A DNA stretch of 64,000 nucleotides, taken from IMG/VR virus record IMGVR_UViG_2974623408_000001, positions 32,001 to 96,000 of that record, one strand, 5' to 3'. Under the pieces are notes generated by a model. It was given only the letters and a program-made list of their open reading frames with translations, was not told where the DNA came from and did no database searches. The position numbers and the translations under genes were made by a program. This DNA is from a virus (taxonomy: Duplodnaviria > Caudoviricetes). Positions 1-64,000 of the stretch are shown one piece after another. The first letter of the stretch is position 1; the number at the start of each line of letters is the position of its first letter.

Positions 1-304
1 CAAGGGTCCAGAGCCGGTTGCACGTCTGGACGAGGTGCCTGTTCGCAGACAGCCAGCACCTGTTGATCGCGAAGAACCACAGAACTCTGGTGCCATTACA
101 GAGATGCGTGAGCAGTTCAACAACGTGACGAACGTGAAGGCGAAGAAGACGATGGACGAAGTCCATGTCGCTCTCGAAAACGCTGATCCTGTGACGAAGG
201 CTGGGTTTGCACCGAGCGAGTCGGACGTGGATGACGATCGTCCTGATGATGTTCGCGAGAAGTTTCTAAAGGCTCTACGTAAGAGCGCGAAAACTGAAGG
301 CTAA
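1..304 (+). CDS. hypothetical head-module protein, 5'-truncated by window edge
   Basis: Open frame ending at 304 just before the next gene. Confidence 0.55.
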   Translation, partial: KGPEPVARLDEVPVRRQPAPVDREEPQNSGAITEMREQFNNVTNVKAKKTMDEVHVALENADPVTKAGFAPSESDVDDDRPDDVREKFLKALRKSAKTEG

Positions 305-307
305 TTC

Positions 308-1738
308 ATGACTGCAGATGTCGTAATCACTCCTCCATCTCGCACATATCGTGTTCCGATGGCTCTCACAGCGTCTATCGGCAAGGAACAAGCTACACTT
401 GACGACGTGTTTGATGCGCTGGAGTCAAACCCAGCTGCACGCGGGTGGGCTGAGAAGATCATCAACGGCGTCCAGCGTGACGAAACCAACAGGGCGCAAA
501 CACTTCTCGCAAGCATCGGTTACGACCCTGAGACGTACCTGTACTGGGGTTTCACAGCGTCAGCAGACGACGACTTCGTTTTCGCCATCGCACGATGTGC
601 ACACGATGACTTGAATCTTGCGAAGTCAGAACAGCTTGTCAACGGCGAATGGAAGCCTGTTCCCGAGGCCATGGCAGCTGTGTCACACGGTGTGTCGATG
701 GATCGTGAGTTACTGGCGTTCACCGCGTCCGCGTTCAAAGATGGTTGTCGTGGTGTGTACCTCGTCTATGGCGAACCTGTGATGTTCTTCCCAGAACAGC
801 CGTTGCTCGCCGCTGGTCCACCGGATGCGATCGGTTCAGAGGGCCACGTCTACGCCGTTGTCGATGGCACGGACACCACCGCGATCATGGACGTCATCAT
901 GATCAAGCCTGGACCAGAGGTCTATCGCCGCGACGCTGGATCGTGGGTCGTAGACAACGCCACACTTGATTCGCTGATGGGCGTGCAGCCGCCGCCGATG
1001 GTCGAACTCGAGGGCGACACTCTGAACAAGGTGCTAGAGCAGGTCGACATGGTTGCCGCACAACAGGTTCAACCAGATTCTGAGGGCGGGGCCAGTGAAG
1101 GTCAGATGCTCGAGGTAAATCAGATGGAACTTGACCCGAAGAGCAAAGACGCTTCGGACAAGATGAAGACCGACGTGCAGAAAGAAAAGAAGGCCAATCA
1201 GGACAAGCGCGCCTATCAGAACAGGTCGCATGACACGTACAAATCCAATCAGGACAAGTCCCAGTTGAAGGACGGTTCGACCGCGCAGGCTGTTGTTTCT
1301 TCCGTGGTTTCGAAGATGAACGACGCCAATTTTGAAGCTCAAGTAGCGTCCGGTCCGTTGTGTCCAGAGCGTGTTAAAACTGATGCTGTTGTTGCGAAAA
1401 AAGAGGCTCTCAGTTCGCTTCTCGCAGCCTCAAATCATCTTCGTGGACAAATACATGCGTACGAAAACGTGTTCCTACCTGCACTTATAGCTGATGCGCA
1501 GTCAGTTCACGACGCGACACCGAATCAGAAGAAAGCATCCAACCTCCGCAAGTACTGGGTGCGTGGAGTCGGGGCGGCGAAGATCAAATGGGGTGCTCCG
1601 GGAGACTTCCGACGATGCGTCCGACAACTACGCAAACACCTCGGCACACGTGCCGAAGGATACTGCGCAAAACGCCACAAAGAGGTTAACGGGTTCTGGC
1701 CAGGTGACAAGAAAAACACCGGAAAGAAGAAAGATTGA
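308..1738 (+). CDS. head-module protein (putative minor head/morphogenesis protein)
   Basis: 476 aa; C-terminal LRKYW..GVGAAKIKWG.PGDF.RC...C...H motif of actinophage head-region proteins; upstream of protease and capsid. Confidence 0.6.
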   Translation: MTADVVITPPSRTYRVPMALTASIGKEQATLDDVFDALESNPAARGWAEKIINGVQRDETNRAQTLLASIGYDPETYLYWGFTASADDDFVFAIARCAHDDLNLAKSEQLVNGEWKPVPEAMAAVSHGVSMDRELLAFTASAFKDGCRGVYLVYGEPVMFFPEQPLLAAGPPDAIGSEGHVYAVVDGTDTTAIMDVIMIKPGPEVYRRDAGSWVVDNATLDSLMGVQPPPMVELEGDTLNKVLEQVDMVAAQQVQPDSEGGASEGQMLEVNQMELDPKSKDASDKMKTDVQKEKKANQDKRAYQNRSHDTYKSNQDKSQLKDGSTAQAVVSSVVSKMNDANFEAQVASGPLCPERVKTDAVVAKKEALSSLLAASNHLRGQIHAYENVFLPALIADAQSVHDATPNQKKASNLRKYWVRGVGAAKIKWGAPGDFRRCVRQLRKHLGTRAEGYCAKRHKEVNGFWPGDKKNTGKKKD

Positions 1739-2061
1739 AGCTAGATGAAGACGACGCTTTGCTTCAAGAACTTGAAGTAGTGATCGAAAACAACATGTGG
1801 CTCGGCAATGTTCTGTCTGTAGAAGACGATCACGCGGTGTGTGAGTACGGTGCGATTTACTGGTCAAGCTGCGGCGTCTTCGCGTTGCCGATAAAAATTT
1901 TAGATGTATACGCTGAGAATGCGTATGAATCTGGTCCACTTGGATATCCAACAGGACCCCGCGAATTTACGCAGAGTGGTATAAAACAACCATTCCAGGG
2001 TGGAATGGTACACCGAGATAAAGACCAGCGCGGTACGATCGAATGGTCCAAGAATGCGTGA
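1735..2061 (+). CDS. small LGFP-repeat-like protein
   Basis: YESGPLGYPT and QPFQGG resemble the LGFP repeats in LysA. Confidence 0.6.
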   Translation: MKLDEDDALLQELEVVIENNMWLGNVLSVEDDHAVCEYGAIYWSSCGVFALPIKILDVYAENAYESGPLGYPTGPREFTQSGIKQPFQGGMVHRDKDQRGTIEWSKNA

Positions 2062-2116
2062 TTGATACGCATTGACGTATCGTGCATTTAAGTATCAAAC
2101 GGCAAGGAATACTGTC

Positions 2117-3109
2117 ATGGGCTATAAAGATGGAACCTACGAACAGATCGTAGATGATTCAACGGAAATCGTCCGTGCACTTGTTGCCGGCGCGGCTCCA
2201 ATGTATCCACCAACCGAGTGGTTTGAAGACCCTAAGTTGTCGAAGACCACTCCGATCACTGTGACCGCTGACGGTCGGGTGTACGGCCACATTGCGGACT
2301 GGAACCAGGACCACATCGGTCTACCAGAGCGACGCGCACCACGTAGCCAAAGCAACTACGCATTCTTCAAGACTGGCGTCGTCAAGACCGCTGAAGGTAC
2401 CGAAGTTCCTGTCGGTAACCTGACCCTCGCCGGAGGTCACGCACCGCTCAACGCTTCTGCCGGCGACGCCGTTGCTCACTACGACGACACAGCATCCGCG
2501 ATCGCTGACGTCAACGTTGGTGAGGACGCACACGGTATCTGGGTCAGTGGTGGACTCCGTCCAAACGTAGACGAGGGACAGATTCGCGCTCTCCGCGCTT
2601 CCGCACCGTCTGGTGACTGGCGACCTATCAACCGTAGTCTTGAGCTTGTAGCTGTATGCCAGGTCAACACTCCAGGCTTCCCAATCGCACGCTCGCTGGT
2701 AGCCAGCGGCGAAATCATGTCACTCGTCGCTGCGGGTGCTTCGTCAATCTACGAACTGCAGCAGGAACGCGTTGTGATGGAGAGCGTTCGACGTCTAGCC
2801 GATCGTGTTGAAGAGCTGGAAGCTGTTGTAGCGGGTGGAGCCAAGAAGAAGTTTGGCGACAACGAAGACCCTGCCAAGGATTCCGACGGTGCAACCGACG
2901 ACTCGGGTGACGACTCACGAGACGGCGAAGACAAGACGGACGTCAACAAGAAGTCTGCACCAAACAAGACTCCTGCTGATTCTGAGAAGCCAGAGGTCAA
3001 CGAGAAGTCGAGTGGACGCAAGATTCCTGAGAAGTCTGCACCACTGAAGAAGGGCGAAAAGTCGTCCGCAGATTTGCGCGCTGCATTCGATAAGAAAAAG
3101 AAGAAATAG
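2117..3109 (+). CDS. capsid maturation protease
   Basis: GRVYGHIA..W, GGHA, GEDAHGIWVSG, SGDWR, LELVAV motifs; SD AAGGA before ATG 2117. Confidence 0.8.
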   Translation: MGYKDGTYEQIVDDSTEIVRALVAGAAPMYPPTEWFEDPKLSKTTPITVTADGRVYGHIADWNQDHIGLPERRAPRSQSNYAFFKTGVVKTAEGTEVPVGNLTLAGGHAPLNASAGDAVAHYDDTASAIADVNVGEDAHGIWVSGGLRPNVDEGQIRALRASAPSGDWRPINRSLELVAVCQVNTPGFPIARSLVASGEIMSLVAAGASSIYELQQERVVMESVRRLADRVEELEAVVAGGAKKKFGDNEDPAKDSDGATDDSGDDSRDGEDKTDVNKKSAPNKTPADSEKPEVNEKSSGRKIPEKSAPLKKGEKSSADLRAAFDKKKKK

Positions 3110-3166
3110 CGCGTGTACATTGGTGATTGACAACTGCATCCCATCGTTGCATGGAGCGAATCACCA

Positions 3167-3424
3167 ATGAGTCTGTCTGATCGTATTCAACAAAATCGTA
3201 AAGTCGTTGTTGGCCCCACCTGCGCTACAGGTAGGTGGGTATCCAATCTCAACGACGCGGATCATGAATCATATTCCCGCGCGATTCAAGAAATTGCTGA
3301 CGGAACGCTCATGCGTTCCGATCTGTACACTGCGTGTGTTGACGAGGGTTTGACAACTAGCATTTCGTCTTTCTACCGACACTTAAAACATTTGTGCGGT
3401 TGTCCTGTAACGGAGTCAAAGTGA
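3167..3424 (+). CDS. small hypothetical protein (C...H...C.C, possible Zn/DNA-binding)
   Basis: 85 aa, SD GGAG, coupled to next gene. Confidence 0.6.
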   Translation: MSLSDRIQQNRKVVVGPTCATGRWVSNLNDADHESYSRAIQEIADGTLMRSDLYTACVDEGLTTSISSFYRHLKHLCGCPVTESK

Positions 3425-4566
3425 GTCTCGACGACGCAATCAAGAATACAGCATCCAAAACTTCACCGGTACTAGCATCCACTGAGTTTGATGGCACCGA
3501 GGGTTTTATCCAGACAGGGCCGCTGCATTCACAGCCGCAAACCACATCTGACTTCACCGATCTACTCCGACAGTTTGGCTACGACCCAGAGACTGTAGAG
3601 ATCGTTGGTCCAGCCAGAATCTCGAAATGGCAGCAGAGACCAGACAGTGAATTTCTGTCAGCATACCGGTTCCGTATTGCCACCAGACGCGAGTGCATTG
3701 ATCTACCAGCACTGTACGCGGCTGTTGAGAAGACAGTTCAGCCTGAAGTTTCAGCCACTGGAGACGGTCCAGTGGCTGTTGTTGTCTTCGCGGACCCTCA
3801 GATCGGCAAGACAGATGCGCGTGGTGGCACACCACAGTTGATCGAACGACTCGAGCAAAAGCGCGAAGCGTTGCAGGAATGGATCACCAAAATCGGTCCA
3901 GCTAAGTGTGTGTTCGTTGACGCTGGCGATGGTGTCGAATCGTTCGAAAACACAGGGTCACAGCCGTTTACAAACGATCTGTCGTTCCCGCAGCAGTTGG
4001 ATATGTACTCGACCGAGGTCTTCAAGTTCGTCTCGGTGTTGTGTAAGAGCGCGCCGACCACTTCGTTGATCGTTCCGTCCAACCACGGTGCGTGGCGAAA
4101 TGGCAAGCAAAACCTCGGCAATCCCCAAGACGACTGGGGACTGTTCGTACACCGTCAGGTGGCCAAGCAAGCGCAGGCAATCGACATGCCGTTGACATGT
4201 CTGATGCCTGAGGATTACAACGAGTCGCTCGTCTTCGATGCGGGACCAGCCACTCTAGGTGTCACACACGGACACCAGGTAGGTTCACCAGACAGATTCC
4301 CTCATTGGTGGGCTGAGCAGACACACGGCGGCCAACCGATGGCTACCGCTGATGTCGCAATCACGGGACATTTCCATCACCTTCGTGTGCAGCCTACAGG
4401 ACGAAATGCGTTGTCCGGGCGTGCAAAATGGTGGATTCAGGCTCCCACACTCGACAACGGTTCCAGCTGGTTCGTCAACCGCAGAGGTGACGAGTCTGAT
4501 CCTGGAATGGTAGTCTTCACTCTCAATTCTGAGGGATTCAACCTCCAGTCTTTGGAAGTTCTCTAG
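3421..4566 (+). CDS. metallophosphoesterase (Mre11/SbcD-like nuclease)
   Basis: AD.QIGK, DAGD, SNHG, THGH, GHFHH motifs. Confidence 0.8.
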   Translation: MSLDDAIKNTASKTSPVLASTEFDGTEGFIQTGPLHSQPQTTSDFTDLLRQFGYDPETVEIVGPARISKWQQRPDSEFLSAYRFRIATRRECIDLPALYAAVEKTVQPEVSATGDGPVAVVVFADPQIGKTDARGGTPQLIERLEQKREALQEWITKIGPAKCVFVDAGDGVESFENTGSQPFTNDLSFPQQLDMYSTEVFKFVSVLCKSAPTTSLIVPSNHGAWRNGKQNLGNPQDDWGLFVHRQVAKQAQAIDMPLTCLMPEDYNESLVFDAGPATLGVTHGHQVGSPDRFPHWWAEQTHGGQPMATADVAITGHFHHLRVQPTGRNALSGRAKWWIQAPTLDNGSSWFVNRRGDESDPGMVVFTLNSEGFNLQSLEVL

Positions 4567-4703
4567 AACTTTTCTAAACTTTTTTCACAGTAAATTTGCG
4601 TAAGTAAAACTAACGCGTTTACTGTACTCAATTGAGCGCCCGTTCTCTTATTCTTCGGTACCTCGGTAAATGACAGAAGTTCATTTTACTTTCTGGAGGA
4701 CCG

Positions 4704-6413
4704 ATGAGCGACAAGCCCACCGTTGAGGACGTGCAAGAGCGTCTCAAGGTAGAGAACGTCGTCCTTCTCAATGCTGAGCAGCGCAAGGAACTCCGCGACG
4801 ACATCGAAGCGGTTTTCAACAGTGCTGAAGCAGCGGAGGACAAGGACACAATGTCTTCGATGCTTGAGTCCGTAACCGCTTTGAACAACTACGAAGCGAT
4901 TATCGAGCAGGTGTCAAACATCGAATCGAAGACTGAAGAAACCGAAGAGGAATCTGAGGAATCTGCCGAAGCTACCGAGGAAAAGCCTGAAGAGGCTGAG
5001 ACCGAGGAAAAGGCTGAGACAGAAGCAGAAGAAACCGCTGAAGAAACTTCGTCGGCTACTGAAGAAGTAGCTGAAAAGGAATCTGAGGAATCAGCACCCG
5101 TGGCTGAAACCGAAGCCACCGAAGCAGTTGCAGATGCTGCAGAGGAAACCGTTGAAACTGCTCCCGAGGAGGTTGCCATGGCTGCATCTGCTATTTCGGG
5201 CGACGACGCTACAAACGAGGAAAAGAAGCCCGCTCCTCGCGTGCAGGTCGTTGCACAGGTCGGATCGGACATCAAGGGTGGATTCACCGCTGGTGCCGAG
5301 TTCCGTAGCCTTGACGAAGTGAACAAGGCGTTCATCAACAAGCTTGACGCAATCCGCGGTGTTCGCACCTCGGAGGCTGAACAGCGTGCTGTTGTTTCGC
5401 TCGTAGCTTCGATCGGCGAGGACCGTTACCTCGACCATGATCTCTACGCGAACATGGAGAAGATCGACGCAGCTACCGGAGAGCAGGCACTTGTCGCTTC
5501 CGGTGGATACTGTGCTCCTCTTCCAGTGAACTACGACATCTTCGGCGTTGGATCGTCGATCCGTCCAGTTCGCGATTCGCTACCAACGTTCGCCGCAAAC
5601 CGCGGTGGTATCCGATACATCGCTCCTCCAGTTCTTGGTGCGTACAACTCGGCTATCTCGCTGTGGACTGCAGCTAACGACGCGAACCCAACTGACCCAA
5701 CTACGAAGCCTGTGCTTAAGGTAGCCTGCGCCTCGGAGCAGACAGCCACAGCTGACGCTGTGACGTTGAGCCTCGAGTTCGGTAACCTTATGGCCCGCGC
5801 CTTCCCAGAGTTGGTGCAGCGTCACAACCAGCTAGCTCTTATCCAGCACGCACGTTTCGCTGAGCGTACGCTTCTGAACAAGATCTCTGCTGCTTCGACG
5901 AAGGTAACCGTAGAGCATGAGTTGGGTGCAACCCGCGACTTGCTACACGCTATCGCCCGCGCTTCGGCTGCTTACCGCAACCGTCACCGTATCCCACGCC
6001 CAATCAAGCTTCGCGCTATCCTCCCAGAGTGGACACGCGACTTGCTACGCGAGGATATCGCCTCGAACATGGCGATTGAGAACCTGGACGTCTCTGACGG
6101 ACAGCTTGATTCGTGGTTCTCTTCGCGCGGACTGAGCATCAGCTGGCACGTTGATGACACGTTCGCAACTCAGACCAACAACACTGAGTTGAACCCATTC
6201 CCAGACTCGATCAAGTTCTGGGTATTCGCTGAGGGAACATTCTTGTTCCTTGACGGCGGAACACTTGACCTGGGCGTAATCCGCGACTCTGACCTTGTCG
6301 GAACCAACGATTACCGTACCTTCGTCGAGACGTTCGAGGGTATCGCTAAGGTTGGAATCGAGGCTCTCGAAGTTTCGGCTGACGTGGCAATTGGTGTTAA
6401 CTCGGGATCGTAA
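4704..6413 (+). CDS. major capsid protein with acidic N-terminal scaffold-like region
   Basis: 569 aa; Glu/Ala-rich N-terminus, ALVASGGYCAP, LDLGVIRD..L...ND...FVETFEG; SD GGAGG. Confidence 0.85.
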   Translation: MSDKPTVEDVQERLKVENVVLLNAEQRKELRDDIEAVFNSAEAAEDKDTMSSMLESVTALNNYEAIIEQVSNIESKTEETEEESEESAEATEEKPEEAETEEKAETEAEETAEETSSATEEVAEKESEESAPVAETEATEAVADAAEETVETAPEEVAMAASAISGDDATNEEKKPAPRVQVVAQVGSDIKGGFTAGAEFRSLDEVNKAFINKLDAIRGVRTSEAEQRAVVSLVASIGEDRYLDHDLYANMEKIDAATGEQALVASGGYCAPLPVNYDIFGVGSSIRPVRDSLPTFAANRGGIRYIAPPVLGAYNSAISLWTAANDANPTDPTTKPVLKVACASEQTATADAVTLSLEFGNLMARAFPELVQRHNQLALIQHARFAERTLLNKISAASTKVTVEHELGATRDLLHAIARASAAYRNRHRIPRPIKLRAILPEWTRDLLREDIASNMAIENLDVSDGQLDSWFSSRGLSISWHVDDTFATQTNNTELNPFPDSIKFWVFAEGTFLFLDGGTLDLGVIRDSDLVGTNDYRTFVETFEGIAKVGIEALEVSADVAIGVNSGS

Positions 6414-6456
6414 TCCGAGTAACAAAGTCTACTAAAACTGGAGTCTGGAGGACCAC

Positions 6457-7149
6457 GTGGCACGTTTCTTTGAAACCTTCAACATCGTTGAAGGTGACGG
6501 CTCGTGGTCTTCCGGACCCCAGCCAGTAGACACACTGGCGTGCGGTTTCGCTATCGACTCGTACGATATCTGCGAGCCGGATGCGCCGGACCCGTTAGAG
6601 GATACACCGCTGGGAATTGACGCTACGCCCTTCGCAATAAAGGCGTATCAGGAAGTTCCCACACGATGTGCGCCTGCTGACATTGAGCAGTGGGTGGATG
6701 ACGCTATGCGAGCATCCACTGAATACATGGTTACCAAATCACTTTGGTACGGAGCCAACGGAAATACAAGCAAGATGTACATGCACGACCCTGACATTCT
6801 TGTCATGGATCGTGGAGCAAACGACGTGAAAACGTTGGGAGCATGTCTCGAAGCGCTGTACGCCAAGGCCCCAATGGTACGCCCAACAATCCACCTTGGA
6901 TTTGAAGCAGCCATGGCCATGCAGCTTGGACTTGACACACTGAAGATTCCGTTTGTTGTCGGTCCGGGTTATCCTCCTGATGCTATCGCGGTGTCAGGAA
7001 TGATCACTGTCAATCTTGGATCAGTGCAGACAATCGGCAGTGTCAATCCAGGGAACAACCGTAAGCAAATCGAATCTTCAAGACTTGCGCGAATCGTGTT
7101 CGATCCGTGCATGGTAGTCCGAGCGGCAGACTCGGGTACTGGCTCATAA
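6457..7149 (+). CDS. virion structural protein (putative minor capsid/decoration)
   Basis: Between capsid and tail tube, SD GGAGG, ends GS. Confidence 0.6.
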   Translation: MARFFETFNIVEGDGSWSSGPQPVDTLACGFAIDSYDICEPDAPDPLEDTPLGIDATPFAIKAYQEVPTRCAPADIEQWVDDAMRASTEYMVTKSLWYGANGNTSKMYMHDPDILVMDRGANDVKTLGACLEALYAKAPMVRPTIHLGFEAAMAMQLGLDTLKIPFVVGPGYPPDAIAVSGMITVNLGSVQTIGSVNPGNNRKQIESSRLARIVFDPCMVVRAADSGTGS

Positions 7150-7163
7150 AATAAGGAGAGACA

Positions 7164-7817
7164 ATGGCTACTGATCATGCTGCCAGCGTCCAGGGTGTTG
7201 CTCTGCGAGTCTGCAAACTGGACACAGATGGCACACCACTTGTAGGTACAAAGACCTGCTTCGTAACTTCGGCGTTCATGTCGTTCGGGTTTACGCCTGA
7301 ATACACTGAAGGTGAAGAAATCGAAGAGAAGGGCGCAGACGGTTCGGTCTGTGTCTACTACCAGGCTCCGGACGTTCTGAAGCGCGTTACATTCTCGCTT
7401 CAGATTTGCGACCCTTCGCCTGAGCTCTCTGAGATTCTCGCCGGTGGTACGTTGCTTCTACCAGGTGTAGGAACAGACCCAGTCGGATACGCTGCTCCAG
7501 AGCAGGGTGTCGATGCGACTCCTAACGGCGTTGCCTTCGAGGTTTGGTCACGCGCGATCGTTAAGGGTAAGCCCGCTGCGGTCAACCCTTACTGGCGCTG
7601 GGTATTCCCTTACGCCAAGATGAAGTTCACCGGAGACCGTATGCTTGAGAACGGTATGATGGCGAACGAGTTCGAGGGTTGGGGCGTAGGAAACGAAGAA
7701 TACGATGCGGGACCTGCCGGCGACTGGGAGTACACCAGCGCACGTCCGTTCCAGTACGCTCGTGATGCTTCTGCACCAGTTGGTGTCAACGACTACGTTG
7801 CCGTAACCGGTTCGTAA
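7164..7817 (+). CDS. major tail (tube) protein
   Basis: FTPEYTEGEEIEEKGADG.VC, FEVWS, YWRWVFPY; SD AAGGAG; followed by terminator. Confidence 0.8.
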   Translation: MATDHAASVQGVALRVCKLDTDGTPLVGTKTCFVTSAFMSFGFTPEYTEGEEIEEKGADGSVCVYYQAPDVLKRVTFSLQICDPSPELSEILAGGTLLLPGVGTDPVGYAAPEQGVDATPNGVAFEVWSRAIVKGKPAAVNPYWRWVFPYAKMKFTGDRMLENGMMANEFEGWGVGNEEYDAGPAGDWEYTSARPFQYARDASAPVGVNDYVAVTGS

Positions 7818-7842
7818 TCGACGCGCACACTTCAACAGTCGA

Positions 7843-7881
7843 GATGCGTCGGGACAGTCACAGGCTGTTCCGGCGCATTTT
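7843..7881 (+). terminator. intrinsic terminator after tail tube gene
   Basis: ATGCGTCGGGACAGTC-ACA-GGCTGTTCCGGCGCAT hairpin followed by T run. Confidence 0.65.
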
Positions 7882-7896
7882 GCTTAGGGATGAAAG

Positions 7897-8520
7897 ATGC
7901 CTCTAGAGGATTTTGTAGCTGACGCTCCAGACATCGCTGCTCGTGTCATGTACGAGTTGCTAGGTCGTCGTTGGGTATGGCCTCCTGTCACCACGACAGA
8001 TCGTGTAGAAATCCCGTCGAACCAGAACTTCCTTATTCTCGAGGGCAGACCAGTTATTGACGTCATCGAGTGCGTTCTGTATCGCGGCACCAGTCCTGCT
8101 GAAGATCTTGAGTACGTCGTAGAAAACAAGCACAGACTACGATTCACAGACATTCCACAGCTGCACAATTCGTTTTGCTGGGGTTCGTCAAACTCAATTG
8201 AGGTGACGTACACGTACGGTTCACCACCACCGAAGGAAGTCGAAGCAGCTATTGAGGCGCTGACTCAAGAACTGATCATGGCGTACAACGGCGATGAAGA
8301 ATGCGCTTTGCCAGAGCGTGTTCAATCATTGACCCGTAATGGTATTTCGATTCAGTTCGCCGCGGACGATTTTCTCGAGCACGGTCGCACAGGAATCGAA
8401 CGTGTAGACTCGGCACTGCGTCACTTCAATCCCGGTAACGCGAAAAGACGTGCTAGGGTATACTCTATTAATAATCCGCCTCCACGCAGACGAAACACGT
8501 CACAACAGGCGGGTTCCTAA
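7897..8520 (+). CDS. head-to-tail adaptor
   Basis: VTYTYG.PPP, C.LPERVQSLTRNGIS, GRTGI..VD motifs. Confidence 0.75.
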   Translation: MPLEDFVADAPDIAARVMYELLGRRWVWPPVTTTDRVEIPSNQNFLILEGRPVIDVIECVLYRGTSPAEDLEYVVENKHRLRFTDIPQLHNSFCWGSSNSIEVTYTYGSPPPKEVEAAIEALTQELIMAYNGDEECALPERVQSLTRNGISIQFAADDFLEHGRTGIERVDSALRHFNPGNAKRRARVYSINNPPPRRRNTSQQAGS

Positions 8521-8535
8521 AAAGGAGAAACGGTA

Positions 8536-9048
8536 ATGGCAAGAATCGATATTGACCCGGATACTGGGTACCCTGAGGGCGTGGCTCAGCGTCCCGACGC
8601 TCCGTTCCCAGAGGCTTCAAACGTCCCCGCTGATGTTCCACCTCAGCTGGAGGACCCCGATCGTAACCCAGACGCGTTTGGTTCAGCCAAGACGGCTGCA
8701 CCAGACGGTGTTGAGGACGCAACGATTGAGGAAGGAGACGGTCACGAGGTTCCGAAGGAACCGGTAAAGGCAGCGGAAGTACTCAACGACGGCAAGCATG
8801 AAGTCGGTAACGAGTACGAGAATACCTCGGTGGCTGGATACCACGAGGCGAACACAACCAACGCTGAGACTCTGTCTCAGGACCCTAAGTTCGAAGCTGT
8901 ACAGACCACACCGAACGCGAGCGGTAAGGTCGAGGTCAACGACAACACCGAGCCTAAGAAGGCTCCACGTCGTGGACGTCGTCCAGCTGCTGAAAAGCTG
9001 GCAGAGCCAGAAGAGAAGCTGACCGACGCGGACGCCAAGAACAAGTAA
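8536..9048 (+). CDS. acidic, probably disordered hypothetical protein
   Basis: 170 aa, SD AAGGAG. Confidence 0.65.
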   Translation: MARIDIDPDTGYPEGVAQRPDAPFPEASNVPADVPPQLEDPDRNPDAFGSAKTAAPDGVEDATIEEGDGHEVPKEPVKAAEVLNDGKHEVGNEYENTSVAGYHEANTTNAETLSQDPKFEAVQTTPNASGKVEVNDNTEPKKAPRRGRRPAAEKLAEPEEKLTDADAKNK

Positions 9049-9060
9049 ATAGTATTTCCC

Positions 9061-9097
9061 GAAATGGCGCGCTAGTTTTACTAGCGCGTCATTTCTT
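9061..9097 (+). terminator. intrinsic terminator-like hairpin
   Basis: GAAATGGCGCGCTAG / CTAGCGCGTCATTTC inverted repeat. Confidence 0.6.
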
Positions 9098-9111
9098 GTA
9101 ACATCGACTAC

Positions 9112-10437
9112 ATGGCTATTGATTTGTCGATACTTGTATGTTCCACGAACACTCGTTGGAACAACTTTGGACGAGCGATTCAGGAACAGATTTGGACACA
9201 GTACGATGATCTGCCTGATGACTACAAAGAACGCATTGAAATTCAGATACTTACAGATAACAAAAAACTGATGCTGGGTGAGAAACGTAATATCATGGTG
9301 GATTCTGCACAAGGAAAATACGTGCAATTCATCGATGATGACGACCGCATAGAACCTGACATGTTCAAAACTCTACTAGATACAATTGCTGAGCATGACA
9401 CGGACGTCATTACTTTTTTAGCCAGCGTTGTACTCGACGGTGGCGAACCGAAAATTTGCCGCTACAGCATAAATTACTCACGTGACCACAACACTTCAAC
9501 TGAATACCACCGTCTTCCTAACCACATCTGTTGCGTGAAACGTGACTTGGCCAAGCAGGTGAGTTTTCCCAATGTCCTCTACGGTGAAGATTCCGGATAT
9601 TCAAAACTATTAAAGCGTCGTCTAAAGTCTGAGTATGCAATCAATCGTGTTCTGTACCACTACGACTACAACAGTGAAACTACTGAGACACAACTACACA
9701 GACGTGCGTCTGTACGACGGAAGCGTCTTCGTCAGACACCACTAGTTGACGTTGTAGTCCTTTCTAACGCGTCAACACAGAAACTTCAACAGATGACCCA
9801 GCACACTATCGACACCTGTCTCGCAGGTGCTAACGGTCTGTCAGTTAACGTCATCGTAATGGAACAAGCATCAGTTATCCGATACAAAGATGCGGTTACC
9901 CATTGGACTCCTGACACTTTTCACTACAATCGTTTTGCAAACGCAGGTGCGAATACGGGCAGCGCAGAATGGATCATGATAGCCAATAATGACTTGGTAT
10001 TTCATGACGGATGGCTCCATGAACTACTTGCAGCAGAACATCCGGTAGTGTCTCCTCACAATCCGGGTGATCCACGACAACGTGCGCTGTACAAAAACGA
10101 AGTCGGAACACGAAACGGCAGACATTTTTCTGGATGGTGTTTCATGGTTAAACGCGAACTTTGGAAAGAAATTGGTGGATTCGATGAGTGTGTAAGTTTT
10201 TGGTGCTCCGACGATGTGGTAATCGAGCAGGTTAAAGCTCTTGATGTTCATCCTATGATCGTGCCAAAATCCGTAGTAAAGCATTTAGGATCAGTTACAT
10301 TGAACGATCAGGGTAAACCAGATTCGTTGACCTGGGAACAGTACCATATCTACGTCAACAAATACAATGTTACTGAGCATGATTTACTGAATAATCCACG
10401 ATACCGAAGATGGAAGAAACAAGCAGGTGTGGCATGA
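9112..10437 (+). CDS. two-domain GT-A (GT2-like) glycosyltransferase
   Basis: FIDDDD and GED in domain 1; ANNDL, IGGFDE, FWCSDD in domain 2. Confidence 0.85.
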   Translation: MAIDLSILVCSTNTRWNNFGRAIQEQIWTQYDDLPDDYKERIEIQILTDNKKLMLGEKRNIMVDSAQGKYVQFIDDDDRIEPDMFKTLLDTIAEHDTDVITFLASVVLDGGEPKICRYSINYSRDHNTSTEYHRLPNHICCVKRDLAKQVSFPNVLYGEDSGYSKLLKRRLKSEYAINRVLYHYDYNSETTETQLHRRASVRRKRLRQTPLVDVVVLSNASTQKLQQMTQHTIDTCLAGANGLSVNVIVMEQASVIRYKDAVTHWTPDTFHYNRFANAGANTGSAEWIMIANNDLVFHDGWLHELLAAEHPVVSPHNPGDPRQRALYKNEVGTRNGRHFSGWCFMVKRELWKEIGGFDECVSFWCSDDVVIEQVKALDVHPMIVPKSVVKHLGSVTLNDQGKPDSLTWEQYHIYVNKYNVTEHDLLNNPRYRRWKKQAGVA

Positions 10438-11039
10438 CTGAAATCAGTTACGTAGTAGTCGGAGATTCACGACGAGCACGACGTGCGTACAACTTGGCTG
10501 GTCGTCTTGGAGCGTCGGTTGCACTCGATCTGGAAGGCAAGTGGGGTCCAGGGATCAACCATCGTAGAGCCTGGATTCTCGGCAACACTGAGAAATGTGA
10601 CTGGATCGTGGTCATGGAAGACGACGCGATACTGTGCACCAATTTCTTAGAGAAGGCAGAAAAAGCACTCGTCGACGCCCCGACGGACATCGTGAGTTTC
10701 TATCTTGGCACCGGCTACCCCCTGCAGCATCAGAGTGAAATTCGCCGACGCGTGGCTATTGCGGACGAAACTGACGCTTCGTGGATTCAGATGCGCTCTA
10801 TGAATCACGCGGTGTGCATCGCAATGAAGCAAGAACTGGTCACACCGATGCTGGATCACGTGGCAACATCGCGAAAGCCCATCGACGAAGCGATCGGCAA
10901 ATGGGCACGCACACAGCAGATTCTTGTCAGCTATCCAGTTGAAAGTCTTGTGGATCATGCCGACGAGGAAACATTGATCAAGCACCCGGACGGAATTGCT
11001 CGGACAAAACCACGCAGAGCTATCAGATTTGCGGGTTAA
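10434..11039 (+). CDS. glycosyltransferase (GT25-like)
   Basis: NH.RAW, VVMEDDA, PIDEAI, SLVDHAD. Confidence 0.75.
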   Translation: MTEISYVVVGDSRRARRAYNLAGRLGASVALDLEGKWGPGINHRRAWILGNTEKCDWIVVMEDDAILCTNFLEKAEKALVDAPTDIVSFYLGTGYPLQHQSEIRRRVAIADETDASWIQMRSMNHAVCIAMKQELVTPMLDHVATSRKPIDEAIGKWARTQQILVSYPVESLVDHADEETLIKHPDGIARTKPRRAIRFAG

Positions 11040-11125
11040 AATGAAGTGATCACATAATAGACCCATAACTTAATACCTCGGACTTTCTAGTGCTGTCAGG
11101 CTAGAACGTTCGAGAGGAGAAGACC

Positions 11126-11626
11126 GTGGCCGACATTAACACCGTCGAGGGCGGTCTTTCTTTGTATGCGCGTGCCCAGGAAATTCTGGAGACTGTTGTC
11201 GACCAGGCGGCCGCGCACCTCTACGACATCCCATCACGTCAGTACGTGACCACTGGTGCCCCGGTGTACGACTGCGAGGCTGTGTCCGTTACCGTGATGC
11301 GCGTTCAAACAGGTAACAACGGACCTGAGACTGAACTGTTCGCGGCTGGACCAGGATGCGCTGTCGCATGGTCGATCATCGTTGAGATTGCGATCACGCG
11401 CTGCGCAACCGTGATGAGCCGCGGCGGAACAGTGTCAGCCGCAAAGCTGAACAAGGCGTTTGAAATCTCGTCGCGTGACACCCACCTGCTGCAGGAAGTC
11501 ATCGACGATCTTTTACTGAAATCGGTCGGTAACATGGGCGCACTCATTGTCCCTAACGAACCCAGCGGTGAGTTTGTGGCTACCGTGGCGCAGATCACAC
11601 TCAGTGCGGAGAGTGCGCCATGGTAA
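11126..11626 (+). CDS. putative tail terminator/neck protein
   Basis: Position, size, SD GAGGA. Confidence 0.55.
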   Translation: MADINTVEGGLSLYARAQEILETVVDQAAAHLYDIPSRQYVTTGAPVYDCEAVSVTVMRVQTGNNGPETELFAAGPGCAVAWSIIVEIAITRCATVMSRGGTVSAAKLNKAFEISSRDTHLLQEVIDDLLLKSVGNMGALIVPNEPSGEFVATVAQITLSAESAPW

Positions 11627-12033
11627 GCGTCTCGTACAGTTCCGATGCACGGTTGAACATCAACGACACAGAGTTCAACCGCTACTTCAATACTTGGCAC
11701 GGCCCTGTCGGTCGTGACCTTGCTCGACGTGGACAGAAAGTAGCGATGCTGGCGCGTGCAAGTGCTGGTATGAAGACAGGTCAGCTACGTGCCAGCATTG
11801 GCGTGATCTACAACGTACCAAAACCAGGTGTGTTGTCGCTCGATGTTGTCGCGTCCGCACCACATGCTGCGATTCATCACGAAGGTGCTGCGCCGCACAT
11901 CATCGTGCCGAATCGCGCACGATACTTGAGATTTGAATATCAAGGGAGGATTGTCTATAGAACAATGGTAAGACATCCAGGACATAGACCAAATCCGTTT
12001 TTAGCGAAACATATTAGAGAGATAATGAGATGA
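11620..12033 (+). CDS. HK97 gp10-like neck/minor tail protein
   Basis: KTGQLRASI, HEG..PH.I.P, V.HPG..PNPFL. Confidence 0.7.
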   Translation: MVSVSYSSDARLNINDTEFNRYFNTWHGPVGRDLARRGQKVAMLARASAGMKTGQLRASIGVIYNVPKPGVLSLDVVASAPHAAIHHEGAAPHIIVPNRARYLRFEYQGRIVYRTMVRHPGHRPNPFLAKHIREIMR

Positions 12034-12485
12034 GAAACAGACGCAAGTTTGGATCAAACATTCCACTTCCCGTCGAGGGTCTTGAGCTTGAGCTGAATGA
12101 TCAGGTATTCAAGGTTCGCGGTGAGATGTCAGGTGCGCGACTACTTAAGGTTGTTGCGGACATGGACGGCGACAACGAGGCAGCTTCGGCTCGGGCTATG
12201 CTTGAGTTCCTGGAGTCATCGTTCTTGTTGGAGGATCGTGAGCGAGGTATGGATTATCTGTACAACTCTGATCCGCCAATCGGCTTTGATACGCTTCAGG
12301 AAATCATCGAATGGTTGATTGAGTCGTACACAAAAAAAGCTACAGAACAGTCGCCACAGTCATCAGCTGGGCAGACAGTGAACACTGGTCCTACTATTAC
12401 GGAGCTGCCCTTAGAGACGGCATCGACTTACTCGGTCCCACCTGTAGAGCAGACCAGTTCATCGCAGTACTCATCAGCTACATAA
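12030..12485 (+). CDS. tail assembly chaperone (short form)
   Basis: Upstream of tape measure; slippery A AAA AAA G at 12332-12339. Confidence 0.8.
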   Translation: MRNRRKFGSNIPLPVEGLELELNDQVFKVRGEMSGARLLKVVADMDGDNEAASARAMLEFLESSFLLEDRERGMDYLYNSDPPIGFDTLQEIIEWLIESYTKKATEQSPQSSAGQTVNTGPTITELPLETASTYSVPPVEQTSSSQYSSAT

Positions 12486-12694
12486 CCGACAATGCGATGA
12501 AGACAAAGGAAGAGGCCCAGCAGTTCGAGAAGATTCACAAGATCATTCATGGTACGAATCTTCCAGAACTTGACACTGACGCCGGGCCGGGAGTACCACC
12601 TGAGCATAATGCTCCGGTGTACTCACCAGAGGAATTCCGAGCTCAACGAGATTTCGGAATTCCAGATGGCATCAAGGAGATGCCAGTAGGCTAG
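12030..12694 (+). CDS. tail assembly chaperone, -1 frameshifted long form
   Basis: -1 frame from 12338 is open (SYRTVATVISWADSEHW...) through the 12497-12694 ORF. Confidence 0.8.
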
Positions 12695-12707
12695 AGAGGA
12701 GGCACGA

Positions 12708-15700
12708 ATGGCGTCTAGGTTCGCAGCACGCGGCGTCAGCGTAGGTTCGGCTTATGTCGTCGTTCGTGCCCTAGTCAAGGATGCTAAGAAGGACATCACC
12801 AAGGGATTCCAAGAAGGATTCAAGGGTGCGTCCGAAATTGCTGAGCGTGAAGGTCAGAAATCTGGTAACAGATTCGCCCGTGCGTTCAGCAAAAACGCCA
12901 ACAAAGGCGTTGCTCAGTCTAGCAAGAAGCTGATCGAACTCAAGCGAAAGCTTGAGGAAGCTGATCTTGCGCTGGTTCGTGCCGGCGAAAAAGTCAACAA
13001 GATTCAACGTCAGATTACCAAGAACACTGACGACACAGCAAATGCTACTAGTGCGCTGAACGAAGCTATCCGTAAGGCGCAAGAGAATCTTGACGGGTAT
13101 ACTGGCAAGATCAAAAAAGCGACCCTCGCTCAGGAAGACGGTCGTATCGCTCTGGGTAGAGCGCGTGAAGAATTAGACAAGTTCAAGCGAACTAACCATG
13201 GCATTAAGTTCTTCGCAGCCGAGAACAACGTCAAAAAAGCTATCGCTGACATGGAGAACCTTGGCAAGAAGGCCAAGGAACTCGCGGTCAATCAGCGTGC
13301 GGCTGAGCTTGCTGTGCAGAAGAGCCGCGCTCGTCTGAAGAATCTCAAGGATGCTGGCGGAAAGCCAGGCAACCTAGACTACGACATCGCCGCCAACAAC
13401 GTTGACAAGGCTGTCGTAAAACTGGACAAGATCAAGAAGTCCATCAAGGACTTGACGATCAGCCAGGAAGCAGCGCGTATCGCGCTGAACAAAACCAAGG
13501 ATGCTCTCAACGGTCTGTCACAGACGCAGGACGGCATCAATCTTGCTGCTGCGCAACAGAATGTGGAAAAGCTTGAAGCCGCGTACGAACGACTTCAGGC
13601 GCAGCGTGAGAAGCTTGTAAACCAGGCTGAACGCGAGCGTGCTGCTGGTGTCGAAGGCACAGAAGCAGTCATCCGCGCGAAGAACAAACTTATTGCTCTG
13701 TCGGAAAAAGAAATCGACCTAGAGCAGAAGCTTCGCGATGCCCGTAACACGGTAAAGACTCGTGAAATCACAATCGGTGGCATCAAGTCTGACATCGCTG
13801 AGGCTGAGTCTAATCGCTCCGGTGAGCGTGCAGGTAGAATCTTTGCGAAGGCGTTCCTTACCACTGTTGGTGGTGGACTGCAGGCTATTCGCGGTACACT
13901 GAAGGCGTTGTCACTTCTCGCCACAACAGCGTTCATCGCGATGTCGGGGCAGGTTGCTGTCGCTGGCTTGACGACGATCATCGCTTCGTTGTCACAGATA
14001 GCAGGACTATTAGCAGGTCTGCCAGCGCTGGCTAATGCGTTCATAGCTGTGTTCGCTACTGGCGCCCTTGCCTTCTCAGGCATCAGTGACGCGTTCAAGG
14101 AAATGGGCAAAGAGCAGCAGAACGCTGCTCAGACTGCGAAAGCTGTTGCAGCCGCACAGCGTCAGGTTGTGTCTGCACAGCGTGCACTTGAGGATGCGCA
14201 CGAAGGTGTGGCTGACGCGATCGACGGTGTCACGGACGCTGAGATTGCTGCCGAACGTGCGCACCGCGACAAGCTTGAGGCGATCAAAGACCTCAGTGAC
14301 GCGTACAAGGAGGCCGAGGAACGACTAGAAGACCTTGACCTTCGTGTTCGTGGTGCCGCTCTCAGTGAAGAGGGTGCGGTTCTTCGTGTCCGTAGAGCCC
14401 GTGAGCGACTTGCGAACATGCCAGCTGGTTCGACTGCGTTGGACTATGACGAAGAGCGTCTCAACCTGCGTGAGGCGCTGCATAACCTTGATGAGGTTCG
14501 TGAGTCGAATGGTGATCTTCGTGAAGAGTACGCGAAGGCGCGTAAGGAAGGCGTCGAAGGTTCCCAGGAAGTAGCTGACGGTAAGAAGAAGGTTGCCGAC
14601 GCAGCTGAAGCTGAGACTGCCGCGCAGCGCAACGTTGTACAGGCACAACGTAATTTGGCGAACGCCCAGGAACGTGTCACCGAGGCAACCGAAGATCTTG
14701 CCGAGGCTATGCGCGGTGTTAGCGAGGCAGCTAACAGTGGTGGTGTCAACAAGTTCAAGGAAGCTCTCGACAAGCTTGCACCGAACGCTCGCAACTTTGT
14801 CCTGACTATCAAAGAACTTGTACCGCAGTTCAAGAACCTACGAAACATTGTGCAGAACAACATGTTCGCCGGGTTCTCTGAGGATGTTCGCAGTCTAGCC
14901 GGTCGTTACCTACCGATTCTTGAAACGGGAATGGGTAAGCTGTCGACGGTTATGAACCGTACGATCCGCGAGTTCGTCGGTGGATTTAACACAGACGAAG
15001 CAGCTGGAAACTTCGGTACGTTGCTGGACCGTATCAGCAACATGCTTGACGCCATGCGTCCGGGTCTCAACGCCTTCGGTGCTGCGTGGCGCAACCTGTC
15101 GATGATCGGTTCAGAGTTCCTGGGACGTTTGGGAATCAGCTTCACTGTCCTGATGCAGCGTTTCGAAATCTGGACACAAAACACCCAGAACGTCCGTAAC
15201 GTCATCGAACGCGCGATCCAGTCGACTAAGAGCTGGTTCGCTGCGATTGGCGCTATCGGCGGAGCACTGAACCACATCGGAAAGATCGCTCTGCAAAGCG
15301 GTCTCATGGATTCGATCTTCGGTATCGCACACTCGATGGAACGTGTGACGAAGAGCACCGAGGGTACACGCGCACTGACAGAGTTCTTCACTAACGCTGG
15401 CGTAGCAGCGAAGGCTCTGGAACCTGTGTTCGGCAAGCTTCTGCTGTTGATCTCTGACATTGGTGGAAAGCTGGCTTTGCTCGGTGCTGACATGGCACCT
15501 GGATTCACTGTGTTCTTGCAGGGAATCCGAAACGTGTTGCTGGAGATCAGCCCTGCGCTGGAAAAGCTTGGTCCGATGTTCAGCGACGTGTTCGCTGCTG
15601 TGGGCGAACAGGGACCAGCTATCGGTCAGGCGTTGAACTCGTTGCTTATCGCGTTTGCACCATGGTTCAGCATCATCTCGGTGCTTGCACGTACACTTCT

Positions 15701-18700
15701 ACCAACCGTAGCCAAAGTGATCGAAGCAATGGCTCCGGTCATTTCTGCGCTCGCTCCTGTGATTATCGGCCTTGTTGTGGCGTGGAAAGCCTACAACATG
15801 GTGCTTGCAATCAACACAGCACTGAACCGCACCGCCGCTGGTTCGTGGATTGCGTCGAAGATTGCGCTGGGTCTCAAGACTGTGGCCCTCGGTGTTGCCA
15901 AGGTGGCTTTGATCGTCTACAACGCCACTTTGGGTAAGGCAATCCTAGCGGCTCGTTCGTTCACAACATGGATTGGGTACAAGAAGGCCGCAATCCATGC
16001 ATCCACAGGCGCAACAAACATCAGCACCGCGGCGATCATCCGTCAGACGATCGCTGAAAAAGCACGCGCCGTAGCGACAAAGATTTCCACAGCTGCACAG
16101 TGGGCTCTCAACACCGCGATGCGCGCTAACCCGATCATCTTGATCCTGTCGCTGATCGTGGCGCTGGGTGCTGGTCTTGTACTACTGTACAAGAAAAATG
16201 AGACGTTCCGTAATATCGTTCAGGGTGCCTGGAGAGGTATCAAGAACGTCATTGGCGGAGTCTACAACTGGTTGAAGGACAACGTCTTCCCAGTTCTCAA
16301 GGCTGGCCTGGAGGCTATCGGTAAGGCAGCCAAGTGGCTGTGGGAGAAGGCTATCCAGCCAGCGTTCAAGGCGTTGAGCAAGGTTGTCGACTTCGTCAAG
16401 GAACGCTGGAAGCTGTTCGCGGGTATTCTACTCGTGGTCACCGGGCCAGTCGGCTGGCTGATCGGCCTTGTCGCGTTGCTGGTCAAGAACTTTGACAAGT
16501 TCAAGCCTGTACTTGCCGCTGTGGGTAACGCCATTAAGTGGTGGTGGCAGAACATCACTATGCCTGCGCTCAAGGCTATCGCCGCGATCTTTAAGTGGGC
16601 GTGGGACAGCGTCATCAAGCCAGTCTTCAACGCGCTGGTATGGTTCATCAAGAATGTAACCATTCCTGTAATCACGTTCTTGTGGAAGAACGTGATCTCG
16701 CCTGCGTTCAAGGCTATTGGTGCTATAATCGAGTTCGCGTGGAACAACGTTATCAAGCCAATCTGGACTGTTCTTGTTTGGTGGATCAAGAACGTAATTG
16801 TTCCTGCGGTCATGTGGCTGTGGAAGAACATCATCGAACCGGCGTTCAAAACCATCGGTGCGATCATCAAATGGGTTTGGGAAAATGTCATCAAGCCTGC
16901 TTGGGAATCGCTAACTCTTACACTCGACGCACTTGGTAAGTTCTTCAAGTGGGTGTGGGAAGAGGTTATCAAGCCTGCGTGGGACGGACTTGGTAACGGT
17001 ATCAGCTGGGTTATCGACAACGTTATCGTTCCTGCGTTCAACTGGTTGAAGGATCGTCTCGACGACGTAAAGGAATTCTTCAAGACCACAGTCGACGGTA
17101 TCGGTAAGCTGTGGGATGGCTTGAAGAGTCTTCTTGCCAAGCCTCTTCGCTTCTTTGTCGACAAGGTTTACAACCCGGTCATTGCTGGATTGTGGAACAA
17201 GGTTGCTGACATTGTTGGCATCGACAAGAAGCTTCCAACAGTCGATCCGAACTCGATGAACTTCGCCAAGGGCGGAGTGTTCAAGACTGGCGGAGTCACA
17301 CCTGGGTACACACCAGGTCGAGACGTCCATCAGTACGTGTCGCCGACTGGCGGACGACTTGCGTTGTCCGGCGGCGAAGCGATCATGCGTCCGGAATGGA
17401 CACGTGCTGTTGGTGGTCCTAAGGCTGTCGCACAAATGAATAAGGCTGCCATTCGCGGTGCGAAATGGCAGAAGATGCAGAAGGACATCCAAAAGGAACA
17501 CGGATACGCTAAGGGTGGCGTGTTCGGCGCTCAGCGCTACGCGATGGGTGGTGTTACACCTCGTGAGGCACAGCAGCTTGGTGGAGCCGCGATTAACACC
17601 TCGCTGTGGCGAACAATCAAGGGAGCCTTCCCTAGCGCTCAATTGAACTCGGGTATGACCGACCACTTCGTCGACAACGGATACCACCCTCGTGGTGCCG
17701 CTATCGACATTGGTGGTCCAAACATGCTGGGCATGAACCACTGGATTTTCGACAGACTGAAAAACCAAACAGCCCAGCTGATCCACGCTCCTGTACCTCC
17801 AGCGCGAGTTGTGTTGAACTCTGCGCTATCTGGTCGTATTCCACACACTGACCAGGCTGGTATCGCTGCAGCCTACGGTGGCAACCCAACACTTGGTGGT
17901 CACGGTAACCACATCCACTGGGCTGCGGACGCACCAATCTCTGAACGCCCTGACGGTAGCTTCTACAGCACCGCAGGATACCAGCTTGGTGGTATCGGCG
18001 CTCAGGCTGGTGGTGGCATCCTGGGTGCCGTCATGCAGACGATCAAAGACCAAGTGATCGAAACGTTCACAACGCCTCTGCGTGCAGCAATCAACGCGAT
18101 GCCAAACGCCAAGGCACCGTACGCTCAGCTGCCTAAGAAGATGGCCTCGAAGATGGCCGACGGTCTGATCAACAAGGCCGAGAAGGAAGGCGAAAAGCAG
18201 GACGCTGCAAATCCTTCAGGCTCAGGAATTGGTGCAGGATTCCAGAGCTGGAACGGTCCAGCAGACGCGAGTGTTGTTGCGAAGGTACAGAAAGCGTTCG
18301 CTGAAGCTGGCTGGGGCGAGGGTCCTGAGTGGGAAGCTGCTAAGTGGATCATCGGTAAAGAGTCGACTTGGAATCCAACAGCTGTTAACCCGTCGTCGGG
18401 AGCTTGGGGTCTGTTCCAGTTCCTAGGATCGACGAAAGATTCGTACTACCCAAGTAACGATCCTGATCCGTACAAGCAGGCGCAAGCTGGTGCCCGGTAC
18501 ATGCGTGATCGTTACGGTAGCCCGACAAAGGCTAAGGCGTTCTGGGAAGCCAACGGTTGGTATGACCGTGGTGGAATAATCAAGCCAGGCAAGACACTCG
18601 TCAACAACGAGTCTGGAAAACCAGAAGCGCTGTTGTCGAACAGCCAGTGGGCGTTGATGCGCAAGCAGGCTGACAATAACGCTGAGCAGCTAAAGCAGAA

Positions 18701-19373
18701 CGAGGAAGAAAAGAAGGACGAAGAGCAGAAGAAGCTCGACGACGACGCTGATAAGAAGGACGAAGAGAAGAAGACTGAGGAGGAGAAAAAGCAGGAGGCT
18801 GAGGAGAAGAGAAAGCAGGCTGAGGACGAAAAGAAGTCCAAGGAAGAAGAAGCCAAAAAGCTCCGCGACGAAGCCCGCAAGAATCCTACAACTGAAAACC
18901 GTATGCTGCGTGGTATCAAGCGTAACCAGCTTGACTGGGACGCCGCAAACCATTGGGCTGAAACAACTTTGCCTCAGCAGGGACTTGACTATGCTCGCGA
19001 AACAACTAAGGAAATCGCGGGTCAGTTCCTTGAGCCACTTGGTCTTGAAGGAATCGTTGGCAAGCTGATCGATCTCGGCTTTGAAGCGAACAAGCCAAAA
19101 GACCAGAACGGCGAAAACAGCGACGGCTACAAGAGCGAATACGGACCATCTGGTGTTGAGGACGACGCAGCAACGTCACGTGACCCAGCGAACAACGCGA
19201 ACCCTAAGGACGATCCAGCCAAGAAGGACGACAAGAAGAATCAGCCTGTAGAGCCAAACAAGGTCGCAGACACGATCCAGTTCTTCGGTATGGACCCCAA
19301 GAAAGTCATGGAAGAAATTAGACGTGAACAGAATAAGCGTGCTGCGTACACATCACGCTATGTGAGAGGGTAA
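12708..19373 (+). CDS. tape measure protein with C-terminal peptidase-like and lytic transglycosylase domains
   Basis: 2221 aa; coiled coils, Trp-periodic repeats, KESTWNP.A.NP.SGAWGLFQF (SLT), H..G.AID...H.NHIH. Confidence 0.95.
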   Translation: MASRFAARGVSVGSAYVVVRALVKDAKKDITKGFQEGFKGASEIAEREGQKSGNRFARAFSKNANKGVAQSSKKLIELKRKLEEADLALVRAGEKVNKIQRQITKNTDDTANATSALNEAIRKAQENLDGYTGKIKKATLAQEDGRIALGRAREELDKFKRTNHGIKFFAAENNVKKAIADMENLGKKAKELAVNQRAAELAVQKSRARLKNLKDAGGKPGNLDYDIAANNVDKAVVKLDKIKKSIKDLTISQEAARIALNKTKDALNGLSQTQDGINLAAAQQNVEKLEAAYERLQAQREKLVNQAERERAAGVEGTEAVIRAKNKLIALSEKEIDLEQKLRDARNTVKTREITIGGIKSDIAEAESNRSGERAGRIFAKAFLTTVGGGLQAIRGTLKALSLLATTAFIAMSGQVAVAGLTTIIASLSQIAGLLAGLPALANAFIAVFATGALAFSGISDAFKEMGKEQQNAAQTAKAVAAAQRQVVSAQRALEDAHEGVADAIDGVTDAEIAAERAHRDKLEAIKDLSDAYKEAEERLEDLDLRVRGAALSEEGAVLRVRRARERLANMPAGSTALDYDEERLNLREALHNLDEVRESNGDLREEYAKARKEGVEGSQEVADGKKKVADAAEAETAAQRNVVQAQRNLANAQERVTEATEDLAEAMRGVSEAANSGGVNKFKEALDKLAPNARNFVLTIKELVPQFKNLRNIVQNNMFAGFSEDVRSLAGRYLPILETGMGKLSTVMNRTIREFVGGFNTDEAAGNFGTLLDRISNMLDAMRPGLNAFGAAWRNLSMIGSEFLGRLGISFTVLMQRFEIWTQNTQNVRNVIERAIQSTKSWFAAIGAIGGALNHIGKIALQSGLMDSIFGIAHSMERVTKSTEGTRALTEFFTNAGVAAKALEPVFGKLLLLISDIGGKLALLGADMAPGFTVFLQGIRNVLLEISPALEKLGPMFSDVFAAVGEQGPAIGQALNSLLIAFAPWFSIISVLARTLLPTVAKVIEAMAPVISALAPVIIGLVVAWKAYNMVLAINTALNRTAAGSWIASKIALGLKTVALGVAKVALIVYNATLGKAILAARSFTTWIGYKKAAIHASTGATNISTAAIIRQTIAEKARAVATKISTAAQWALNTAMRANPIILILSLIVALGAGLVLLYKKNETFRNIVQGAWRGIKNVIGGVYNWLKDNVFPVLKAGLEAIGKAAKWLWEKAIQPAFKALSKVVDFVKERWKLFAGILLVVTGPVGWLIGLVALLVKNFDKFKPVLAAVGNAIKWWWQNITMPALKAIAAIFKWAWDSVIKPVFNALVWFIKNVTIPVITFLWKNVISPAFKAIGAIIEFAWNNVIKPIWTVLVWWIKNVIVPAVMWLWKNIIEPAFKTIGAIIKWVWENVIKPAWESLTLTLDALGKFFKWVWEEVIKPAWDGLGNGISWVIDNVIVPAFNWLKDRLDDVKEFFKTTVDGIGKLWDGLKSLLAKPLRFFVDKVYNPVIAGLWNKVADIVGIDKKLPTVDPNSMNFAKGGVFKTGGVTPGYTPGRDVHQYVSPTGGRLALSGGEAIMRPEWTRAVGGPKAVAQMNKAAIRGAKWQKMQKDIQKEHGYAKGGVFGAQRYAMGGVTPREAQQLGGAAINTSLWRTIKGAFPSAQLNSGMTDHFVDNGYHPRGAAIDIGGPNMLGMNHWIFDRLKNQTAQLIHAPVPPARVVLNSALSGRIPHTDQAGIAAAYGGNPTLGGHGNHIHWAADAPISERPDGSFYSTAGYQLGGIGAQAGGGILGAVMQTIKDQVIETFTTPLRAAINAMPNAKAPYAQLPKKMASKMADGLINKAEKEGEKQDAANPSGSGIGAGFQSWNGPADASVVAKVQKAFAEAGWGEGPEWEAAKWIIGKESTWNPTAVNPSSGAWGLFQFLGSTKDSYYPSNDPDPYKQAQAGARYMRDRYGSPTKAKAFWEANGWYDRGGIIKPGKTLVNNESGKPEALLSNSQWALMRKQADNNAEQLKQNEEEKKDEEQKKLDDDADKKDEEKKTEEEKKQEAEEKRKQAEDEKKSKEEEAKKLRDEARKNPTTENRMLRGIKRNQLDWDAANHWAETTLPQQGLDYARETTKEIAGQFLEPLGLEGIVGKLIDLGFEANKPKDQNGENSDGYKSEYGPSGVEDDAATSRDPANNANPKDDPAKKDDKKNQPVEPNKVADTIQFFGMDPKKVMEEIRREQNKRAAYTSRYVRG

Positions 19374-19376
19374 GAC

Positions 19377-20333
19377 ATGCCTGTTCTAGGACCATCAGCG
19401 GGACACCAAGTCCGTATGCAGCTGATTCGACGTGATCGCACGCCGAACAGCCCTACCTACGGTCAGAACCTGAAGACAATCGAAGTATACGGAGACGCAA
19501 CAGCTGACGGAGTCTGCCTGATGAAGGGCTTCTCCGGCCTGATGCACGCACCGCGATCACACGTCAAGGATTCCTGGGCTTACCAGGAGGGTGTGACTTT
19601 GTCCGACTTCCCGCGTGTCGATGAACGCATTGTGGACCTGAAGCTGGCCACAAAAGGGAAGTCCCCGCAGGATTGGGAGAACGTCGAGTCAAACCTGTGG
19701 GACGTTCTCGGGTTCAAGGAGGACGCCGTATTACGCGTTACTTTCAACGGCAAGAGCCGTGAACTGAACGTCCGTCTGGAACGTAAACCTGATGACGCGA
19801 TGGACTACTTTCCAGGTGAAACCAAATACATGATCTGGAATATCACTCTGATCGCCTGCGACCCGTGGTGGTACTCAAACACTCTATCTAGCTCATGGAC
19901 TCGCGGTGCAACCGTTGCTGACGGTTCAGGTTGGTACAACGGTGCCGTCAACATCATCAACCCTGCCGATCAGGACTGCTGGCTAGAGTGGTCGAACCGT
20001 GAGATCACCGTGGCTGAGCAGTGGAAACTCCCTGACGCCAACGCGAAATACCCTACCGGCCACGTGAACGCGGGCCAGCAGGTAATGCACACACTTCCCA
20101 ACTTGGGTGTCGGTAAGTCCTTCCTGGTGCAGACACATCCACTGCGGGAAACCTTGATGGTAATGGACAATTCACTGGAATGGGCCAAGATGCGAGCCGA
20201 AGATTTTGTGTTTCCACTTGCAGCGAAGACGAACAACCCGATCACGGTTCCTGTCGCGCTCAAGGGTGGTACCACAGACTCTAAGGTCACCGTGTTCATG
20301 GTGCAGCGACACGATAGACCTTGGGGTGACTAA
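19377..20333 (+). CDS. distal tail (Dit)-like minor tail protein
   Basis: Directly after tape measure; LIACDPWWYS motif. Confidence 0.75.
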   Translation: MPVLGPSAGHQVRMQLIRRDRTPNSPTYGQNLKTIEVYGDATADGVCLMKGFSGLMHAPRSHVKDSWAYQEGVTLSDFPRVDERIVDLKLATKGKSPQDWENVESNLWDVLGFKEDAVLRVTFNGKSRELNVRLERKPDDAMDYFPGETKYMIWNITLIACDPWWYSNTLSSSWTRGATVADGSGWYNGAVNIINPADQDCWLEWSNREITVAEQWKLPDANAKYPTGHVNAGQQVMHTLPNLGVGKSFLVQTHPLRETLMVMDNSLEWAKMRAEDFVFPLAAKTNNPITVPVALKGGTTDSKVTVFMVQRHDRPWGD

Positions 20334-20335
20334 TC

Positions 20336-21952
20336 ATGCCGATGGAACCAGCAGAAATTCGGTCGAAACTCTTACAGCGCACGATTCTTGACACGTACCT
20401 TCGCAGACAGAGACCACTAGTTCGTTTGTTCGACAAGGACTGGGAACAGGTCGGTATTCTTCAGGGTGAGGTCGAGGCGTCGTTCGAGTCACGCATGTTC
20501 GACACTGGTGAGGGCAACATCAAGTTGATGGGCGATCACAAGTGGCGCGAATGGCTTGTGTACGAACTGGAAGAAGAGGAAGACGTCCATATTGTTGTGG
20601 ACGTACCGGGGATTCGTTGGTCTGGCAAGGTCTCGACTATCCAGGACATCGAAACTGACAACGGTCTCAAATATGTCAACCTCACCATTCTGGACGATCG
20701 TGAGCACCTGAAGAAGATCATCTGCTACTCGAACCCGCTGTTCCCAGCTGAGTTCCAGTGGCCGAAGATGTTCCTGTGGGCTGGCCCTGCGGTGTTCGGC
20801 ATCAAAGCCATGATCTTCCTGAACCTGATGCGTCGTTTCGTTCCGTTCTTCTGGACGTTGCCGGAGAACATCTTTGACCCTGCGTCATGGCTGGCCAACC
20901 TGAACCCACTGAACTGGCCGATCATGGTGGCGCCTGGAAACTTCTTCACCGACACATCGATGTGGTGTGTTCTCACAACACGTTTCGGCAACCTGCACGA
21001 CGTCATCACACCCACGTTGAAGGACGCCGGATTGATGGTGACGACACAGCGCTGGCTACCAGGTGACCCTCAGCCGTTTAGCACACACGCTACAATTACA
21101 AAGCCCACGTTGATCTTTGACATCGTGGACAAATCTGGTGTGCGCGGACCTACAGGTACAGTGTTCGACGGTCTGTTGAAGCTGGGCCGCACAATCCTTG
21201 AGGATGGTATCAGTGAAGAGATTAGCATTCTGCCCACTGGTGAGGCTCCCGCTGGCTACGGTACGCCTAACACGTTCTTCACTGATAAAGATTGGCCATG
21301 GGTTGTATGGCGAAACGGTATGCGCACTGGCCTTTCCGGAGTGTCCTCTTGGGAAATGACGATACACAAGCCTCTGGCGGGGGCGATCGTCACAGGGGGT
21401 CGAAGCCCCGAGTGGGTCAACGCCGGAATTAAATTGCTACTCAACGCTGGCCTGGGATACTTGGGCATGCTGATAGGTAACCCAGCACTAGGGCTGGGCA
21501 TCTTCGAGGATCAAGTTACAGACGTTGTGCTGGCGTTCCACCGTATCCCGCACCCAATCCGTCAGGCTGCTATGGGTCGTGGTCAGTACGGTGAGGCGTG
21601 GGAGAACGCTGGCGGAACCGGATTCTCGTTGTCCGCATTGCAGGCGATCCGTACTGGTATGTGGAGAACGCGTGCGTACACCAGCTTCAAGGTCACCGTA
21701 GTCAATGGTGCTCCATACTGGGTAGGCAAGCACTTTACCCTCGGCGATCGAGTTGCCGCCGAGATTGGTACATCCGGCCAGCTGTACGTCGACCAGGTGA
21801 ACGCGTTGAAGCTTAGCTGGAGTCGCGATCAGGACCCTAAGTGGGAAATTTCTATCGGTGACGATGAGGCTGAGGAGGAGCGTGGTGCTGTTCTCGGGCG
21901 TCAGCTTGAGCAGGTCCGTGCGTTTGTCCAGAGTCTTGGAGTCGATTCATAA
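20336..21952 (+). CDS. minor tail/baseplate hub protein
   Basis: P.VRLFD..W, NPLFPAEFQWPK, APY..G.HF.LGDRV motifs. Confidence 0.8.
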   Translation: MPMEPAEIRSKLLQRTILDTYLRRQRPLVRLFDKDWEQVGILQGEVEASFESRMFDTGEGNIKLMGDHKWREWLVYELEEEEDVHIVVDVPGIRWSGKVSTIQDIETDNGLKYVNLTILDDREHLKKIICYSNPLFPAEFQWPKMFLWAGPAVFGIKAMIFLNLMRRFVPFFWTLPENIFDPASWLANLNPLNWPIMVAPGNFFTDTSMWCVLTTRFGNLHDVITPTLKDAGLMVTTQRWLPGDPQPFSTHATITKPTLIFDIVDKSGVRGPTGTVFDGLLKLGRTILEDGISEEISILPTGEAPAGYGTPNTFFTDKDWPWVVWRNGMRTGLSGVSSWEMTIHKPLAGAIVTGGRSPEWVNAGIKLLLNAGLGYLGMLIGNPALGLGIFEDQVTDVVLAFHRIPHPIRQAAMGRGQYGEAWENAGGTGFSLSALQAIRTGMWRTRAYTSFKVTVVNGAPYWVGKHFTLGDRVAAEIGTSGQLYVDQVNALKLSWSRDQDPKWEISIGDDEAEEERGAVLGRQLEQVRAFVQSLGVDS

Positions 21953-22155
21953 TGATCACGAAAGTAAGACGCTGGATTGGTGAGAACAATCACAAGATAC
22001 AAGGATACATCTGGATTTTTCTTGGAATTCCGACAATTGTGTGGTGGAAAGACTCTGTGCTATGGGTTGCGTTGATGAGTATTTACGCAAACGCTGAAGC
22101 ATCATTTTCCGCTGACCAGGCTAAAGAAGCTAGAAAAGAGAACAAAGACAAATGA
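21952..22155 (+). CDS. small membrane protein
   Basis: 67 aa, two hydrophobic segments, coupled starts/stops. Confidence 0.6.
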   Translation: MITKVRRWIGENNHKIQGYIWIFLGIPTIVWWKDSVLWVALMSIYANAEASFSADQAKEARKENKDK

Positions 22156-22793
22156 GTGACTGGCAGATGAAGACGCGACCGGAACCGCGTGCGAAGAAGA
22201 AAAAGCGTATACGACTTCCGGCGTACACGATGCCGCATCGCTATCTTCCACTCGTCCGTGGTGTACCGATGCGCGACCACAATCAACCGACAACGGCATC
22301 CACGAAGCTTCCGCCAATGAGCCTTCCGATCGAAGCGCAGAATTCCCTGGCCTACCATTTGGAAATGGCAGGACTGGTTCACGTGGAAGACTTGAAGAAG
22401 CTGGCAGACGAGAACGGGATGATTCATGTAGATCAACTCCCGCCAGTTTACTTGGTGCATCTTGCGCCGGAGCACGGCCCTGACATTCAATTGAATCCAG
22501 GTACATGGGTCACACCAGAAGAGGCCGCAGCACACGCAGTAGTCTCACCTCCTGTGACCGAGGTGGAACTACCAAAGACAGAGGAGATAGCTGATGCTTC
22601 GTACGAACAGCTGGCTGCTCTGGAAGCGACTGCTCGCGCGGCTAGAATACAGCGTATTCGTGAACAGCAAGTGGACGCTTTCGTGGAGCCAAATCCAGCA
22701 CCACCAGGGGACAATGATTCAGTGGACGTGTCCCGAGTGCCAGGCGTGGTGGATGATCAAGAACAAGGAACCGGACAAGTACCGTCTGATTAA
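22152..22793 (+). CDS. minor tail protein (DUF2744-like)
   Basis: LAYHLE..G and NPGTWV motifs; position. Confidence 0.6.
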   Translation: MSDWQMKTRPEPRAKKKKRIRLPAYTMPHRYLPLVRGVPMRDHNQPTTASTKLPPMSLPIEAQNSLAYHLEMAGLVHVEDLKKLADENGMIHVDQLPPVYLVHLAPEHGPDIQLNPGTWVTPEEAAAHAVVSPPVTEVELPKTEEIADASYEQLAALEATARAARIQRIREQQVDAFVEPNPAPPGDNDSVDVSRVPGVVDDQEQGTGQVPSD

Positions 22794-22827
22794 ACTACAG
22801 CGACACCATTTGCCGAGGAGGTGACTA

Positions 22828-24522
22828 ATGGGTACATCACCAGACATGTACATGCCGCCGAATGCGTGGACTGGTTCAACGATCTCTGATCTACAGGATC
22901 AGACAAAAGAAAACGCAGCCACCCAAGCTAACGCTGACGTCGTGGACATGATGGACGACGTCTTTGATGCGTTGATCGACAACCTTTTCGGTGGTTTCGG
23001 GGACATCGTCCAGGCTGTCGTAGCTGGCATCAACGACTTCATTGGTGACCTTGTAGAGATCTTTACCGATGTTCTCAGTGGTGTACCTATTATTGGTGGT
23101 GCTCTCGGGGACCTAGCTGACAGTTTGTTGGGTCTAAAGGAAAATGTCGATTCCAATACTGTTGTTGTGCAGCAAACTACAACGCAGATCGAATCAGTAC
23201 AGCAGATCATTGCTGTTCAGTCTGGTATTGGTGTTTGGGAATCAGGCCCTGACCCTACAGGTATGGTGTCTTTTCCGTTTGCGTACTTAGCGACGAATTT
23301 GCCATCAATCAGCATAGAAGGCGGCTCGCACGGCCACAATATTACCGGTAGCACATCAGCTGCCACTGCTGCAGGCGATTCGCACACACACAGCAACGGT
23401 TCTTTGTCTGCGTCCAGCTCATCACACTCGCACACAGCCACAGTTACTAACTCTTTGCCTACGATCAACGCTACAACGACGTACGCGCCATGGGCGTCTG
23501 TACGATTCAGTGCGACAGCGGAACGTAAAATGCTTCGGTATATCGCCGGTAAAACTGGAACTGTCTCGTCGTTCTATATTGACTTGTATAAGCAAGAAAC
23601 AGACGGAAGTTCCACACTATTGTATTCATCTCCCGATCAGTCGGGTATCGTAGTAGGAGCGATGGCCTGGCGTGAATTGAGTCTTGGATACACGATCAAC
23701 TCTAATATTGGTGATGTATTCGAAGTACAGTTTAGATCATCAGGTACCGGTTCGATTCAAATTGCAGGAATCGATTTTCCCTACTATGCACCTATTTCAG
23801 GTTATCGACCTTACGCTCCTGGATCAGCACGTAACGCCTCGTCTACGCCAGCGCCATCGACAATCGACACAGCGACACGAGATGCGATGTACGTAGGACC
23901 TACTCCGTTCGTGTCTATCGGTATCGATCCAGGTATCGTTATCCCACGATCGCATTACATCTCATTTGACAACGGTTCATGGGCAAACTGGTACAGATTC
24001 AACGACGCCAGCGGACAGAACCTGCGTATTAATGATGGTCGTGTGGATATCCCTGCACTTTCAGCAGACGGATGGCGACACGCTGTCTATCTTCTTTCAA
24101 CTGCGTCTGACAAGATGGAAACCATCTTCGATGTACTTGGAGTCGACAACGATCGTCCCGCTGGTGGCGGTATCTGCGCCACGGCCAGCGGTCTTAATGG
24201 CTGCTTGCTTATCGTCAACAATGCCAACGTGCGTCTGATGAAGATGACAGCCGCGGGCACAATGACCACACTTGCTACAAGTACCGCGATTAAAGGCACA
24301 GGCACTTACCGCGTGCAGTACGACCCTGCTACCAACAAGTTCATCGGGTACAAGGCTAGCGGATCAACGTGGACACAAGGGATCGAGTTCACGGACTCGT
24401 CGAACACGATCACTCATGGCGCAGCGAAGCGTTTCGGAACAATTTCTATCTATCGAAACGACTTCAACAGTGGTGGTGAGATCGATAACGTCTACATTCG
24501 TGACTACGATGATGACGAGTAA
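22828..24522 (+). CDS. minor tail protein / putative receptor-binding protein
   Basis: 564 aa; H.H.H.H repeats, beta-rich C-terminus; SD GGAGG. Confidence 0.7.
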   Translation: MGTSPDMYMPPNAWTGSTISDLQDQTKENAATQANADVVDMMDDVFDALIDNLFGGFGDIVQAVVAGINDFIGDLVEIFTDVLSGVPIIGGALGDLADSLLGLKENVDSNTVVVQQTTTQIESVQQIIAVQSGIGVWESGPDPTGMVSFPFAYLATNLPSISIEGGSHGHNITGSTSAATAAGDSHTHSNGSLSASSSSHSHTATVTNSLPTINATTTYAPWASVRFSATAERKMLRYIAGKTGTVSSFYIDLYKQETDGSSTLLYSSPDQSGIVVGAMAWRELSLGYTINSNIGDVFEVQFRSSGTGSIQIAGIDFPYYAPISGYRPYAPGSARNASSTPAPSTIDTATRDAMYVGPTPFVSIGIDPGIVIPRSHYISFDNGSWANWYRFNDASGQNLRINDGRVDIPALSADGWRHAVYLLSTASDKMETIFDVLGVDNDRPAGGGICATASGLNGCLLIVNNANVRLMKMTAAGTMTTLATSTAIKGTGTYRVQYDPATNKFIGYKASGSTWTQGIEFTDSSNTITHGAAKRFGTISIYRNDFNSGGEIDNVYIRDYDDDE

Positions 24523-24581
24523 TTGATCCAAATTGCACTTGGAAATAAGATAACAACCAGTTCCCACCGTAAGGATTAATC

Positions 24582-25016
24582 ATGGCCGTAACCGCGGGTA
24601 TCTACCCTAAGATGTTCGAGTCAGCTTTGCTCGAAGAAATCAAACTAGACACAGACACTGTTAAGGTAATGCTGTGCACCAGCGCATCGAATGCGTACTC
24701 AGGCCGCAACACCGTGAAGTACAAAGCTGACGTGACCAACGAAGTAACCGGTACAGGATACACCGCTGGTGGTGTGACACTGTCAGGTACTCGTATCTCG
24801 TCTGCGACCGGCGCTGTCTATACGTTCGACTTCAGCACCGACCCTGTTTGGACGACGTCCACAATTACTGCACGTTACGCGGTGTTCTACGACGACACCC
24901 CTACTAATAAGCCGTTGCTTGTATGGTGGGATTTTGGTCAGGATGAAATTTCCAGCTCGGGTAACTTCACACTTACCTTGTCGGCATCTGGTATCTTCAC
25001 ACTGACAGCGTCATAA
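24582..25016 (+). CDS. minor tail protein
   Basis: DT.KVML, NEV.GTGYTAGG.TL, ITARYAV.Y motifs. Confidence 0.7.
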   Translation: MAVTAGIYPKMFESALLEEIKLDTDTVKVMLCTSASNAYSGRNTVKYKADVTNEVTGTGYTAGGVTLSGTRISSATGAVYTFDFSTDPVWTTSTITARYAVFYDDTPTNKPLLVWWDFGQDEISSSGNFTLTLSASGIFTLTAS

Positions 25017-25049
25017 TCTAGCACCAATTCTATTTCTTGAGGAGGTGCT

Positions 25050-25331
25050 ATGTACGACTGCTATAACAAAGATCCTGACGCTGTTCTTGATTACGGCCTG
25101 GAATGGGACGACTGGGTGATTGGTGGTGACACCATTGTATCTTCCTCATGGGAAGTTACAGGAACAGACTCGTCACTCGTTATTGACTCTGACTTCCAAG
25201 ATGTACTGACGACAGGTGTGTGGCTCTCAGGTGGGACTGTAGGTTCGCTATACATTCTGACAAATCATATCGAGACATCGGCCGGTAGAGAGGACGATCG
25301 CTCTTTCAGTGTCTACATAGTTGAAAGATAG
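25050..25331 (+). CDS. tail fibre adaptor-like protein
   Basis: KDPDAVLDY..W, VWLSGG..G..Y..TN.I.T..GR.DDRS. Confidence 0.7.
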   Translation: MYDCYNKDPDAVLDYGLEWDDWVIGGDTIVSSSWEVTGTDSSLVIDSDFQDVLTTGVWLSGGTVGSLYILTNHIETSAGREDDRSFSVYIVER

Positions 25332-25334
25332 TCC

Positions 25335-25886
25335 ATGGTCGAGTTCGAAGCGCGCGAACGGGATGTGCTACGCGATGAAAGATATCATCGCGTAGACGCT
25401 GATGTGCGTTTCAAGAAAGTGCACTTCGAAGATCGCGGAGCGTACGCTCGAATCGGCGAAATGATCGCAGGTGTACTGGCCACGGGCGTTGGCGTAGCTC
25501 ACCCAGGTACGGTCACCGCGGGTCGATCTGTCACAGTCACAGGCGTAACAGCGACAGGTGTCGGAACCGGTCATCCTGGAAACATCTCGACAAACGAAAT
25601 CATCCCTGGAACACAGGCGGTCGGCGTAGGCGTCGCACACCCCGGCACGGTCACAACGACACGCGTGGTCAACATCGCCGGTCCAGTCGCCGTGGGTGTC
25701 GGTGCCGTGGGTGCAGGTACCACTGTCGCAGCGATTCGTAACGCGTCGGTTGCTGGAAATGTGGCCACAGCGACAGCCAACGCGTTCGTCGGTGTCGCGA
25801 CAGCGATCAGAAACAAAATCGTCTCAGGAGTGGTCGCTCAAGCGGTCGCTAGCGCACCAGCGGGAGAGGTTGCAACAACTTCGTAA
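25335..25886 (+). CDS. repeat-containing tail fibre-like protein, N-terminal part
   Basis: G/V/A/T-rich ~25-aa repeats; repeat continues in +1 frame. Confidence 0.65.
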   Translation: MVEFEARERDVLRDERYHRVDADVRFKKVHFEDRGAYARIGEMIAGVLATGVGVAHPGTVTAGRSVTVTGVTATGVGTGHPGNISTNEIIPGTQAVGVGVAHPGTVTTTRVVNIAGPVAVGVGAVGAGTTVAAIRNASVAGNVATATANAFVGVATAIRNKIVSGVVAQAVASAPAGEVATTS

Positions 25887-26868
25887 CGTCAACATCTCCG
25901 GTGTCGTAGCGACAGCCTCAGGCGTCGCTCACCCTGGTGACGTAGAAGACATGCTGCATGCCACGATTGCGGGTGTAGTAGCGAACGCTGACGGTGTGGC
26001 ACCTGCTGGAACTGTGCGTGTTTCGGACGGTGTCGCCGGTCTGCTGGCTGCAGCGATCGGTGTAGCCCCAGCAGGTACCGTACTTGCGGTTCGTAACGTG
26101 ACCCTCGGTGGAATTGTAGCCGCGGGTACAGGACAGGCTCCGGCCGGCACCGTGTCTGGTATTCGTAACCCGACGATCGCTGGTTTGATTGCTGGCGGAA
26201 TAGGTGCAGCGCCTGCAGGAACTGTTACTACCACACGCAGCACTGCAGTACCCGGTGTCGTGGCTACAGGTACTGGTACCGGCTATCCGGGAACGGTTGT
26301 TGCAGATTCTCCAGTCACCTACGACAACTCTACGTACAGTGACGGTTCAGGAACGACTAACCTAAGTCTTACTGTCGTAGCGAACTCTACTATCGTTGTT
26401 TACTCGGCTGGTTCGCAGCTCAGTGCTGCGACTGTCGACGGCAACGCGATGACTTTTGTCACTCACGGATCGTCTGGTGAGTCGACAATGTACGTGATGC
26501 ACGGAGTTTCAGCGGGATCGCACTCGATTCAGACTACGAGAAGCGGCAGCTCAGGACATATTGTTTCAGCAACTTCCTACACTAAAACTGGATCGGTAAT
26601 TACACATTCAAACGCCACAACTAGCAGCGGAACGAGCGTGACGCCTTCTGTCTCTCCTGCAGGTTCTAACGGAATTGTAGTTGGTGGATTCAACTTTGGT
26701 GCCAGCTCAGGTGAAATAGGTTCTGTTACTTCAAACGGAGACTTGAGAGTAAGATACCGACGAACTTCCGGAAACTGTCTGGGAGTATCCGACCGTTCTA
26801 GCACTCCGATAACACTGACTACGCCTTCGTCCGGAAGCTGGACTGCTATAGGAATTCGTCTAGTCTAG
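25879..26868 (+). CDS. tail fibre-like protein, C-terminal part in +1 frame
   Basis: Same repeat register resumes at CTT CGT AAC (LRNVNISGVVA); Ser/Thr-rich head domain. Confidence 0.6.
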   Translation, partial: LRNVNISGVVATASGVAHPGDVEDMLHATIAGVVANADGVAPAGTVRVSDGVAGLLAAAIGVAPAGTVLAVRNVTLGGIVAAGTGQAPAGTVSGIRNPTIAGLIAGGIGAAPAGTVTTTRSTAVPGVVATGTGTGYPGTVVADSPVTYDNSTYSDGSGTTNLSLTVVANSTIVVYSAGSQLSAATVDGNAMTFVTHGSSGESTMYVMHGVSAGSHSIQTTRSGSSGHIVSATSYTKTGSVITHSNATTSSGTSVTPSVSPAGSNGIVVGGFNFGASSGEIGSVTSNGDLRVRYRRTSGNCLGVSDRSSTPITLTTPSSGSWTAIGIRLV

Positions 26869-26932
26869 TAAAGATGCTGTAGCAGTTTGGTAAACGTACA
26901 GTAATTCTGTACTACTTTCATTGGAGACATTC

Positions 26933-27997
26933 ATGGCTGATCCAATTTGGCTCGCCGACGTTTTACGTGCAGCTGGACTACGATGTGAAATCTATCCAGG
27001 AGCGTTCAACAACGGTCACGGCGACTTCGGAAATATATGGGGTGTCGTCGCACATCACACAGGCAGCAACAACGCGTCAGCTGGTTCGATCGCGCGACAC
27101 CCGTCCCTGGGTCTTGCATCCCAGCTACACTTATCACGTTCAGGTGTCTACACACTCTGCGGTGTCGGTATCGCGTGGCACGCGGGCAGCGGTTCATGGC
27201 CTGGACTACCAACCAACGGAGCAAACCAGTACACCATCGGTATCGAGGCAGCCAACGACGGAACATCAGGCTGGCCAGCAGCGCAGTACGACGCATACGT
27301 CCGTGGTGTAGCAGCGATTCTCCGACGACTTGGGCACAACGAGTCACGTGTGATCGGCCACAAGGAATGGGGCAAGGTCCAGGGTAAGTGGGACCCCGGA
27401 GGCATCGACATGAATCGATTCCGCGCGGACGTCAAACGCCACTTGTCCGGTGCTGCAGCGCCAGCACCGAAGCCCGTCAATCTGATCGACCAGTACGCTG
27501 CGGACAAGAAGAACGCGTGGATTGGCAAGCGCGTCAATCCAGCCAAACTGAGTGTCGAGAAGGTGTGTCCTGACGGTAAGGGACGCTGGGTCGAGTACGA
27601 GAATGCTCACCTGTACTACCACCCATCCGAGGGCGTACACGCTATTCCACATGCTGACCCTGCCATTACAGGTTCAGGGTTGTTTGAGACTTGGGGCAAA
27701 GACTACCGCTGGGAGGGTGGACCGCTCGGGTATCCTGTGCGCGACTTCACCAAGCTACCTGACGGCGCGGTGCAGTCGTTCCAGGGAGGAGTTCTGTACC
27801 GAAAGGACGGAGCTTCACAGGGGTTCTACGTCACCGGAAAGATTGGTGATCGTTGGGCTTCCGAAGGATACGAGAAGGGACCACTCGGTTACCCTGTCTC
27901 GAATGAATACCCGTACGATAAGGTTGGCAGACGCCAGGACTTTGAGCACGGTTCACTATTGCACCACCCATCCGGCGCAATCAAAGTAGAAAGGTAA
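26933..27997 (+). CDS. lysin A: amidase_2 plus LGFP repeats
   Basis: VVAHHT, AWHAG, IGIEA, GHKEW..GKWDPG; GPLGYP/FQGG repeats. Confidence 0.9.
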   Translation: MADPIWLADVLRAAGLRCEIYPGAFNNGHGDFGNIWGVVAHHTGSNNASAGSIARHPSLGLASQLHLSRSGVYTLCGVGIAWHAGSGSWPGLPTNGANQYTIGIEAANDGTSGWPAAQYDAYVRGVAAILRRLGHNESRVIGHKEWGKVQGKWDPGGIDMNRFRADVKRHLSGAAAPAPKPVNLIDQYAADKKNAWIGKRVNPAKLSVEKVCPDGKGRWVEYENAHLYYHPSEGVHAIPHADPAITGSGLFETWGKDYRWEGGPLGYPVRDFTKLPDGAVQSFQGGVLYRKDGASQGFYVTGKIGDRWASEGYEKGPLGYPVSNEYPYDKVGRRQDFEHGSLLHHPSGAIKVER

Positions 27998-28002
27998 GAA
28001 CA

Positions 28003-28236
28003 ATGGGCGTTTTCGGTTACAAAGTATCTGAAATCCGTAAGGCAGTTGTCTCTGTTCTCGGCTTCGCAATCATTCTGATTACGTCGCTTGGATCGGAGTT
28101 CGGCGCGTGGTTCTCGAACGACACTGCCTTGACTATCAACTCGGTTGTCGGATTCCTGACAGCTGTATCGGTGTATCTCGTGAAGAACGAGAAGACTATC
28201 GATGCTCTTGACGGTGTAAACGTTCACCGTAGATAG
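28003..28236 (+). CDS. holin
   Basis: 77 aa, two TM segments, RKAVV...VYLVKN, directly after lysin. Confidence 0.75.
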   Translation: MGVFGYKVSEIRKAVVSVLGFAIILITSLGSEFGAWFSNDTALTINSVVGFLTAVSVYLVKNEKTIDALDGVNVHRR

Positions 28237-28238
28237 TC

Positions 28239-28676
28239 ATGAATATAGATCAGGCCAGACGTAAAGTAGAAGCCGCGGAAGAATTCATCCACGGCTCTAC
28301 TCTGGTTCTTTCATTGTTCCAGATTGTCTACGGTCTGATCCTGATATTCAAGGGCACCGGGTTATGGACTGCTGATATCTACAGGGTAGCAGCGTCCGTA
28401 CCTGGTGCTCCCACGTCCTGGGGAATTGTCAGTGTACTCCTAGGAGTTATGCTCTACATTACGCAACGAAAGAAGTATTATAGGCTAATCAAATGGACGT
28501 GTAGAGGGTCCGCAGTGTGGGCGATGTGGTTAGCAATTGCGTTTACGATTAGTGGCTTCACAACGGAAGATCAAGAATACGACTGGACGAGTGCAACCCC
28601 ACTAGCTGTGTACAGCACTTTCGCTCTACTGTTCATCCTTAGAGAACGTTTAGCGAGAGCATGGGAGACGTCATGA
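28239..28676 (+). CDS. multi-pass membrane protein (lysis cassette)
   Basis: About four hydrophobic segments. Confidence 0.7.
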   Translation: MNIDQARRKVEAAEEFIHGSTLVLSLFQIVYGLILIFKGTGLWTADIYRVAASVPGAPTSWGIVSVLLGVMLYITQRKKYYRLIKWTCRGSAVWAMWLAIAFTISGFTTEDQEYDWTSATPLAVYSTFALLFILRERLARAWETS

Positions 28677-29158
28677 GAACACCCTGGTCTGATTACGTCG
28701 ACCGACGCGATGGATTAAGCAAGCACGACAGACATTTTCGAAAAGTAAGTTCGGGTAGCTATCCGTACTACCGTCTTAGTGCTCTCTTGCTTGTTCTTTC
28801 GGCATTGATTCAATTTCACAAAGTACCTGCCAGTGTTGAACAGATCATGCCGGAGTACTTCTATTACGTGAACCCGGCTCTCCAGCTATTGGCTGGTGTA
28901 TTGATCGCCGCTGGACTATACTACAGACGAGACATCATCGGACTGTACATTGAACGGTCAGGTGTTGTCTTCGGTGCCACAAGCATGCTGGTGTACAACT
29001 GGATCGTGTTCAAGTATCAAGGATTCCCATCGGCACCTGGCGTGTGGCTGACGATCGCGTTCGGGCTGTACTGCGTATATCGTTTCTTTGAAAGCACGCG
29101 CGACATCAGAAACTTGGAGCGTATAGCGGAGCAGATTAAAGCAGAAAAAGAGGCGTAA
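28673..29158 (+). CDS. multi-pass membrane protein (lysis cassette)
   Basis: About four hydrophobic segments; ATGA overlap. Confidence 0.7.
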   Translation: MRTPWSDYVDRRDGLSKHDRHFRKVSSGSYPYYRLSALLLVLSALIQFHKVPASVEQIMPEYFYYVNPALQLLAGVLIAAGLYYRRDIIGLYIERSGVVFGATSMLVYNWIVFKYQGFPSAPGVWLTIAFGLYCVYRFFESTRDIRNLERIAEQIKAEKEA

Positions 29159-29535
29159 TGAACGGCGCAGCCCTAATACAATTCATTGCAGCCATTGGTG
29201 GTTCGGCGGGTTTAGCCACACTCATTTCTGTTATCGCTTCACGTCGCAAGAACTCGGCTGAAGTAGCTGAGATTTGGAACAGACTAACCAAGGATGCTCT
29301 CGAACGCGAAGAGAAAAGCAAGAACGAGATTCGTGCAGAGCTTGAGGCCATGCGTCGCGAACGCGACGACATCAAAGCACAGTTAAAGTCGAACGAACAG
29401 CAAGTTCGTACCTGCGGTCACAAGTACGACAGGTTGGCCGGTCTAACACGGCGCTTGATACTAGAGATGCCTAACGAAACGAAGAGAGCTGAGTACGAAG
29501 CGGCTCTCAAGTTTATTGATGACTCAGTGGCGTAA
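29158..29535 (+). CDS. membrane-anchored coiled-coil protein
   Basis: N-terminal TM segment then charged heptads. Confidence 0.7.
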   Translation: MNGAALIQFIAAIGGSAGLATLISVIASRRKNSAEVAEIWNRLTKDALEREEKSKNEIRAELEAMRRERDDIKAQLKSNEQQVRTCGHKYDRLAGLTRRLILEMPNETKRAEYEAALKFIDDSVA

Positions 29536-29734
29536 CGTCGACCCATTCCCAGGCTCCACCCATGAACGCTTCGTCCACGTCGATACCTTCGACTGGACGA
29601 TAGCGGTACTCAGTGGCCCATTGACGTCCACATTGTGGGCACACCCAGGGTTTTGCGTGCCACATCATGAGAAACCACCTCGGACGCTGTGGGCACGGTG
29701 TCTCTGAGGTGCAGAGACGTCTCTTAAACATCAT
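29513..29734 (-). CDS. small Cys-rich (Zn-ribbon) protein
   Basis: C...PCP.RP..FL...PW.C.QCG..W; paralogue at 57825-58016. Confidence 0.6.
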   Translation of the reverse strand: MMFKRRLCTSETPCPQRPRWFLMMWHAKPWVCPQCGRQWATEYRYRPVEGIDVDEAFMGGAWEWVDVTPLSHQ

Positions 29735-29831
29735 CGTCGCCTTTGGCTACTACTCGTATGACAACCGACAACGCTGTGAGCACCACGAGTGCACACAGCG
29801 TTATCAGCAGTCCTAGTTCAGGAACAGTCAT
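29724..29831 (-). CDS. 35-aa single-TM microprotein
   Basis: MTVPELGLLITLCALVVLTALSVVIRVVAKGDDDV fills the gap with overlapping ends. Confidence 0.45.
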   Translation of the reverse strand: MTVPELGLLITLCALVVLTALSVVIRVVAKGDDDV

Positions 29832-30163
29832 GTGATCCGGATGGTTGTAGACACTGACGGTTCTTTGTTGTACTGATCGTACGGCAGATCGGGATGATCG
29901 GCACGCAGTTTCTTCCAGTCGGTCCCGGTTACGAGTGATTCGTACACGGTCCCGAGTACTTGCTCGCCCTTCTTCAGCACCACGTCATGGTCGTCACCGA
30001 TGAGGTCGAGCAGGACGTCCTTGGCCGTCTCTTCCTCAGATGTGAGTCGCTTTTTCTCGTCCCGTATTTCACGGATGCGAGCGATCGCGTCCTCCATCTC
30101 CGGTGTGACCTGAACCGCTGCGCGGTCGATGTTCTTGTCAGAAGGGGGCTTCGTCATCGTCAT
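29828..30163 (-). CDS. hypothetical protein (coiled coil plus beta tail)
   Basis: SD GGAGG before ATG 30163. Confidence 0.6.
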   Translation of the reverse strand: MTMTKPPSDKNIDRAAVQVTPEMEDAIARIREIRDEKKRLTSEEETAKDVLLDLIGDDHDVVLKKGEQVLGTVYESLVTGTDWKKLRADHPDLPYDQYNKEPSVSTTIRIT

Positions 30164-30371
30164 CCTCCACACCCAGCAAATCCCCGAGTCGATCGGTTTC
30201 CTCAGCCATGATGTCACGAACGTGCTCGCTGATGAGACCAGTCTCCTCCAGTCTCAGGTACGCCAGCGCAACGGCTGACAACACCTTGAACATGTGCTCG
30301 TTGCCTGCGTCTCTGTTGACTTGTTCGACGAAATCGGAATCCTTGACTCCGACGTCCACCAAACTGGTCAT
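30138..30371 (-). CDS. small acidic hypothetical protein
   Basis: SD GAGGAGG, ATGA overlap with vWA gene. Confidence 0.55.
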   Translation of the reverse strand: MTSLVDVGVKDSDFVEQVNRDAGNEHMFKVLSAVALAYLRLEETGLISEHVRDIMAEETDRLGDLLGVEDDDDEAPF

Positions 30372-32635
30372 ACTCGTCCTCCTCGTGCGTTGCTGATGGC
30401 TTGCTTGATCGCTGTGGCTACACGGTTGACGTGATGCTCGACGAAATCGTTCGTGTTCGCCCGGTCCTGATCCAGATCGATCTGGACGTGTGCGGCCCCC
30501 GGAGGACACACCAGCAGATTGTTCCACTTCTGGTTCTTGGGTTCGCGTGTGATCCACACGACCGCGACGCCTGCTTGGTTCAACCGTCGCACCCATTCGG
30601 TGGCGCGTCCCTGCTCGCCTCTCATGACGAAGAAACCGTCAGTGATGACGAACAACAATCGTACGCCGCGTCCGCCGATCAGGTTCAGCATGACATCGAG
30701 TGTACCGATACCCTGGTCGAACGACTCGTGACCCTGATGCGCAGGAATCTCGATGCGATCTGTCGGGAATTCTCCGGGACGGAGCGTGGGTACGACGACT
30801 TCACCGAAGGCGACCGTCGCAACGCGACCGTTGACCTCGTGGACCGCGCGTGAGAGCACCCACGACAGGGTCGAGCTGAAGTGTGTTGCCCATCCCTGCG
30901 AACCGGACACGTCCGTGGCGACACCAACGGTCAACGGCGGGTTCAAATCCACCGTGGTCTTGTTGCGCTTCCACGGTTCGCTGGTCGGGATGCGACCGGT
31001 GCTTCGCTCCGCCGCACGCTGGACCGCAGCGCGTCCGCGCATACGACCCGGAGGTACGGTCGAGTTCACCTTAAACTTGTCGCGACCGATCAGCGAAAGC
31101 TTCTCCAGCTCACGCGCCAGTTTCTGAGCGATGCGCACCTCACGGGTGTTCACCTTCATTTTCTTGGCGCTGGAGTACCGCCACGATTCCTTCTCGTCCT
31201 TGAGCGTCTTGGCCATGGACACACGCGATGGTGTCGGTCCGGCCGGGTCCCAGTCGGTCTCGGCATTCGGGTCCTGGATCGCCTTACCGATCGCCTTGTC
31301 GACCGCGTCGGACAGAGCTTTGGTCCAGTCGGGTGTGCCGTAGCGTTCGCTGGACTTGACGGACATCGGACCACCATGCTTGTCCTTGCTGTCGCCCTTA
31401 CCGACACCCGCTTTGCCTTCGATCACACCACCCTTCTCATCGGTGGGATCGATCGCGATGCTCGAGATTTTACCCTCGCCGCAGGTGCAGGACTTACCCG
31501 AGCCCTCACCTTCGCCACCTTCGCCTTCGCCTTCGCCGGCTCCCTTGCCCTTGCCCTCGCCTTCTCCTTCGCCTTCCCCGTCTTCACCCTCGCCGCTTCC
31601 ACCTTCACCGTGGACAGGGCATTCACCCTCGCCTTCGCCTCCGCCGCCTCCGGGACGTTCCTCCTCCGGAAACAGTTCCTTCCAGCGGTCGACGCAGTCG
31701 ATGGCTTCCTTACCACCGTCGGCGTTGACGTCAGGGATGGCGACGTAGTCCTTCCAGATTTGTTTCATCGCCAGCAGCTTGGGCTTGGTCACGATGTCCT
31801 CGACCATCGACTCAACCTTGGTCAGCTCGTACGGCAACAGCGTACGGGTCTGAGCACGGCCGAGCATGAGTGTCGAGTTGAGTGCGATGGCAGCCGCGTC
31901 GATCTCACCGCCGTGTTCGCCAGCGTCCATGGCTTTGGACATGTCCGCAGCGAACCGGACAGGGTCGACGACGATCGGTAGAGCGATGCGCAGGAACCGA
32001 CGTCCGCGTGCACCACCGATGCGCTTGACCTGAGTGTCCTCGCAGCGAAGCTCCTCGAACATGGTCATGATCTGTCGACCGTACCCGTCCAGCTTCTTCG
32101 TGAAGAAGTGCGACGACAGGAAGTTGGACGACAGGCTGTGACCGGTCTCGTGGATGAACACACCGATGATCTGCAGCGCGATGAACGTCTCGAGGTCCAG
32201 GTACTCGTCGGTGCGGTACTCGTACGCCTTCCGGATACCACCCATCGACGTGTAGAACTCACCCGGCTTCTTCGAACCACCGCGTCCGAGTGAGACGCGT
32301 GTCGAGTCGTTGAGCATGTCGATGACACTGACCACACCGTCGATCACGGACTGGCTGGGGACGTACATGTCACCCTTGCGGATCGATCCGCGAGTCTTGC
32401 GAATGCGGTGCTGGTTCTCTCGGTATACCACGCCAAGGTTGATGCAGATTTTACGCGTCATCGGTGTGTACCACGCGGCCGGGTACTCTGCCCAGTTGTC
32501 CAGCGTGTGATCGATTGCGAACGCGATGACGTTCTGCGGGTCGACGAGCAGGTGGGTGTTGACGAAATCGCCCAGCGCTCGAGACAACGCGAGCAGGTGC
32601 TTCGGTGACTCGGGGTGGAGCGTTGACATACTCAT
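30368..32635 (-). CDS. HExxH metallopeptidase-like domain + Gly/Glu linker + vWA domain (CobT-like)
   Basis: FIHETGH..FEELRCE; MIDAS-like DVSGS, ITDG; GE repeat linker. Confidence 0.8.
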   Translation of the reverse strand: MSMSTLHPESPKHLLALSRALGDFVNTHLLVDPQNVIAFAIDHTLDNWAEYPAAWYTPMTRKICINLGVVYRENQHRIRKTRGSIRKGDMYVPSQSVIDGVVSVIDMLNDSTRVSLGRGGSKKPGEFYTSMGGIRKAYEYRTDEYLDLETFIALQIIGVFIHETGHSLSSNFLSSHFFTKKLDGYGRQIMTMFEELRCEDTQVKRIGGARGRRFLRIALPIVVDPVRFAADMSKAMDAGEHGGEIDAAAIALNSTLMLGRAQTRTLLPYELTKVESMVEDIVTKPKLLAMKQIWKDYVAIPDVNADGGKEAIDCVDRWKELFPEEERPGGGGGEGEGECPVHGEGGSGEGEDGEGEGEGEGKGKGAGEGEGEGGEGEGSGKSCTCGEGKISSIAIDPTDEKGGVIEGKAGVGKGDSKDKHGGPMSVKSSERYGTPDWTKALSDAVDKAIGKAIQDPNAETDWDPAGPTPSRVSMAKTLKDEKESWRYSSAKKMKVNTREVRIAQKLARELEKLSLIGRDKFKVNSTVPPGRMRGRAAVQRAAERSTGRIPTSEPWKRNKTTVDLNPPLTVGVATDVSGSQGWATHFSSTLSWVLSRAVHEVNGRVATVAFGEVVVPTLRPGEFPTDRIEIPAHQGHESFDQGIGTLDVMLNLIGGRGVRLLFVITDGFFVMRGEQGRATEWVRRLNQAGVAVVWITREPKNQKWNNLLVCPPGAAHVQIDLDQDRANTNDFVEHHVNRVATAIKQAISNARGGRV

Positions 32636-32673
32636 GTGAGTGTCTCTCTGTCAGAGGTTCTGGGTGGTGTCGG

Positions 32674-33357
32674 TCACTTCTTGGTGAGTGACTTGGTGAT
32701 GACGTTCTTCTCGAGTTTCGAGTCGATCGTTCCGTCACCGAACGCGAAGCGGACGAGGTCGAAGATGATCGACTCGGGATCGATCTTCTCGTCGGTGATC
32801 GCGGACTTGGAGAACAGCTTGTCCAGGGCGGGGTCGACGGCCTTGGTCAGATCGCTGTACATCTTGTGGCCGAGGTCGTGGATGCCTTTCATGGCACCGC
32901 GATCCGAGTTGTCCTCGATACGTTCACGGTCCTTCTCGGCGAGCGTGATGAGTAGCGGGGTGTCGACCGGCGCGTAGATGATCTCTGTGCTGCCCTCGTG
33001 GGCGAAATTGAGACCGTTGGTGACCATGGCGATCTGCACCGCGCTCATGATCTCGCCGAATGCCTCGACGGGTGTCGCGGTCTTGAAGTCGGGTCGTCCG
33101 ACGTGTCCACCGTAGGTGGAGATGCGGCCTTCCTCCGCCTTCTTGACGGTGAGGGTGGTCGATGCGGTCGACCGCATGATCGCTGGCCCCGCTGCGGTGA
33201 TCGAGAATCGGCTGACCTTGACGCGTGAACCGGACGGGTTGAGGGTGTAGTACTCGAAGTGGAACGCGGATGCGATGGTGCTCCGGAACCGGTTGATCGC
33301 CGGGAACGAGTCGTGTTCGATCGGGAAATTGCGGATGTTGTTCGTCTTGATGGTCAT
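32674..33357 (-). CDS. hypothetical protein
   Basis: High-GC codon usage, own promoter upstream. Confidence 0.65.
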   Translation of the reverse strand: MTIKTNNIRNFPIEHDSFPAINRFRSTIASAFHFEYYTLNPSGSRVKVSRFSITAAGPAIMRSTASTTLTVKKAEEGRISTYGGHVGRPDFKTATPVEAFGEIMSAVQIAMVTNGLNFAHEGSTEIIYAPVDTPLLITLAEKDRERIEDNSDRGAMKGIHDLGHKMYSDLTKAVDPALDKLFSKSAITDEKIDPESIIFDLVRFAFGDGTIDSKLEKNVITKSLTKK

Positions 33358-33395
33358 GAGTTTCTCTCTGTGTCGGTGTTGTCGAGTGTAGTTCA

Positions 33396-33424
33396 ATGAT
33401 AACGCGGGATGGTAGAGATGTAAA
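33396..33424 (-). promoter_or_regulatory. SigA-type promoter
   Basis: TTTACA-17-TATCAT; overlapped by an inverted repeat. Confidence 0.65.
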
Positions 33425-33484
33425 CCCTATTTTTCCATCCCGCGTTAAATCATTGCGTTGTAATTCTTCTTGTTGTCGCTATTG

Positions 33485-34987
33485 TCAGATGCTCAGGCCG
33501 GCGATCACGGTACCGAACGTCGAATTGATCGAGTCCTGGTACATCTTCCGGTCGGCTGAGTCAGCCGACGAGATGAAGTTGGACAGCGCGGTCGCCTCGC
33601 CGAACTTGTCCTTGATCTTCTGGTACGCCAGCAGCTCTCGGGTCTGAGGCGCTTTCATGACCTGACCCTCCTGCACCTGTCGTGCGAGATGCTGGGCGAC
33701 CCGGATGATCTTCGAGTCCACCCCGAGCTTGGACAGCATGCTGTAGTCGGTCGTGACCTCGATCTGCATCGAGAATCGCGACAGGAGAGCGTCCGACATG
33801 ATCGCACCCGGGACGTCCGGGTTACATGCGCCGACGATGTAGAAGCCTTCCTTGGCGTGGACGACACCGCGGGACGGGTTGGCCGTCACGTTGACCTCGG
33901 CGCGACCGTCCATGACCGAGTACACGACGGCCATCATGCGGGTGTCGATGAGCGCGACCTCGTCGATGAGCAGCGGGACGCCGGATTCCATGGCCTTGAC
34001 GAGCGGACCGTCGACCCACTCGAACCGATCCTCGACCTGGATGTACGTACCGACGAAGTCCGATGTCTCGGTGTCGGCCGTACCCTCCATCGTGATGATG
34101 TTGGTGAACGCGGCCTCCGCGAGTGCGGTCTTACCGGTACCGGGAGGTCCGTACAGCAGGGTGAAGATGCCGGCGTCACGTGCGGACTGCAGTGCAGCCA
34201 CGTCGTGGTAGACCACGCGATTCTGGTTCTTGATGTTGACGGTCGACGACGACAGACGACGTGGGTAGTACAGGTCGCCGTTGGGTCGTGTGATCGGATC
34301 GGTCGAACCGAACACCTCGGTGTTGGGTGCGTCTTCCAGGTCACCGTTGTCGACGACGTACGTGTCCAGTGGACGAGGCGGGTTGGTGTACCAGCGACCC
34401 GTCAGGACGTCAGTGACCACGTCCTTGACCTCGACCTCGTACACCGTGCCGTTGATGTTCCACTCGTCCTCCTTGACCTCGGCGTTCTTCCACGCCGACT
34501 TGGTCTCGAGACCGCTGAACCCGTTGTACACGTACCAGGCCCACCGGAAGAAGTCACGCATGTCCTCCTCGCCGTGCACCTTGGAGGTGTCCTCCTTGTA
34601 CCGGTCCTCGTGGACGTCGATCTTGAGGTCGTTGATCACGGAGTCGGGATGCCACCCGAACTCACCCCACGACACACCATCGTTGATCTTGTGGAAGACG
34701 AGGAAGTTCCAGAGCAGGTCGTTGCTGAGCTTCTCGACCTTGTTGGCATTCTTGTACTCCGGAATCTTATCCGGATCGTACATCACCGTGGTGGTGATAC
34801 CGTACTTGTACGTCTTCTCGCTCGAGAGACGACGGGGAAGCACGATCGAGACGAGCTTGCCCTGCTCGGCCTCATCGAGGTCCTCACGTGCGACCTCGAT
34901 TTCGGTCTTGCCGCGTGTGCACTTGGCCACCTCATCGTAGGTGATGGGTGAAAACCAGTACAGGTCGGTGTCGGACGGGCTTGTCAT
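33485..34987 (-). CDS. MoxR/CbbQ/CobS-type AAA+ ATPase
   Basis: GPPGTGKT, LLIDE, WVDGPL..AM..G, ACNP, ALLSRF; SD AAGGAG. Confidence 0.9.
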   Translation of the reverse strand: MTSPSDTDLYWFSPITYDEVAKCTRGKTEIEVAREDLDEAEQGKLVSIVLPRRLSSEKTYKYGITTTVMYDPDKIPEYKNANKVEKLSNDLLWNFLVFHKINDGVSWGEFGWHPDSVINDLKIDVHEDRYKEDTSKVHGEEDMRDFFRWAWYVYNGFSGLETKSAWKNAEVKEDEWNINGTVYEVEVKDVVTDVLTGRWYTNPPRPLDTYVVDNGDLEDAPNTEVFGSTDPITRPNGDLYYPRRLSSSTVNIKNQNRVVYHDVAALQSARDAGIFTLLYGPPGTGKTALAEAAFTNIITMEGTADTETSDFVGTYIQVEDRFEWVDGPLVKAMESGVPLLIDEVALIDTRMMAVVYSVMDGRAEVNVTANPSRGVVHAKEGFYIVGACNPDVPGAIMSDALLSRFSMQIEVTTDYSMLSKLGVDSKIIRVAQHLARQVQEGQVMKAPQTRELLAYQKIKDKFGEATALSNFISSADSADRKMYQDSINSTFGTVIAGLSI

Positions 34988-35026
34988 TGTTCTCCTTGGT
35001 TCGTGTTGTCGAAGCTGTCAAGAACT

Positions 35027-35055
35027 ACAGTATCACTGGGACGCGTGGTTGTAAA
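35027..35055 (-). promoter_or_regulatory. SigA-type promoter
   Basis: TTTACA-17-TACTGT upstream of the ATPase. Confidence 0.6.
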
Positions 35056-35109
35056 CCCTAGATTTCTATAAAATTTAGCAAATTTAAGTTTTAACTTAGT
35101 AAACTCAAG

Positions 35110-35490
35110 TTACGGTCTGTTCTCAGGATCGACAATGAACTTGCTGCGCGGTGGAATGAACACCTTGCCACCCCACACGCCCTGTTCGTCGTGCGTCTTC
35201 GCCCAACGGTAACACTCTTCACGTGCGGGACAGCCCCTACACACAGCAATGCCCAGCGCGTGACGTTTACGTTGGTCGACTTCGCTTTCGCGATGGATGT
35301 CGAAGTCCCACAAGGGCTGCTTCCATCCAACACATCGACCGTCCGCAAGGTCAGGCGCTGAGCCTTTGGTGAACCAAATCGGATCGTGTCTTCGACGTCT
35401 TATTGCAGATACGTCCGGAATTTCTTTCGGAACGCTGCGACCGTCTTCCCATCTGCGTACTGGTCCATCCGCACGTACTTCTTTATCCAC
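35110..35490 (-). CDS. whiB: WhiB family transcription factor (start uncertain)
   Basis: C..C..C.....C plus GVWGG. Confidence 0.85.
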   Translation of the reverse strand: MDKEVRADGPVRRWEDGRSVPKEIPDVSAIRRRRHDPIWFTKGSAPDLADGRCVGWKQPLWDFDIHRESEVDQRKRHALGIAVCRGCPAREECYRWAKTHDEQGVWGGKVFIPPRSKFIVDPENRP

Positions 35491-35756
35491 TGCTCAATAT
35501 CCTCTGGCTGGGCGTGAAAACCATGGTCGAGTCTATGAGTCGTGAAGCATTCGTAGGCGATGGCAACGATGACACAGTCAGCGAACCAGTCGTCTTTCTT
35601 TTCTCGTGTCCGATGATGGGCTCCGGCGTATACCATTTGATTGGCATCCTCCTCGCCGAACCGTGCCGCGAACATGTGGTACAACGGAGAAATATCCGCG
35701 ACCTGTTCTGGGGTCAGTTCGGTAGGATTAGCCTCGTCGTTGGTACGCCGTGCCAT
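35400..35756 (-). CDS. hypothetical protein
   Basis: 118 aa, coupled to methyltransferase stop. Confidence 0.6.
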   Translation of the reverse strand: MARRTNDEANPTELTPEQVADISPLYHMFAARFGEEDANQMVYAGAHHRTREKKDDWFADCVIVAIAYECFTTHRLDHGFHAQPEDIEQWIKKYVRMDQYADGKTVAAFRKKFRTYLQ

Positions 35757-37072
35757 TATATTGCCTCTCGTATGTCAAATGTCTGGTCGTGCACTGTGTT
35801 CTTCGTGTGGTCCCATTCGATTTCCCACCGCGCGGTGTGCTTGTACGCGTTGGTGATGTCCACTTTGCGTTCGCGATCACCAATTTCTTCACCGAGGATT
35901 GTACCTGGTGTGCCCATGAACGCAGCGTGCACCCACGTCCCCAGCCATCGTCCAGCGTCCACTGGTACGCCCTTGCCTGGACACGCGGAGAGTTTCTTGT
36001 ACTCACGTGCGGGCCACAACGTCCAAGTGTCAGGGAAACCCTGCAATCTGAAACACTCTCGGTGTGTGAGTAGACGGTCCTCAGCGTAATGCACTGACAT
36101 CGTTGGACCGGACCCTGTTACCACACGTCCCATCTTATCAGGATTCCACATCATGGTCTGATTCATGCCCATGCTGAACCCCTTGGCCACCAGCTTGTCT
36201 ACCTGACGCTGCCATTCGTGTGGCAACGGAATGCCTGCCCTGTACACCGCGCGCAACGCATCCTCGGTTGCCATGTCTGGCACCCACGGTACTCCTGCTG
36301 CGCGAGTCTTTTCCATGAGCTCCTGGTACCACGCTGACTGTCGCACGGTGAAGTGTCCATCAACACCGTCAGGTGCACGACGCGGCAACGACCACCATGT
36401 AGGTGGTCGCTTATACTGTTGCTTGGCTGTGCTCATCGTCAGCCCTTCAAGGTCACGCACGCAGTCGCCGAAACGTGTAGTTCGTTCTGGCTGTGCGTAT
36501 TCCACACCAAAGGGGATACGGCTGTACACCACGAACACACGACGACGAACGGACGCACCACCGAGACTGGCGTTCGACTGCATCAACCAGATCAGGTCGT
36601 ACTTCTTGCCAGTCTCTTCCTCTAACCGTGCTCTCGCATCAACGTAGTACTGACGCCCAGTGGTGAATGCCTGTTGAACCGACTCGATCGCGATGATGTC
36701 AGGCGACTTACGCATGAACGTAGCGTAATCGAAGACCTCGTCAGTGCACGCCATAACCTTTGCGCCAGCACCTCGAAGATCTTTCCGAGTAAGCGTAGAC
36801 CACGCGCTACAAGGAGGGTTGGCAGTGATAAAAGGTGCTGAATGTCTCTGCCATTTGCGTGTGTCTTTGGTGAAATTGTCTTCCCAATCCCATCCGAGTA
36901 GGCGACGATTACCACGAACGACTGGCGCACCCAGGTCGAGTGATCCTGTACGGTGCACCAGTCGAAAGTCGTTGGAACTCTGGACGATACCCAGCTCCAT
37001 GCCGCCACCCAAACCGTTGACGGCAACCATATCAATTGTCACTGGGCCACACCTGATCCATTCCGTGTCCAA
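35756..37072 (-). CDS. divergent DNA (cytosine-5)-methyltransferase-like protein
   Basis: NPPCSAWS, IESV, R.R.F, LTHREC.RLQGFPD, GKGVP; motif I degenerate (NGLGGG). Confidence 0.8.
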   Translation of the reverse strand: MDTEWIRCGPVTIDMVAVNGLGGGMELGIVQSSNDFRLVHRTGSLDLGAPVVRGNRRLLGWDWEDNFTKDTRKWQRHSAPFITANPPCSAWSTLTRKDLRGAGAKVMACTDEVFDYATFMRKSPDIIAIESVQQAFTTGRQYYVDARARLEEETGKKYDLIWLMQSNASLGGASVRRRVFVVYSRIPFGVEYAQPERTTRFGDCVRDLEGLTMSTAKQQYKRPPTWWSLPRRAPDGVDGHFTVRQSAWYQELMEKTRAAGVPWVPDMATEDALRAVYRAGIPLPHEWQRQVDKLVAKGFSMGMNQTMMWNPDKMGRVVTGSGPTMSVHYAEDRLLTHRECFRLQGFPDTWTLWPAREYKKLSACPGKGVPVDAGRWLGTWVHAAFMGTPGTILGEEIGDRERKVDITNAYKHTARWEIEWDHTKNTVHDQTFDIREAI

Positions 37073-37301
37073 TCATTACGCAACAACCTGCTATAGCTGC
37101 GAGCACAGCCACAACGCACAACCACACCAGCGTTATCTTACGTGTGTACTTCCAGTAACTGATGTCTGGATCACCGCAGGTGCAACGGTCTTCTTTTCGC
37201 CATCTCGCGTGCTTGTCAACGTGGTTCATGTGCGCTATCATCATGATAAACAGCCACAGAGCGATCAATAACGGCGTTGCACCTGCGATAATCCAAATCA
37301 T
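37032..37301 (-). CDS. small membrane protein
   Basis: Two hydrophobic segments. Confidence 0.55.
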   Translation of the reverse strand: MIWIIAGATPLLIALWLFIMMIAHMNHVDKHARWRKEDRCTCGDPDISYWKYTRKITLVWLCVVAVLAAIAGCCVMIGHGMDQVWPSDN

Positions 37302-37302
37302 C

Positions 37303-37836
37303 TTATTGTCCTGGTAATTTCTCGTCGAGACCAAGCTCGAGTTCCTTGGTCTTACCGCACGATGAACATGCAATCACATGGTGCATGTACATGGAACCAT
37401 CATCCGAATGCATCGCACGCTGTGACATCCACGTGTACGCACCTGGACGATCTAGCTCACGACGACATCCGTTGCAGCGGTTGTTATTTGCGCTGTAACC
37501 TGACGCTTGACGTGCGCGGTTACGCTCTACCTTCTCGGCGTAGGCGTCCCAGTATTCTTCGTCAGTTGCACCAGCTGCCAGTAGCGCGTTCGCAACAAAA
37601 TGGTTGACGTCCACCATTTCACCGATGAACTTCGCTTTGTTGACTTCACCTGGTTCGTCCTTGGACCAAGGCTTCCAGTTGACCTCATCAAGAGCCTCAA
37701 CCAATTCCGCTACGGCTGCAAGGATGTTCGTCCGGAAAGCCTCAGCTCTTGCTACGCCCTCGAGTGCTCCCCAGTCCCTTCCGTACGCTTCCTTTTGCAG
37801 TCGATCGGTTTCGCTTAGCCACTTTGCTGGGTCCAC
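37303..37836 (-). CDS. dimeric dUTPase / all-alpha NTP pyrophosphohydrolase with C-terminal Zn ribbon
   Basis: ELVEAL....WKPW, EMVDVNHF, K...NR.RQ..GY. Confidence 0.75.
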   Translation of the reverse strand: MDPAKWLSETDRLQKEAYGRDWGALEGVARAEAFRTNILAAVAELVEALDEVNWKPWSKDEPGEVNKAKFIGEMVDVNHFVANALLAAGATDEEYWDAYAEKVERNRARQASGYSANNNRCNGCRRELDRPGAYTWMSQRAMHSDDGSMYMHHVIACSSCGKTKELELGLDEKLPGQ

Positions 37837-38110
37837 TGGACTCTCCCTTGGGTCGTACCGCGTTGATGAGTGCGTCCCAGGTGTCAATGTGTCCATGGCT
37901 CTTGCCCGTCATGAGCTTTGCCAGCGTGTTCGGATTAATGCCCGAACGCTTGCTCAGCTCCGACTTCGAGATACCTTCTCGCTGCATGCCGTTCACGACA
38001 AGCTCCACGAGTAGTTGTTGCAGCGACGACACAGATTCCGCATACTTTTCTTGCCGACCACGTCGGTACGCAGCAGTCTGTGACTTGTACTCGCTGATGT
38101 GCTTCGCCAT
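37742..38110 (-). CDS. XRE-type helix-turn-helix protein
   Basis: GISKSELSKRSGINPNTLAKLMTG. Confidence 0.75.
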   Translation of the reverse strand: MAKHISEYKSQTAAYRRGRQEKYAESVSSLQQLLVELVVNGMQREGISKSELSKRSGINPNTLAKLMTGKSHGHIDTWDALINAVRPKGESSGPSKVAKRNRSTAKGSVRKGLGSTRGRSKS

Positions 38111-38122
38111 TATTCTATCTTT

Positions 38123-39379
38123 CTAATCTACCGATAATTTCAAAGCTTGAAGATACGCCTTCGCCGCACGTCGCGGGTCGTGTGCCTCTTCAAGTATTTT
38201 CCTGTTGCTCTTCGCTTCCCATGTTACACTCTCGGGAATAGGAGCTACCGTATCCAGCTTTGGTTTCGATGCCATGTCGCGCATCACCTCAGCCAGCGGT
38301 GCGTACGTAGTTTTGTACGCGTCAGGTCTCAGATCAGCTCGGATCGCACGCGCACCGCGCATGATCTTGTAGCTGTGTTCAGGCATGGGTGTGACCGCTG
38401 GTCGTTTCTCGCCGTACATGTAGTCCGGCCAGTCGTTAGGTGCGATCACATTCATGCCTGTTTCGAGTGCTTCCATTGTCGAATACTCTAGATGCTCGGC
38501 GCCGTACTTCCACGGTGTGCAGTTGACGAACGTCGATGCAGACAACAGTACACCTTTCCGCTGAGCAGGTTTGAACTCCCCGGTGTAGACGAGGGTGGAT
38601 TCACTGCCAGGATGAGTTGCAGACCACTTGCCGCACATCCACTTCGCAGCGACACCCTTCTCACGTTCACGGGTGACGTGCCATCCCCACTCTTCGAGCA
38701 TCAAAGACACATGCCCGATCTGAGGTCCACCTGGCATTTCCATGGGAGAGCCTGCGATTCGTCCCCAGTACGCTTTGTCAGGAGTGATTTCTGTGAGTCT
38801 GTGCATCGCGCACGCGAACGCCACGACGCCCTTCGACGGGCTGGTTCTGCCTGCGAACAGGAAGTCGTATGGTCTACCCTGGATTGGTGTGTAATGGTTT
38901 CGCAGATCAAGGTTTACAGTCCACGGCAGTACCGTCTGTTCCCAGTGGCAGTCGTCCCAAATACGGGCGGACGGCCAGAAATGCACGTACGATCCACACC
39001 ATGCTGGCGCTAACTTGGTGCGTTCGTGTCGTTCACGCACGTTGGCTGTGGCTGAGTTACAGTGGTTGGCTGATACCCATTTGGGAATGTCAGGGTTCGT
39101 CAACAACACGTCAAGAAGATCGCTCTTGCACCCGTAGAACGTGTCGGAAAGGATGAGCCCATCGTACTGTTGCAGTGCGCCAACGATGTCGTCCTTCTTA
39201 CCGAGAATGATTGGGTCGAAACCCAAGTCGTCCGACTCTGCACGGTAGATACGTCGAGTGTCTGGTGCGAGAATGTCGAACTCGATGTCCATCGCCTGCA
39301 GACCTGACTGCAGATACCAGAGTGCTGTGCGTGAACCGCCAGCATCCACAGGGGACATCAACACCAGACCGATCTTCAT
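38123..39379 (-). CDS. GT-B glycosyltransferase (GT4-like)
   Basis: N-terminal GG motif, FLFAGR...KG, E.LEYSTMEA...G. Confidence 0.75.
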   Translation of the reverse strand: MKIGLVLMSPVDAGGSRTALWYLQSGLQAMDIEFDILAPDTRRIYRAESDDLGFDPIILGKKDDIVGALQQYDGLILSDTFYGCKSDLLDVLLTNPDIPKWVSANHCNSATANVRERHERTKLAPAWCGSYVHFWPSARIWDDCHWEQTVLPWTVNLDLRNHYTPIQGRPYDFLFAGRTSPSKGVVAFACAMHRLTEITPDKAYWGRIAGSPMEMPGGPQIGHVSLMLEEWGWHVTREREKGVAAKWMCGKWSATHPGSESTLVYTGEFKPAQRKGVLLSASTFVNCTPWKYGAEHLEYSTMEALETGMNVIAPNDWPDYMYGEKRPAVTPMPEHSYKIMRGARAIRADLRPDAYKTTYAPLAEVMRDMASKPKLDTVAPIPESVTWEAKSNRKILEEAHDPRRAAKAYLQALKLSVD

Positions 39380-40089
39380 ACCTTGCCGTTCTCTCTTGCT
39401 CTGCCGTTCACGTCTGACACGCTACCGCTCAGCTGTGTCACAATCTGCGGCGCGCATCTGTACGATGGCGTGTAGTCGAACAGACCGTGCCATGCATCAT
39501 CGGACGTGGCGTCTTCCTTCTGGTACAGTGCCAGCAGATACTCAGCAGCTGGACGTGTCAGCTCGTAGCAGTGTGCACCGTAGTACGCACTCCTACCATT
39601 CAACTGCTTCCACGAACCTTGTCCACCACTGGCCCACTGATCGTCATCCGATTTGAAGCCGAGCATCAGCAGTCCACCCCAGCCAACAAATCCAGCGTTC
39701 TCAGGTGGCGTGTCGATACGGATGAACATGTCCGTGCGGATCGCGGCGTCGTCCTCCATGATCACGAACCGCTCGTAACCGAATTCCAAACCTTCTTGCA
39801 CCGCTCTGGCATGGGCGCGGAGTACACCCAGACACCCTGCCGAGTGTTGCAGTATCTTGTCGCTATAGCTGGTTCGTGGTGGTGACCCGTGTCGCTTGTG
39901 CAGTCGTTTGCGCGTGAACTCTTCGAGTTCGTCTCGACTAAACTCAGAGCCTTCCACCCCGGGTACACGGTAGGTCTGTGCAGTCCAACCCCAAGTGCTG
40001 CGTCGATCCATGAACGCTTGACGTTTGTCGCTGCGTGAGTCGAGGTTGATCCAGAACAACGGAAGGTCAGTCAATCGAGACTGATTCAC
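39376..40089 (-). CDS. GT25-like glycosyltransferase
   Basis: INLDSR.DKR, H..A, IMEDDA, GAHCY. Confidence 0.8.
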   Translation of the reverse strand: MNQSRLTDLPLFWINLDSRSDKRQAFMDRRSTWGWTAQTYRVPGVEGSEFSRDELEEFTRKRLHKRHGSPPRTSYSDKILQHSAGCLGVLRAHARAVQEGLEFGYERFVIMEDDAAIRTDMFIRIDTPPENAGFVGWGGLLMLGFKSDDDQWASGGQGSWKQLNGRSAYYGAHCYELTRPAAEYLLALYQKEDATSDDAWHGLFDYTPSYRCAPQIVTQLSGSVSDVNGRARENGKV

Positions 40090-41060
40090 AGCAAGCCCTC
40101 CAGTACCTCGATAACGTGCTGCTTGGTGGTGTACTCGGTGAGCAACAGTTCAGCCTGTTGTTTCGCCAGGTCCTCACGTTGTCCGGCGTGCATCGTCTCG
40201 ACAGTCTGCGGTAGAGCCTCGAACGGAGGACCGAACTCAGGTCCCAGCACACGCCAGTTGGCGCACACTGGTATGCCAGCACGTGCAGCCAGGAAGAGCT
40301 CTGGTGACCACGTAGACCCCGGGATCAGGCATCCCCAGGCATGTTCGAGCACGTCCCACGCTGTGCGAGGCACGAACTCGACGGGCCACTCGAACTCACC
40401 CCATTCTTTGACCGTCGCCTCTGGTTGATGCAGTGTGCCCCAGTACGGATCGTCACCTGGGCTACTCTCCAGCTCGCGACCGAACATCACCGAGGGGTCG
40501 AACGTCACAGTGTTGAACGCAGCAGCGTTACAGATCTTCTGGCTCGCCGCGAAACCCAAGTCGAACGTCCACGCCGGCACGAGCATTGGTGGGTACCAGT
40601 CCCAGTCACCGTGCAGCATGTCGATCGCTTGCAGGTGTTTGCCCAGCAGCGCTGGATCACCCACAAGCATATGGTATTCTTTGCGATAGCTGAAAAACGG
40701 CTTGGTGTACTGCATCGGGTTCGTGGTGATTGTACGAATCTCGCTGCCGATCTTGCCTGTGCCCGTGTCATCCAGGTAGAGACACAACCTGTCGCTGTCC
40801 ACCTCGAGTGTGTCTACGATGGCATCCATGGCACCGTACGCGTAACCGCAGCCGAGACCTTTGAGCGGCCCGATCCCGACGAAGACTTTGTCGAAACCTT
40901 TGATGTCATGTTCCTCTGTCAACGAGTACGGACGCACATCCACTATGTGCCCGCGATCACGCAGCGCAGAAGCCATGGCACCAGCCACTGTGAGTCCAGT
41001 TTTCTTACTGGACTCGTGTGTCTGACCAGCTGTCATGCCTGTGACAAGGACTTTAGACAA
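40086..41060 (-). CDS. GT-B fold protein, T4 beta-glucosyltransferase-like (paralogue 1)
   Basis: Paralogous to 41246-42325 (VTG, FVG.GP, GA.DA, LVP..T, DP). Confidence 0.55.
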   Translation of the reverse strand: MSKVLVTGMTAGQTHESSKKTGLTVAGAMASALRDRGHIVDVRPYSLTEEHDIKGFDKVFVGIGPLKGLGCGYAYGAMDAIVDTLEVDSDRLCLYLDDTGTGKIGSEIRTITTNPMQYTKPFFSYRKEYHMLVGDPALLGKHLQAIDMLHGDWDWYPPMLVPAWTFDLGFAASQKICNAAAFNTVTFDPSVMFGRELESSPGDDPYWGTLHQPEATVKEWGEFEWPVEFVPRTAWDVLEHAWGCLIPGSTWSPELFLAARAGIPVCANWRVLGPEFGPPFEALPQTVETMHAGQREDLAKQQAELLLTEYTTKQHVIEVLEGLL

Positions 41061-41256
41061 CGCTTTCCTCGCAATCACCACGGTGCCAGCCACCACCGAG
41101 ACCGCACTCCTCGCACGCTGTGTCCTTGTCGTTCATGGACATATACAAGTCCTCATGTGCTTGAACCGCAGCAGCCCGTTCTTTCTCAGTGCGATCGCAC
41201 TCGTGATCGTGATCCGGGCATCCGTAACACGCGCAACAATAATCGTCAGATGACAT
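41053..41256 (-). CDS. small Cys/His-rich protein
   Basis: CCACYGC..H.H.C and C..C...H..C; fills the gap between GT genes. Confidence 0.5.
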   Translation of the reverse strand: MSSDDYCCACYGCPDHDHECDRTEKERAAAVQAHEDLYMSMNDKDTACEECGLGGGWHRGDCEESVV

Positions 41257-42325
41257 CGATATCTGCTTTAGCCCGCAGGTAGGCCTCTTCGAGTTTCTGC
41301 AGAACAGAAGCCTCGGGTTCGATACGTGCTTCATATTGAGCACGTTGTGCGTACGCTGTATCCAGAAGCTGGTTGTCGTTCATTGCTTCCAGATCGGCAC
41401 ACGATAGTCCGTACGCGTCACCGATGATCGATAACTCAGCTGGGTCACCGATCGTGATGGCACCTGCACGGCTGATGAAATCGTACCGTGTTCTCCACCA
41501 TCCCGTGTTGTACATCGGTGTGCGTGTGCACACACCAGCCCAGCTTGTACGGTACAGTTCGTTGATCTGTTTCTCGGTGGGGCGTGTCACCGTGGTGCGC
41601 TCAGAATCCTTGCCGTGCGTGGCCTTGCTGCCGAAGTCGTTGACCTCCCAGCCCATGCCCAGCTCTGAGATGTACTTGCTGTAGTCACCCAGTGCAGCCA
41701 CGGTGTACTTGCGTTCCTTGATGCTCCAGTCTGGCTCTGGAATGTCCCACGTGGCGGTCGTCACAGACGTCGGATCGAGTGTGCAGATACGTCGTGCAGG
41801 TATGTGCGAACTGATCTTCGTTCCGTCACGTGACGGATCGGTGTGCCACGTCTGCATCGGCACCAGTGTCTCGGGCCACGGCCGGTCACGAAAGTTGACC
41901 AGGATATCCCGCAAGTAATCGATGTGGTGGGCACCCCAGGTGAAGTCAGTTCGGTTGAACAGGAACTGCTTCGTAATGTTGTGCGGGTACTTGATCACCG
42001 TAGCGATACTCGTCTTGAGCAGGTGTGTCTGCCAGTCGGTCACGTAGAACAACAGCGCGCAGTTATGCTGACGTGCCTTGGCCACAGCGTCCAGCGCCCC
42101 GATGAAGTACCGCGAACCGACAGCGTTGAACGGACCCAATCCGACGAACATGAGATCGGCAGCATCCAGATCGTCGTCGTTCGTGGCGACCATCATCGGC
42201 TGGTGTGAAACTTCCCAGCCCATCTTTCTGCCAGCACGGACGAGACCTAGAGGTAGTGACTCGTACCCGACGCGCGAGTTACCGCGCGCCGCGTCAGCTG
42301 AAAACCCGGTGACAATCGCTTTCAC
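41246..42325 (-). CDS. GT-B fold protein, T4 beta-glucosyltransferase-like (paralogue 2)
   Basis: Motif order resembles T4 Bgt as recalled (MG..V, D.L.V...N..G, Y.TD, FG, N.....R); not computed. Confidence 0.6.
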   Translation of the reverse strand: MKAIVTGFSADAARGNSRVGYESLPLGLVRAGRKMGWEVSHQPMMVATNDDDLDAADLMFVGLGPFNAVGSRYFIGALDAVAKARQHNCALLFYVTDWQTHLLKTSIATVIKYPHNITKQFLFNRTDFTWGAHHIDYLRDILVNFRDRPWPETLVPMQTWHTDPSRDGTKISSHIPARRICTLDPTSVTTATWDIPEPDWSIKERKYTVAALGDYSKYISELGMGWEVNDFGSKATHGKDSERTTVTRPTEKQINELYRTSWAGVCTRTPMYNTGWWRTRYDFISRAGAITIGDPAELSIIGDAYGLSCADLEAMNDNQLLDTAYAQRAQYEARIEPEASVLQKLEEAYLRAKADIDVI

Positions 42326-42326
42326 T

Positions 42327-42596
42327 TTAGTCCTTGTTGTCGGCTGGCTTCGCGACCTTCTGAACGATGGTGACGAACTGATCGACCGCCTGGAGTGCTT
42401 CTCTGGCGTCGAACCTCGGGATGAACGGATCGCTCCACGGGTTACGAGTGTTGTCGAACGGACCCTTGAACGGACCTGGGTTCTTGCGTTCGAGTTCGGC
42501 GATGCGGCTCAGCATCTTGGTCTGCGAGACCTGTAGATTGAACAGCTGCTCTTCCAGCTTGCGAATCTTCTTCTGCAACTTTTTCTTGGATGACAT
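42327..42596 (-). CDS. coiled-coil hypothetical protein
   Basis: SD AAGGAG. Confidence 0.6.
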   Translation of the reverse strand: MSSKKKLQKKIRKLEEQLFNLQVSQTKMLSRIAELERKNPGPFKGPFDNTRNPWSDPFIPRFDAREALQAVDQFVTIVQKVAKPADNKD

Positions 42597-42633
42597 TGTT
42601 TCTCCTTGGTCGATGTCTAGGTTCATTGTAACC

Positions 42634-42663
42634 AAGAAAACCCGTGCTGTAAACAGCACGGGC
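42634..42663 (-). terminator. intrinsic terminator
   Basis: CCCGTGCTG-TTTA-CAGCACGGG followed by TTTTCTT. Confidence 0.7.
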
Positions 42664-42776
42664 CTTCCAGGTTCCTAGAAACTATCTCCACATCACCATT
42701 CTCCACAGTACAGTGGCAACTGCACCAGCGAGTGCGGACAACGACGCGACGCCGACCCAAGCGAGTACGGTAGTCA

Positions 42777-43403
42777 TCAGTACCAGTGTCCCTGGTTGAG
42801 GTAGCCGTTCAGGGCAGCACCAGCGTGGCCCAGGTTCTTGTGGATAGGCGACGGTGAATCACAGACGATGTCGCGACCCAGGTTGCAGCGATCTGTGACA
42901 GGGATTCGACCCATCTTCATCGGACCCCACCATGTGTAGAACGGTAGATGCGGTAGTCCAGCTGCCTCAATTCCACCGTAGCCGTTGCGTGACAATGGTC
43001 GACGCGGGTTACCGTACAGGTATACATGGATGTTGTAGTTCATGCGTGGATCAGTCTGCCACCAGTCTGTGGCTCCTGTGGCTGCGCTGGCACCGAGGCT
43101 GTACGCGTAAACCTCAATGCGTGTTCCTGGGCATCGTGCGCGCAGTGCGTGCGCTTCACGGTCCAGTTTGTTGCGGGCCTCCACACGTGAGACGTTTCCT
43201 TGGAACACGTCCGCGCGATAGGTGATGTTCATACGGTTGGCGCGGTTACCGGGGACATTGGCACTGGCTGTGTCGCCGTTACCTCCGACCGCATAGCGTT
43301 GAACGGGTTGGCATGGTGCAGCGTGCGCTTGTCCAGCTGGTACGAGTGTGAGTCCTAGAACGATGACCAGTAGTGCAAGTGTTGACGCGATCAGACTTCT
43401 CAT
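42777..43403 (-). CDS. secreted cutinase/PE-PPE-like alpha/beta hydrolase
   Basis: Signal peptide (AHA), AYSLGA, YGNP, DIVC, terminal H. Confidence 0.75.
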   Translation of the reverse strand: MRSLIASTLALLVIVLGLTLVPAGQAHAAPCQPVQRYAVGGNGDTASANVPGNRANRMNITYRADVFQGNVSRVEARNKLDREAHALRARCPGTRIEVYAYSLGASAATGATDWWQTDPRMNYNIHVYLYGNPRRPLSRNGYGGIEAAGLPHLPFYTWWGPMKMGRIPVTDRCNLGRDIVCDSPSPIHKNLGHAGAALNGYLNQGHWY

Positions 43404-43486
43404 CGCGTGTCTCTTTCGTGTGATTGGATAACCAGGGTCCTGGTTATCGTCATCATACGATACTTGTCAAGGCTTTGTGCTCAAGG

Positions 43487-43684
43487 TCACATGAGTTTTT
43501 TCTGACAGTCTGGGCATCCGCACGATTCAACGTGCCCGCACGAACAAAACAAGCAGGGTTCGTAGACTTGTAGTCTACGACCCGACGGTCCACGTAAGTA
43601 TTCGAAGTGCAGATGCTGCATGAATCCGTGTTCGCAGTCACCGCATGGCATGGCGTCGCACACGGTGCTCAATTGATCGATCAC
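43487..43684 (-). CDS. small Cys-rich protein
   Basis: Several CxxC/CxC motifs. Confidence 0.45.
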   Translation of the reverse strand: MIDQLSTVCDAMPCGDCEHGFMQHLHFEYLRGPSGRRLQVYEPCLFCSCGHVESCGCPDCQKKLM

Positions 43685-43703
43685 AACTTCATCCTCTGAA
43701 AGT

Positions 43704-43812
43704 GCCGGGTACTAACCCTCGTACCACCGCGGCCTGTCCCTCTGACGTTACGCGACGCGGCTATCAGATTCTTTTTACCACGGAGCTCTGGATGGGGTTC
43801 CAGAGTACCGGC
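43704..43812 (-). ncRNA. candidate structured RNA with kissing loops
   Basis: GCCGG/CCGGC closing stem; loops AACCC and GGGTT complementary. Confidence 0.4.
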
Positions 43813-43814
43813 TG

Positions 43815-43886
43815 TGCCAAGGGAGGGACTTGAACCCCCTGCTCTCGGGCTTCAACCGAGCGCTTTACCGTATAAGCTACCAAGGC
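43815..43886 (-). tRNA. tRNA-Phe(GAA)
   Basis: CTCGG-TTGAAGC-CCGAG; two U.U mismatches in acceptor stem. Confidence 0.8.
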
Positions 43887-43964
43887 TTGGGCCTCATTTA
43901 ACGTCTGGGCCATGGACGGTTGCTGTTGAGGCGCGACCTCAACATGGCGTCTGCAACGAGACCG

Positions 43965-44038
43965 TGCCCCTTGGAGGATTCGAACCCCCGCGGTCCTTGG
44001 GTAGAAACCAAGCGCTCTGTCCGCTGAGCTAAAAGGGC
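43965..44038 (-). tRNA. tRNA-Arg(TCT)
   Basis: CTTGG-TTTCTAC-CCAAG. Confidence 0.9.
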
Positions 44039-44046
44039 GTATGAAA

Positions 44047-44196
44047 TTATTCGGTGTATTGCGACTTTACGTGACCGAACTTGTCGATGTGAGCGTGGTC
44101 ATGATTCTTGCGTATTGCGCAGACACGATCTTCTACAAACGTGCCCTTGCTGGTGACCAGCTTTTCTGTCCAAGTGTATCCGCATATCTCTTCCAC
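44047..44196 (-). CDS. 49-aa protein (C..C..H..H)
   Basis: GTG 1 nt after the tRNA-Lys discriminator; MEEICGYTW...CAIRKNHDHAH. Confidence 0.5.
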   Translation of the reverse strand: MEEICGYTWTEKLVTSKGTFVEDRVCAIRKNHDHAHIDKFGHVKSQYTE

Positions 44197-44197
44197 G

Positions 44198-44269
44198 TAC
44201 CCCGGGAGAATTTCGAAATCTCGACCCGCTGGTTAAAAGCCAGCTGCTCTTCCTCTGAGCTACCGAGGC
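44198..44269 (-). tRNA. tRNA-Lys(TTT)
   Basis: GCTGG-CTTTTAA-CCAGC. Confidence 0.9.
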
Positions 44270-44382
44270 TTGTCATGAAGTCGCGCGTTATTGCTCATTT
44301 TATAGTGATGATAGCGCGTTATTGCTACACCCGTCGGCCTTCACCGAATCACCACGACAGGCCTTCACCTGTACTTCATGAG

Positions 44383-44458
44383 AGCTCCCTGTCGGACTCG
44401 AACCGACAACCTTCGCTTTACAAGAGCACTGCTCTGGTCCAAATTGAGCTAAGGGAGC
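44383..44458 (-). tRNA. tRNA-Thr(TGT)
   Basis: Loop CTTGTAA; acceptor GCTCCCT/AGGGAGC. Confidence 0.9.
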
Positions 44459-44520
44459 AAGTGCGAGGTATGCTCTCGCTTGCGAGACTTCAACTCGCTT
44501 TGCCGATTTTCACGGTCCAC

Positions 44521-44587
44521 ACTCGAGAGCTACCCCAGCTTCACCCACATGGTGCAGGTGACCAGTGTCGAACTGGCTTCCTCGAAC
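44521..44587 (-). ncRNA. circularly permuted tRNA-like element (Ala identity)
   Basis: T arm GCCAG-TTCGACA-CTGGT, CACCTGC-ACCA-T-GTGGGTG, D-like GCT-GGGGT-AGC, closing GTTCGAG/CTCGAGT. Confidence 0.65.
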
Positions 44588-44593
44588 TTGTCG

Positions 44594-44665
44594 TACCGCA
44601 TGAGAGAATCGAACTCCCGACACTCGGTGTGTAAAACCGATGTTCTTCCACTGAACTAATGCGGC
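44594..44665 (-). tRNA. tRNA-Val(TAC)
   Basis: TCGGT-TTTACAC-ACCGA. Confidence 0.9.
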
Positions 44666-45057
44666 TTGCACAGACTTACATGACGAAGACTTGCATACTT
44701 ATGCGGAAATACTCTTCCACAATCACAAGTTACAGGTCCAGCTTCGACAACGATTTGAGTTCGTTTCGAAGCTGCCTCACGTTGTCTCGCTGTGCGTTTG
44801 TCACCGTGCGCAACAGTCTTTACAACGTGACAGTCATGACATCGAACAACACATTTAGCGAGCTCAGCTTCGCGACGCGCTGCTGACCAGCTCCAAATAC
44901 GATGGTCGATTTTAAGACTAGGATCGACATGATCAAGCTGTAGGTTTTCAGTTGTATTGCAATCTACGCAGACCTTGTCAGCGAACCATTCATCACGACG
45001 GCGTGCTCGCCATTCACGCTGATACTGGCGCTGTTTATCAGGGTCTTTGTAGGCCAC
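44656..45057 (-). CDS. HNH endonuclease
   Basis: C..C, LQLDHVDP, C..CH...T. Confidence 0.85.
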   Translation of the reverse strand: MAYKDPDKQRQYQREWRARRRDEWFADKVCVDCNTTENLQLDHVDPSLKIDHRIWSWSAARREAELAKCVVRCHDCHVVKTVAHGDKRTARQREAASKRTQIVVEAGPVTCDCGRVFPHKYASLRHVSLCKPH

Positions 45058-45058
45058 G

Positions 45059-45132
45059 AACGGGTGAGGAGATTCGAACTCCCACGTTCAGTTTGGAAGA
45101 CTGACATGCTAACCGTTAAACATCACACCCGC
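45059..45132 (-). tRNA. tRNA-Gly(TCC)
   Basis: TCAGT-CTTCCAA-ACTGA. Confidence 0.9.
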
Positions 45133-45173
45133 ATATTCAATTGTACCAATTAAGCGCCTCCGCTAGGAGGTCG

Positions 45174-45251
45174 TACCAGCGACGGGACTCGAACCCGCGA
45201 CGTACCCTCCTTGAAAGGGAGGTTGCCCCTTACCGTCAGAGCAACGCTGGC
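45174..45251 (-). tRNA. tRNA-Glu(TTC)
   Basis: CCTCC-CTTTCAA-GGAGG. Confidence 0.85.
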
Positions 45252-45252
45252 C

Positions 45253-45327
45253 TGGCACGGACGTGAGGAATCGAACCCCAGACATGTGGCTTTGGAGACC
45301 ACCGTTCTACCACTGAACTACGTCCGC
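45253..45327 (-). tRNA. tRNA-Trp(CCA)
   Basis: GTGGT-CTCCAAA-GCCAC; encoded CCA end. Confidence 0.9.
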
Positions 45328-45406
45328 TTGGAGCCGTTCGGTAACAGCGTCGTACGTACTGAAACCTGGGTGGCGAGCCCTTGCACACATCGTCATGTGT
45401 GTGACG

Positions 45407-45481
45407 TACCCCGTATCGGACTTGAACCGATGACCCGCTGTTTAAGAGACAGCTGCTCTAAACCATCTGAGCTAACGAGGC
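45407..45481 (-). tRNA. tRNA-Lys(CTT)
   Basis: GCTGT-CTCTTAA-ACAGC. Confidence 0.9.
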
Positions 45482-45505
45482 TTGGTGTATTTCGTTGTTG
45501 ATACC

Positions 45506-45534
45506 ATCATGACACGGGTCGAGTAGGTTGTCAA
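45506..45534 (-). promoter_or_regulatory. SigA-type promoter
   Basis: TTGACA-17-CATGAT. Confidence 0.6.
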
Positions 45535-45537
45535 CCC

Positions 45538-45696
45538 CTATTCAGAATTTAATCTGGCTCGTTCCTTGACGGCACCCTGACCTGTACCGAGACGTTCATC
45601 CAGCACAGCGATCTGTTCCTCGTTCGTACGCTCGGCACGTTTCTTTTGGTAGTACTCTGCGTTGGCTTGTCGGAATCTCTTAGCTGGGTCTGGCAT
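45538..45696 (-). CDS. 52-aa hypothetical protein
   Basis: SD AAGGAG; MPDPAKRFRQ...EQIAVLDERLG.GQGAVKERARL. Confidence 0.6.
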   Translation of the reverse strand: MPDPAKRFRQANAEYYQKKRAERTNEEQIAVLDERLGTGQGAVKERARLNSE

Positions 45697-45716
45697 GTAA
45701 TCTCCTTGTCTAATGT

Positions 45717-45791
45717 TGGACGCCGGTGCGGGAGTCGAACCCGCCTAAACTGGTTTGCAATCAGTCACCTTTGCCGCTCGGACAACCGGCG
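45717..45791 (-). tRNA. tRNA-Cys(GCA)
   Basis: Loop TTGCAAA; U73; encoded CCA. Confidence 0.9.
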
Positions 45792-45841
45792 TGAGGGCAG
45801 ACTATTATTCTCATCCCGCCTGCCATGGGACATGTTCAATA

Positions 45842-46546
45842 TTACTGCAACGGAGTGAAGTTTACAACACCCTGAGGTGCTGCGTCAGCCAGGATGTTTC
45901 CGATCGCTGAGAAACGACTAGGAAGCATCGCACTAGTCACCCCTATCAATCCTGCGGATGATCTGTTCGGTAACGGAGCGTCGTACACAGCGCCACCGGA
46001 GTCACCTGGTAGAACAGGTGTTGTTCCTTCGAACGGGCTACCTGTTCGCGTGACGAAACCGCATGTCTCTCGTGAGATCTGACCGAACTTGCAGAAATGC
46101 CACAGGAATCGTGGAGCCTGACCGATTCGGTTGATCGCAACACCATTGGGTGTCTTGTTGCTGACAGCTACCCCGTCAACGATCTCGAAGAACGCGCCGT
46201 CACGACTGATGTTCTGCGGAGACTTGGTGTAGATGTCAGGAAATCCCGTTGGCTTCGTGACGAAGTGACCCACGGTGACACCTGATACCTGTACCACGCC
46301 GTTGTCTGGGTTGTCAGCCTGGATACAATGACCCGCGGTGAGACCAAGTAGTCGTCCGCTGGCGTCGTGTCCAATTGCAGCGATGCTGCAGATTGTTCCT
46401 CCGCCGGTCAACCCACCGTCAATTTCGATACCCATTCCAGGTCGAAGTGTCGGTGGAGCAGCTGATGCCGAGGCTGGCATCAGGAAAAACAGCATACTGA
46501 ATACGATTGATAGAACTACTAGGATGCGTTTCACATTAAACTCCAA
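45842..46546 (-). CDS. secreted trypsin-like (S1) serine protease
   Basis: Signal peptide, LTAGHC, D.A, GDSGG. Confidence 0.85.
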   Translation of the reverse strand: MEFNVKRILVVLSIVFSMLFFLMPASASAAPPTLRPGMGIEIDGGLTGGGTICSIAAIGHDASGRLLGLTAGHCIQADNPDNGVVQVSGVTVGHFVTKPTGFPDIYTKSPQNISRDGAFFEIVDGVAVSNKTPNGVAINRIGQAPRFLWHFCKFGQISRETCGFVTRTGSPFEGTTPVLPGDSGGAVYDAPLPNRSSAGLIGVTSAMLPSRFSAIGNILADAAPQGVVNFTPLQ

Positions 46547-46582
46547 GTGCGATAGTGAATTGCATCACCAATCGTACACGCG

Positions 46583-46668
46583 CGGAGAAAGCAGGGGTCG
46601 AACCTGATGCCCTTTCGGGCACAGCCGGTTTAGCAAACCGGTGCTACAACCGTGTAGCTTCATTCTCC
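46583..46668 (-). tRNA. tRNA-Ser(GCT)
   Basis: CCGGT-TTGCTAA-ACCGG; long variable arm. Confidence 0.85.
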
Positions 46669-46671
46669 AAG

Positions 46672-46752
46672 TGCTCCTGGTGGGAGTCGAACCCACAAGC
46701 CCGAAGGCTACCGATTTTAAGTCGGCTGCGTATGCCATTCCGCCACAGAAGC
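46672..46752 (-). tRNA. tRNA-Leu(TAA)
   Basis: GCCGA-CTTAAAA-TCGGT; long variable arm. Confidence 0.9.
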
Positions 46753-46759
46753 CTTGCAT

Positions 46760-46936
46760 CTACGTGTCGACGGCGTTCCCGATGATGTATAGGGACGCGA
46801 GGATACCGATCACCGCGAAACACACACCGAACCAGCCCCAACCGGTGTTACTTCCTCCGTCGAGTATTGTCGAAATGTTCCACAGTAATGTTCCTGTGTT
46901 CGCCAGCAAACAAATGACTCCGAACAACAACCACAT
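46760..46936 (-). CDS. 58-aa two-TM membrane protein
   Basis: SD GAGGAG; MWLLFGVICLL...FAVIGILASLYII. Confidence 0.55.
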   Translation of the reverse strand: MWLLFGVICLLANTGTLLWNISTILDGGSNTGWGWFGVCFAVIGILASLYIIGNAVDT

Positions 46937-46937
46937 G

Positions 46938-47147
46938 TCAATCTCCTCTTATCTTGTCGTCATGCTTGTCACATATCCAGTGCCAGAACGAATGATTATT
47001 CGTGTCATGCACGTCCCCATTTTCATCCATGCGTGTCTGATAACTCAGATCAAACACCTCATGTGCGATGGTGTCGATCACGCACCATGGTGACCACCAT
47101 CCGCAACAGAAAAAGAAGGGAGGTGTTAACTTTGAGAGCATATTCAT
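46938..47147 (-). CDS. small hypothetical protein
   Basis: ATGA overlap with upstream gene. Confidence 0.45.
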   Translation of the reverse strand: MNMLSKLTPPFFFCCGWWSPWCVIDTIAHEVFDLSYQTRMDENGDVHDTNNHSFWHWICDKHDDKIRGD

Positions 47148-47593
47148 TCAGTATCCATGTAAAGATAATGATCGCGAAGTCGACGTTCGACCTTACGAAT
47201 TCTGTCGTTGGAATCGAACCATTCGACCATCGTGCCGAACGTGCATACGGCAGCAATGATCGTGAGAATCACCAGACCGAGACACATGCCAAACACGGTG
47301 TCACCTTTGTCCACCGATGCAGAATCACCGTAGCCCTCGAATCCCCACGAGATTACCGTGTACCAGAGAAAAATCACTGTGATGGAGAAAGCAGTACTGA
47401 GTCCACTCAAACTCTTCCACAGTCGTCGGTAACGTCTCAGGTCATCCAGCTCATCCTGGATTCCCTGTTCCACGCGTGCGTTGGCGAGTGTCTTGCGTGT
47501 GTCCATGTCAAGTGCTTTCATAGGTTTCGGGGTACGCTTAAACTTCTTCTGGAGGTGTCGGAACATCTCCTCGTCGAGGTCTTCTATACCCAT
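47144..47593 (-). CDS. two-TM membrane protein
   Basis: Two hydrophobic segments. Confidence 0.65.
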   Translation of the reverse strand: MGIEDLDEEMFRHLQKKFKRTPKPMKALDMDTRKTLANARVEQGIQDELDDLRRYRRLWKSLSGLSTAFSITVIFLWYTVISWGFEGYGDSASVDKGDTVFGMCLGLVILTIIAAVCTFGTMVEWFDSNDRIRKVERRLRDHYLYMDTE

Positions 47594-48020
47594 GACTCTT
47601 CCTGTATGGTGCTTCAGGTCGGTAACCCTTACGGTACACTCTGGAGTGATCCACAGTCAATGGTACTCGGTGGTATTCTTTCCACGCACCGTAGGCGTTC
47701 GCGTCGATCTCTTCTTTGCGACCCCAGAATGTCCAGTCACCGTGCTTGCCGCAGTACTTACAAGCCCACTTGCGTTGCATGAAAAACGATGGTCGTTCCT
47801 CGAAGATTCGTTCGCCGTTCTCTTCACGAACACGGTGCGCTCTGCGGCTGACTCGCTCTTCGTGGACGAGAACCATCTCGTGGTTGCCACCCTTGTTTCG
47901 TTTGCACTTCTTGGAATCCCACCGGCGCTTGTGTTTGGCTTCCTCAGGGTCCATCTTAGCGTGTCGGAAGACCTTAGGATTTTTGTGATCCGGAAGCGTT
48001 GACGGTTCGTCCCAGCTCAT
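47538..48020 (-). CDS. basic hypothetical protein (C..H / C..C)
   Basis: SD AAGGAG before ATG 48020. Confidence 0.6.
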   Translation of the reverse strand: MSWDEPSTLPDHKNPKVFRHAKMDPEEAKHKRRWDSKKCKRNKGGNHEMVLVHEERVSRRAHRVREENGERIFEERPSFFMQRKWACKYCGKHGDWTFWGRKEEIDANAYGAWKEYHRVPLTVDHSRVYRKGYRPEAPYRKSHGYRRPRRGDVPTPPEEV

Positions 48021-48038
48021 GTGTACTCCTTCGTCGAG

Positions 48039-48112
48039 TAGTCCCGGTGGGATTCGAACCCACAACATCTTCCTTTTGAGAGAAGCGCCTCTGCCGATTG
48101 GGCCACGGAACC
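48039..48112 (-). tRNA. tRNA-Leu(CAA), short variable arm
   Basis: CTTCT-CTCAAAA-GGAAG. Confidence 0.85.
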
Positions 48113-48181
48113 TTATAGAGACGAAAACTATTTGTATCAAACACGCGGTCGCCTCAATCGCGCTCTTCCTGCAGGAAATGT

Positions 48182-48295
48182 AGTGACGATGGTCGAGGAT
48201 TTGAACCTCGGTTGAGATGAGCTGGCCAGCTGCATCTCAGTTCCCACGAACATCCACGGAGTCGAACCGCCACACGCGCCAGTGTCATCGTCACC
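48182..48295 (-). ncRNA. tRNA-like RNA with two T-loop arms
   Basis: GGTGACGATG/CATCGTCACT closing stem; GCGG-TTCGACT-CCGT and CGAGG-TTCAAAT-CCTCG. Confidence 0.6.
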
Positions 48296-48296
48296 G

Positions 48297-48379
48297 CGGA
48301 AGACGGAGGACTCGAACCCCGTGGCTTTCACACCACGCCCGCGTTCGAAACGGGCTGCGCTACCTTACGCACGTCTTCC
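48297..48379 (-). tRNA. tRNA-Ser(CGA)
   Basis: Loop TTCGAAC; long variable arm; G73. Confidence 0.8.
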
Positions 48380-48439
48380 TTCAGCGACCAGCTTTGTCTA
48401 CGTGCCGAACCCATTAGGTACTGGTGCATGACGAACGCG

Positions 48440-54677: not shown

Positions 54678-54907
54678 TGAATCTTCCTCATCCTGTCGAG
54701 CGGGACGTCTCTGAGGTCGACGGGATAGTCGTCACCGTTCAGCAGCTCGTCGTACATGTCGTCATCCATCCAGTACACGTCTGCGTCGGGAAAGACGGTC
54801 ATCAGTGTCTCGATGTTCAGGTAATCGGGCTTGGCACTTTCCTTCAACGCGCCGTCCACGTACCAGGCATTGAAGTAGTCGTGCCCGATGAATACTTGGT
54901 CACTCAT
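54674..54907 (-). CDS. small acidic hypothetical protein
   Basis: SD AAGGA. Confidence 0.6.
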   Translation of the reverse strand: MSDQVFIGHDYFNAWYVDGALKESAKPDYLNIETLMTVFPDADVYWMDDDMYDELLNGDDYPVDLRDVPLDRMRKIQ

Positions 54908-55028
54908 GTGATGTCCTTGTCAAAAAGTCGAGTTTCTTCTGTGGGATGCCATACCGGCCGGTTTTTTCCCGGCGACGATTTGGACGCTATACAAGGCTTT
55001 CGGTTTCTCTGTCGCCCTGTCATCAATC

Positions 55029-55056
55029 ACTATACGCGCTATTGCGCGATTGTCAA
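55029..55056 (-). promoter_or_regulatory. SigA-type promoter
   Basis: TTGACA-16-TATAGT. Confidence 0.65.
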
Positions 55057-55061
55057 CCCTC

Positions 55062-55370
55062 TCAGTTCGACTCCTCGTAATTGTCGATGGCGTCACGCAT
55101 GTTGGTTCCCTCGGACACGACCCAGTCGTCCTTCACGCCGTCGTCGTCGGAATCGACGTGAATGTGGATTCGCTGATTCTCGGGCTTCCGCGGTCCGGGC
55201 TCGTGACCGGGGTTCGCACCGCTGGTCGACACGATGGGAGGTGGGCACGGCGCGAACTGGCCATTTCCGACGTCCATGCGACACGGATCGGCCGAGGCGA
55301 CTGTGGCCCCGACGAAGGTGAAGGCGAAAACGGCGCCTGCGGCGAATACTGCGTTGGTGAGCTTTTTCAT
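55062..55370 (-). CDS. secreted hypothetical protein
   Basis: Signal peptide MKKL...ASA. Confidence 0.6.
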   Translation of the reverse strand: MKKLTNAVFAAGAVFAFTFVGATVASADPCRMDVGNGQFAPCPPPIVSTSGANPGHEPGPRKPENQRIHIHVDSDDDGVKDDWVVSEGTNMRDAIDNYEESN

Positions 55371-55436
55371 GTTGTTTCTTTCTGTCGAGTGTTTCACGGT
55401 GTTGTGCGGTTGCGGTTTGCGTGTTGCACAGTCATT

Positions 55437-55464
55437 AATATACACGTTGCTACAGCGTTGTCAA
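55437..55464 (-). promoter_or_regulatory. SigA-type promoter
   Basis: TTGACA-16-TATATT. Confidence 0.65.
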
Positions 55465-55671
55465 CCCCTTGACTTGTCTCGGTGGGATCAAGCGATGACG
55501 CCCACCCGGGATGCCGTACACGAACTTCTTTCTGTGCGTCACCATCTCAGGCAGTATTCGACCGCTATGGCGCATGATGCACACGTAGAAGCCGTCGACG
55601 AATTCCACTTGAGTGCGAATGTCACGCTCAGTCGACTTTCGGTGTTTTCCCTTGTAGCAGCGTTTTTTCAC
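55450..55671 (-). CDS. small basic hypothetical protein
   Basis: GTGA overlap with upstream gene. Confidence 0.45.
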   Translation of the reverse strand: MKKRCYKGKHRKSTERDIRTQVEFVDGFYVCIMRHSGRILPEMVTHRKKFVYGIPGGRHRLIPPRQVKGLTTL

Positions 55672-55931
55672 CGTCTCAGCCTTTCCAGCAGTCGTGTGCT
55701 CATGGTGTTTTTGCGCGGATCGTTGATGGACGCGTCTGTGAAGTCCTCAGCGCGCAACTGACGGCCTAGACGCTTTTCCAGATGTTCGATGCACAGCATT
55801 CCATCGGTCGAGTGCATGGCGTACAGCCAGAGCTCGGTTTTCACGAAGTAGAACTCGTGCATCTTACCCGTGTCTACACCGCAATCTGCGCAGAGGAAGC
55901 GCTTGCGTCGACGGGTCGATTTGCTTGACAT
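55668..55931 (-). CDS. Zn-binding hypothetical protein (probably leaderless)
   Basis: CADCG...LCIEHLE.RLGR.L...DFT; ATG about 7 nt after the -10 box. Confidence 0.65.
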   Translation of the reverse strand: MSSKSTRRRKRFLCADCGVDTGKMHEFYFVKTELWLYAMHSTDGMLCIEHLEKRLGRQLRAEDFTDASINDPRKNTMSTRLLERLRR

Positions 55932-55938
55932 GCAGATG

Positions 55939-55966
55939 ATCATAACGCAACGTGCGCGACTGTCAA
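55939..55966 (-). promoter_or_regulatory. SigA-type promoter
   Basis: TTGACA-16-TATGAT. Confidence 0.65.
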
Positions 55967-55970
55967 CCAA

Positions 55971-56005
55971 CAAAAACACCGCTACCCGAAGGTAGCGGTG
56001 CTTTG
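55971..56005 (-). terminator. intrinsic terminator
   Basis: CACCGCTACC-TTCG-GGTAGCGGTG followed by TTTTT. Confidence 0.8.
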
Positions 56006-56027
56006 ATCCGTTCTGACGGCGATTAGA

Positions 56028-56708
56028 TCAGAACGGAGGTGGGGGAGGAGTGTCCGACGAGTCAGACGATGCTGCTGCAGTCGCCTGTACGACAGGTTCA
56101 TCCTTGATCGCAGGTGTCTCAGCCTGTGTCACACGCTCTGGCTCCGGTGTCGATGACACAGCCGCGCTCTTCACTTCGGCGTTACCCGAAGCAGTGGGAC
56201 CAGGCGCTGGCTGCGCTCCTGGTGTGACACCACCCGAGGCACGCGGTGTGCTTGCAGACGATGCAGTCACCGGAGTAGGTGGAACCGGGCTAGCTACGCT
56301 TCCACGAGATGTGCGAGCGAAAGCCGCGATCTCGTTTCGGTCGTTTCCCTGATACTGCTTGACCTTGATCGAACCGCGGAATTCCTTGCCTTCCATCGCC
56401 TGTGCCACGTTGTGGTCAGACGGGTTGGTTGCGAAGAACGAGCGATCGATCCCGATAGCTGCCATCTGACGGAAGAAAATGTTCAGCGCCTGAGGGTTTT
56501 CAGGCGATACGACCATGTTCGACCATACGCGACGACCCTTGTGAGGTCCTTCGACAACCTCGCACGTAATGGCGAACATTGTCTTGCCGCTGGATGCTTG
56601 CTTCGGCTCTGACTTGATGATTTTCAAGTCGTAATCTGCTTGCGGAAGCGCCTTGAAGTCTGTATCTCCAGCGTCTTCGACAAGATCTGCCCATGATTTC
56701 ATCGGCAT
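56028..56708 (-). CDS. single-stranded DNA-binding protein (DUF669-like)
   Basis: F.ALP...Y...I, V.EGP.KGR.VW; disordered tail ending PPF. Confidence 0.75.
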   Translation of the reverse strand: MPMKSWADLVEDAGDTDFKALPQADYDLKIIKSEPKQASSGKTMFAITCEVVEGPHKGRRVWSNMVVSPENPQALNIFFRQMAAIGIDRSFFATNPSDHNVAQAMEGKEFRGSIKVKQYQGNDRNEIAAFARTSRGSVASPVPPTPVTASSASTPRASGGVTPGAQPAPGPTASGNAEVKSAAVSSTPEPERVTQAETPAIKDEPVVQATAAASSDSSDTPPPPPF

Positions 56709-56789
56709 AATTTATTACCTCTCATATTTTTGTTATTTTCCTAATGGAACCTCAGCGGAGTTAGTAGCTGAGGAAGCTATATTTCGATA

Positions 56790-57500
56790 TTACACTCTTG
56801 GGCCGTAAATGGCTTCAAGAATACCTTCTACGGTCGGGTTATCGATATACCCTGGTAGGCGTCCACCGACGCGTTCACCTGTTTCGTAGATCGAGTTCTT
56901 GCCGATCAGCATACGGTGAACCTCGTGAACACCCGAATCGTCGGTCCACGAATCGACATGCATAGCACCCATGATGTCGAACAGGTACGGCAACATCGTC
57001 GCGGACTGACCTTGTGCGAATGGCTTGAGAACGCCGTTTACGTCCTTCGACATCGCAACCAGGATAACCGATTCCAGTGGTCTGGTCGGGTGCATGGTCA
57101 GGTCGCGAAAGTCACGCATGAGACCCATGAACTGACGCAAAACGTCGCCCCAGTCCTGTGTTCGCATCTGTTCGCGGTTCGAAATGTGATCCACAAGCCG
57201 CTGCTGCAACTCTGAGATCGAATCGATCACAACCGATACGAACGGGTGTGAACCTGCCTGCAACCACGCGTACGCCTTCTTGACGTCCTCGTACGTGCGA
57301 ATAGGTACAACAGCAGTATCCCATGTACCGTCATCAGCAGGCGGCGCTTCAGAAGGGTTCCAAATCTTCTTCTTGATGTCGAGGAACTTTGTACCGCCCT
57401 CAATATCAAGGTAGAGCAACGGTTTCGGCGAGGTAGCAGCAAATGTGCTTTTACCGGCTTTCGCACCACCGTGGAGCAAAATGGAAATGGATCTATCCAT
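56790..57500 (-). CDS. RecA-like AAA_24 ATPase (Sak4-like recombinase)
   Basis: G..KAGKST, LD.EGG, VVIDSISELQ. Confidence 0.8.
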   Translation of the reverse strand: MDRSISILLHGGAKAGKSTFAATSPKPLLYLDIEGGTKFLDIKKKIWNPSEAPPADDGTWDTAVVPIRTYEDVKKAYAWLQAGSHPFVSVVIDSISELQQRLVDHISNREQMRTQDWGDVLRQFMGLMRDFRDLTMHPTRPLESVILVAMSKDVNGVLKPFAQGQSATMLPYLFDIMGAMHVDSWTDDSGVHEVHRMLIGKNSIYETGERVGGRLPGYIDNPTVEGILEAIYGPRV

Positions 57501-57520
57501 GTCTATTTGTCCTCTTTTCG

Positions 57521-57847
57521 TTATGGATTAATCGTATCACGCTTTAACAGCTTTAGCGCCACATAATTGGCAATGCGTTCCTGTTGCGGAAACTGGTGAT
57601 CCCACATTTGCCAGACATCCACTAAGTCGTACAGATCGCCTTGATCTGTCCACAAAGTGACGCCTAGGCAGCTTCCGATGTCGAGCAAGTATCGGTGTAG
57701 CGGACATGTGCTGTCGCCATACTGGGCGTACACATACTCTTCAGTTCGATTGACGCGAATGTCACCAGATGGTCCAAGATACGTGTATCCAGCCCCGTAC
57801 CACGTTCCGTGTAGCCGACGAAACTTAATCGGCCGCTGGCTTGACAA
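57521..57847 (-). CDS. hypothetical protein
   Basis: 108 aa within the operon. Confidence 0.45.
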   Translation of the reverse strand: MSSQRPIKFRRLHGTWYGAGYTYLGPSGDIRVNRTEEYVYAQYGDSTCPLHRYLLDIGSCLGVTLWTDQGDLYDLVDVWQMWDHQFPQQERIANYVALKLLKRDTINP

Positions 57848-58016
57848 GTTTCCACTTCATCGGAAAAAGATCTTCCATTCGTGACCAACTGTTGTCGTCC
57901 ACGGTGACCCATATCTTGCCGCACTGATCACACCGCCAGGGTCGATGACGATACCGCCAAAGAAAGTGTGTTGGCCGGTACGGGCAAGGGTTGTGTTCGC
58001 AGCACACTATTACCAT
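57825..58016 (-). CDS. small Cys-rich (Zn-ribbon) protein
   Basis: Paralogue of 29513-29734. Confidence 0.55.
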   Translation of the reverse strand: MVIVCCEHNPCPYRPTHFLWRYRHRPWRCDQCGKIWVTVDDNSWSRMEDLFPMKWKLVKPAAD

Positions 58017-59029
58017 GTGACTGGTTCCTCAACGTGTTCAAGTAGTTCGGCAGCCTTGTCCTCGTAACGCTCGTGAGGATCACTCTGCACGTAAAGATCG
58101 GCGATCATGTCTTCGACGCGTGAACCGTCGTCCATCATCTGGTTGACGTCCGTGAAGATGGACCAGCGATTGCTAGCGTTGCCGTTTGGGTAGGCGACCA
58201 CACGATGATCGACTCCGCGATCGAGCGCGTCTACGACCCGCATATAGTCCGCTAGCGTTCCCCACAACTGATTGTAGAAGTTGCGCAAACGAATCTCGTT
58301 GTGGTGAACATCGACGTGCGTGTAGAACGGCGGTTTTGCGTTCGTAGTACGCTTTGTCTTGCGCAGCAACACGAATCGCGCACCCTGCAACGCGAAGTCA
58401 GGGTCGCTCTGGCCGTTGAGACGTTCCAAAGTCATGTACGTCAGCAGCTGTTCGCTGCGCGGTGCCATGCGTGTCATGAACGGAATGGATGATGTTGTCT
58501 TCCAGTCCACGACAAGGTTTTGACCCGTAAAAGTATCTCGAGCGCGAAGATCAATCTTGCCACGAAGTTCAATCGGCGTGCCGTTAATTTCGAATGTGTG
58601 AGACAGTTTCTCTTCAGCACCGAGTACTTTTAGGTTAGAGTCTGCGGCGGTCTCTTCGAGCCATTCCACATACCCTGTCAGCATGATGCGTCCCAACTCA
58701 GCCTCATCACGCCAAGCCTTCTCATCGAACACAACACCAGAGGCACGAATATCTTCGAGCTCTTGTTCTGCGATGGACAGATACGCCTCTACCAAGTCCT
58801 GAGATGCGCCGTAATAAGCCTCTAGAGCAGAGTGGACACGAGTACCCAGACGTAGTGGTCCGTACACGGGCTGGTTCTTGGGACGCAAGCCAAGAAAACT
58901 CCCGAGATACCACTCGCGACGGTCAGCTTTGAACAAGCTGAGATCAGACTGAGACACTCTGATATGTCCGTCTTTGGTACGCGGTATACGCGATTCTAGA
59001 CTACCGAAATGCAGAGCTTTTTCTGTCAT
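58010..59029 (-). CDS. Cas4-like/RecB-family PD-(D/E)xK exonuclease
   Basis: S.S.L..FK..RR.W, GTRVH, GKID, VVDWKT, QL..Y. Confidence 0.85.
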   Translation of the reverse strand: MTEKALHFGSLESRIPRTKDGHIRVSQSDLSLFKADRREWYLGSFLGLRPKNQPVYGPLRLGTRVHSALEAYYGASQDLVEAYLSIAEQELEDIRASGVVFDEKAWRDEAELGRIMLTGYVEWLEETAADSNLKVLGAEEKLSHTFEINGTPIELRGKIDLRARDTFTGQNLVVDWKTTSSIPFMTRMAPRSEQLLTYMTLERLNGQSDPDFALQGARFVLLRKTKRTTNAKPPFYTHVDVHHNEIRLRNFYNQLWGTLADYMRVVDALDRGVDHRVVAYPNGNASNRWSIFTDVNQMMDDGSRVEDMIADLYVQSDPHERYEDKAAELLEHVEEPVTW

Positions 59030-59547
59030 AGTTCCTCACAAAACTTACAGCCTGGCTTCACAATACCACGACCCACATGCCATTTCTTGTGGGTTGTCTG
59101 CGCCAGCGCAGCTCGAGTATTCGGATGTGCAGGCTTGCCGCGTTTGTGGTCACCTGTCGATTTGGCGACACGTTTACGGTACTGTCTGCCTTCTTCAGTC
59201 TCATGAAATCGCTTGAGTCCTTCGATGTGCGCTCGTTTCACATCTTCACGATTTCGTCTCTCGCTGTACACGTGTGCGTTCGCTGGGTTATGTTCCATGT
59301 TCAACAGCGGTCCGTGTTTGAGAGCCTCAGCAATGTACGCTTTTTCAGCTGAGTAAAGAAGTTCGTCGTGTACCTCGACGAAAATCTTCATTTCAGGCAT
59401 TCCATGTTTCTGGATATGCTGGCACAGCAAAGAACTACGCGTCTTTGCAGCGTGTTTGTGACGAGCGTAGCGGGCACCAGGATCAGCGCATGATCCAACA
59501 TAGATCAAACTATCCTGATGGTACAAACCGTAAACTACGCCCACCAC
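59026..59547 (-). CDS. GIY-YIG homing endonuclease-like protein
   Basis: GVVYGL....YVG, R...H, E...I, LLN. Confidence 0.75.
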   Translation of the reverse strand: MVGVVYGLYHQDSLIYVGSCADPGARYARHKHAAKTRSSLLCQHIQKHGMPEMKIFVEVHDELLYSAEKAYIAEALKHGPLLNMEHNPANAHVYSERRNREDVKRAHIEGLKRFHETEEGRQYRKRVAKSTGDHKRGKPAHPNTRAALAQTTHKKWHVGRGIVKPGCKFCEEL

Positions 59548-59553
59548 GATGAA

Positions 59554-59751
59554 TCAGTCCTCTTCGCTGTTTGGTCCCTGACGGATGAACTCAACGTCGT
59601 GTAGGTCGACGCTCAGTGTCTCTCGCCCATCGAACACCTGCAGGTTGTCGTTCTCGTCCAGGCGCACGAATGCACCGAAGATCGAACGCCCGCCGTATGT
59701 TACGACTTCCAGCTGTCGTCTACGAACGACACCCTGTGGCAATCCACGCAT
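59554..59751 (-). CDS. small Sm/Hfq-fold-like hypothetical protein
   Basis: SD AAGGAG; V.T.GG....G......N..V pattern. Confidence 0.5.
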   Translation of the reverse strand: MRGLPQGVVRRRQLEVVTYGGRSIFGAFVRLDENDNLQVFDGRETLSVDLHDVEFIRQGPNSEED

Positions 59752-59773
59752 GATTTCTCCTTGTTTCTTCTTT

Positions 59774-61693
59774 TCATTCACCCGCAATGAACTTCTTAAG
59801 GAGTTCACGATCCTTTAGAATTGCTTCAATGCGGCCGTCTTTTTCTTCGAGGGCGAGTAGCTGGGCTTCCTCGATTGTCCCTTCGGACACGTAGTCGATA
59901 ATCGTCACCTTGTCCGATTCCTGACCGATACGGTGCGATCGGGAAAGCGACTGTTTCATCGCTGTGGACGAATAACTACGTTGTAAGAACACATTAACAT
60001 CGGCAGCGGTCAATGTCAGGCCGACACCACCTGCCTGGATGGTCACCAGAATGTACTTGAACTTCTTGTTCTGGAAGTCGTCAATGTTCTGCTGGCGTTC
60101 ATCTGTGCTTTGTCCGCCGACGATCAAACCGTGGTCGATCTTCTTCTTGGTCATCTCGGTGGACAACAGATCGATTAGCTGTTTCGACTGTGCAAAAACG
60201 ACCACACTAGATTCACCAAAGTCTCCGTTTTGGACGTCTTCCAGAAATGCCGTGATCTTGTTCGATGGCATGCACAATGCGAATCGTGGGTCCATCGCTT
60301 CTTCGTCGAAGTCGTCGCCGATGGCTTCGACCTCTTCCCACGACAGCTCGTCAACCTTTTTAGGGTCGTACGGGATTTTCTTGCCATCCGGGTCAATGAA
60401 CTCAGCATATGAACTAGCAAACTGCAGTAGTCGTGTCGCCTTTGACAGTGGTGACGCAGCGGCAATCGTACCGGTGCTACTATCATCCAGCTCGGCTAGA
60501 GCTTCTTTCACCATCTGCTTGTACGCTTTGCGTTGCGGAGGTGACAGTGGGATGAATCGTTGCTCACGAATGATTGGTGGCAAGAACGGTAGAACGATCT
60601 TTTTGAGCATACGACGTGCCAAAGGCTTCGTGACAGCTTGGAATTCCTCCTCGCGATCCGATCGTACACCATTGATCTGCATTATGCCCCACGAGTTATA
60701 TCCCATGTCCGCGTAGCGATCGATAAACCGTACTTTGGACGGGAACTCGTTCGGGCGAAGATAGCGAAGAATGAACCAGTAGTCGTCCATGTTATCTTGA
60801 ATTGGTGTTCCCGTGAGCGCATATCGATAACTCGCATTCTTCGAAACTTCCCAAATGGCGCGTGTTTGTTTCGAAGGTGCAAGGATACGATGGGCTTCGT
60901 CAACGACGACGGTGTTCCAATCGATCTGATTGAACTCCCTCTCATGAATTTCACACTTTTCATGTGTCACTCTTTCGTCAAGTCCACCGCAGGGTACGCA
61001 TCTCTGCAACGCCTGGTTGCCGTAGGACGCCAAACGCGAATGCTTGTGCATCTGTTCGTAGTTCGCGATATAGACGTGTGCTTTTGATTCCAGAGCCTTA
61101 CGGCGCTGGACTGGTGATCCTTCGAGAACCTTGATGATCAGTCCGGGCCACCATTTCGCCCACTCACGCGCCCATGTCGTCTTGACCGAGTTGGGTGCGA
61201 CGATCAGGGCCGGGAAGATGTCCGTACGTCCACCTCGGTGAAGTGTGCGCAGTGCTGTAATCGCCTGGGCGGATTTACCTGTACCCGTTTCGTCGAAGAT
61301 GCCACAGCTACCTGAGATAGCCATGTACGCCGCGCCTGTCGGCTGGTGATCGAACAGTTTCAGTTCATCCTTGATCGTTTGCGCGATCGGCACGTACGGG
61401 TGAACGTCGTCAAGATCATCGAGTGTGAGACTCTCACGAATCTTGGAAGCAGGTTGCAGCACGGTGTTGAAATACTCGTGCGACCATCGTGTCAGCTTGT
61501 CGTCGAGTTCAAGTCTGTCACCAAACTCGGCGCGCATCTGCAGACACGACGACCATGCGCGAGGAAGAATCCAGACCTTGTCTTTGGCTGACCATTTACG
61601 AGCAAGAATACGCTGTACAGCATCCTTGTCCGTGAACTCAGTTTTGAGCAAAATCTTATCTGGGTAAGCGTCATCTAAATACGCAAGAGGCAT
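59774..61693 (-). CDS. SNF2-family DNA helicase
   Basis: DETGTGKS, DEAH, LTGTP, GGVGLTL, Q...R.HRIGQ. Confidence 0.9.
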   Translation of the reverse strand: MPLAYLDDAYPDKILLKTEFTDKDAVQRILARKWSAKDKVWILPRAWSSCLQMRAEFGDRLELDDKLTRWSHEYFNTVLQPASKIRESLTLDDLDDVHPYVPIAQTIKDELKLFDHQPTGAAYMAISGSCGIFDETGTGKSAQAITALRTLHRGGRTDIFPALIVAPNSVKTTWAREWAKWWPGLIIKVLEGSPVQRRKALESKAHVYIANYEQMHKHSRLASYGNQALQRCVPCGGLDERVTHEKCEIHEREFNQIDWNTVVVDEAHRILAPSKQTRAIWEVSKNASYRYALTGTPIQDNMDDYWFILRYLRPNEFPSKVRFIDRYADMGYNSWGIMQINGVRSDREEEFQAVTKPLARRMLKKIVLPFLPPIIREQRFIPLSPPQRKAYKQMVKEALAELDDSSTGTIAAASPLSKATRLLQFASSYAEFIDPDGKKIPYDPKKVDELSWEEVEAIGDDFDEEAMDPRFALCMPSNKITAFLEDVQNGDFGESSVVVFAQSKQLIDLLSTEMTKKKIDHGLIVGGQSTDERQQNIDDFQNKKFKYILVTIQAGGVGLTLTAADVNVFLQRSYSSTAMKQSLSRSHRIGQESDKVTIIDYVSEGTIEEAQLLALEEKDGRIEAILKDRELLKKFIAGE

Positions 61694-61721
61694 TAGTCAC
61701 CTTTTCTTAACGTCAGATGTT

Positions 61722-62260
61722 CTATTTTAACGTGATTTTTCGATTTGTGTACTTATGAGCGAAAAGAAGTGCGTGGCGTGCAGCCATTAGTTCGTGATCA
61801 GTCTTTTTGTCACCGTACTTTTTGAGGTTGAGTTCTTTCAAGACGTCGTTGCTGACCAGTGTTTTCGCTTCTGACGGCTTCTGGCTGTAGAACTCGTACA
61901 TATCAGGGTCGTTCTGTTTCCAGACCCACGCTTTGAGCGCGCCAGTTGCGATGAGAGCGTCCTTCTGCTGGCCGGTCATAGATGTACGCGTGAACACGAA
62001 TTGCTCGCACGTGACCACTTTGACGTCCGCTCTACCGACACGACCGAGTAGGTCGACAGCGTGATGCAGACTCTGGATATAGTTTTCCTCGCCTGTAACA
62101 GTTGTCGAACTGTGCGCGTACAACCGGTAACCATTACCCAATAACGGATGTGCTGCACCGAAGGTACCACGTTTCAGCAGGAAATGGGCGATACCCACGT
62201 GTTTGCCGGGGTCAATACCCAGAATGGCTACCGTTTCCGGCCATACCACCATTGTTTCCA

Positions 62261-62261
<1 letters not shown>
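61722..62261 (-). CDS. RuvC-like Holliday junction resolvase
   Basis: ILGIDPG..G.A, E.F, AARH. Confidence 0.7.
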
Positions 62262-63902
<1,641 letters not shown>

Positions 63903-63906
<4 letters not shown>

Positions 63907-64000
63907 TGTTTAGCCCATCGCTCCATTGGATGTCCGCATTCTGCGGGCAGCGGCACCGAGAAATCTGTATTCGTCATGCATTCACTGATTGTCTCGCGGA
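63903..64000 (-). CDS. C-terminus of a gene, probably family A DNA polymerase (truncated)
   Basis: RETISECMTNTDFSVPLPAECGHPMERWAKQ* resembles PolA C-termini; only 31 codons visible. Confidence 0.45.

What the first reader, a model, noticed from the sequence alone, without database searches (positions are those of the whole stretch)
44461..44587. Third circularly permuted tRNA-like element, with alanine identity elements
Seen between tRNA-Val and tRNA-Thr: GTTCGAG GAA [GCCAG TTCGACA CTGGT] CACCTGC ACCA T GTGGGTG AA [GCT GGGGT AGC] T CTCGAGT, followed by further hairpins to 44461. The acceptor stem has G3.U70, A73 and CCA in a 5-nt closing loop. The 5' strand can alternatively pair with CCTCGCAC at the 3' end. 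Established: G3.U70 is the AlaRS determinant, and AlaRS needs no anticodon. Inference: a stand-alone anticodon-less alanine acceptor or elbow mimic that tRNA scanners would probably miss.
Basis: partly seen in the sequence, partly recalled or inferred. Interest (0 to 1): 0.8.

Follow-up and report, generated by a model that had tools for sequence, protein, structure and literature searches.

The report
Stand-alone alanine-type tRNA mimic RNA
Between two tRNA genes of a Gordonia phage lies a real RNA element that tRNA scanners miss, shaped like a tRNA opened at the anticodon end and closed at the acceptor end. It is a stand-alone variant of the known Y-RNA-like (YrlA) tRNA mimics and carries the marks that the alanine-charging enzyme reads, marks that recur in such phage elements.

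Summary
On the minus strand, 44587-44521 holds a canonical T arm. It is followed directly by a perfect 7-bp acceptor-type hairpin with an ACCAU loop (A73, CCA, G3.U70), then a small G-rich hairpin and a 7-bp closing stem.

A strict scan finds only three such modules in the whole 122.5-kb phage, against 0.01 expected by chance. All three lie on the tRNA strand and all have NCCA after the stem.

The topology is that of YrlA-class Y RNAs ("circularly permuted tRNAs"). The M. smegmatis member is cut by RNase P and receives CCA, so the kind is known.

This copy is atypical:
- It has no Rfam YrlA match and scores only 16.6 bits with a model of the DUF7873-linked modules.
- It has no Ro60 motif, and neither Ro60 nor DUF7873 is encoded next to it.
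- It has no canonical D arm.
- Thermodynamics favours an alternative end-to-end stem.

The only homologue is in phage Phendrix. There all four substitutions fall in loops, CCA becomes UCA, and divergence is too low to test selection.

New here: other Gordonia and Streptomyces phages carry analogous modules with a pentaloop or short loop, and A73 co-occurs with G3.U70 (9/15 against 2/26). Charging with alanine is plausible but untested.

The scan had already noted this stretch once in an overlapping window.

The parts
44580..44589 (-). 5' strand with two alternative partners. 44587-44581 pairs locally with 44527-21 (an anticodon-stem-like closure). 44589-44580 pairs with the 3' end, 44468-44459 (terminal stem).
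   Evidence: Sequence. Both pairings are rare in shuffled flanks, p 0.0015 and 0.002. Energies.
44561..44577 (-). T arm: 5-bp stem plus a 7-nt loop UUCGACA, with G53-C61, U54, U55, C56 and A58 equivalents.
   Evidence: It is present in every predicted fold.
44542..44560 (-). Acceptor-type hairpin: 7 bp closed by the pentaloop ACCAU (44553-44549). It has A73, C74, C75 and A76 equivalents, U at -1, and G3.U70. The inferred RNase P site lies between 44549 and 44548.
   Evidence: The stem is identical in Phendrix, where the loop is AUCAU. Present in every predicted fold.
44528..44540 (-). Minimal D-like hairpin: a 3-4 bp palindromic stem with the G-rich 5-nt loop GGGGU.
   Evidence: It is not canonical: ARAGORN rejects the un-permuted construct at default settings. 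It is replaced by a long helix in the MFE fold.
44521..44527 (-). 3' strand of the local closing stem (CUCGAGU).
   Evidence: (a full-length alignment to model R1 uses this stem).
44463..44515 (-). 3' tail with three hairpins:
- 44515-44503, 3 bp
- 44498-44482
- 44479-44463
The last two are tandem hairpins with identical GCGAG/CUCGC stems and different 7-nt loops.
   Evidence: The GCGAG-N7-CUCGC motif occurs nowhere else in the genome. Three of the four Phendrix substitutions lie in these loops.
44459..44468 (-). 3' strand of the alternative terminal stem. It ends exactly at the RNase P site of tRNA-Thr (G1 at 44458).
   Evidence: (the terminal-stem fold is the MFE in Phendrix).
44593..44665 (-). 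Flanking tRNA-Val(tac). Its 3' processing would set the 5' end of the element.
44382..44458 (-). Flanking tRNA-Thr(tgt). RNase P cleavage at its 5' end would set the 3' end of the element.

Best explanation
The 134-nt Val-Thr spacer encodes a real structured non-coding RNA. It is a stand-alone, lineage-specific variant of the YrlA-type tRNA mimic, that is, a tRNA circularly permuted so that the acceptor end is closed by a loop and the anticodon end is open.

Inferred mechanism:
1. It is co-transcribed with the tRNA array.
2. It is released by the normal processing of its neighbours: 3' processing of tRNA-Val, and RNase P at G1 of tRNA-Thr.
3. Its robust core is a tRNA-like minihelix of 12 stacked base pairs (T arm plus 7-bp acceptor) with a canonical T loop.
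4. By analogy with M. smegmatis YrlA, host RNase P would nick the pentaloop before G44548. The 3' end would then be trimmed or repaired to CCA.
5. The result would be a two-piece, anticodon-less tRNA look-alike held together by the acceptor stem and by one of two alternative closing stems.

Its acceptor carries A73 and G3.U70, so the nicked form could be bound, and possibly charged, by alanyl-tRNA synthetase. Its likely role is as a ligand, decoy or tether for tRNA-binding factors. Candidates are the phage's DUF7873 protein, host Ro60, AlaRS, EF-Tu and SmpB.

Shown: the sequence anatomy, its non-randomness, its retention in Phendrix, and the existence of analogues.
Inferred: transcription, processing, nicking, charging and the partner.
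For: - Anatomy and statistics: three strict modules against 0.01 expected, all with NCCA. Closure and terminal stem are each rare by chance, p about 0.002.
- The T arm and acceptor hairpin appear in every predicted fold of both phages.
- All 4 substitutions against Phendrix fall in loops of the tRNA-like fold.
- Model R1, built without this phage, aligns the element full length with the same four helices (16.6 bits).
- Precedent: M. smegmatis YrlA has a 7-bp acceptor, is cut by RNase P in vivo and in vitro, and gains CCA (PMC4201824). YrlA RNAs are described as circularly permuted tRNAs (bioRxiv 10.1101/312249).
- Analogues with the same subclass features (7-bp acceptor, 5-6-nt loop starting with A, G3.U70, mini hairpin) occur in Sixama, BlueNGold/Forza, TunaTartare and IMG/VR contigs. 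Sixama and Forza differ by a compensatory 4:69 change.
- G.U is enriched at 3:70 and linked to A73.
- The closest of 149 modules is the phage's own M2: 26/37 identities against a mean of 18.7 (sd 2.2), and 15/18 in the acceptor.
- The overlapping ORFs have no Pfam match.
Against: - There is no homologue outside Phendrix in phage records, IMG/VR or metagenomes.
- Divergence from Phendrix gives no evidence of constraint: 3.0% for the element (core 1.5%, tail 4.8%), against a 4% background and 1.7% in other array spacers.
- CCA is lost in Phendrix.
- There is no Rfam YrlA hit. The R1 score of 16.6 bits lies within the range of tandem-tRNA false positives, 15-31 bits.
- There is no Ro60-binding motif.
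- The phage encodes no Ro60, RtcB or CCA-adding enzyme.
- The D arm is not canonical.
- Nearest-neighbour energies prefer other closures. In the window phage the cloverleaf-type fold is 7-8.5 kcal/mol weaker than the terminal-stem fold and the long-helix MFE fold. In Phendrix it is 2 kcal/mol weaker than the terminal-stem fold.
- A 5-nt loop that ties A76 to the -1 nucleotide may be a poor RNase P substrate (own knowledge).
- No expression data are available.
Confidence: 0.6

Rival explanations
1. Decaying relic. The element would be a duplicated copy of the phage's own M2-type module (or of an S3-type Y RNA lost with a Ro60 gene) that no longer functions and survives as spacer. The hairpins in the tail would be incidental.
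For: - It is most similar to the phage's own M2.
- CCA is mutated in Phendrix.
- The D arm is degenerate and the un-permuted form is rejected by ARAGORN.
- Scores against family models are low.
- No conservation beyond background can be shown.
- No partner gene lies next to it, and the phage has no Ro60.
Against: - The T arm is perfect and canonical, and the acceptor is a perfect 7 bp.
- Two independent closing stems are each improbable by chance.
- All four substitutions avoid stems.
- The reduced D hairpin and the pentaloop are shared with intact-looking modules of Ro60-encoding phages, so they look like a subclass trait rather than decay.
Confidence: 0.2
2. End-paired structured RNA without a cloverleaf. 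The functional fold would be the terminal stem (44589-80 with 44468-59) enclosing the T arm, the acceptor hairpin and a long arm (44530-24 with 44478-72). Like a Y RNA, its paired ends would be the protein-binding or protective part. Alternatively, the two closures would act as a switch.
For: - The terminal-stem fold is the MFE in Phendrix and lies within 1.3 kcal/mol of the MFE in this phage.
- The 9/10 terminal stem is rare by chance and abuts both tRNA processing sites.
- The AC-to-GU change in Phendrix keeps pairing as wobbles in the long-helix fold.
- Sixama S3 also pairs its 5' and 3' ends (my reading of the sequence).
Against: - It conflicts with hairpin 3 and with the local closure, which is equally non-random.
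- Energy models ignore T-loop/D-loop tertiary contacts.
- There are only two sequences and no double compensatory change.
Confidence: 0.12
3. Processing punctuation only. The tRNA-like shape would merely recruit RNase P and other tRNA-processing enzymes to cut the long array transcript, and the product would have no function of its own.
For: - It sits in a tRNA array.
- It has RNase P substrate features.
Against: - The flanking tRNAs already provide both cleavage sites, so an extra site inside a spacer with no ORF serves no evident purpose.
- The A73/G3.U70 pattern shared with other phage modules is not explained.
Confidence: 0.05
4. Chance resemblance in an ordinary spacer.
For: None beyond the lack of distant homologues.
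Against:: the combined features are expected far less than once per genome.
Confidence: 0.02

Closest known systems
M. smegmatis YrlA (Y RNA-like A; Chen et al. 2014, PMC4201824)
   Same: - A permuted tRNA-like module: T arm, then an acceptor-type stem closed by a loop, then a D-side hairpin.
- A 7-bp acceptor stem.
- An actinobacterial setting.
- YrlA is cut by RNase P at the tRNA-like 5' site and gains CCA, giving two halves. This is the processing inferred here.
   Different: - YrlA lies next to rsr (Ro60), binds Ro60 and carries the 5' GNCGAAN0-1G motif. This element has no such motif and no Ro60 gene in the phage.
- This element is embedded between two tRNA genes.
- It has a 5-nt loop that already spells ACCA.
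- It has only a minimal D hairpin.
S. Typhimurium YrlA / Rfam RF02553 (structure: Wang et al. 2018, bioRxiv 10.1101/312249)
   Same: The overall 'circularly permuted tRNA with a closed acceptor stem' architecture, and a canonical T loop.
   Different: - No match to RF02553 even at E up to 10.
- RF02553 members have shorter acceptor stems that RNase P does not cut, and a canonical D arm.
DUF7873-linked double tRNA-mimic RNA of the same phage (M2 at 49678-49641, M1 at 49527-49490) and of actinobacteria
   Same: - The same topology, and NCCA after the acceptor strand in this phage.
- M2 also has A73 and G3.U70 and is the closest of 149 modules.
   Different: - M3 lies 5 kb away and is not next to DUF7873.
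- It scores 16.6 bits against 72.7 (M2) and 45.9 (M1) with model R1.
- The bacterial members never combine A73 with G3.U70 (0/43).
S3-type modules of Ro60-encoding phages found here (Sixama L096 19410-19375; BlueNGold L097 447-482; TunaTartare L098 530-566; IMG/VR L125 224-189). I did not find these described.
   Same: - Stand-alone in a 135-nt inter-tRNA spacer (Sixama).
- A 7-bp acceptor and a 5-6-nt loop beginning with A.
- G3.U70.
- A small G-rich hairpin instead of a full D arm (Sixama, BlueNGold).
- Ends that pair.
- The L125 acceptor differs from M3 only at 2:71.
   Different: - They carry a 5' CGGUUAYC motif and a 3' AAAACCCGG-like motif.
- They co-occur with a phage Ro60 gene (annotated gene).
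- Sequence similarity to M3 is not significant.
tRNA-like domain of tmRNA, including two-piece (permuted) tmRNA, Rfam RF04321
   Same: - T arm plus an acceptor stem with G3.U70 and ACCA.
- A reduced D region.
- In permuted genes, the acceptor 3' strand precedes the 5' strand.
   Different: - Only 13.5 bits against RF04321 (E 0.48).
- No tag reading frame and no pseudoknots.
- The phage has its own one-piece tmRNA at 52631-53159.
Circularly permuted tRNA genes of Cyanidioschyzon merolae (own knowledge)
   Same: The 3' half is encoded before the 5' half, and the break falls at the anticodon side.
   Different: Those genes yield complete tRNAs through a circular intermediate made by the eukaryotic splicing machinery. 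Here there is no anticodon loop, and the phage encodes no RtcB ligase.

Membership tests
YrlA / bacterial Y RNA (RF02553) | Match to the Rfam covariance model at or above the gathering score (69 bits) | tested here: not met
   No RF02553 match in 44440-44610 at E up to 10. M1 of the same phage reaches 38.2 bits.
YrlA / bacterial Y RNA (RF02553) | Topology: T arm, then an acceptor-like stem-loop, then a D arm, all enclosed by a stem | tested here: met
   Sequence reading and a full-length alignment to the permuted-module model R1. The D arm is minimal.
YrlA / bacterial Y RNA (RF02553) | The 5' GNCGAAN0-1G motif (Ro60 contact) and genomic linkage to a Ro60/TROVE gene | tested here: not met
   The motif is absent. 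There is no TROVE domain in the complete phage genome. Host Ro60 was not examined.
YrlA / bacterial Y RNA (RF02553) | Binding to Ro60 | not testable with these tools
   This needs immunoprecipitation or a gel shift.
DUF7873-linked tRNA-mimic modules (model R1, built here from 36 modules) | A significant score with the family covariance model, and a position just downstream of a DUF7873 gene | tested here: not met
   Not reported with default filters in 186 kb. It scores 16.6 bits with filters off, within the 15-31-bit range of tandem-tRNA false positives. It lies 5 kb from the DUF7873 gene at 49808-50599.
tRNA (RF00005 / ARAGORN) | A cloverleaf with an anticodon arm in standard order | tested here: not met
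   No call in the spacer. The un-permuted construct with an artificial loop is rejected at default thresholds.
Permuted (two-piece) tmRNA (RF04321) | Model match, with a tag reading frame and pseudoknots | tested here: not met
   13.5 bits against the 47-bit gathering score, covering only the T arm and acceptor. The longest frame in sense direction is 6 codons (sequence).
AlaRS substrates (tRNA-Ala, tmRNA, alanine minihelices) | G3.U70 in a 7-bp acceptor helix stacked on a T arm, with A73 | tested here: met
   G44546 pairs with U44556, and A44553 takes the place of A73. The same holds in Phendrix.
AlaRS substrates (tRNA-Ala, tmRNA, alanine minihelices) | A free 3'-CCA end | tested here: inconclusive
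   ACCA is encoded but locked in a 5-nt loop, so a free end needs RNase P nicking plus removal of one U. Phendrix has AUCA.
AlaRS substrates (tRNA-Ala, tmRNA, alanine minihelices) | G2-C71 as a supporting determinant (own knowledge of E. coli AlaRS) | tested here: not met
   The 2:71 pair is U.G.
AlaRS substrates (tRNA-Ala, tmRNA, alanine minihelices) | Actual aminoacylation with alanine | not testable with these tools
   This needs a charging assay.
RNase P substrates | 12-bp acceptor/T coaxial helix, T loop, G+1, U-1, RCCA | tested here: met
   All are present in the sequence. Whether a 5-nt closed loop can be cleaved was not testable.

The most novel reading that the evidence does not exclude
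Some phages of actinobacteria make small, anticodon-less, RNase P-nicked tRNA look-alikes whose acceptor end is read and charged by host alanyl-tRNA synthetase. They would be a tmRNA-like tRNA domain without the message. M3 would be a free-standing copy that works without Ro60. For example, it could engage EF-Tu, SmpB or stalled ribosomes, soak up AlaRS, or draw off defence toxins that attack tRNA acceptor ends.
Probability: 0.15. Interest if true: 0.85.

Novelty: new variant of a known kind. Interest (0 to 1): 0.55.

Why it matters
Y-RNA-like tRNA mimics are known, but what their tRNA-like half is for is an open question. The only processing data come from one species.

This element strips the design down to a bare T-arm/acceptor minihelix with an encoded ACCA. 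It sits in a phage that has no Ro60, which argues that the tRNA-like half can act by itself.

Across phage modules, A73 and G3.U70 travel together, and G.U is concentrated at the one position that alanyl-tRNA synthetase reads. This gives a concrete, cheap test: charging assays with and without U70. The result would show whether a class of phage RNAs is aminoacylated, and if so it would link Y-RNA biology to translation or ribosome rescue.

It also shows that phage tRNA arrays hide structured RNAs that standard annotation skips or mislabels as tRNAs.

Tried and rejected
- Homologue searches. blastn of the element against 50,697 phage records found only Phendrix. Three exact or degenerate DNA patterns in IMG/VR and metagenomes found nothing. 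The neighbouring serine hydrolase used as a handle found unrelated Gordonia phages only.
- Selection test against Phendrix. There is no power: the background divergence is 4%.
- Protein-coding reading. The ORFs overlapping the spacer on either strand have no Pfam match. The 197-aa plus-strand ORF runs antisense through three tRNA genes.
- Repeat family. The tail hairpins and the element itself have no other copy in the genome.
- Promoter or terminator inside the spacer. None on the sense strand.
- Permuted true tRNA rejoined by a ligase. There is no anticodon loop and the phage has no RtcB, so this was rejected.
- Deep homology of M3 to Sixama S3 or to M2. Local alignment p values are 0.10 and 0.04, and the 14-nt shared 3' motif is not seen in BlueNGold. 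This is left open and not claimed.
- Hairpin 2 as a Phe-type anticodon loop (UUGAAGU). The loop pattern is expected by chance about 1 time in 16 and changes in Phendrix, so it was not pursued.
- A third module in bacterial DUF7873 loci. The apparent three-module cases are alternative registers of the second module.

Full report
**Setting.** The window is 32001-96000 of a complete 122.5-kb phage genome with terminal repeats. Earlier notes of this scan name it Gordonia phage GodonK. Its only close relative in 50,697 phage records is Gordonia phage Phendrix, genus Godonkavirus. About 30 tRNA genes and a tmRNA lie on the minus strand between 43.8 and 53.3 kb. The finding lies in the 134-nt spacer between tRNA-Val (44665-44593) and tRNA-Thr (44458-44382).

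Read on the minus strand, the spacer contains, in order:
- a 7-nt strand (44587-81) and three bases;
- a T arm (44577-61) with every conserved T-loop position;
- with no gap, a 7-nt strand (44560-54);
- the loop ACCAU (44553-49);
- the complementary 7-nt strand (44548-42);
- two A residues;
- a 3-4-bp hairpin with a GGGGU loop (44540-28);
- the complement of the first strand (44527-21).

In tRNA numbering the stem is G1-C72, U2.G71, G3.U70 and four Watson-Crick pairs. It is followed by A73-C-C-A and one U before G1. Three more hairpins follow; two of them are tandem hairpins with identical GCGAG/CUCGC stems. The last ten bases can pair with 44589-80 instead.

**It is not chance.**
- A strict scanner (5-bp T stem, a TTCRANN loop, and then at once a perfect 7-bp hairpin) finds three sites in the window and in the whole genome. 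All are on the tRNA strand, against 0.01 per shuffle. The other two are the modules M2 (49678-49641) and M1 (49527-49490), which earlier notes of this scan describe.
- All three carry NCCA right after the stem, although only 5 of the 30 tRNA genes encode CCA.
- With the core fixed and the flanks shuffled, a GG-containing hairpin plus a 7/7 closing stem arises in 0.15% of trials. A 9/10 terminal stem arises in 0.2%.

**Scanners do miss it.** ARAGORN, the Rfam tRNA model and all other Rfam families report nothing. The one exception is a 13.5-bit partial match of the T arm and acceptor to permuted tmRNA. An un-permuted construct is not accepted by ARAGORN at default thresholds, because the D side is too small.

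**Which fold?** The T arm and the acceptor hairpin appear in every prediction. The rest is ambiguous:

| Fold | This phage (kcal/mol) | Phendrix (kcal/mol) |
|---|---|---|
| Cloverleaf-type closure | -42.6 | -46.4 |
| Terminal-stem fold | -49.8 | -48.4 (this is the MFE) |
| Long-helix fold | -51.1 (this is the MFE) | not computed |

These energies ignore T-loop/D-loop contacts. Both closures are individually non-random. A switch, or sequential folding, therefore cannot be excluded.

**Conservation.**
- Phendrix has the element with 4 changes in 134 nt. One is in the acceptor loop, so that CCA becomes UCA. One is in the loop of hairpin 2 and two are in the loop of hairpin 3. None lies in a stem of the tRNA-like fold.
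- The two phages differ by only about 4% overall and by 1.7% in other array spacers. The element's 3.0% (core 1.5%) therefore proves nothing about selection.
- No further homologue exists in phage records, IMG/VR or metagenomes.

**What kind of thing it is.** The order "T arm, closed acceptor stem, D side, enclosing stem" is the published architecture of YrlA-class bacterial Y RNAs. These are described as resembling circularly permuted tRNAs (bioRxiv 10.1101/312249).
- The M. smegmatis member has a 7-bp acceptor stem. RNase P cuts it in vivo and in vitro at the tRNA-like site, and it then receives CCA, leaving two associated halves (PMC4201824). That is the processing the anatomy here invites: G at +1, U at -1, a 12-bp coaxial helix, and RCCA.
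- Neither paper mentions alanine identity.

**Membership tests fail for the named families.**
- There is no RF02553 match.
- The Ro60-contact motif is absent.
- The phage has no TROVE gene.
- I built a covariance model (R1) from 36 modules that follow DUF7873 genes in actinobacteria and three other phages, leaving this phage out. It finds M2 at 72.7 bits and M1 at 45.9 bits.
- R1 does not report M3 with default filters. With filters off, M3 aligns full length through all four helices at 16.6 bits. That is no better than the junctions of tandem tRNA genes, which score 15-31 bits.
- Among 149 modules compared position by position, the nearest to M3 is the phage's own M2: 26/37 identities against a mean of 18.7 (sd 2.2), and 15/18 in the acceptor. 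This fits an intragenomic duplicate, but ordinary alignment statistics are weak (p 0.04).

**Analogues elsewhere.** Gordonia phage Sixama has a syntenic tRNA array and a Ro60 gene.
- In its 135-nt Arg-Gln spacer lies a module with a 7-bp acceptor, the pentaloop ACCAC, A73, G3.U70 and a small palindromic hairpin in place of a D arm. Rfam does not report it.
- The Forza/BlueNGold copy (84% identical) keeps G3.U70, changes 4:69 from A-U to G-C, and has the loop ACUAU.
- Streptomyces phage TunaTartare and several IMG/VR contigs have related modules. One (L125) has an acceptor that differs from M3 only at 2:71 and carries the pentaloop AUUAC.
- All five of the phages I tested that carry such modules encode Ro60, and none encodes DUF7873.

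**The alanine marks.**
- In 41 distinct phage modules, G.U with G on the 5' strand makes up 27% of the pairs at 3:70, but 2-7% at each of the other six acceptor positions.
- Nine of 15 modules with A73 have G3.U70, against 2 of 26 without A73 (Fisher p 5e-4, not corrected for relatedness).
- In 86 distinct bacterial DUF7873-linked modules, none of the 43 with A73 has G3.U70.
- Against a strict requirement: G3.U70 alternates with G3-C70 inside two subfamilies. Three other Ro60-linked modules lack it. CCA is often incomplete. M3 has U.G at 2:71.
- The alanine reading is therefore strengthened as a recurrent phage-specific pattern, but it remains an inference.

**Mechanism proposed.**
1. The RNA is co-transcribed with the array.
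2. It is released by processing of the flanking tRNAs.
3. It folds around the T-arm/acceptor minihelix.
4. RNase P probably nicks it before G44548, and the end is trimmed or repaired to CCA by host enzymes. The phage has no CCA-adding enzyme or RtcB.
5. It is then used as a ligand or decoy for tRNA-binding factors, with alanylation possible.

I give 0.6 to "real, functional YrlA-type mimic", 0.2 to "decaying duplicate", 0.12 to "the end-paired fold is the functional one", and about 0.15 to actual alanine charging.

**Verdict.** This is a genuine, well-formed, scanner-invisible tRNA mimic. It is a new stand-alone variant of a known kind. The A73/G3.U70 pattern across phage modules is the most interesting and most testable by-product.

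Noticed in passing
L096 19375-19410 (Sixama, minus strand); L097 447-482 (BlueNGold); L098 530-566 (TunaTartare); L125 189-224: An unannotated subclass of permuted tRNA-like modules in Ro60-encoding phages. Features: a 7-bp acceptor, a 5-6-nt loop starting with A, G3.U70, and often a mini hairpin instead of a D arm. Rfam YrlA did not report the Sixama copy, the only one I scanned. The Sixama and Forza-group copies differ by a compensatory change at 4:69.
   Followed up: partly
41 phage modules from L096-L125 and the window; 86 bacterial modules from L016-L095: G.U is concentrated at acceptor pair 3:70 (27%, against 2-7% at the other pairs). It goes with A73 in phage modules (9/15 against 2/26). 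It never goes with A73 in the bacterial DUF7873-linked modules (0/43). Relatedness is not corrected for.
   Followed up: partly
L015 20025-20756 (NiceHouse) against L130 2465-4069 (Trina): Two phages of one genus (Trinavirus) carry different genes at the same place, between the tRNA-Asn/tRNA-Tyr genes (NiceHouse also has a tRNA-Lys there) and a band-7-like gene downstream. NiceHouse has DUF7873 and Trina has Ro60. The two proteins look like alternative partners for permuted tRNA-like RNAs.
   Followed up: no
L099-L125 (IMG/VR contigs): A motif CGGUUAYC lies about 20 nt upstream of the T arm in 43 of 54 modules, and an AAAACCCGG-like motif often follows the D side. Up to five modules sit in tandem on one contig. 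This may be the Ro60-binding helix of these phage Y RNAs.
   Followed up: no
L014 8998-9207 (Ronaldo CDS 125); Trina 'tRNA-OTHER' at L130 2143-2351; tRNA labels under the TunaTartare-like element in Sham, Blueeyedbeauty, GiJojo and Alone3: Database annotations place a small CDS, a pseudo-tRNA or a tRNA over sequence that matches permuted tRNA-like modules (63.6 bits with R1 in Ronaldo). These are likely mis-annotations.
   Followed up: no
window 44283-44295 and 44314-44326 (+ strand): A 13-nt exact direct repeat (GCGCGTTATTGCT), 31 nt apart, in the 112-nt spacer between tRNA-Lys and tRNA-Thr. The spacer is identical in Phendrix.
   Followed up: no
window 43814-53310, the tRNA genes: Most of the 25 tRNA genes that lack CCA encode the discriminator plus C74 and then diverge. 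Only Trp, Cys, His, one Met and Asn encode the full CCA. The phage therefore depends on the host CCA-adding enzyme.
   Followed up: partly
window 44656-45057 (minus strand): A 133-aa ORF lies between tRNA-Gly and tRNA-Val and overlaps the start of tRNA-Val. It is absent at this position in Phendrix, where tRNA-Val abuts tRNA-Trp. It has no Pfam match at E 0.01.
   Followed up: no
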